A program made the translations under genes and the position numbers. From assembly GCF_001644705.1 (NCBI RefSeq), contig NZ_CP015137.1:990001-1022000 (forward strand): DNA of 32,000 nucleotides. The letters are read 5' to 3'. The notes under the pieces were generated by a model. The model was not told where the DNA came from and ran no database searches. It worked only from the letters and a program-made list of their open reading frames with translations. Positions 1 through 32,000 of this stretch are shown here, piece by piece (the stretch's first letter is position 1; each line of letters opens with the position of its first letter). The DNA is from Dickeya solani IPO 2222 (lineage in GTDB: Bacteria > Pseudomonadota > Gammaproteobacteria > Enterobacterales > Enterobacteriaceae).

Positions 1-684
1 CTGCGGCTGATTGAGGAAGATAAAGCGCTGTGCGAGCGTATCGCCGATAACGGTGCCGCGCTGGTGAAACCGGGCAGCCGCCTGTTGACCCACTGCAACA
101 CCGGCGGGCTGGCGACAGCGGGCGTCGGCACCGCGATTGGCGTCATGCTGCGCGCCCATCAGCAAGGCAAGGTGGAGAAAGTCTGGGTGGATGAAACCCG
201 TCCGCTGCTGCAGGGCGGCCGCCTGACCGCCTGGGAGCTGGGCGAACTGGGTATTCCCTATCACTTGATCTGCGATTCGATGGCCGCTTCGTTGATGGCG
301 CAGGGCCAGGTCGACGCTATCTGGGTCGGCGCGGATCGCATCGCCGCCAACGGCGACGTCGCCAACAAGATCGGCACTTACAGCCTGGCGGTGCTGGCGC
401 ACTACCACGGTATTCAGTTCTACGTCGCCGCGCCGCACACCACCCACGATCCGCACTGCCCGGACGGCAACGCCATCCCGATCGAGCAGCGCGCCGCCAG
501 CGAAGTCACCGGCGTGGCGGGCAGTTTTGGTCAATGTCAGTGGGCGCCGCACAACGCGCCGGTGTACAACCCCGCGTTCGACGTCACGCCAGCGACGCTT
601 ATCAGCGGCTGGGTGCTGGATGGCGGCGTGATCACCCCAGAACAGGTGCGCAACGGTATTTTCCAGCACCCGCTGGCGGGCTAA
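1..684 (+). CDS. mtnA: Methylthioribose-1-phosphate isomerase, C-terminal part (5' end lies outside the window)
   Basis: Frame 1 is open from base 1 ([45 protein letters not shown]...), so the start listed at 64 is internal. The HCNTGxLATxGxGTA motif and eIF-2B-like core are typical of MtnA. It lies beside mtnBCD. Confidence 0.9.
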
Positions 685-709
685 ACGCAGGAAAATAAAG
701 AGAGAACAG

Positions 710-736
710 GCCGTGTCTGGCAAATGCCGACACGGC
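710..736. terminator. Hairpin between the convergent mtnA and mtnD ends
   Basis: GCCGTGTC(T)GGC-AAAT-GCC-GACACGGC gives 11 bp with one bulge. A T-rich run (CTGTTCTCTCTTTATTTTC) follows only on the minus strand, so it is more convincing as the mtnD terminator. Confidence 0.4.
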
Positions 737-747
737 TGAACACAGAA

Positions 748-1290
748 TTACGCCAGTTTCGGGTAAGCGTCGGCGATGGCATCGCCGGTGAAATGGGCTA
801 CCCAGCCATCCGGGTTGTCGAACAGGCGAATGGCGGTGAAATGCGGCTCGGAACCCATGTCGAACCAGTGCGGCACGCCGGCAGGCACCGACAGCAGGTC
901 ATTCTTTTCGCACAGAATCTGGAAAATCCGGCCGTCCACGTGCAGGCAGAACAGCCCCGCCCCTTCCACAAAGAAACGCACTTCGTCTTCGCCGTGGGTA
1001 TGCTCCGACAGGAACTTGGTGCGCAATGCGTCTTTCTGCGGATTGTCGGCACGCATGCTAACAACATCCCAACTCTGGTAGCCTTTCTCCGCCACCAGCT
1101 TGTCAAGCTCATGCTGGTACGCGGCCAGCACTTCCTCAGCAGAAGGCGCGGCGCTCAGGTCGCGATCCGCCTGCCAGCGTTCAAAGCGCACATTAATCGC
1201 GTTCAGTTGCCGGGCGATTGCATCCGCATCGCGGCTTTGCCAGACCGGCTGACCGGCATCCGTATCGCTGAAAATGGTTAAGGCACTCAT
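748..1290 (-). CDS. mtnD: Acireductone dioxygenase (ARD, cupin)
   Basis: 180-aa ORF beginning [13 protein letters not shown]... with the cupin metal motif [21 protein letters not shown] lies 6 nt upstream of the ATG. It is the last gene of the mtnB-C-D chain. Confidence 0.92.
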
Positions 1291-1303
1291 GGCGGTTCTC
1301 CTG

Positions 1304-1996
1304 TTAGTTGGCCTGATAGGCGTTCAGGTCGATCTGATCAAAACGGTTTACCTGACGATGGCGGCTGTCGGTATCCGCGTCGTCGCGGATCAACTGGCAG
1401 GTATGCCAGCCCGCCTGCTCGGCGGCGTCCAGTTCCTGACGAATATCCGACAGGAACAGCAACTCGCCGGCGGGCAGCCCGATGGCGCGGGCGATATTGT
1501 GGTACGACGCCGTCTCGCGCTTGGCGCCGACGCGGGTATCAAAATAGTCGCTGAACAGCGGCCGCAAGTCGCCGGCGTCGCTGTGACCAAACAGCAGATG
1601 CTGTGCTTCCACCGACCCGGACGAGTAGACATACAGCGCGATGCCCTGCTGGCGCCAGGCGCGCAGCTGCGGCGCCACATCATCATAAACATGGCCGCGA
1701 AAATCGCCGTTACGGTAGCCACTGCGCCAGATGATGCCCTGCAACAGCTTCAGCGCCGGCGATTTACGGTCTTCATCCATAAACTGATTGAGCGCCGCCA
1801 GCAACTGGGCGGGCGTGGCGTCCGGCTGACCCAGTTCCTGACGCGCTAACGTCAGCGCGGCGGCGATCTCCGGGTCACGCTCCGCCTGCGCCACCGCGTC
1901 GGCCAGACGCGCGCGGGCGTACGGGAACAACACGTTGTGTACAAAGCGAATATCGCTGGTGGTGCCTTCAATGTCGGTGACAATCGCGTTAATCAT
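1304..1996 (-). CDS. mtnC: Enolase-phosphatase E1 (HAD family)
   Basis: [19 protein letters not shown] carries the HAD DxEGT motif I. The C-terminal ...FLSDI... is also HAD-like. The start overlaps the mtnB stop (ATGA, 1993-1996). Confidence 0.92.
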
Positions 1997-2607
1997 TTCG
2001 CCTCCAGCACGCGTCGTTGCAATTCACACTGGAACAGGAACTCCAGCCCTTCCAGATGACGGCGAGCCTCGTTAACGTCATTGCCCCAGCAGTACAGGCC
2101 GTGCCCACGCACCAGAAAACCGTAACGCAGCGGCGCCGTTTCATGACGGGCCGCGACCCGGTCCGCCAGCGCCGGAATATCCTGATCGTTGTCGAAAATC
2201 GGAATCGCCACCTGATCCCGATGGGTACGCTGGCCGCTCAGCGACTTCTGCATTTCGTAGCCTTCCAGCACCAGCGCGTCGCTTTTCTCCACCCGCGACA
2301 GTACCGTGGCGTTGACCGAATGGGTATGCAACACCGCACCCACCGACGGGAGCAACCGGTAGAGCAGCGTATGCAGCCCGGTTTCCGCCGACGGCGTGCG
2401 GCCGCTCGGGACATGATTGGTGGCGATATCAACCCGCAGGAAATCCTGCGCGTTCAGGCTGCCTTTGTCCTTGCCGGATTCGGTAATCAGGCACTGCCGT
2501 TCATCAAGGCGAACGGACATGTTGCCGCCCGTCGCCGGGCACCAACCTTTCTCACCGATCCAGTGGCAAGCCGCCACCAGCGCGGTCAGTTGTGGAGTCT
2601 CACTCAT
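1993..2607 (-). CDS. mtnB: Methylthioribulose-1-phosphate dehydratase (class II aldolase/adducin fold)
   Basis: 204 aa with GGNMSVR and HTHS motifs typical of MtnB. An AGGA RBS lies upstream of the ATG at 2607. Confidence 0.9.
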
Positions 2608-2704
2608 AAATCATCCTGTACAGGTGAAGGCGTCACGCGGTTATTAAAACCATTAATGAGCCTGCTTATTATATTTGGCTATAGCTTAGTAAATTACGGA
2701 ATTT

Positions 2705-2728
2705 AGCCGTTTAAACGTCCAAGCGTCT
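2705..2728. promoter_or_regulatory. Three tandem MetJ-box-like octamers in the mtnB/ybdL divergent region
   Basis: AGCCGTTT AAACGTCC AAGCGTCT: each octamer matches 6 of 8 positions of the met-box consensus AGACGTCT. They are head to tail with no spacer and abut the -35 of the ybdL-side promoter. Confidence 0.35.
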
Positions 2729-2731
2729 TGA

Positions 2732-2760
2732 TTGCCAAATACTAGCATCCTGTATATAGT
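2732..2760 (+). promoter_or_regulatory. Sigma70-type promoter for ybdL-yafV
   Basis: TTGCCA (2732-2737), 17-bp spacer, TATAGT (2755-2760). Its position inside the long ORF-track version (2732 start) supports the 2798 start codon. Confidence 0.5.
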
Positions 2761-2797
2761 GGCAGCAATAACAGGCTTGCAGGAGTCCTTTTTAGCC

Positions 2798-3955
2798 ATG
2801 AGCGCCGCACTGATCCCCGACAGCAAACTCCCTTCCCTCGGCACCACCATTTTTACCCAGATGAGCGCACTGGCGCAGCAGCACCAGGCGATCAACCTGT
2901 CGCAAGGCTTCCCGGATTTTGACGGCCCCGACTACCTGAAACAGCGTCTGGCTTATCACGTCAGTCAGGGCGCGAATCAGTACGCGCCGATGACCGGCGT
3001 GGCGCCGCTGCGTCAGGCGATTGCGGAAAAGACCGCGGCGCTGTATGGCTGGCAACCGGACGCCGATAGCGAAGTCACGGTCACCGCCGGCGCCACCGAG
3101 GCGCTATTCGCCGCCATCAGCGCGCTGGTGCGGCCGGGCGATGAAGTGATCTGCTTTGATCCCAGCTACGACAGCTACGCACCGGCGGTGCAACTAGCCG
3201 GCGGCGTCCTGAAGCGAATCGCCCTGCAACCGCCGGCGTTTCGCGTCGACTGGGTCGCTTTCGGCGCGCTGTTGAGCGACCGCACCCGGCTGGTGATCGT
3301 CAACACGCCGCACAATCCGTCCGCCACCGTCTGGCAGCAGGAGGATTTCCGCCAGCTGTGGCAGGCCATCGCCAGCCGCCCTATTTATGTGCTGAGCGAC
3401 GAAGTGTACGAGCATATCTGCTTTGCCGCCGACGGCCACGCCAGCGTGCTGGCACACCCGGAACTGCGCCAGCGGGCCATTGCCGTGTCCTCTTTCGGCA
3501 AAACCTATCACATGACCGGCTGGAAAGTGGGGTATTGCGTCGCGCCGGCGCCGATCAGCGCCGAGCTGCGTAAAGTTCATCAGTACCTGACGTTTGCCGT
3601 CAACACGCCGGCCCAGTTGGCGATTGCCGATATGCTGCAACACCAGCCGCAGCACTGGCGCGAACTGCCGGACTTTTATCGCGCCAAACGCGACCGCTTC
3701 GTTAACGCGCTGGCAGCCAGCCGGCTGGACATTCTGCCCTGCGAAGGCACCTACTTCCTGCTGGCGGACTATCGCGCCATTTCCGCACAGGATGACGCCA
3801 GTTTCTGCCGCTGGCTGACCGAGCACGTCGGCGTGGCGGCGATCCCGCTGTCTGTTTTCTGCGCAGCCCCCTTCCCTCATACGCTGATTCGGTTATGCTT
3901 TGCCAAACAGGAATCAACCCTGGATGCCGCCGCGGAGCGCTTATGTCAACTTTAA
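2798..3955 (+). CDS. ybdL: PLP-dependent methionine/glutamine aminotransferase (YbdL type, class I/II)
   Basis: From M23 of the ORF (MSAALIPDSKLPSLGTTIFTQMSALAQQHQAINLSQGFPDFDGP...) it is near-colinear with E. coli YbdL as I recall it. The PLP-lysine motif is SFGKTYHMTGWKVGY. Confidence 0.88.
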   Translation: MSAALIPDSKLPSLGTTIFTQMSALAQQHQAINLSQGFPDFDGPDYLKQRLAYHVSQGANQYAPMTGVAPLRQAIAEKTAALYGWQPDADSEVTVTAGATEALFAAISALVRPGDEVICFDPSYDSYAPAVQLAGGVLKRIALQPPAFRVDWVAFGALLSDRTRLVIVNTPHNPSATVWQQEDFRQLWQAIASRPIYVLSDEVYEHICFAADGHASVLAHPELRQRAIAVSSFGKTYHMTGWKVGYCVAPAPISAELRKVHQYLTFAVNTPAQLAIADMLQHQPQHWRELPDFYRAKRDRFVNALAASRLDILPCEGTYFLLADYRAISAQDDASFCRWLTEHVGVAAIPLSVFCAAPFPHTLIRLCFAKQESTLDAAAERLCQL

Positions 3956-4713
3956 AGGTCACCCTGTTACAACAGCCGTTGGTATGGATGGACGGCCCTG
4001 CCAACCTCAGTCATTTCGACGGTCTGCTGGGCGAGCTGACCGGCCGCGATCTGATCGTGCTGCCGGAAATGTTCACCACCGGTTTCGCGATGGAAGCGGC
4101 CAAAAGCAGTCTGGAACAGCCTGTGGTGGAAGCCTGGCTGAAACAGTGGGCGCAGCGCAATAATGCGCTGGTGGGCGGCAGCGTGGCGGTGCAGACCGGC
4201 AAGGGTGCGGTCAATCGTTTTCTGCTGGCCGACCCGCAGGGGCGGGTGTACCAGTACGACAAACGCCATCTGTTCCGCATGGCGGGCGAACATGAGTATT
4301 ACCGGTCCGGCCAGACGCGGGAAATCGTGGAATGGCGCGGCTGGCGTATTCTGCCGCTGATCTGCTACGACCTGCGCTTCCCGGTGTGGTCCCGCAATCG
4401 CCAGGATTACGATCTAGCGCTGTACGTCGCCAACTGGCCGGCGCCGCGCGCGCTGCACTGGAAAACCCTGCTGGCGGCGCGGGCGATTGAAAATCAGGCC
4501 TATGTGGCTGGCTGTAACCGTGTCGGCACCGACGGCAACGGCCACAGCTATCAGGGCGACAGCCTGATTATCGACGCACAGGGCGCGATTCTGGCCTCGG
4601 CCCCCGAGCATCAGCCCGCTCGTCTTGACGCCGAACTGTCGCTGGAAGCGCTGCAAAGCTACCGTGAAGCCTTCCCTGCCTGGCGCGACGCCGACGGGTT
4701 CCATTTACCGTAG
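3943..4713 (+). CDS. yafV: Omega-amidase / 2-oxoglutaramate amidase (nitrilase superfamily, YafV type)
   Basis: MSTLKVTLLQQPLVWMDGPANL... is colinear with E. coli YafV. The catalytic Cys context is LPLICYDLRFPVWSR. GGAG lies 5 nt upstream, and the gene overlaps the ybdL 3' end by 13 nt. Confidence 0.88.
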   Translation: MSTLKVTLLQQPLVWMDGPANLSHFDGLLGELTGRDLIVLPEMFTTGFAMEAAKSSLEQPVVEAWLKQWAQRNNALVGGSVAVQTGKGAVNRFLLADPQGRVYQYDKRHLFRMAGEHEYYRSGQTREIVEWRGWRILPLICYDLRFPVWSRNRQDYDLALYVANWPAPRALHWKTLLAARAIENQAYVAGCNRVGTDGNGHSYQGDSLIIDAQGAILASAPEHQPARLDAELSLEALQSYREAFPAWRDADGFHLP

Positions 4714-4744
4714 ACCCAATTTACCGCAGACCCAATTTACCGTC
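4697..4744. repeat. Tandem repeat of 3 x 16 bp spanning the yafV stop codon
   Basis: GACCCAATTTACCGCA (4713-4728) and GACCCAATTTACCGTC (4729-4744) follow a diverged copy, GGTTCCATTTACCGTA (4697-4712, 11/16). The diverged copy encodes the last yafV codons and the stop. Confidence 0.8.
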
Positions 4745-4751
4745 ATGCAAC

Positions 4752-4783
4752 GACACCACCTTCCGTTTCGGGAGGGTGGCGTC
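4752..4783. terminator. GC-rich hairpin between the convergent yafV and hpxK ends (no U-tract)
   Basis: GACACCACCTTCC / GGAGGGTGGCGTC gives about 13 bp with one mismatch and one G-U pair, and a 6-nt loop. There is no T-run on either strand, so its terminator function is uncertain. Confidence 0.3.
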
Positions 4784-4813
4784 TGAATGCCATCATTGCA
4801 ACAGAACCCTTTG

Positions 4814-6103
4814 TTACCTGATAAGTTTATATAATTCGCGTCGATACCCCCGCACCGTCAGCAGCAGCGCCTGCAGCGCCAGCGCCACATCGTCTTCCAG
4901 TACCGACTCATCGGGATGGTGGCTGATGCCGCCCTTGCAGCGCATGAACAACATCCCGACCGGCCAACGTTCGGCGATGGCGATAGCGTCATGGCCGGCG
5001 CCGCTTGGCAGCAGCATATTATTGCCCTGCACCTGCGCGACCGCGGCGGACAGCCGCTGTTGCAGGTCATCATCGCAGCGGGTGGCGGCGATGCGGTAAT
5101 ACTCCTCGGCGCTGAAAGCGCACCCGCGCGGTACGGCAATGTCCTGCGCCAACATCAGCAGCCGTTGCAGCAGCGCATCCAGCGGTTTATCGTCCGGGCC
5201 GCGAATGTCCAGCGTCAACCGCACTTCACCGGGAATCACATTGGCTGCGCCGGGCAGGCACTGCAAGGTGCCGAAAGTCGCCACCAGATAGGGATCGCTG
5301 TCGCGCGTTATCTGCTCGGCCTGCGTCATCCACGTCGCCGCCGCCGCCAGCGCGTCCTGCCGCTGCGACATCGGCACCGTACCGGCATGGCCGGCGTGAC
5401 CGGTAAAGGTACAGTTCAGCCGCCGCGCGCCGTTGATGGCGGTCACCACGCCCAACGCCAGTCCGGCCTGTTCCAGACACGGCCCTTGTTCGATATGCAA
5501 CTCCAGATAGGCCAGAATATCCGCCGCCGGACGGGCTGCCTGGGCGACAGCATCCGGGCTCAGCCCGGCCTGCGTCAGCGCCTGCGCCACGGTAACGCCG
5601 TTGGCGTCCGGGCGCGACAGCCAGCCGTCGGGCCAGGTGCCGGTCAATCCGCGGCTACCGAGCAGCGTGACGTCAAAGCGGGTGCCTTCTTCGTCGCCAA
5701 AGCCGATCACCTCCAGCGCCACCGGCAAGCGTATCCCGTGTTGGTTCAGGAATGACACGGTTTCAATCGCCGCCAGCACCCCCAGCATGCCGTCGTAACG
5801 GCCGGCATTACGGACGGTATCAAGGTGCGAGCCCAGCAGCAGCGCCGGCGCGCCCGGTACGTTACCCTCATAACGGCCGCAAATATTACCGACGCTGTCT
5901 TGCCATACGCGCATCCCCGCGTCCCGCATCCACTCGCCCGCCTGCTGGTTGGCCTGCAGATGCTGCGGCGACAGATAAACGCGGGTGAGCTGGCCGGCGG
6001 TTTCGCTGATGGCCGCCAGCCGATCGCAGCGCGCCATCACCCGGCGGGCCGCCGCCTGCGCGTCGAGATCCGTCATCATACCTTCCATCAGCGCCTCGTT
6101 CAT
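4814..6103 (-). CDS. hpxK: Allantoate amidohydrolase / N-carbamoyl-amino-acid amidohydrolase (M20 family)
   Basis: M20 metal and catalytic motifs GSHLDTV and GFGDEEGTRF are present. The size (429 aa) and the ATGA overlap with the upstream class V aminotransferase match the Klebsiella hpxJ-hpxK arrangement. The symbol is assigned by analogy, not by search. Confidence 0.8.
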   Translation of the reverse strand: MNEALMEGMMTDLDAQAAARRVMARCDRLAAISETAGQLTRVYLSPQHLQANQQAGEWMRDAGMRVWQDSVGNICGRYEGNVPGAPALLLGSHLDTVRNAGRYDGMLGVLAAIETVSFLNQHGIRLPVALEVIGFGDEEGTRFDVTLLGSRGLTGTWPDGWLSRPDANGVTVAQALTQAGLSPDAVAQAARPAADILAYLELHIEQGPCLEQAGLALGVVTAINGARRLNCTFTGHAGHAGTVPMSQRQDALAAAATWMTQAEQITRDSDPYLVATFGTLQCLPGAANVIPGEVRLTLDIRGPDDKPLDALLQRLLMLAQDIAVPRGCAFSAEEYYRIAATRCDDDLQQRLSAAVAQVQGNNMLLPSGAGHDAIAIAERWPVGMLFMRCKGGISHHPDESVLEDDVALALQALLLTVRGYRRELYKLIR

Positions 6104-7344
6104 GCCGGCGCCCGTGCGGCATCGTACACATCCCAGGCCGCCTGCAACGCCGCGCCCTGCACCGAGCGAAAACCGAGGCGATTTAACACCGCTTCCAGCG
6201 CGGTCAGCGTTTGCATCACGCAGTCTTTGCGGGCGTTGTAGCCCATGGTGCCGACACGCCAGATCTTGCCCTGCAACGGCCCGAACGAGGTGCCGATTTC
6301 GATGGCGAAATCCTCCAGCAGCAGCTTGCGCACCTGCTCGCCGTGGATCCCCTGCGGGATCACCACGCCCAGCACGTTGCTCATCTTATTGGCGATGTCG
6401 CCGTAAGGCTGTAACCCCATGCCTTCGATGCCGGCCAGCAGCGCGCTGCCGTGCAACTGGTGGCGAGCGATGCACTCGTCCAGCCCTTCTTCGAGAATAA
6501 CGCGGGCGCACTCGCGGGCGGCGAACAGCATGCTGGTGGCTTCGGTGTGGTGGTTCAAGCGCTCCGGTCCCCAGTAATCCATGATCATGCCGAGGTCGAA
6601 GTAGTTGGAGTAAATCATTTCGTCATCGCCGTCCTGATGATCAGTGGTGCGAATCCCCTGCTCCACGCACTTACGCTGGCGAATCACTGCTTCCATCCCC
6701 GGACTAAGGGTGACCGGCGAGCTGCCGGACGGCCCACCCAGGCATTTCTGCAACCCGGCGGACACCGCATCCAGCCCCCAGGCGTCGGTTTCCAGCGGGT
6801 TGCCGCCGAACGAGGCGGTGGCGTCGGTGTAAAACAGCACGTTATGACGACGGCAGATAGCGCCCAGCTCCGCCAACGGCTGCAGCATGGTCGTCGACGT
6901 GTCGCCCTGCACGGTCAGCAACAGGCACGGTTTCACCCGCTTGATGGCGTCTTCTATCTGATCCGGCGTGAACACCTCGCCCCACGGCGCCTCGATGGTG
7001 TGCACATCGGCACGGCAGCGGCGGGCAATCTCGCACAGCAGGTGGCCGAAGCGGCCGAACACCGGCACCAGCACCCGGTCGCCGGGGCGGATCGCCGACA
7101 CCAGAATCGCCTCGATACCGGCGCGGGACGTGCCGTCTACCAGCATCGTCCAGCGGTTGTCGGTGCGGAACAATTGACGATACAGCGCCATCACCTGATT
7201 CATGTACCCGGTCATTGCCGGGTCATACTGCCCGACCAGTTGGCTGGCCATCGCGCGCAGCACGCGCGGATCGGCGTTGATCGGGCCAGGCCCCATGAGC
7301 AGACGATGGGGCGGATTGATCTGCGCAAACAGGTCGTTATGCAT
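6100..7344 (-). CDS. hpxJ: Class V aminotransferase, ureidoglycine-glyoxylate aminotransferase type
   Basis: N-terminal LLMGPGPINADPRVLRAM and the PLP-lysine motif SAGLQKCLGGPSG are typical of the AGT/PucG/HpxJ family. I chose the start at M11 (7344) because CAGGAG lies 8 nt upstream. Confidence 0.8.
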   Translation of the reverse strand: MHNDLFAQINPPHRLLMGPGPINADPRVLRAMASQLVGQYDPAMTGYMNQVMALYRQLFRTDNRWTMLVDGTSRAGIEAILVSAIRPGDRVLVPVFGRFGHLLCEIARRCRADVHTIEAPWGEVFTPDQIEDAIKRVKPCLLLTVQGDTSTTMLQPLAELGAICRRHNVLFYTDATASFGGNPLETDAWGLDAVSAGLQKCLGGPSGSSPVTLSPGMEAVIRQRKCVEQGIRTTDHQDGDDEMIYSNYFDLGMIMDYWGPERLNHHTEATSMLFAARECARVILEEGLDECIARHQLHGSALLAGIEGMGLQPYGDIANKMSNVLGVVIPQGIHGEQVRKLLLEDFAIEIGTSFGPLQGKIWRVGTMGYNARKDCVMQTLTALEAVLNRLGFRSVQGAALQAAWDVYDAARAPA

Positions 7345-7406
7345 GTGATGAACTCCTGATATCCTTGATAACATTAAAATCGTAATGGCTCATACGGCTC
7401 ACGGCG

Positions 7407-8138
7407 CTACAGCCGCACCGAGGCGATAAACTGTTTCAGCTCGGCGGTCTGCGGGTTGGCGAACAGTTCATCGCCTTTACCTTGCTCCCACACCTTGCCC
7501 TGATGCATGAACACCACCCGGTCGCCTACTTCGCGGGCGAAATTCATTTCGTGGGTGACCAGAATCAGCGTCATGCCTTCGGCCGCCAGTTGCTCCAGCA
7601 CCTTCAGCACTTCGCCGACCAGTTCCGGGTCCAGCGCAGAGGTAATTTCATCGCACAGCAGCACCTTCGGATTCATCGCCAGCGCGCGGGCGATCGCCAC
7701 CCGCTGCTGCTGGCCGCCGGACAGGCTGGACGGGTAGTAATCGATACGCTCGCCCAGCCCGACTTTTTCCAGCATTTTCACGCCCAGTTCGCGGCATTCG
7801 GCGGCGCTTTTACCCAGCACCAGCTTGGGCGCCAGCATCACGTTTTCCAGTGCGGTCATGTGTGGGAACAGGTTGAAATTCTGAAAAATCATGCCGATAG
7901 AGCGGCTGATCTCCCGTGCCTGCGAGTCGCGGTCGGTTACGGTAATACCACCGAGCTTGATGCTGCCGTCCTGATAACCTTCCAGCCCGTTAATGCAGCG
8001 CAGCAGAGTGCTTTTACCGGAGCCGCTGCGGCCGATGATGGAGATCACTTCGCCCGCATCAACATCCAGATCCACCCCTTTCAGCACGTGGTTCTGACCG
8101 TAGTATTTATGGACCTGATTAATGGTGATGAGCGGCAT
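7407..8138 (-). CDS. ABC transporter ATP-binding protein (polar amino acid uptake family)
   Basis: Walker A GRSGSGKST, signature LSGGQQQRVAIARAL and Walker B LLCDEITSALD are all present. It overlaps the upstream permease by 20 nt. Confidence 0.92.
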   Translation of the reverse strand: MPLITINQVHKYYGQNHVLKGVDLDVDAGEVISIIGRSGSGKSTLLRCINGLEGYQDGSIKLGGITVTDRDSQAREISRSIGMIFQNFNLFPHMTALENVMLAPKLVLGKSAAECRELGVKMLEKVGLGERIDYYPSSLSGGQQQRVAIARALAMNPKVLLCDEITSALDPELVGEVLKVLEQLAAEGMTLILVTHEMNFAREVGDRVVFMHQGKVWEQGKGDELFANPQTAELKQFIASVRL

Positions 8139-8775
8139 TGAATTTCTTCTCCAGATAACGGCTGCAGTACGACAGCGGGTAACACAGCAGGAAATAGCCC
8201 AGCGCCACCAGCCCGAACACCTTGAACGGCTGGAAGGTGACGTTATTAAGCATGGTGCCGGCCTTGGTCAGCTCGACGAAACCGATAATCGACGCCAGCG
8301 CGGTGCCCTTGATCACCTGCACCGAAAAACCGACCGTCGGCGCGATGGCGATACGCATCGCCTGCGGCGCGATCACCCGGGTCAGCGTCTGCGTGAAGCT
8401 CAGCCCCAGACAGCGGCAGGCTTCCCACTGCCCTTTCGGCAACGCCTGCACGCTGCCGTGCCAGATATCCAGCAGAAACGCGCTGGTAAACAGCGTCAAC
8501 GCCAGCGCAGCGGCGGTCCACGGGCTGACGTCGATGCCGAACAATCCCAGCCCGAAAAACGCCAGAAACAGCTGCATCAGCAGCGGCGTGCCCTGAAACA
8601 CATCGGCGTACAGCCGGGTCAGACGCAGCGGCCACCGACGTTTGGTCAGGCGCAGCAGCAGCAGCGGCAGCGTGACCAGCCCGCCGCCGAAAAACGCCGC
8701 CAGCGACAGCAGCACCGTCCAGCGCCCGGCCAGCAGCAGGTTGCGTACAATATCCCAATCAGTAAACGTCATCAT
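8119..8775 (-). CDS. ABC transporter permease (HisM/GlnP-like)
   Basis: 218-aa hydrophobic protein with an EAA-like loop (EACRCLGLSFTQTLTRVIAPQA). A TGATG junction links it to the preceding permease. Confidence 0.88.
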   Translation of the reverse strand: MMTFTDWDIVRNLLLAGRWTVLLSLAAFFGGGLVTLPLLLLRLTKRRWPLRLTRLYADVFQGTPLLMQLFLAFFGLGLFGIDVSPWTAAALALTLFTSAFLLDIWHGSVQALPKGQWEACRCLGLSFTQTLTRVIAPQAMRIAIAPTVGFSVQVIKGTALASIIGFVELTKAGTMLNNVTFQPFKVFGLVALGYFLLCYPLSYCSRYLEKKFNAAHHH

Positions 8776-9440
8776 CAGCGCGGCGTTCCCAAAAAACGTC
8801 GCCCGGCCAGCAATAGCAACTGACGCATCAGCATCGACAGCGCCAGATAGCAGAGCGTAGTCACCAGATATGCCTCAAAGCTGAGGAAAGTCCGGGACTG
8901 AATTAAATTGGCGGCGAAAGTCAGCTCTTCGTACGATACTTGCGACACCACGGACGAACCGAGCATCACGATGATGCACTGACTGACCAGCGCCGGATAA
9001 ATCCGTTGCAGCGCGGGCGGCAAAATCACCCGCGTAAACGTCTGGGCACGCGACAACCCCAGTACCCGCGCAGCTTCCCACTGGCCTTTCGGCGTCACCT
9101 GAATACCGGCGCGGATAATTTCCGTGCTGTAAGCCCCCAGGTTGACCAGCATCGCCAGCAGGGCGGCCTGCCCGGCGGTGAGCTTGAGCCCCAGCCCCGG
9201 CAGACCGAACACGATGAAAAACAGTTGCACCACAAACGGCGTATTGCGGATCACCTCGACGTACAGGCCCCACAGGCGGCTGACGACGGTCGGCTTACCG
9301 CTGCGCAATGCCGCGCCGCCGATACCGATGGCGATCCCGCCGATCGTCGCCATCGTCGTCAGTTGCACGGTGACCCACAGGCCGGCCAGTAACTCCGGCC
9401 AGTAAGGCCACAGCGCCGCGAAATGAAGCTGATAAGTCAT
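8775..9440 (-). CDS. ABC transporter permease (HisQ/GlnP-like)
   Basis: 221-aa hydrophobic protein with an EAA loop (EAARVLGLSRAQTFTRVILPPA). Confidence 0.88.
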   Translation of the reverse strand: MTYQLHFAALWPYWPELLAGLWVTVQLTTMATIGGIAIGIGGAALRSGKPTVVSRLWGLYVEVIRNTPFVVQLFFIVFGLPGLGLKLTAGQAALLAMLVNLGAYSTEIIRAGIQVTPKGQWEAARVLGLSRAQTFTRVILPPALQRIYPALVSQCIIVMLGSSVVSQVSYEELTFAANLIQSRTFLSFEAYLVTTLCYLALSMLMRQLLLLAGRRFLGTPR

Positions 9441-9449
9441 GGCTTATCC

Positions 9450-10241
9450 TTACGCGCCCAGATTGGCCGGCAGCGGCGCTTTCAGCCATTTCTCGGACAG
9501 GCCGTTGAGCGTGTTGTCCTTAACGGCTTTTTCAATCAGTTCATTGATTTTCGCCTTCAGCGCCGGTTCGTCCTTCTTCAGGCCGATGTAGCAAGGCGAG
9601 TCTTTCAACATAAATTTCGCCACCGGCGCCTTGGCCGGGTTCTTCTCGGCAATCGCCGCAATCACCAGGTTACCGGTGGCGATATACTGCACCTGACCGG
9701 ACAGATAGGCCGACAGCGTGGTGTTGTTGTCTTCATAGCGCTTGATGTCGGCGGTTTTAGGCGCAGCCTCGGTCAGCACCATATCTTCCACCGCGCCGCG
9801 GGTCACACCGATGGTTTTGCCCTGCAACGCCTCCGGCGCGCCGACATCGGTGTCTTTCGGACCAAACACGCCGAGGAAGAACGGCGCATAGGCACGGCTG
9901 AAATCGATCACTTTTTCACGCTCGGCGTTTTTGCCCAGGCTGGAAATCACCAGATCCACCTTGTCAGTCTGCAAATAGGGTACGCGGTTAGCGCTGGTCA
10001 CCGGCACCAGCTGCAACTTTAGTTTCATCTCACTGGCCAGATAGCGCGCCATGTCGATGTCGTACCCTTGCGGCTGCAAATCAGTGCTGACCGAGCCGAA
10101 CGGCGGGAAGTCCTGCGGCACGGCGACACGCAATACGCCGCGTTTCTGGATATCCTGCAACTGATCCGCCATCGCCTGCCCGGCCTGAACCATCAACAGC
10201 GCCGCACCCACCACCGCTAAAAAACGTTTTCCGATCTTCAT
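9450..10241 (-). CDS. Periplasmic substrate-binding protein (family 3, polar amino acid type)
   Basis: Signal peptide MKIGKRFLAVVGAALLMVQAGQAMA followed by an SBP_bac_3-like body (LRVAVPQDFPPFG...). It is the first gene of the six-gene minus-strand operon ending in hpxK. Confidence 0.88.
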   Translation of the reverse strand: MKIGKRFLAVVGAALLMVQAGQAMADQLQDIQKRGVLRVAVPQDFPPFGSVSTDLQPQGYDIDMARYLASEMKLKLQLVPVTSANRVPYLQTDKVDLVISSLGKNAEREKVIDFSRAYAPFFLGVFGPKDTDVGAPEALQGKTIGVTRGAVEDMVLTEAAPKTADIKRYEDNNTTLSAYLSGQVQYIATGNLVIAAIAEKNPAKAPVAKFMLKDSPCYIGLKKDEPALKAKINELIEKAVKDNTLNGLSEKWLKAPLPANLGA

Positions 10242-10320
10242 TGCTGTGCCCCCCGGTTAAGTTAGTTTGAAACCAAAGATTCTTCAATAGGAATACTGAA
10301 ACCTTTGTTGCAAATAAAAA

Positions 10321-10337
10321 AGCAAAATGCATGCCAG
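10321..10337 (-). promoter_or_regulatory. Sigma54 (-24/-12) promoter candidate for the ABC-hpxJ-hpxK operon
   Basis: The minus strand reads CTGGCATGCATTTTGCT, against the consensus TGGCACG-N4-TTGCW, with correct GG-N10-GC spacing. It lies about 80 nt upstream of the 10241 start. TGCACCA and CGCACCA half-site-like motifs at 10478-10503 lie about 150 bp further upstream. Confidence 0.5.
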
Positions 10338-10516
10338 ATATTCGACCATCGACCTATCGTCATTAACAGAGGAAGGTGCTGACAGAATCAGGTGAGAACA
10401 GAGATTTTTTAGTGGAGGAAGGCGCCCATTCTTCAGTCCGCGGCGCACAATGACAGAGCATAAAAAGAGGAATTCATTGCACCAAAAAAGAACATTCGCA
10501 CCAGTAAGGCGCGTGA

Positions 10517-11356
10517 TTAACGCTGCTCCAGTTCGTCCAGTTGCAGGTAAAGATCGGCAATATCGTGAATACGCTGACGGCCGTCCACCAGCATCTGATG
10601 CAGCAGCGCATTGCTGATCAGGTTAACCAGACTCATGGCGCTGGCGTAGCTGTCAAAGGCCGATACGCTATCCAGCGGCGCGGTCAGCGACCAGGTCGCC
10701 AGCGGCGGCAGCGTATGCGCCTGCGGTTCGCACAGCAGCAGCACCGGAATCTGCCGGGCGCGCAATTGCTGCAACAGCGGCAGGATCAAGCGCGGACGGC
10801 GGCGGAACGCCACCACCGTCACCACGTCCTGCGCGTCAAGATCCGCCAGTTCCTCCGCCAGCGTCTGGCCGGGTTGCGCCAGCAACGGCACCTCCGGGCG
10901 GATTTGCAGTAGCTGCTGGCGCAGGTGCAACGCCACCGGATAACTGTTGCGCAGCCCGAGAACACAAACGCGCCGCGCCTGCTGCAACGCCGCAATCAGC
11001 GCGCCGAACTGCTGCGGATCGATCTGGTTGACCCACTGCGTCAGGTTGGCCATCTCCTGCTTGTAATGGCGCGCCAGCAGGGTGTTGCCCTGCACCGCGT
11101 CGCGGTTATCCGTCAGCGGCATGCCGCTCTGGCGCAGGGTGCGTAGCTCATCGCGCATCTCCCGGTAGCTGGGGTAGCCAAGGCGGCGGAACAGGCGGCT
11201 GACCGTGGCCTTGGACACGCCGCTCAGCCGCGCCAGTTCGGCGCTGTTATAACTGATCAGATCGTCTAAGTGGTCAAAGATAAATTCCGCCACCCGCTGT
11301 TCCTGCGGCGACAGTTCGCTGTACTGGTTGCGCAACCGTTCATCAATCTGCTTCAT
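10517..11356 (-). CDS. RpiR-family transcriptional regulator (HTH_6 + SIS domain), possibly the HpxU equivalent
   Basis: From M47 of the ORF: MKQIDERLRNQYSELSPQEQRVAEFIFDH...ELARLSGVSKATVSRLFRRLGY is an RpiR HTH, followed by a SIS-like C-terminal half. AGGA lies upstream of the ATG at 11356. The longer ORF would run through the divergent promoter region. Confidence 0.85.
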   Translation of the reverse strand: MKQIDERLRNQYSELSPQEQRVAEFIFDHLDDLISYNSAELARLSGVSKATVSRLFRRLGYPSYREMRDELRTLRQSGMPLTDNRDAVQGNTLLARHYKQEMANLTQWVNQIDPQQFGALIAALQQARRVCVLGLRNSYPVALHLRQQLLQIRPEVPLLAQPGQTLAEELADLDAQDVVTVVAFRRRPRLILPLLQQLRARQIPVLLLCEPQAHTLPPLATWSLTAPLDSVSAFDSYASAMSLVNLISNALLHQMLVDGRQRIHDIADLYLQLDELEQR

Positions 11357-11472
11357 GCCTGTCCTTGTCACTTTTTGCACTCTATTTTTTGCACCCTGTA
11401 ACTTTTGTTTCACCTTTTCGGCGTTATGCTGAACATAGCACACAACCGTCGGTCGACGACAAGCAGAAAAGA

Positions 11473-11488
11473 TGGAACAGCTTTTGCT
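11473..11488 (+). promoter_or_regulatory. Sigma54 (-24/-12) promoter candidate for the hpxW operon
   Basis: TGGAACAGCTTTTGCT has GG-N10-GC spacing and the same TTTTGCT -12 element as the 10321 site. It lies about 43 nt upstream of the ATG at 11531. Direct repeats TTTTTGCAC(T/C)C at 11372-11396 lie about 80-100 bp upstream. Confidence 0.45.
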
Positions 11489-11530
11489 TAGCATCGACCA
11501 CCCTACAGTCTAACAAGAGCGTTATCCTTC

Positions 11531-13120
11531 ATGATGCAAAGTCATATCGCCCCGTCGGGCATGGCGGTCACGCCGCATCATCTTGCCAGCGCCAGCGCGC
11601 AGCGTATTTTGCGCGCCGGAGGCAACGCCATCGAAGCGATGGTCGCCGCCGCAGCCGCCATTGCGGTGGTCTACCCACACATGAATGGCCTGGGCGGCGA
11701 TGGCTTCTGGCTGATTGTGCCGCCACAGGGCGACCCGATAGCCATCGACGCCAGCGGCGCGGCCGGTTCGCTGGCAACCCGCGCCTTATATGCGGGGGAA
11801 AACCGCATTCCGCACCGTGGCCCGACGGCGGCGCTCACCGTAGCCGGCACCGTGGGCGGCTGGCAGGAAGCGCTGACCTACGCCGCCGAACTGGACATCA
11901 GCCGCCCGCTGCCGCTCGCCAGCCTGCTGGAAGACGCCATCGGTTATGCCCGCCACGGCATTCCGGTCACCCAGTCGCAGGAAGACGCGCTGATTAACCG
12001 CCGTCACGAACTGAGCGATTTCGCCGAATTTTGCCGCGTATTTATGCCGCAGGGCGAGATCCCGCGCACCGGCAGCCGCTTTACCCAGCCGGACCTCGCC
12101 GACACGCTGCAACAACTGGCACAGGACGGGCTGGACAGCTTTTACCGCGGCGCGCTGGCGGCGCGCATGACGGCACAAATGGCAGCGCTGGGCCTGCCGG
12201 TCACCGCCGACGACCTGGCGAATTACCGCGCCCGCCGCACCACACCGCTGGTGTTGAAACACAGTAAGGGCGAGGTGTTTAATCTGGCGCCGCCGACGCA
12301 GGGGCTGGTATCGCTGGCGATTCTCGGCATCACCGACCGTCTGGGGATGGAAGACCTCAGCGACAGCCAGACCATGCATCGTGTGGTGGAAGCCACCAAG
12401 CTGGCGTTTGGCCTGCGCGACAAATACATCACCGACCCGAAACGGATCACCCAGGATATTCAGGCGTTGCTGTCCGACGAGCATCTGACCTCGCTCAGCA
12501 AGCGCATCGATACCCGCGCCGCCGCGCCCTGGGGACAAGGCAAGGGGCCGGGCGACACCGTCTGGTTGGGCGTGTGCGATCGCCACGGCCTGTCGGTGTC
12601 GTTTATCCAGAGCATCTATCACGAATTCGGCAGCGGCATGGTGCTGCCGGGCACCGGCGTTTTGTGGCAGAACCGCGGCGCCTCCTTCAGCCTGGACCCG
12701 GCCCACCTGCTGGCGCTGGAGCCGGGCAAGCAGCCGTTTCACACCCTCAACCCGGCGGCGGCGCGTCTGTCTGACGGACGAACCATGGTGTACGGCTCAA
12801 TGGGCGGTGACGGTCAGCCGCAGACGCAGGCGGCGCTGTTCATCCGCCATGTGATTCAGGGCGTGCCGCTGCAACAGGCGATCACCGCGCCGCGCTGGCT
12901 GCTGGGCCGCACCTGGGGCCAGTCTTCCGACACGCTAAAACTGGAAGATCGCTTTACGCCGGCCACCGTCGAAGCGCTGCGTACGCTGGGTCACGATGTG
13001 GAACTGCTCACCGGATTCAGCGAAACCGTCGGCCACGCCGGCGCCATCGTCCGCCATGTCAACGGCATGCTGGAAGGCGCCAGCGACCCGCGCAGCAACG
13101 GCAGCGCCGCCGGATTTTAG
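11531..13120 (+). CDS. hpxW: Gamma-glutamyltranspeptidase-family Ntn hydrolase, oxamate amidohydrolase type
   Basis: 529 aa with GGNAIEA...NGLGGDGFW at the N-terminus and GDTVWLGV (candidate autoprocessing Thr), with no signal peptide. Its position next to the RpiR gene and an amidase matches the Klebsiella hpxU / hpxWXY layout. The symbol is assigned by analogy. Confidence 0.75.
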   Translation: MMQSHIAPSGMAVTPHHLASASAQRILRAGGNAIEAMVAAAAAIAVVYPHMNGLGGDGFWLIVPPQGDPIAIDASGAAGSLATRALYAGENRIPHRGPTAALTVAGTVGGWQEALTYAAELDISRPLPLASLLEDAIGYARHGIPVTQSQEDALINRRHELSDFAEFCRVFMPQGEIPRTGSRFTQPDLADTLQQLAQDGLDSFYRGALAARMTAQMAALGLPVTADDLANYRARRTTPLVLKHSKGEVFNLAPPTQGLVSLAILGITDRLGMEDLSDSQTMHRVVEATKLAFGLRDKYITDPKRITQDIQALLSDEHLTSLSKRIDTRAAAPWGQGKGPGDTVWLGVCDRHGLSVSFIQSIYHEFGSGMVLPGTGVLWQNRGASFSLDPAHLLALEPGKQPFHTLNPAAARLSDGRTMVYGSMGGDGQPQTQAALFIRHVIQGVPLQQAITAPRWLLGRTWGQSSDTLKLEDRFTPATVEALRTLGHDVELLTGFSETVGHAGAIVRHVNGMLEGASDPRSNGSAAGF

Positions 13121-13164
13121 TCTCACTATCTTGCTAATCTCACACCCCGATAAGGTCTTCACTC

Positions 13165-13362
13165 ATGGAAAATAGGGATATCGATCAGGACGCGCTGGCC
13201 GTGTACCTGCAACAGATGGAAACCCTGTTGCAGCTGGATCTGGATGATGCCTGTCGTCAGGAACTGCATGTGCAATTCAGCCGCATCGCTGCGATGGCGC
13301 AGCCGCTGATGGCGTTCCCGCTGGACGAGCGTCAGGAAGTGGCGGGGGTATACCGGCCATGA
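13165..13362 (+). CDS. Small acidic protein, candidate AtzG/GatC-like accessory subunit of the downstream amidase
   Basis: 65-aa ORF whose stop overlaps the amidase start (ATGA, 13359-13362). Its size, position and helical acidic composition resemble the small partner of AtzE-type amidases. Sequence similarity was not verified. Confidence 0.6.
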   Translation: MENRDIDQDALAVYLQQMETLLQLDLDDACRQELHVQFSRIAAMAQPLMAFPLDERQEVAGVYRP

Positions 13363-14771
13363 ACCCCGCTCAACTGTCTATCCGCGCGTTGCAGGCCGAG
13401 CTGGCGACGGGCCACCTTTCCGCCACCGATATCGCCCGCGACACACTGGCGCGCATCGAAAAATACAATCCGGCGATCAACGCGTACACCGGCGTCACGG
13501 CGCAGCGTATGCAGGCGGAAGCCGCCGACATCGACCGCAAACGTCATCAGGGAGAAACGCTGCCCGCGCTGGCGGCGGTGCCCTACGCGGTGAAAAACCT
13601 GTTTGACGTCGCCGGCGAAACCACGCTGGCCGGCGCCAAACTGTTCAGCCGCCGTGCACCGGCCGCTCAGGACGCGTTTGCGGTGCGTCAGTTGCAGTCC
13701 CGCGGCGCGCTGCTGTCCGGGTTGCTGAACATGGATGCCTACGCTTACGGCTTTACCACCGAAAACAGCCACTACGGCGCCACCCGCAACCCGCACGATC
13801 TGACGCGTATCGCCGGCGGATCTTCCGGCGGCTCGGCTGCGGCGGTGGCGGCCGGACTGGTGAACTTCTCGCTCGGCAGCGACACCAACGGTTCGATCCG
13901 CGTACCCGCTTCGCTGTGCGGCATCTTCGGGTTGAAACCCACCTTCGGACGCCTGTCGCGCCACGGCACCCAGCCGTTTGTCGGCAGTCTCGACCACATC
14001 GGCCCGCTGGCGCGCAGCGCCGACGATCTGGCGCGGGTGTATGACGCGCTGCTGGGGCTCGATCCGGCGGATCGGTTCCAGGCGGATCAACCGCTGCGCT
14101 CAACCGCCCCCTCGCTGGCGAACGAAACGCCGCTGCGCTGCCGGGTGTTGGGCGGCTACTTTGCACAATGGTGCGATGAACAGGCCGGCGCTGCCGTGCA
14201 ACAGGTCGCGACCGCCTTACAAGCCGATGATGAAGCGGTGCTGGACAACGCCGCGCTGGCGCGCACGGCGGCGTTTATTCTTTCCGCCAGCGAAGGCGGC
14301 AACCAGTATCTGCCCGCGCTGCGCGCCACGCCGGACCTGTTTGAACCGCTCTCCCGCGAACGGCTGCTGGCCGGGGCGATGATCCCGGCCGCCTGGTACG
14401 TGCAGGCGCAGCGTTTCCGCGATCATTTCCGCCGCGAGATGCTGGCGCTGTTCGCCGATACCGATCTGTTGATCGCCCCGGCCACGCCGTGCCCGGCAAC
14501 ATCGATCGGTCAGGAAACCATGCGCATCAACCACACCGACCTGCCCATCCGCGCCAGCATGGGCATGCTGACCCAACCGATTTCGTTCGTCGGCCTACCG
14601 GTGGTGACGGTGCCGTTGACGACCGCCAGCGGCCTGCCGATTGGTGTGCAACTGATTGCCGCGCCGTGGCGGGAAGACGTCGCGCTGCGCGCCGCCTGGC
14701 GTCTGGAACAGCTAGGTATCGCCCAGACTTTGCCGCCCGTTACTTTTCACTCACAAGGAATTTCCGCATGA
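13359..14771 (+). CDS. Amidase-signature (Ser-cisSer-Lys) amidohydrolase, AtzE/GatA-like
   Basis: The canonical AS motif [14 protein letters not shown]...[13 protein letters not shown] and the upstream Lys context [12 protein letters not shown] are present. 470 aa. Confidence 0.9.
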
Positions 14772-15148
14772 CGCCTGATATTAATCTGCCTGATGTGCTG
14801 GCCGAGGTCACCACCGCCTTTTACCGTTACGAAAAGGCGCTGACCGGCAACGACATCGAGGTATTGGACGAGCTGTTCTGGCATGACGAACGCACCGTGC
14901 GCTACGGCGCCTCGGAAAACCTGTACGGCATTGAACAGATCCGCGCCTTTCGCACCGCCCGCCCGTCGGCCGGGCTGGATCGCCAGTTGCAAAACACGGT
15001 GATCACCACCTACGGCCGCGATACGGCGGTCGCCAGCACCGAATTTCGTCGTGAAGGCAGCGAGAAAATTGGTCGTCAGATGCAAACCTGGCTACGCACC
15101 GAACAAGGCTGGCGGATCGTGGCGGCTCATGTGAGCCTGATGGTGTAA
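14768..15148 (+). CDS. NTF2-like small protein, AtzH-like (DUF3225-type)
   Basis: The start MTPDINLP at 14768 overlaps the amidase stop (ATGA). [37 protein letters not shown] fits my memory of the AtzH-like/SnoaL-like family pattern. 126 aa. The longer ORF-track version (14489) runs inside the amidase gene. Confidence 0.7.
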
Positions 15149-15160
15149 CGAACGGAACCG

Positions 15161-15193
15161 CGGATAGCCGGTATGTGTTTTACCGGCTATCCG
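15161..15193. terminator. Perfect 13-bp hairpin between the atzH-like gene and the HTH gene (convergent ends)
   Basis: CGGATAGCCGGTA-TGTGTTT-TACCGGCTATCCG. There is no U-tract on either strand. It probably acts as a bidirectional stop or stabiliser. Confidence 0.45.
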
Positions 15194-15199
15194 GATACG

Positions 15200-15697
15200 C
15201 TAACGAGAGGCTGGCGCGGTGGCGAGTATCTCGGCGAGCAAAGAAGGCGATACCGGAATTAATCCCATCTTCAGACCAAAGGGTTTAAAGACCTTGTTGA
15301 TGATATCCGCCGTGTAATTGCCTTTGTCATTCTCGATTTCGGACAAGGTCTTGCGCGACACGCCTACCAGACTGGCGTAGGCATCCTGCTTGAGCCCCAG
15401 AACGCTGAGACGCAATTCCCTGAGCGCGTTTCCCTGCGATATCTCCCCGACCATCATCCTGCGGATAATGCTTTGCATCGCAGACTGTCTCTCACTGGCA
15501 TTGAGTGGTCTGGAATTTTTTGATGCTCTCGCTTTGGGAATATCCGCCGTCTCCGCCACGGCAATGACCGGGGGACGCAGCATCTGCTCCAGCGCCACGT
15601 TACGTTCCTGCACACGCTGCCGCAGCTTTCGTATGGTTTCCTGAACATCATCTGCGCCGGCATAGACATCCGTCGTATTGTTGCGTTTCTGACTCAT
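15200..15697 (-). CDS. 165-aa protein with a C-terminal XRE/HipB-type HTH and an 80-85 aa N-terminal extension; candidate antitoxin/regulator of the upstream kinase
   Basis: The HTH is ISQGNALRELRLSVLGLKQDAYASLVGVSRKTLSEIENDKGNYTADIINKVFKPFGLKMGLIP. The start at M5 of the ORF (15697) has a GTGGGGG RBS and forms an ATGA overlap with the kinase stop. Confidence 0.85.
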   Translation of the reverse strand: MSQKRNNTTDVYAGADDVQETIRKLRQRVQERNVALEQMLRPPVIAVAETADIPKARASKNSRPLNASERQSAMQSIIRRMMVGEISQGNALRELRLSVLGLKQDAYASLVGVSRKTLSEIENDKGNYTADIINKVFKPFGLKMGLIPVSPSLLAEILATAPASR

Positions 15698-17040
15698 AAC
15701 AACCCCCACCGCTGTAGCTTTTCAGGAAGGTAATCAAACCCGATGGAAGGCATGGTTAGGATCGACTCGGGCACACCGCGCGCCTGAAGCCGCGCTTTCA
15801 GTCCAACCAGTTGCACCGCCGTCTCGCGCAATCTCTCCATCAACAGCGCCGGCGGGAGCATGTCGGACAACTGCTCCGCGATCCACTCAAACTGATAATC
15901 ACCGCCGATTTCCAGCGGCTCCGGCCATTTGGTCGCTCTGGCAATGCCTGCCGGGTCGGCCTTCATCGGCGCGAAGTCGTAAATCGGCGCCAGCCGAATC
16001 CCCTGTTCGTCCTTGAGAAACGCGGTATTGCGGCCGTGGTTATCGCTGTTGCCGAAGGCAATATTCAGCACATCGCGGCGCACCCACTCGATCACGAACG
16101 CCGCTTGGTCGAATGGCTTTCCCTCGACGCTGACCGTATGGCTGGACGCTATTTTGGCGATCACCGCCCGAATCGTTTGATCGTGCCGCAGCGCGCTGCC
16201 CGGCCCGGCCCGCAACAGGGAATAAACTGATTCCATGCCATAACGCTTCACGCGCCCATCGCCGGGGAATTCGATATCAAAACGCGGCAACCAGAGCGAC
16301 GGGTAATGCCGCCCCTCTTCCAGACGCATGCCCGCCACAGGAATGGTGTCGAACCCCATCGCGGCTAATTCATGGTAGTAATGAAACTCGGCCCGCAGGA
16401 TGTCGCAGTCAATCTCACTGCGTTGCCCGCGCGGAAACTTCACCAGATAGGCGGTATCGCGGCAGTCGGTCTTATCCTGCCAGGTATCGATCCACACCCG
16501 ATCGTCGGCATTACAACGCAACAGCAGCTTTGGCGCCTCACCGCCCGCCCCTGTAGCGCCCCCGGCAGCGGCACCGCGCTGCTGCGCATAATCCAGAAAA
16601 TCGGCAGCCCGGTTCTTCACATCCTCCACGCTGAAAAAGCGGGTTGCACCTTCATGCCGCACAGGAATCGACTCCTTGATGCGCAAATTACCGACCGGTG
16701 CGATGGTGGCATGCCGCAGCAAGACATAATTTTGCAACGGTGCCGGCAGCCCCGAGAGATCAAGGTGGTCAACCCAATATTTTCGGCTGGCCCCCGCCGG
16801 CATGATGTCATCCAGAAAGCGCATCCATCCGAGCTCACCGCCATCATCAAAGAAGATCCGAACCGGGTAATTGACGGAAACCGCGTGGTGGTCGTCGCAA
16901 TCCATATAGTCAAGGCCATAATCGGACGCATAATCCAGCCGGGTCAGCAGGTAATTATCCTGGTCGCTCTCGGGAAAACCGATCTCGGCAATATCCTGCC
17001 ACGCATTATCGATAAACGCCTGTACAGTCAGTCGTTCCAT
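15694..17040 (-). CDS. HipA-family Ser/Thr protein kinase (full length, catalytic residues intact)
   Basis: Motifs shared with E. coli HipA, which I aligned by eye: FLDDIMPAG; GATGAGGEAPKLLL vs SVAGAQEKTALL; YLVKFPRG vs HIIKLPIG; LPRFD vs VERFD; GNSDNHGRNTAF vs GATDGHAKNFSV; PIYDFAP vs PFYDIIS. The start at M24 of the ORF (MERLTVQ..., 17040) has GGAGGG 4 nt upstream. Confidence 0.88.
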   Translation of the reverse strand: MERLTVQAFIDNAWQDIAEIGFPESDQDNYLLTRLDYASDYGLDYMDCDDHHAVSVNYPVRIFFDDGGELGWMRFLDDIMPAGASRKYWVDHLDLSGLPAPLQNYVLLRHATIAPVGNLRIKESIPVRHEGATRFFSVEDVKNRAADFLDYAQQRGAAAGGATGAGGEAPKLLLRCNADDRVWIDTWQDKTDCRDTAYLVKFPRGQRSEIDCDILRAEFHYYHELAAMGFDTIPVAGMRLEEGRHYPSLWLPRFDIEFPGDGRVKRYGMESVYSLLRAGPGSALRHDQTIRAVIAKIASSHTVSVEGKPFDQAAFVIEWVRRDVLNIAFGNSDNHGRNTAFLKDEQGIRLAPIYDFAPMKADPAGIARATKWPEPLEIGGDYQFEWIAEQLSDMLPPALLMERLRETAVQLVGLKARLQARGVPESILTMPSIGFDYLPEKLQRWGLL

Positions 17041-17070
17041 AGTCCCTCCGCTCTCATTACGTGTAGCATA

Positions 17071-17250
17071 ACACACATAAAATGCAAAAAAGACAATTAA
17101 CGGCACCAAAAGGTTACATTACTTACCCAAACCCGATGTAGCGTTACCTGACGGCATCAAAAACGTCGCCAGCAGACAATGACACCGATAAGTATCATAA
17201 AACACAAAAAAGCCAAATAATGAAACCCATCAGTTACATTACTTGACTAA
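17071..17250. repeat. Imperfect direct repeat of about 55-60 bp, two copies offset by exactly 120 bp, in the kinase leader
   Basis: 17071-17130 and 17191-17250 match at 42/60 positions without gaps. The cores CATAAAA..CAAAAAAG.CAA..AA and GTTACATTACTT (17113-17124 and 17233-17244) are identical. The region is strongly AT-rich. Confidence 0.75.
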
Positions 17251-17312
17251 AAAAGACATCGACTGAAAAAGACATTGGCTAAACCGGTAAAAGCGCCACC
17301 GCTACCGTCGCG

Positions 17313-18260
17313 TCATACCGAATACGGATGCGCCCGATACCAGTGCTCGGCGATATCCTGACGGCGGCAGACCCACACCCGTTCATGCTGCTGGATGTAA
17401 TCGAGGAAACGTTGCAGCGCCCGGAAACGCCCCGGCCGCCCCAGCAGGCGGCAGTGCATGCCGACAGACATCATTTTCGGCGCCTCATCCCCCTCGGCAT
17501 ACAGCACGTCAAAGCTGTCCTTCAGATAGCTGAAAAACTGCTCGCCGCTGTTGAAACCCTGCGGTGACGCGAAGCGCATGTCGTTAGCGTCCAGCGTATA
17601 GGGAACGATCAGATGCGGCCGCACCCCGCCGTCCGCCTGCTTCACCGGCAGCCAGAATGGCAGGTCATCGCCGTAGTAGTCGCTGTCATACAGGAAACCG
17701 CCCTGTTCCAGCACCAGTTGCCGGGTATGGGGGCTGTCGCGTCCGGTGTACCAGCCCAGCGGCGGCTGGCCGAACAACGCCGTGTGCACCGCGATCGCCT
17801 GTTGCAAATGCGCACGCTCGGTGTCGATATCCATATTCTGGTAATGAACCCAGCGCCAGCCGTGGCTGACCACGTCATAGTCCGCCGCTCTGATGGCCTC
17901 GACCACCGCTGGATTGCGCGCCAGCGCCATCGCCACGCCAAACACCGTCAGCGGCAGGCCGCGGCGCTGAAATTCCTGATGAATACGCCAGAAACCGGCG
18001 CGGGGACCGTATTCATAGAGCGAATCCATCGACATGTGCCGCGCCGGGTAGCTGGCGGCGCCGATAATATCGGACAGAAACTGCTCGGAACCGGCGTCAC
18101 CATGCAGCACATGGTTTTCCGCCCCTTCTTCGTAATTGAGCACAAACTGCACCGCGATGCGCGCCTGTCCGGGCCAGCGGGCGTGCGGCGGTTTACCGGC
18201 ATAGCCTATCAGGTCGCGCGGGTAGTCAGGGTCTGAACCCCATAGCTGGGAGAGTGTCAT
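17313..18260 (-). CDS. hpxB: Allantoinase of the polysaccharide-deacetylase (PuuE) type
   Basis: MTLSQLWGSDPDYPRDLIGYAGKPPHARWPGQARIAVQFVLNYEEGAE... is a PuuE-like N-terminus. The start at M21 of the ORF (18260) has an AAGGAA RBS. It is the third gene of the hpxS-A-B-like operon. Confidence 0.85.
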   Translation of the reverse strand: MTLSQLWGSDPDYPRDLIGYAGKPPHARWPGQARIAVQFVLNYEEGAENHVLHGDAGSEQFLSDIIGAASYPARHMSMDSLYEYGPRAGFWRIHQEFQRRGLPLTVFGVAMALARNPAVVEAIRAADYDVVSHGWRWVHYQNMDIDTERAHLQQAIAVHTALFGQPPLGWYTGRDSPHTRQLVLEQGGFLYDSDYYGDDLPFWLPVKQADGGVRPHLIVPYTLDANDMRFASPQGFNSGEQFFSYLKDSFDVLYAEGDEAPKMMSVGMHCRLLGRPGRFRALQRFLDYIQQHERVWVCRRQDIAEHWYRAHPYSV

Positions 18261-18303
18261 AATTTCGTTCCTTATTGTGATGACCGCCACGGCACGCCGC
18301 CGA

Positions 18304-19041
18304 TTAACGCAACATCCCAAATGCGCCGGTCAACGGCTTGTCCAGTGGATAGTCAAGATCGCCGTGTTTGCTGGTGGTCAGCCCCAGCCCGACCAGCGAC
18401 TCCACCATTTTCACCGCCGCGCCCACGCCGTCGATAACCGGAATCCCCAGTTCCTGCGTCAGCGCCTGCGCCAGATCGGCCATACCGCCGCAGCCAAGTA
18501 CAATCGCGCCGGAGCCATCCTGCCGCTTCGCCTGTATACACATTTCCCGCACCTTGTGCTGCGCCAGCCCCTGACCGTCTTCCAGCGCCAGTACCGGCAG
18601 GTCGATGGCGTGCAGCGCGGCGCAGTGATGTTCGAAACCGTAGCGCTGCAACAGATGGCGGGCGATGATCAGCGTGCGCGGCAACGTGGTGACGATGGAA
18701 AAGCGTGTCGCCACCAGCGTCGCCAGATGCATCGCCGCTTCGGCGATGCCCACTACCGGCGCACGCGCCAGTTCCCGCGCCGCCAGCAGGCCGGGGTCGC
18801 CAAAGCAGGCGATGACATGGCCGCTGACGCCCTGCTCGCGGCCCAGCCGAATCTGCTCCAGTACCCCGAGGGTCGCCACCGCTTCGTCAAAATGCCCTTC
18901 TATCGACGGCACGCCCTGCGACGGGCATACCGCCAGAATATCGGTACCGGGTGCAGCCACTCGCCGCGCCGCCTCACCAATGGTTTCGGTCATCGCCAAG
19001 CTGGTGTTGGGGTTGATCACCTGAATCACACATTGGCTCAT
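18304..19041 (-). CDS. hpxA: Asp/Glu/hydantoin racemase family protein, allantoin racemase type
   Basis: 245 aa with the two catalytic Cys contexts (VIACFGDPG and VLGCGGMA) typical of this racemase family. An ATGA overlap links it to the GntR gene. Confidence 0.82.
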   Translation of the reverse strand: MSQCVIQVINPNTSLAMTETIGEAARRVAAPGTDILAVCPSQGVPSIEGHFDEAVATLGVLEQIRLGREQGVSGHVIACFGDPGLLAARELARAPVVGIAEAAMHLATLVATRFSIVTTLPRTLIIARHLLQRYGFEHHCAALHAIDLPVLALEDGQGLAQHKVREMCIQAKRQDGSGAIVLGCGGMADLAQALTQELGIPVIDGVGAAVKMVESLVGLGLTTSKHGDLDYPLDKPLTGAFGMLR

Positions 19042-19781
19042 TCGGCTTGATCCTCTTTATTCCAACCGAGCGGCTTCAGATGGCTGAACAACCGTGAGAA
19101 ATCCGGCGTGGTCGCGCCGTCGCTGCCAAAACGCAGGCTGGCGACGATGTCGGCAAAATGCTGCTGCATGGCGATGGTCAATGCCGTCAGATCCTGATTG
19201 CGCAGCAGCGTCAGCAAATCGTGGTGATCGTGGCAGCGGCAACCCTGCTGCCAGGGCGCGCCGTAGGCGGCGATCACCAGCGACGATCGCAGCGTCAGTT
19301 GCGACACCATGCTGGTCAGCACGCTGTTGCCGGAAATCGCCTGCAACTGTATATGAAATGCGGCCGACAGGCGGATCGCCTCCGGCCCGTTGCGATCCTG
19401 ATGCGCTTTCTCTTCCGCCGCCATCAGCGTCTCCAGCGCCGCCAGGTGCGGCGGCTGGCAGTGCGCGATCACCGCGGGCAGGTTAGCGCACTCCATCAGG
19501 CTGCGGGTCTGGAAGATCTCACGCGCTTCTTCTACCGTCGGCGTCGCCACCTGTGCACCACGTTTGGGCAACAGCGTGACCATTTGCACCGTCGCCAGAC
19601 GCTGCAACACCTTGCGGATCCCGGTACGGCTGACGCCGAACACCTCCGCCAGCGCCTCCTCCGGCAGGCGGGCGCCGGGCAACAATTGATGCTCAACGAT
19701 CGCGTTTAGCAGCGCTTGATAGATAACTTCATCTTTTTGCTCAAAAAACGTCTCTTTTCCGAGACCATAAATATCGCTCAT
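19038..19781 (-). CDS. hpxS: GntR-family (FadR/FCD subfamily) transcriptional regulator
   Basis: The winged HTH is LPGARLPEEALAEVFGVSRTGIRKVLQRLA, followed by an FCD-like helical C-terminal domain. It is the first gene of an operon with the racemase and allantoinase, as in Klebsiella hpxSAB. The symbol is assigned by analogy. Confidence 0.8.
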   Translation of the reverse strand: MSDIYGLGKETFFEQKDEVIYQALLNAIVEHQLLPGARLPEEALAEVFGVSRTGIRKVLQRLATVQMVTLLPKRGAQVATPTVEEAREIFQTRSLMECANLPAVIAHCQPPHLAALETLMAAEEKAHQDRNGPEAIRLSAAFHIQLQAISGNSVLTSMVSQLTLRSSLVIAAYGAPWQQGCRCHDHHDLLTLLRNQDLTALTIAMQQHFADIVASLRFGSDGATTPDFSRLFSHLKPLGWNKEDQAE

Positions 19782-19834
19782 CGGTTTCTTCCATCATCAC
19801 GTTATCGCCAAATCGTACACACAAAATAAATTTA

Positions 19835-19844
19835 TTGTATACAA
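19835..19844. promoter_or_regulatory. Perfect palindrome TTGTATACAA, candidate GntR-family operator
   Basis: It fits the GntR-type GT-N-AC dyad. It lies in the 152-bp divergent region between hpxS and the NCS1 permease, within an AT-rich context. Confidence 0.45.
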
Positions 19845-19856
19845 AATTCACTGATC

Positions 19857-19872
19857 TGGCCCAAATCCTGCA
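19857..19872 (+). promoter_or_regulatory. Weaker sigma54-like -24/-12 element upstream of the NCS1 permease
   Basis: TGGCCCAAATCCTGCA has GG-N10-GC spacing. It lies about 60 nt upstream of the ATG at 19934. Confidence 0.3.
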
Positions 19873-19933
19873 ACACCCCATTGCCTGATTTTTTCACCTT
19901 TATTTTATCGTCATCAAAAAAGGAGCAGATTCC

Positions 19934-21418
19934 ATGCCAGAAAACATGACGTCCGCCGGAACCACCCCGGCGCATTACAGCCCGAGACTGTGCAATGAAG
20001 ATTTGGCCCCGACGCGTGTGCAAAGCTGGTCCTGGTACAACATCTTTTCATTCTGGATGTCGGATGTACACAGCATGGGCGGCTACGTGGTGGCGGCCAG
20101 CTTCTTTACGCTGGGCCTGGCTAGCTGGCAGGTGCTGTTGTGTCTGCTGGCGGGTATCTGCATCGTGCAACTGTGCGCCAATCTGGTGGCCAAACCCAGC
20201 CAGCTCAGCGGCGTACCCTACGCGGTAATTTGCCGTCAGTCCTTCGGCGTGTTCGGCGCCAACATTCCAGCGGTGATCCGCGGGCTGATCGCGTTCGCCT
20301 GGTACGGCATCCAGACCTATCTGGCCGCCAACGCGCTGATGCTGGTGCTGTTGAAATTCGTGCCGTCGCTCACCCCGCTGACCACCAGCCACTGGCTCGG
20401 CCTGTCGACGCTGGGCTGGCTGTGTTTCGGCGTGATGTGGTTGTTGCAGGCGATGGTGTTCTGGCACGGCATGAGCGCCATCAAGCGCTTTATTGATATC
20501 GCCGGCCCGGCGGTCTACGTGGTGATGCTGTCGCTGGCCGGATGGATTGTATACAAAACCGGACTGGAGAATATCTCCTTCACGCTGGGCAGCAAATCCC
20601 TCAGCAGCGGTGAACAGGCCTGGCAGATGATCACTGCCACGGCGCTGGTGGTGTCCTATTTCTCCGGTCCGTTGCTCAACTTCGGCGATTTCTCCCGCTA
20701 CGGTAAAAGCATACAGGAAATCCGCCGCGGCAATCGCTGGGGCTTGCCGTTCAACTTCCTGCTGTTCTCCATCGTGACGGTGGTGATCGTCTCCGGTACC
20801 CAGTCGCTGTTCGGCCAAATGATCACCGACCCGATCGAAACCGTCAGCCGCGTCGGCAACAGCGTGGCGGTGGCGCTGGGCCTGCTGACCATGATTGTCG
20901 CCACCATCGGCATCAACATTGTCGCCAACTTCGTTTCTCCGGCGTTCGATTTCTCCAACTGTGCGCCGCAGCGCATCAGTTTCCGCACCGGCGGGATGAT
21001 CGCCGCGGTCGGTTCGGTACTGCTGACGCCCTGGAATCTGTTCAACTCGCCGGAGCTGATTCACTACACGCTCGACGTGCTGGGCGCGTTCATCGGCCCG
21101 CTGTTCGGCATCCTGCTGGCGGATTTCTACCTGATCAAAGGCGGCAAAGTGGATGTGGACGCGCTGTTCAACGATACCCCCAGCGGCCGTTACTGGTACC
21201 GCAACGGCATCAACCCGAACGCGGTGCTGGCGCTGCTGCCGTCGGTGGCTATCGGGCTGATAATTAGCTTCGTGCCGGACTGGCATGAGGTCGCCAATTT
21301 CAGTTGGTTTATCGGCGTGGCGCTGGGTGCCGGCAGCTACCGTTATCTGGCCCGTCGGGAAAAAGCCGTTGTGCCGACCGCGACCGGACTGTCAGGTCTG
21401 GTGCTGGGTAAAGAATAA
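19934..21418 (+). CDS. NCS1-family nucleobase/allantoin:cation symporter
   Basis: 494 aa, about 12 TM segments. The N-terminal NEDLAPT...W.WYNIFSFWMSD motif is characteristic of NCS1 (PucI/Mhp1/AllP-like) permeases. AAGGAG lies 7 nt upstream. Confidence 0.88.
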   Translation: MPENMTSAGTTPAHYSPRLCNEDLAPTRVQSWSWYNIFSFWMSDVHSMGGYVVAASFFTLGLASWQVLLCLLAGICIVQLCANLVAKPSQLSGVPYAVICRQSFGVFGANIPAVIRGLIAFAWYGIQTYLAANALMLVLLKFVPSLTPLTTSHWLGLSTLGWLCFGVMWLLQAMVFWHGMSAIKRFIDIAGPAVYVVMLSLAGWIVYKTGLENISFTLGSKSLSSGEQAWQMITATALVVSYFSGPLLNFGDFSRYGKSIQEIRRGNRWGLPFNFLLFSIVTVVIVSGTQSLFGQMITDPIETVSRVGNSVAVALGLLTMIVATIGINIVANFVSPAFDFSNCAPQRISFRTGGMIAAVGSVLLTPWNLFNSPELIHYTLDVLGAFIGPLFGILLADFYLIKGGKVDVDALFNDTPSGRYWYRNGINPNAVLALLPSVAIGLIISFVPDWHEVANFSWFIGVALGAGSYRYLARREKAVVPTATGLSGLVLGKE

Positions 21419-21427
21419 ACCGCCCCC

Positions 21428-21455
21428 GGATCGCGGCATCGCGATCCGCTTTTTT
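21428..21455 (+). terminator. Rho-independent terminator of the permease gene
   Basis: GGATCGCG-GCAT-CGCGATCC is a perfect 8-bp stem, followed by GC and TTTTTT. Confidence 0.8.
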
Positions 21456-21995
21456 GCTCCATCATAGCGCCCCGTTTTCGATCCCGCAGCGGGTCCGGCG
21501 GTGCCGCCACGGTGTGTTTCCCTTTACATCCTCACGCAGGAAGTCGCCCAACAGATCGGGTTATTCAACGCATAAGCACTCAGAATCATCCGATTATTTG
21601 GCCGAAACATTGCAATACTTCAACGTCATATTATCCCTGCAAAAAAACCAGCTTACCCCCCGTTAATCAGTCATTTCACCACCGTGAATATCGCCATAAA
21701 AAAACTCTATTCCCCATCACCAACACCCACTCAATCAATATGAATTTTTCATTAAAATACATTATTATTTCCCTTCCTATTCGATTCACAAAAACCATTG
21801 CTTTCCTCATGAATCACCATTGAAAAAACCCAATAAAACTGAAAAATAATAAACAAACAACGTATTGAATTTAAATAATAAATAAATAATATTACGTGCA
21901 GAAAAATTCTCTTTCACTTTTCAATCAAAAAGAATTAATTCAGAAAAATATTGCCAATCAATTTACAAAAACGCGCATCAATTGCCATCAAAGGG

Positions 21996-22023
21996 TTGTC
22001 AGACCGTCGGTTTATGATAGGGT
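21996..22023 (+). promoter_or_regulatory. proU (proV) sigma70 promoter
   Basis: TTGTCA, a 16-bp spacer, then TAGGGT. This is the same unusual -10 hexamer and short spacer as the E. coli proU P2 promoter as I recall it. It lies about 70 nt upstream of the proV ATG. Confidence 0.55.
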
Positions 22024-22091
22024 ATAAAAAGTTTCACCCACCATGAGGCAGCGAGAAAAACAATTAAACCATACAGGAAACCCTTAATTAC

Positions 22092-23294
22092 ATGGCAATT
22101 AAACTTGAAGTAACGCATCTGTATAAAATATTTGGCGAGCATCCCGATCGGGCATTCAAGCTCCTGGAACAGGGGCTGAGCAAGGATCAGATTTTTGAGA
22201 AAACCGGTCTGACGGTGGGGGTAAAAGACGCCAGTCTGGCCATTGAAGAAGGCGAGATTTTCGTGATCATGGGGTTGTCCGGTTCCGGCAAATCCACCCT
22301 GGTACGCCTTCTCAATCGCCTGATAGAACCCACCCGTGGTCAGGTGCTGATCGACGGCGAGGATATCTCTCGCCTGCCGGACGGCGCGCTGCGTGCGGTT
22401 CGTCGTAAGAAGGTCAGCATGGTGTTCCAGTCTTTCGCGCTAATGCCCCACCTGAATATTCTCGACAACACGGCATTCGGCATGGATCTGGCCGGGGTGC
22501 CCCGCGTGGAACGCGAGCAGAAAGCGCTGAACGCACTGCAACAGGTCGGCCTGGAGACTTACGCCAACGCCTACCCGGACGAACTCTCCGGCGGGATGCG
22601 TCAGCGTGTCGGCCTGGCCCGCGCGTTGGCCAACGATCCCGACATCCTGCTGATGGACGAAGCGTTTTCAGCGCTCGACCCGTTGATCCGCACCGAGATG
22701 CAGGATGAGCTGGTCAAGCTGCAGGCACGCCAGCAACGCACCATTGTGTTCATATCGCACGATCTGGATGAAGCGATGCGCATCGGCGATCGCATCGCCA
22801 TCATGCACAGCGGCGAGGTGATTCAGATCGGCACGCCGGACGAGATTCTCAATAATCCGGCTACCGACTATGTGCGCACCTTCTTCCGCGGCGTGGATAT
22901 CAGTCACGTGTTCAGCGCCAAAGACATCGCCCGCCGCCGTCCGGTAGCGGTGATCCGCAAAACGCCGGGCGTGGGCCCGCGATCCGCGCTCAAGATCCTG
23001 CAAGAGGAGGATCGCGAGTACGGGTATGTGCTGGAGCGGGGTCGCAAATTCATTGGCGTAGTCTCCATCGATTCCCTCAAACAGGCGCTGCGCGAACAGC
23101 TGCCGCTGGAGCAGGCATTACTGCCCGCCCCGGTGCCGGTCCCCGCGGACATGTCGCTCAACGAGCTGATATCCCAGGTGGCGCTAGCTCCCTGCGCGGT
23201 ACCTGTTGTGGACGAAAACCATGAATATCTCGGCATTATCTCCAAAGGGATGCTGCTGCAGGCACTGGATAAGGAGAGTACGCTGAATGAATGA
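22092..23294 (+). CDS. proV: Glycine betaine/proline ABC transporter ATPase with tandem CBS domains
   Basis: MAIKLEV..., Walker [10 protein letters not shown] and signature [15 protein letters not shown]. Colinear with E. coli ProV. Confidence 0.95.
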
Positions 23295-24501
23295 CACCAC
23301 ACCCAATCCCTGGGAAGAGGACCAAACGACGGAGCCGGCAGTTACCGCCCACCACAACCACGCCGCTACGTCGGGCGAACATGCCGCCGCCGCAGGTTCA
23401 TCCGGCAGCCCGGCGCAGACCGATCCCTGGGCGACCTCATCAGCGCCGGCAGGCAACACGCCGGCGCCGGACAACTCCGCCGACGCCTGGAGCAATGCGC
23501 CGCCGCCCGCCGCCAGCGATGTGCACCAAAGCGGAGCCGACTGGCTGAACAGCGCGCCAGCACCGACACAGGAACACTTCAGCCTGCTGGATCCGTTCCG
23601 CCATACGCTGGTGCCGCTCGACCGTTGGGTGACCGAAGGCATCGACTGGCTGGTACTGCATTTTCGCCCGGTTTTTCAGGGCATCCGGGTACCGGTCGAC
23701 GTGATTCTTACCCATTTCCAGCAACTGCTGACCGGCCTGCCCGCGCCAGTCGCCATTCTGGTGTTCTCGCTGCTGGCCTGGCAGGTGTCCAGTTTCGGCA
23801 TGGGCGTGACGACACTGGTCTCGCTCATCGCCATCGGCGCCATCGGTGCCTGGTCGCAGGCGATGGTGACGCTGGCGCTGGTACTGACCGCCTTGTTCTT
23901 CTGCGTGATCATCGGCCTGCCGCTGGGGATCTGGCTGGCGCACAGCGACCGGGCGGCCCGCATTATACGTCCGCTGCTGGATGCCATGCAGACCACACCG
24001 GCCTTCGTCTATCTGGTGCCGATCGTGATGTTGTTCGGTATCGGCAATGTGCCAGGCGTGGTAGTGACCATTATTTTCGCCCTGCCGCCAATCGTCCGCC
24101 TGACCATTCTCGGTATCCGCCAGGTGCCGGCGGATCTGGTGGAAGCGGCGCAATCTTTTGGCGCCAGCCCGCGCCAGATGCTGTTCAAAGTGCAGTTGCC
24201 GCTGGCGATGCCCACCATCATGGCCGGCATCAACCAAACGCTGATGCTGGCACTGTCGATGGTGGTGATCGCTTCGATGATCGCCGTCGGCGGGCTGGGG
24301 CAGATGGTGCTGCGCGGCATCGGCCGTCTCGATATGGGGCTGGCGTCCATCGGCGGGGTCGGCATCGTGATTCTGGCCATTATTCTGGACCGGCTGACCC
24401 AATCGCTGGGGCGTGACGCCCGCAGCCGCGGTAACCACCATTGGTACCACCACGGTCCGTTGGGGCTGCTGGCTCGCCCCTTCATCAAATCCCGGGCCTG
24501 A
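23287..24501 (+). CDS. proW: Glycine betaine/proline ABC transporter permease
   Basis: From FSLLDPF onward it is near-identical in pattern to E. coli ProW ([19 protein letters not shown]...). It overlaps proV by 8 nt. The N-terminal low-complexity region is about 50 aa longer than in E. coli. Confidence 0.95.
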
Positions 24502-24619
24502 GACCGCCCGGACGGCACGACCTGAACTGCGGCCTGCGCCAGCTGGCCGCACTCGCTAAACCAGGTACCCGTGCGCTGCTTACGACCGCTTATTGAATGA
24601 CAACATGAGGATTCTCCGT

Positions 24620-25618
24620 ATGCGTAACATCAGCATGGCAACGCTTGCCCTGACTACCGTACTCAGTACCAGCCTGTTTGCCGCCGACAACCTTCCCGGC
24701 AAAGGCATCACCGTTAAACCGGTGCAAAGCACTATCTCCGAAGAAACCTTCCAGACGCTGCTGGTCGGCAAGGCGCTGGAAAAACTGGGTTATACCGTCG
24801 ATAAGCCCAGCGAAGTGGACTACAACGTCGGTTACACCTCGATCGCCAACGGCGACGCCACCTTCACCGCCGTCAACTGGCAACCGCTGCACGACGACAT
24901 GTATCAGGCCGCTGGCGGCGATACCAAATTCTACCGTCAGGGGGTCTACGTTTCGGGCGCGGCGCAGGGGTACCTGATCGACAAGAAAACCGCCGAGCAG
25001 TACCACATTACCCGACTGGATCAGCTCAAGGACCCGAAACTGGCTAAACTGTTCGACACCAACGGCGACGGCAAAGCGGACCTGACCGGTTGTAACCCCG
25101 GCTGGGGCTGCGACAGCGTCATCAATCACCAGATTCAGGCCTATGGGCTGAGCAGTACCGTCAACCACAACCAGGGCAACTACGCGGCGCTGATCGCCGA
25201 CACCATCGCCCGCTACAAGCAGGGTAAACCGATCCTGTACTTCACCTGGACGCCGTACTGGGTAAGTGACGTACTGGTGCCGGGGCGTGACGTCGTGTGG
25301 CTGCAGGTGCCGTTCTCCTCGCTGCCCGGCAAGCAGAAAGGCACCGACACCAAACTGCCTAACGGCGCTAACTACGGTTTCCCGGTCAACAATATGCGCA
25401 TCGTCGCCAATAAGGACTGGGCTGAGAAAAACCCGGCCGCGGCGACACTGTTCGCCACCATGAAACTGCCGCTGGCGGACATCAACGCCCAGAACCTGCG
25501 CATGCATCAGGGTGAAGCGTCTCAGGAGGCTATCGAGCGCCACGTCAACGGCTGGATCAACGCGCATCAGGCGCAATTTGACGGCTGGATCAACGCCGCC
25601 CGCGCCGCAGCGAAGTAA
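24620..25618 (+). CDS. proX: Glycine betaine-binding periplasmic protein
   Basis: The start at M10 of the ORF ([49 protein letters not shown]) aligns with the E. coli ProX signal peptide and mature N-terminus. TGAGGA lies 8 nt upstream. Confidence 0.93.
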
Positions 25619-25639
25619 GTCGTTACGCCGCGTTAACTC

Positions 25640-25673
25640 AGAGGATGTCCGCCGGGGTGTCCTCTGCTTTTCT
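25640..25673 (+). terminator. Probable proU operon terminator
   Basis: AGAGGA...TCCTCT stem with inner G-U and C-G pairs, followed by GCTTTTCTT. Confidence 0.5.
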
Positions 25674-25934
25674 TCCCCACCGTTTCGGATCGATGCCGCT
25701 TTCCCTTCGCCGTTTTCCATTGTTATCGGTTTCTGGCCTTATCGGCTTTTACCGTCTCGAAAGTAAACGCTTACCCTTTATCGAAGCGGAGAATAATAGG
25801 CTTCTTCCAGCCAGGCTGATAAAACTCCTGATTATTTTCAGGGAAATTTATAAGATAAATTGCTGGATTCTCTGGCGTGACTGTTCAATACTAAATCAAT
25901 AATTCTGATTTAACATTAAGTTAACATTTCTCGC

Positions 25935-27140
25935 ATGTCTGCATCTACCACCACCACCGCCGGTCTGAGCCCGGCACTGACGCTGTTGATGTCCGCCGCC
26001 ACCGGGTTGGCGGTCGCCAGCAACTATTACGCCCAGCCGTTGCTGGACGCCATCGCCCAGGCATTCAGCCTGTCGGTCAATCAGGCCGGTTTTATCGTCA
26101 CTGCCGCCCAGTTGGGTTATGCCTGCGGTCTGATGTTTCTGGTGCCGCTGGGCGACCGCTTCGAGCGCCGCGGTTTGATTGTCGGGATGACCCTGCTGGC
26201 GGCGGGCGGCATGCTGATTACCGCTTCCGCCCCGTCGTTGTGGTTGATGGTGGCCGGCACCGCCATTACCGGCCTGTTCTCGGTCGTGGCGCAGATTCTG
26301 GTGCCGCTGGCCGCCACGCTTGCCTCGCCGGAAAGCCGCGGCAAGGTCGTCGGTACGATCATGAGCGGCCTGCTGTTGGGGATACTGCTGGCCCGAACGC
26401 TGGCCGGCGCGCTGGCGTCGCTGGGGGACTGGCGCACGGTATACTGGGTTGCCAGCCTGTTGATGACCGGAATGGCGTTGCTGATGTGGCGCGCGCTGCC
26501 GCGTTATCACCCGTCAACCAATCTTAACTATCCCCAGTTACTGAGCTCCATCTTCCAGTTGTTCGGCAGTTCCCGCCCACTGCGCACCCGCGCGATTTTG
26601 GGCGCGCTCTCTTTCTCTAATTTCAGCATCATGTGGACATCGATGGCGTTCCTGCTCTCAGCTCCGCCTTACCACTACAGTGAGGGCGTGATCGGGTTAT
26701 TCGGTCTGGCGGGCGCTGCCGGCGCCTTGTCCGCCAGCCGGGCTGGTCGTCTGGTGGATCGGGGTAAAGCCAAGCTCTCCACGACGGTAGGCTTGCTGCT
26801 GCTGGCGCTGTCCTGGCTGCCGATCGCCGCCGGCGTCAGCGCCATCGCGCCATTGCTGATCGGCATTGTGGTGCTGGATATGGCGGTTCAGGGGGTGCAT
26901 GTCACCAATCAGAGCGTGATTTACCGTATGTTGCCGGACGCGCGCAACCGTCTGACCGCCGGTTACATGACTAGCTATTTTATCGGCGGCGCCCTCGGCT
27001 CGCTGATTTCCGCCTATGCTTACCAGCATTTCGGCTGGCTGGGAGTATCAGTAGCCGGAGGCACTCTGAGCCTGCTTGCGCTCCTGGTGTGGTGGCAAAA
27101 TCATCATCATGAATCTTCGCAGTTGGAGACGCATGGATGA
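25935..27140 (+). CDS. MFS transporter (12 TM) in the position of E. coli ygaY
   Basis: 401-aa hydrophobic protein with the MFS loop motif PLGDRFERRG. Synteny is proX - MFS - ygaZ - ygaH. No clear SD precedes the 25935 ATG, so the start is uncertain. Confidence 0.8.
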   Translation: MSASTTTTAGLSPALTLLMSAATGLAVASNYYAQPLLDAIAQAFSLSVNQAGFIVTAAQLGYACGLMFLVPLGDRFERRGLIVGMTLLAAGGMLITASAPSLWLMVAGTAITGLFSVVAQILVPLAATLASPESRGKVVGTIMSGLLLGILLARTLAGALASLGDWRTVYWVASLLMTGMALLMWRALPRYHPSTNLNYPQLLSSIFQLFGSSRPLRTRAILGALSFSNFSIMWTSMAFLLSAPPYHYSEGVIGLFGLAGAAGALSASRAGRLVDRGKAKLSTTVGLLLLALSWLPIAAGVSAIAPLLIGIVVLDMAVQGVHVTNQSVIYRMLPDARNRLTAGYMTSYFIGGALGSLISAYAYQHFGWLGVSVAGGTLSLLALLVWWQNHHHESSQLETHG

Positions 27141-27238
27141 CGTCCTCCGCCGCGCGATTGACGGTAAAGCGCTATCGCTGGCGGCAGATCACGCCTATGA
27201 TGTTGTTTTTTCAGCCAGTAGTTTTTTTCAATCTGTGG

Positions 27239-28000
27239 ATGAGCCGAGACACCGTGAATTCCGTTTCTTCCAGCCAGACTGATGCCCGCACGGCGGCTGA
27301 CGCTTCGTTTGCCAGCGGCCTGTTTGACAGCCTGCCTATCGTCATCGGTTACGTACCGGTGGCGTTCGCCTTTGGCCTGAACGCCGTCAAGCTGGGTTTC
27401 ACGCCGCTGGAAGCCATTTTTCTTTCCTGCATCATTTACGCCGGCGCCAGCCAGTTCGTCATCACTGCGTTACTGAGCGCGGGCGCGTCTATCTGGGTGG
27501 CGGCATTGACCGTCATGGCGATGGACGTACGCCATGTGTTATACGGCCCGTCGCTGCGTCGCCGTATTACGCAACGACTGCCGACCGGCAAGACCGCCTG
27601 GTGGGCATTCGGACTGACCGATGAAGTGTTCGCCGCCGCGACGGCGCGACTGTCGCGGGATAACCGGCGCTGGAGCGAATCCTGGATGCTGGGGGTGGCG
27701 TTGAGCGCCTGGCTGTCCTGGGTCGCCGGCACCGTGCTCGGCGCCGTATTCGGCAATGGTCCGCTGGAAAGCTATCCTGCGGTCGAAGCCGCACTGGCGT
27801 TTATGCTGCCGGCGCTGTTTCTGAGTTTTCTGCTCGCGTCCTTCAGACGTCGCCAGAGTCTGGTGGTGGCCGCCGCACTGGGCGGCGCCTGTCTGGGGCT
27901 GCTGGTATCGTCTATTCCGGCCGCCATTCTGATCGGCATCGGCGGCGGTTGTCTGGCATCGCTGTATCAACCGGCATCATTAAAGGAAGAAACGCGATGA
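27239..28000 (+). CDS. ygaZ: AzlC-family branched-chain amino acid (valine) exporter subunit
   Basis: SLPIVIGYVPVAFAFGLNAVKLGFTPLEAIFLSCIIYAGASQFVITALL... is colinear with E. coli YgaZ. The start is uncertain: I chose the ATG at 27239 (253 aa vs 245 aa in E. coli), with 27197 and 27137 as alternatives. Confidence 0.85.
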   Translation: MSRDTVNSVSSSQTDARTAADASFASGLFDSLPIVIGYVPVAFAFGLNAVKLGFTPLEAIFLSCIIYAGASQFVITALLSAGASIWVAALTVMAMDVRHVLYGPSLRRRITQRLPTGKTAWWAFGLTDEVFAAATARLSRDNRRWSESWMLGVALSAWLSWVAGTVLGAVFGNGPLESYPAVEAALAFMLPALFLSFLLASFRRRQSLVVAAALGGACLGLLVSSIPAAILIGIGGGCLASLYQPASLKEETR

Positions 28001-28338
28001 ATACTTCAGTATTATTGATTGGTTTACTGATGGGAACAGTTAACTTTCTGTTCCGGTATCTGCCGCTGCGGCTGGGCACCAGCCGGGCATCCGGTAACCT
28101 GCGGCGAGGCCGAACCGCGTTGCTGCTCGACAGCATCGGCATTGCTTCCATTTGCGCGCTGCTGGTGGTGTCCGCCCTGCCGGATATCATGCAGCACACA
28201 GAAAGACTGTTGCCAACGCTGGCGGGGTTCGCCCTGCTGACGCTTTGTTTTTACAAAACCCGCAGCATCGTATTGTCGACGCTGCTGGGCGCGCTGTGCT
28301 ACGGCATAGTGTTTAAATGGTTTCAGACGATGGCCTGA
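27997..28338 (+). CDS. ygaH: AzlD-family exporter subunit
   Basis: MNTSVLLIGLLMGTVNFLFRYLPLRL... matches the E. coli YgaH pattern. An ATGA overlap links it to ygaZ, with an AAGGAAG RBS. Confidence 0.88.
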   Translation: MNTSVLLIGLLMGTVNFLFRYLPLRLGTSRASGNLRRGRTALLLDSIGIASICALLVVSALPDIMQHTERLLPTLAGFALLTLCFYKTRSIVLSTLLGALCYGIVFKWFQTMA

Positions 28339-28454
28339 ACATAACCGGCTAACGTCACTCGCACAGCCAAAAGACAATAAACGGCAACAGACCGTACCAC
28401 CTGCACATGTTTCGACCAGTGGCAAAATAAGCACTAATCGACAAGTTTCTCGCA

Positions 28455-28483
28455 TTTACCTAATTAGTAACATTCGTTACTAT
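28455..28483 (+). promoter_or_regulatory. mprA-emrAB promoter with an overlapping MarR-type operator palindrome
   Basis: TTTACC, a 17-bp spacer, then TACTAT. The perfect inverted repeat TAGTAAC-ATTC-GTTACTA (28465-28482) covers the spacer and -10, as expected for autorepression by EmrR/MprA. Confidence 0.55.
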
Positions 28484-28512
28484 GCAGGTCGTGATTAATA
28501 AGGTTGACATCT

Positions 28513-29025
28513 ATGGAAAGTTCATTCGCCCCAATTGAAGATATGCTGCGTATGCGGGCTTCGCGCCGCCCGGATTTCCCTTACCGGGAAGTTCTGCTGC
28601 TGCGCTTATTCCTGCATATGCAAACCAAAATTCTGGAACACCGTAACCGTATGCTGAAAGAACAGGACATCAATGAAACCCTGTTCATGGCGCTGCTTAC
28701 GCTCGAATCGCAGGAGAATTATTGCATCCAGCCTTCCGAACTGAGCGCGGCGCTCGGCTCCTCGCGCACCAACGCCACCCGCATCGCGGATGAACTGGAA
28801 AAGCGCGGCTGGATCGAACGGCGTGAAAGCGACAGCGACCGCCGCTGTCTGTACCTGTACATGACCGAGAAGGGTAAAGCCTTTCTGGATGAACTGCTGC
28901 CGCCTCAGCACCGAAGCCTGAATATTCTCTGCTCCGTCCTTGAAGACAGTGAAAGAGATCAGTTGGAAGTACTGATGCGCAAGCTGTTACTGCGTCTTGA
29001 TGAAATGGATCAGGACGGCATTTAA
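28513..29025 (+). CDS. mprA: MarR-family repressor of emrAB
   Basis: [29 protein letters not shown]... is colinear with E. coli MprA/EmrR ([29 protein letters not shown]...). The track's 28504 start is a TTG three codons upstream. Confidence 0.93.
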
Positions 29026-29065
29026 CGCCCGTCGCCATTCCTGACAGAGAGCATCACCATCGTTG

Positions 29066-29116
29066 CCTGCAAATCTCAACGGTTTGCAGGTAGTGCCGCG
29101 TTTTTTTTAAAAAAAA
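29066..29116 (+). other. Hairpin plus T8A8 tract in the mprA-emrA spacer (possible attenuator or partial terminator)
   Basis: CCTGCAAA-N9-TTTGCAGG (29066-29090), then TAGTGCCGCG, then TTTTTTTTAAAAAAAA (29101-29116). Confidence 0.35.
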
Positions 29117-29198
29117 CCGTCACCGGACGATACCGCCATGAAAGGCAATCAAAGGCCATGAAAGGCCGAAAAAAAAGAAATCTAACTGGGAGAGAACC

Positions 29199-30374
29199 AT
29201 GAGTGCCAACGTGGAAAAGCAGACTCCACCACCTATGCCATCGAAGTCCAGAAAATCGCGTAAAGGAATTCTCACGCTGCTGATGATTCTGTTTTTCTTT
29301 ATTGGCTGTGTGTGGTTTGCCTACTGGTATTTGGTGTTGCGGCACCATCAGGAAACCGACGACGCCTATGTCGCAGGCAACCAGATTCAAATTATGTCAC
29401 AGGTCAACGGCAGCGTTGCCCGCGTCAACGTAGACAACACCGACCTCGTTAAAAAAGGCGACGTACTGGTGGAACTTGACCCAACCGACGCCGAGCAAGC
29501 CTTTGAGCGTTCGAAAACCACGTTGGCCAACAGCGTGCGTCAGGTTCATCAGCAGATGATCAACGTCCGCCAGTACAAAGCCAACATCGACCTGCAGCAG
29601 ATTGCGCTGGACAAGGCTATCAGCGACCTGAACCGCCGTGAAGCGCTGGGGCGGGCCAATGCTATCGGTCGGGAAGACCTGCAACATGCGCGCGACCAGG
29701 TCGCCAGCGCCAGAGCGTCGCTGGAAGCGGCCAAACAGCAGTATGCCGCCACCCAGGCGCTGGTGCTGAATACGCCATTAGAGCAGCAGCCCGCCATTGC
29801 GCAGACCGCCACTGACCTGCGCAATGCCTGGCTGTCGCTCAAACGCACCCATATCGTCAGCCCGGTGGATGGCTATGTCTCCCGCCGCAGCGTACAACTG
29901 GGCGCGCGCATCACCCCGTCATCCGCCCTGATGGCGGTTGTGCCGGCCGCTCCGCTGTGGGTCGACGCCAACTTTAAGGAAACCCAGCTAACCAACATGC
30001 GCATCGGCCAGCCAGTAACCATTATCAGCGACCTGTATGGCGACAGCGTGATGTACAAAGGCAAAGTGGTGGGTCTCGACATGGGAACCGGCAGCGCGTT
30101 CTCGCTGTTGCCGGCCCAGAATGCCACGGGTAACTGGATCAAGGTAGTACAGCGCCTGCCGGTTCGTATCGAACTGGATCCGAAACAACTGGCTGACTAC
30201 CCGCTGCGCATCGGCCTGTCGATGCTGGTCAAAGTGGATACCGCCAATACCGACGGCAAGGTACTGTCCGATGCCTCCCGCGCGACACCGGCATACCAGA
30301 GTGATGCACTAGATCTGGATCTGGCGCCGGTCAACCAGATGATCGACCAGATCATCGGCGCCAACGCTGGCTGA
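29199..30374 (+). CDS. emrA: Multidrug efflux membrane fusion (HlyD-family) protein
   Basis: MSANVEKQTP...LRHHQETDDAYVAGNQIQIMSQVNGSV... is colinear with E. coli EmrA. 391 aa. Confidence 0.95.
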   Translation: MSANVEKQTPPPMPSKSRKSRKGILTLLMILFFFIGCVWFAYWYLVLRHHQETDDAYVAGNQIQIMSQVNGSVARVNVDNTDLVKKGDVLVELDPTDAEQAFERSKTTLANSVRQVHQQMINVRQYKANIDLQQIALDKAISDLNRREALGRANAIGREDLQHARDQVASARASLEAAKQQYAATQALVLNTPLEQQPAIAQTATDLRNAWLSLKRTHIVSPVDGYVSRRSVQLGARITPSSALMAVVPAAPLWVDANFKETQLTNMRIGQPVTIISDLYGDSVMYKGKVVGLDMGTGSAFSLLPAQNATGNWIKVVQRLPVRIELDPKQLADYPLRIGLSMLVKVDTANTDGKVLSDASRATPAYQSDALDLDLAPVNQMIDQIIGANAG

Positions 30375-30391
30375 CCCCAGAGGAGAGCAGC

Positions 30392-31924
30392 GTGACAAGA
30401 AAACCACTTGAGGGCATGACGCTGGCTCTGGTGACGATCGCCCTGTCGCTGGCGACGTTCATGCAGGTGCTGGACTCGACAATTGCCAACGTAGCCATTC
30501 CGACCATCGCCGGCAATCTCGGCGCATCCAATTCACAGGGCACCTGGGTCATCACGTCTTTCGGGGTGGCAAACGCCATCTCCATCCCCATCACCGGCTG
30601 GCTGGCCAAACGATTCGGCGAGGTGCGCCTGTTTATCTGGGCCACCGTGCTCTTTACCCTGACCTCCTGGCTGTGCGGCATGTCGACCAGTCTGGAGATG
30701 CTGATCGTTTCCCGTATGCTGCAGGGTCTGGTTGCCGGCCCGATTATTCCGCTGTCCCAAAGTCTGCTGCTGAATAACTACCCGCCGGCCAGACGAGGTA
30801 TTGCACTAGCGTTGTGGTCAATGACGGTGGTGGTTGCCCCGATCTTCGGCCCGATCCTCGGCGGCTGGATCAGCGACAACTACCACTGGGGGTGGATCTT
30901 CTTCATCAACGTGCCGTTAGGTGCTCTGGTGGTGTTGATCACCCTGCAAACACTACGCGGGCGCGAAACCAAAACCGAAATCCGCCCCATCGACACGATT
31001 GGGCTGATTCTGTTGGCGGCGGGTATTGGCTGCCTGCAGATGATGCTGGACCGCGGCAAAGAGCTGGACTGGTTTAACTCGACGGAAATCGTGGTGCTGG
31101 CGGTGGTTGCCGTGGTTTCGCTAACCGTGCTGGTGGTCTGGGAGCTGACCGACGATCACCCGGTGGTCGATCTGTCGCTGTTCAAGATGCGCAATTTTAC
31201 CATCGGCTGTCTGTGCACCAGCCTGGCGTTCATGCTCTATTTCGGCGCTATCGTACTGTTGCCGCAGTTGCTGCAGGTCGTGTTCGGCTATACCGCCACC
31301 TGGGCCGGGCTGGCTTCCGCCCCCGTGGGCCTGATGCCGGTGATACTCTCGCCGATCATCGGGCGGTTCATGCATAAGCTCGATATGCGCCGTCTGGTGA
31401 CGTTCAGCTTCATCATGTACGCGGTCTGTTTCTACTGGCGAGCCTACACCTTTGAGCCGGCAATGGATTTCGGCGCGTCCGCCTGGCCTCAGTTCGTGCA
31501 AGGGTTTGCCGTGGCCTGTTTCTTCATGCCGCTGACCACCATCACGCTCTCCGGCCTGCCGCCGGAACGGATGGCGGCCGCCTCCAGCCTGTCGAACTTT
31601 ACCCGTACGCTGGCAGGCTCCATCGGCACGTCGATCACCACCACATTGTGGGAGCGCCGGGAAGCCTTGCATCACGAACAGCTTAGCGAGGTGATCAACC
31701 CCTATAACCCGATCGCGCAGCAGACTTATCAGCAACTGGAAGCGATGGGAATGAGTCAACAGCAGGTATCCAGCTATCTGGCTCAGCAAATCACGGCGCA
31801 GGGGCTGATTATTGGCGCCAACGAAATCTTCTGGCTGTCGGCCGGGGTTTTCGTCGTGCTGATCGTCTTGGTATGGTTCGCCAAACCGCCGTTCGGCGGT
31901 CACTCGGCTGGCGGCGCGCACTGA
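30392..31924 (+). CDS. emrB: MFS (DHA2, 14 TM) multidrug efflux pump
   Basis: GTG start with an AGGAGA RBS. ...TIALSLATFMQVLDSTIANVAIPTIAGNLGAS... is colinear with E. coli EmrB. 510 aa. Confidence 0.95.
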   Translation: MTRKPLEGMTLALVTIALSLATFMQVLDSTIANVAIPTIAGNLGASNSQGTWVITSFGVANAISIPITGWLAKRFGEVRLFIWATVLFTLTSWLCGMSTSLEMLIVSRMLQGLVAGPIIPLSQSLLLNNYPPARRGIALALWSMTVVVAPIFGPILGGWISDNYHWGWIFFINVPLGALVVLITLQTLRGRETKTEIRPIDTIGLILLAAGIGCLQMMLDRGKELDWFNSTEIVVLAVVAVVSLTVLVVWELTDDHPVVDLSLFKMRNFTIGCLCTSLAFMLYFGAIVLLPQLLQVVFGYTATWAGLASAPVGLMPVILSPIIGRFMHKLDMRRLVTFSFIMYAVCFYWRAYTFEPAMDFGASAWPQFVQGFAVACFFMPLTTITLSGLPPERMAAASSLSNFTRTLAGSIGTSITTTLWERREALHHEQLSEVINPYNPIAQQTYQQLEAMGMSQQQVSSYLAQQITAQGLIIGANEIFWLSAGVFVVLIVLVWFAKPPFGGHSAGGAH

Positions 31925-31961
31925 TCCCCACGCCGAACAACCTAAGCTAAAGCGTAAAAGC

Positions 31962-31989
31962 AAAAAAGGTGGCCAAAGCCACCTTTTTT
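31962..31989. terminator. Bidirectional-type rho-independent terminator after emrB
   Basis: AAAAAAGGTGGC-CAAA-GCCACCTTTTTT: a 6-bp GC core extended by A6/T6 arms. Confidence 0.85.
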
Positions 31990-32000
31990 ATTCCTTCGCC

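Follow-up and report, generated by a model that had tools for sequence, protein, structure and literature searches.

Within the window analysed here, i.e., a 32,000-nt stretch of the Dickeya solani IPO 2222 chromosome, two overlapping genes encode a HipA-like Ser/Thr kinase and, downstream of it, an HTH-containing partner (Table 1). The kinase start was read as the ATG at 17040. A TTG-extended ORF of 471 aa (15694–17109) was rejected as the true start, because all kinase homologues begin with ME.LT at the equivalent ATG and because a Shine-Dalgarno sequence sits directly before this ATG.

Table 1 Features of the kinase–partner locus (window coordinates)
Feature	Position	Strand	Details
12-bp-stem hairpin, possible terminator without T-run	15161..15193	(-)	Just past the partner stop, between convergent genes
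Partner gene, putative antitoxin and autorepressor	15200..15697	(-)	165 aa; variable N-terminal half, conserved C-terminal HTH
ATGA stop/start overlap, putative translational coupling	15694..15697	(-)	Sequence
hipA-like Ser/Thr kinase gene, putative toxin	15694..17040	(-)	448 aa; ORF and sequence, Pfam, alignment, homology
Shine-Dalgarno GGAGGG of the kinase ATG	17044..17049	(-)	Sequence
Proximal operator-like palindrome GTGTGTTATGCTACAC	17061..17076	(-)	36 nt upstream of the kinase ATG; position of the family palindrome
Proximal 56-nt promoter/operator unit	17076..17131	(-)	Direct repeat D1; contains TTAATTG..CTTTTTTG.ATTTTATG
Distal 56-nt unit copy	17196..17251	(-)	120 bp upstream of the proximal copy, 75% identical

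The kinase matched Pfam PF07804 HipA_C (E 4e-23; 82.6 bits vs. a gathering cut-off of 30.5), and the same Pfam search detected no HTH within it. In profile–profile alignments (hhalign) to HipA of E. coli K-12, K201 (YLVKFP) paired with K181, D333 (GNSDNHGRN) with D309, and D355 (IYDFAP) with D332, while FLDDIMP aligned with FFDNLLP, the N-subdomain motif. T163 paired with S150, i.e., a Thr takes the place of the autophosphorylated Ser of HipA, as had been proposed. The four core motifs (Gly-rich loop with Ser/Thr, ATP-binding Lys, catalytic D-x-H-x-(K/R)-N, and Mg-binding Asp) were present, and the aligned motif residues were invariant across 16 members in the family alignment. By motif content, the Dickeya protein is a complete 448-aa HipA-type kinase, in agreement with the original prediction; it would be expected to have kinase activity and may autophosphorylate at T163. 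Its structure was predicted with a pLDDT of 66 and a pTM of 0.64, the N-terminal 130 residues being poorly predicted; when this pLDDT 66 model was searched with Foldseek, the top 23 matches were all HipA or HipT (best E 5e-10, TM 0.41–0.46).

The partner matched Pfam HTH_3 at residues 92–144 (E 9e-7) and, below its cut-off, NCBIfam couple_hipB, with conservation restricted to about residues 80–150. The original prediction had described this downstream HTH gene as the sole partner, its ATG overlapping the kinase stop, and had proposed profile HMM searches of both proteins along with a survey of gene order in relatives. These bore it out: HipA_C was found above its cut-off and HTH_3 in the partner, and the kinase-then-HTH order was conserved, the gene that directly follows the kinase encoding a partner homologue in 79 of 80 related loci. 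The partner start overlapped the kinase stop in 74 of these 79 loci (−4 nt in 40 and −16 nt in 31). Both genes were under purifying selection (dN/dS 0.07–0.13). Shorter versions (397 and 399 aa) are on record for some Dickeya cluster members, as might be expected if the module were a decaying remnant, non-functional in the D. solani genome. We consider this highly improbable, as it runs against the full length of both ORFs and the presence of all invariant residues, the low dN/dS, and a promoter region conserved across genera.

Operator-like sequences around the pair

The 272-bp intergenic region upstream of the kinase (17041–17312) contained no ORF ≥40 aa, the only ORFs being spurious ones of ≤35 aa, which fits the earlier description of this region as non-coding and without an HTH gene. 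No Rfam match was obtained in 14900–17500, this intergenic region included, and a scan for consensus promoters and terminators yielded nothing relevant on the minus strand. The hairpin past the partner stop, which was not called by the consensus terminator scan, had a predicted fold of −28.5 kcal/mol (z −5.8).

The proximal palindrome is symmetrical and represents a variant of the family operator, GAGTA-N6-TACTC. The family palindrome showed a 33-fold enrichment upstream of the kinase, with clusters at about −35, −78, and −125. The Dickeya site falls at −36 and matches the ~−35 cluster. Compared with the consensus of the family, the operator-like sites of Dickeya are degenerate, with 3 mismatches. 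This suggests that the family has its own candidate palindromic operator upstream of the kinase, and that the proximal site in Dickeya may be an operator bound by the partner. The promoter/operator unit was conserved in D. dianthicola and Prodigiosinella, and the proximal 56-nt copy resembled the PhipA promoter of Shewanella putrefaciens CN-32.

Genomic context and distribution

One flank of the pair carries GGT, AtzG-like, amidase, and AtzH-like genes, and the other PuuE-like deacetylase, hydantoin racemase, and GntR genes. The pair was found at the same insertion site in D. solani, D. dianthicola, and Prodigiosinella, with an amino acid divergence (77%) in line with that of the flanking genes (74–87%), and orthologues with >90% identity were detected in at least six Dickeya species. 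Such stable vertical inheritance at one Dickeya/Prodigiosinella locus is unlike what is usually seen for a purely selfish mobile addiction module. Beyond this locus, the family extended to at least 417 species-level genomes. The cassette was found in unrelated contexts, including Klebsiella, Proteus, a TA/integrase island in Vibrio, and an RM/McrBC island in Shewanella, as well as on 63 plasmids, among them plasmids of Acinetobacter, Pseudomonas, and Rahnella. With other neighbours in other genera, the pair was judged to have no general metabolic tie to the ureide genes beside it, and the original view that the pair has no metabolic connection to its neighbours is fair.

These patterns bear on two alternative readings. 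The common insertion site, the matching divergence, the highly similar orthologues, and a kinase dN/dS of 0.07–0.085 would all be consistent with domestication, i.e., with a pair that is no addiction module in Dickeya but a resident signalling kinase and transcription factor, possibly in control of the adjacent ureide/allantoin-type catabolic genes or of growth. Yet other genera carry this cassette on plasmids and in unrelated contexts, and the Dickeya pair has kept its own promoter/operator unit, resembling the autoregulated promoter of CN-32, along with every catalytic element of a toxin-type kinase. Chromosomal TA loci of long standing are also known, and strong selection on a toxin is compatible with a TA role, so that domestication appears improbable.

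The second reading is an abortive-infection or phage-defence module, in which infection would deplete or inactivate the partner and the freed kinase would halt the cell ahead of phage release. A defence role against phage is possible for TA modules in general (PMC8262856), the Vibrio copy lies within an integrase/TA island, and the island neighbours of the CN-32 homologue include a type I restriction-modification system and McrBC (PMC8978831 Table 3). Against this, PADLOC-DB v2 contained no full-length match to the family: the kinase matched PDC-M03A over a 40-residue stretch of the catalytic loop only (E 4e-4), and the partner gave only generic HTH matches. The Dickeya, Klebsiella, and Proteus copies sit between housekeeping or metabolic genes, and no homologue was found in the phage collection. 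We regard a defence function as unlikely, while noting that the phage-defence and TA readings are compatible and not mutually exclusive.

A characterised relative and the proposed toxin–antitoxin model

The pair has a characterised relative in HipAB of S. putrefaciens CN-32 (Sputcn32_2916/2915), encoded on genomic island GI21 (Zhao et al. 2022, PMC8978831). We identified the S. putrefaciens locus as Sputcn32_2916/2915 because the published hipA and hipB cloning primers (4/4) matched exactly at the ends of its kinase and partner genes. Experiments established this pair as a toxin–antitoxin with reversed gene order: its kinase was toxic, its partner neutralised the kinase and repressed their own operon 2–3-fold, and the module stabilised a plasmid and a genomic island (PMC8978831). 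Two results from the same study count against a TA reading, i.e., neutralisation was only partial when both proteins were overexpressed, and a 2–3-fold autorepression is weak (PMC8978831).

The Dickeya kinase is 65% identical to CN-32 HipA over 448/448 aa, and the partner 44% identical to CN-32 HipB (E 2e-42), suggesting by analogy that the properties of CN-32 HipAB may transfer to the Dickeya pair. The module had been presented as uncharacterised and as not placeable in a named Hip family from sequence alone. Neither description is supported, given this full-length homology to a characterised and named system with the same gene order and a demonstrated TA function. Likewise, the original prediction had listed, as grounds for its refutation, that this gene order and partner family already belong to a characterised, named Hip-type module, and this is what CN-32 HipAB represents. 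Because a related Shewanella pair of the same layout had already been shown to be a TA, the Dickeya pair is an added member rather than a new system.

Overall, the Dickeya pair is likely a type II toxin–antitoxin operon with the reversed gene order of ‘hipAB’; it would be a bona fide HipA-type TA pair and is probably active. Under this model, the first gene would make a HipA-family Ser/Thr kinase that, when free, halts growth by phosphorylating an essential protein of the cell, and the second gene would be translationally coupled to it via the ATGA. The partner would bind the palindromic promoter operators as a dimer through its conserved C-terminal HTH and, with its variable N-terminal half included, would bind and neutralise the kinase; the complex would therefore repress its own operon. 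The kinase would be freed if the locus were lost or if the partner decayed faster, which may result in addiction or stabilisation behaviour. The TA role, one of those originally put forward, is retained as the best reading, while the phage-defence role received no direct support.

In E. coli, the target of HipA is GltX, and other Hip kinases also act on aminoacyl-tRNA synthetases. More tentatively, this deep-branching reversed-order clade, which is as far from HipA of K-12 as are HipT and YjjJ, may hit a target outside of GltX, TrpS, and LysS, and may be neutralised by the variable N-terminal half of the partner rather than by its HTH. Dickeya and Prodigiosinella may have kept the pair since before their split for a service to the host, such as growth control or defence, and not as a selfish addiction module; we see this scenario as possible rather than likely.

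The Dickeya module itself mainly corrects the record, as a probably active HipA-type TA pair whose architecture was already known. The wider family deserves some attention, considering its presence in hundreds of species-level genomes, its carriage on plasmids, and a putative operator unlike that of hipBA. The experimental literature on the reversed-order family amounts to one paper, which ends at toxicity and stabilisation; no mechanistic follow-up was found among the papers citing Zhao et al. 2022, and a literature search on HipA in Dickeya retrieved incidental citations only. Dickeya would be a convenient host in which to ask why a kinase toxin persists at one chromosomal site genus-wide.

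Comparison with known Hip systems

Canonical HipBA (E. coli K-12 and S. oneidensis MR-1) shares with the Dickeya pair the HipA fold, predicted in the latter, all kinase motifs, an HTH partner, two-gene operon logic, and, putatively in Dickeya, autoregulation through palindromic operators. The two differ in gene order, which is inverted in Dickeya and without an upstream HipB HTH gene, and in sequence, with 12–17% identity in structural alignments and an hhalign E-value no better than 9e-5. The Dickeya partner is also twice as long, with a C-terminal HTH, and the E. coli hipBA operator, TATCC-N8-GGATA, is unlike the candidate operator of Dickeya and its family. A sequence search of the PDB with the family profile gave no HipA match at E < 0.01, the best matches being marginal ones to the HipT catalytic loop (E about 0.004), and the family stands far from all Hip structures solved so far. 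The only NCBIfam match of the kinase was to YjjJ (PRK09775), at 30.7 bits vs. a cut-off of 401. Membership in canonical HipBA was rejected on the lack of an upstream HTH gene, this sub-cut-off NCBIfam match, and the lack of a PDB HipA match.

HipBST (E. coli O127, Legionella) and YjjJ/HipH belong to the same kinase superfamily. Unlike in HipBST, the two-gene Dickeya operon includes no HipS gene, and HipT is N-terminally truncated (about 290–346 aa) whereas the 448-aa Dickeya kinase carries FLDDIMP; on this gene number, length, and N-subdomain motif, HipBST membership was rejected. YjjJ/HipH is monocistronic with a fused N-terminal HTH. Assignment to it was likewise rejected, considering the sub-cut-off bit score and the absence of an HTH in the Dickeya kinase.

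Reversed hipAB and hipEB operons have been catalogued by Gerdes, Baerentsen and Brodersen 2021, with HipE/hipEB forming clade IX and the hipAB sub-clades lying in clades VI and VII; just 20 reversed modules were listed, none of them tested (PMC8262856). As in Dickeya, the kinase gene comes first and the HTH ‘HipB’ gene second in these operons, a reversed order with a downstream HTH gene that also characterises hipEB. The kinase likewise retains N-subdomain-1, as in HipA and HipE, and branches deeply from classical HipA. The difference is one of extent, with 20 modules in that catalogue vs. relatives in at least 417 species genomes here. Among the rows listed from Table S1 of that study, there were no hipAB or hipEB rows, and no GNSDNHGRN, PIYDFAP, or LPRFD; the bioRxiv text named no taxa for clade IX.

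Finally, CN-32 HipAB differs from the Dickeya pair in its location on an excisable island, whereas the Dickeya copy is chromosomal, vertically inherited, and fixed at a locus between metabolic operons. The candidate operators differ as well (GTGTR-N6-YACAC in Dickeya vs. GAGTA-N6-TACTC), Dickeya carries the promoter unit as a tandem duplication, and the toxicity, neutralisation, and repression experiments were made on the CN-32 pair only, the Dickeya pair being known from sequence. The two systems nonetheless share a 448-aa kinase encoded first and followed by a C-terminal-HTH partner (152 aa in CN-32 vs. 165 aa in Dickeya), an identical 4-bp ATGA overlap, and a similar promoter with palindromes around TTAATTG..TTTTTTG..ATG.

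Motifs, fold and gene arrangement

The kinase and its partner probably form a type II toxin–antitoxin (TA) operon, in which the kinase would arrest growth by phosphorylating an essential protein, and the translationally coupled partner would both neutralise the kinase by binding it and autorepress the operon by binding its operators. The kinase has the full motif set of a HipA-type enzyme. It matched Pfam HipA_C at 82.6 bits (cut-off 30.5), and a profile built from 16 family members was aligned with HipA of E. coli K-12 over residues 26–334. In this alignment, FLDDIMP pairs with FFDNLLP of HipA, T163 with the autophosphorylated S150, K201 (YLVKFP) with K181, D333 (GNSDNHGRN) with the catalytic D309, and D355 (IYDFAP) with the Mg-binding D332; the aligned motif residues are invariant across the family. 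An AlphaFold model was only moderately good (pLDDT 66, pTM 0.64), its N-terminal domain being poorly resolved, and its 23 best PDB matches were HipA and HipT structures, with a best E-value of 5e-10 and identities of 12–17%. Taken together, the profile score, the pairing and invariance of the motifs, and the structure matches bear out the motif reading of the original prediction.

Its description of a kinase gene followed directly by its partner was likewise confirmed. The partner ATG is part of an ATGA that also holds the kinase stop, and the 272-bp region upstream of the kinase (17041–17312) contains no ORF reaching 40 aa (the spurious ones present are ≤35 aa long) and gave no Rfam match. 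A longer kinase reading initiated at a TTG (to 17109) was rejected because all homologues open with ME.LT.Q at the ATG. For the partner, conservation across 86 homologues is confined to about residues 80–150 (the HTH and a short tail), the N-terminal half being variable in sequence and length (partners of 102 to 175 aa), and the protein thus consists of a variable N-terminal part and a conserved C-terminal DNA-binding domain. Most type II antitoxins have the opposite layout. We infer that the variable N-terminal part contributes to neutralisation of the kinase.

Features of the pair and its flanking non-coding DNA (window positions)
Feature	Position	Strand	Basis or location
Kinase ORF, 448 aa	17040 (ATG) to 15694	(-)	sequence
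GGAGGG preceding kinase ATG	17044-17049	(-)	sequence
Partner ORF, 165 aa	15697 (ATG) to 15200	(-)	sequence
Putative operator at -36, reads GTGTGTTATGCTACAC	17061-17076		palindrome comparison
Promoter/operator-like 56-nt unit, proximal copy	17076-17131		tandem duplication
Promoter/operator-like 56-nt unit, distal copy	17196-17251		tandem duplication
Strong hairpin, perfect 12-bp stem	15161-15193		after partner stop, between convergent partner and AtzH-like genes

Putative operators and the downstream hairpin

Across the homologous loci retrieved for comparison (L001–L097), the palindrome GAGTA-N6-TACTC, counted with ≤2 mismatches, was 33-fold commoner within 160 nt upstream of the kinase than elsewhere in these loci (125 matches in 13.9 kb vs 213 in 774 kb). 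Its positions cluster at about -35, -78 and -125 of the kinase, and one or more upstream sites were present in 75 of 87 loci. To our knowledge, this palindrome is not described in the paper on the homologous pair of Shewanella putrefaciens CN-32. Two perfect copies lie in the CN-32 promoter, the one reported there to be repressed (Zhao et al. 2022, PMC8978831). The Dickeya site is a symmetrical variant, GTGTR-N6-YACAC, with both half-sites changed, which would fit co-evolution of a dimer-binding operator and its repressor. Further upstream, the two copies of the 56-nt unit are 75% identical and 120 bp apart, and the tandem arrangement is kept in D. dianthicola and Prodigiosinella; the duplication may provide two promoters or extra operator sites. 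At the other end of the operon, the hairpin (-28.5 kcal/mol, z -5.8) was not called in a terminator scan because it has no T-run.

Distribution, genomic context and retention in Dickeya

A relative is encoded in 417 species-representative genomes, and the kinase-then-HTH order is conserved: of the 80 loci retrieved, 79 have a partner homologue directly downstream on the same strand, and in 74 of these 79 the partner start and the kinase stop overlap. Only in Shewanella sairae is the kinase an orphan: there, a 53%-identical kinase (467-aa ORF) has no HTH partner, and the gene after it, which is convergent, encodes a 382-aa protein of unknown function (L079, 3944–6543). The pair lies between cdd/DUF218 and an mgl-type ABC operon in Klebsiella, adjoins hyf hydrogenase genes in Proteus and type I RM and McrBC genes in Shewanella, and in Vibrio sits in an island with integrases, ccdAB, parE and mqsA. 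These contexts are unrelated to each other, and the comparison supports a self-contained two-gene cassette. The Vibrio island (L088–L090, 1–15000) is crowded with TA genes (MqsA-like, RelE, CcdAB, ParE) and, in addition to two integrases, encodes a small protein with a RelA/SpoT domain. A phage-defence module, compatible with the TA reading, is unlikely. Its support is limited to the island neighbours in Shewanella and Vibrio, and the pair has no PADLOC membership.

Relatives are also carried by 63 plasmids, with identities of about 65% in Rahnella and Ewingella, 49% in Acinetobacter and 37% in Pseudomonas, and none were found in phage records. The more distant relatives, at 37–49% identity, occur commonly on plasmids of Acinetobacter (36 records) and Pseudomonas aeruginosa; in Pseudomonas and Marinobacter, the plasmid match covers the HipA gene only.

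In the window, the pair splits an apparently single nitrogen-heterocycle/ureide catabolic neighbourhood, with metabolic genes for GGT, an AtzG-like protein, an AtzE-like amidase and an AtzH-like protein on one side (11531–15148) and for a PuuE-like polysaccharide deacetylase, an Asp/Glu/hydantoin (hydantoin/allantoin) racemase and a GntR/FCD regulator on the other (17313–19781), with a cytosine/purine permease further out. Many Dickeya assemblies carry the exact protein, and at least six Dickeya species have orthologues of >90% identity. Two shorter records, from D. chrysanthemi and D. solani strains (P0150, 397 aa; P0155, 399 aa), could reflect truncation or a different choice of start. Three genomes, those of the window's source, D. 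dianthicola and the sister genus Prodigiosinella (77% identity), share the insertion site between the PuuE-like and AtzH-like genes. The divergence of the pair agrees with that of the flanking genes (74–87% amino-acid identity), and dN/dS is 0.07–0.085 for the kinase and 0.13 for the partner. The pair was thus inserted before Dickeya and Prodigiosinella diverged, and selection has preserved it intact. This argues against a decaying, non-functional remnant, which is highly improbable, and leaves room for a host-beneficial role. Synteny and purifying selection would also suit a regulatory kinase domesticated in Dickeya, an improbable reading, opposed by the mobile, context-free distribution of the pair elsewhere.

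Relation to characterised Hip systems

The kinase family stands far from all structurally characterised proteins. A search of PDB sequences with the family profile did not find the K-12 HipA chain and gave only marginal HipT catalytic-loop matches (E about 0.004), and in NCBIfam the kinase hit YjjJ only, far below threshold (30.7 vs 401 bits). Run exhaustively against 1.84 billion cluster representatives, phmmer returned just 597 relatives at E ≤ 0.001, of which 172 reached E ≤ 1e-30.

One cluster of family matches includes the kinase of the CN-32 pair, Sputcn32_2916/2915 (P0123, UniRef A4Y9K0). The window pair can be tied to the study of that pair because its kinase is 65% identical to P0123 across all 448 residues and its partner 44% identical to CN-32 HipB across 148 residues (E 2e-42), the P0123 locus (L082) holds 448-aa and 152-aa genes adjoining the type I HsdR of genomic island GI21, and the four cloning primers published for that pair all match the termini of these two genes exactly. 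In the pair described by Zhao et al. 2022 (PMC8978831), the gene for a 448-aa protein with a HipA domain overlaps by 4 bp the downstream gene for an XRE protein of 152 aa, whose HTH is C-terminal. There, the kinase halts growth of E. coli, the partner neutralises the kinase, completely so if expressed from the native promoter, the promoter is repressed 2.1-fold by the partner alone and 2.9-fold by the pair, and the pair stabilises a plasmid and the islands GI21 and CGI48 (PMC8978831). Toxicity, neutralisation, repression and stabilisation are thus demonstrated for the CN-32 homologue only and would extend to the Dickeya pair by homology; kinase activity, T163 autophosphorylation, antitoxin lability and the substrate are what we infer. 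The questions this clade raises (target, structure, mode of neutralisation, genus-wide retention) are real but ordinary for a known TA family. The original prediction holds for a complete HipA-type kinase with a conserved partner but not for an uncharacterised module: kinase-first operons, including hipAB sub-clades and the deep-branching HipE/hipEB family, had been described by Gerdes et al. 2021 (PMC8262856), who concluded that the order had been reversed on several occasions, and CN-32 HipAB is a named, characterised module of the same order and partner family.
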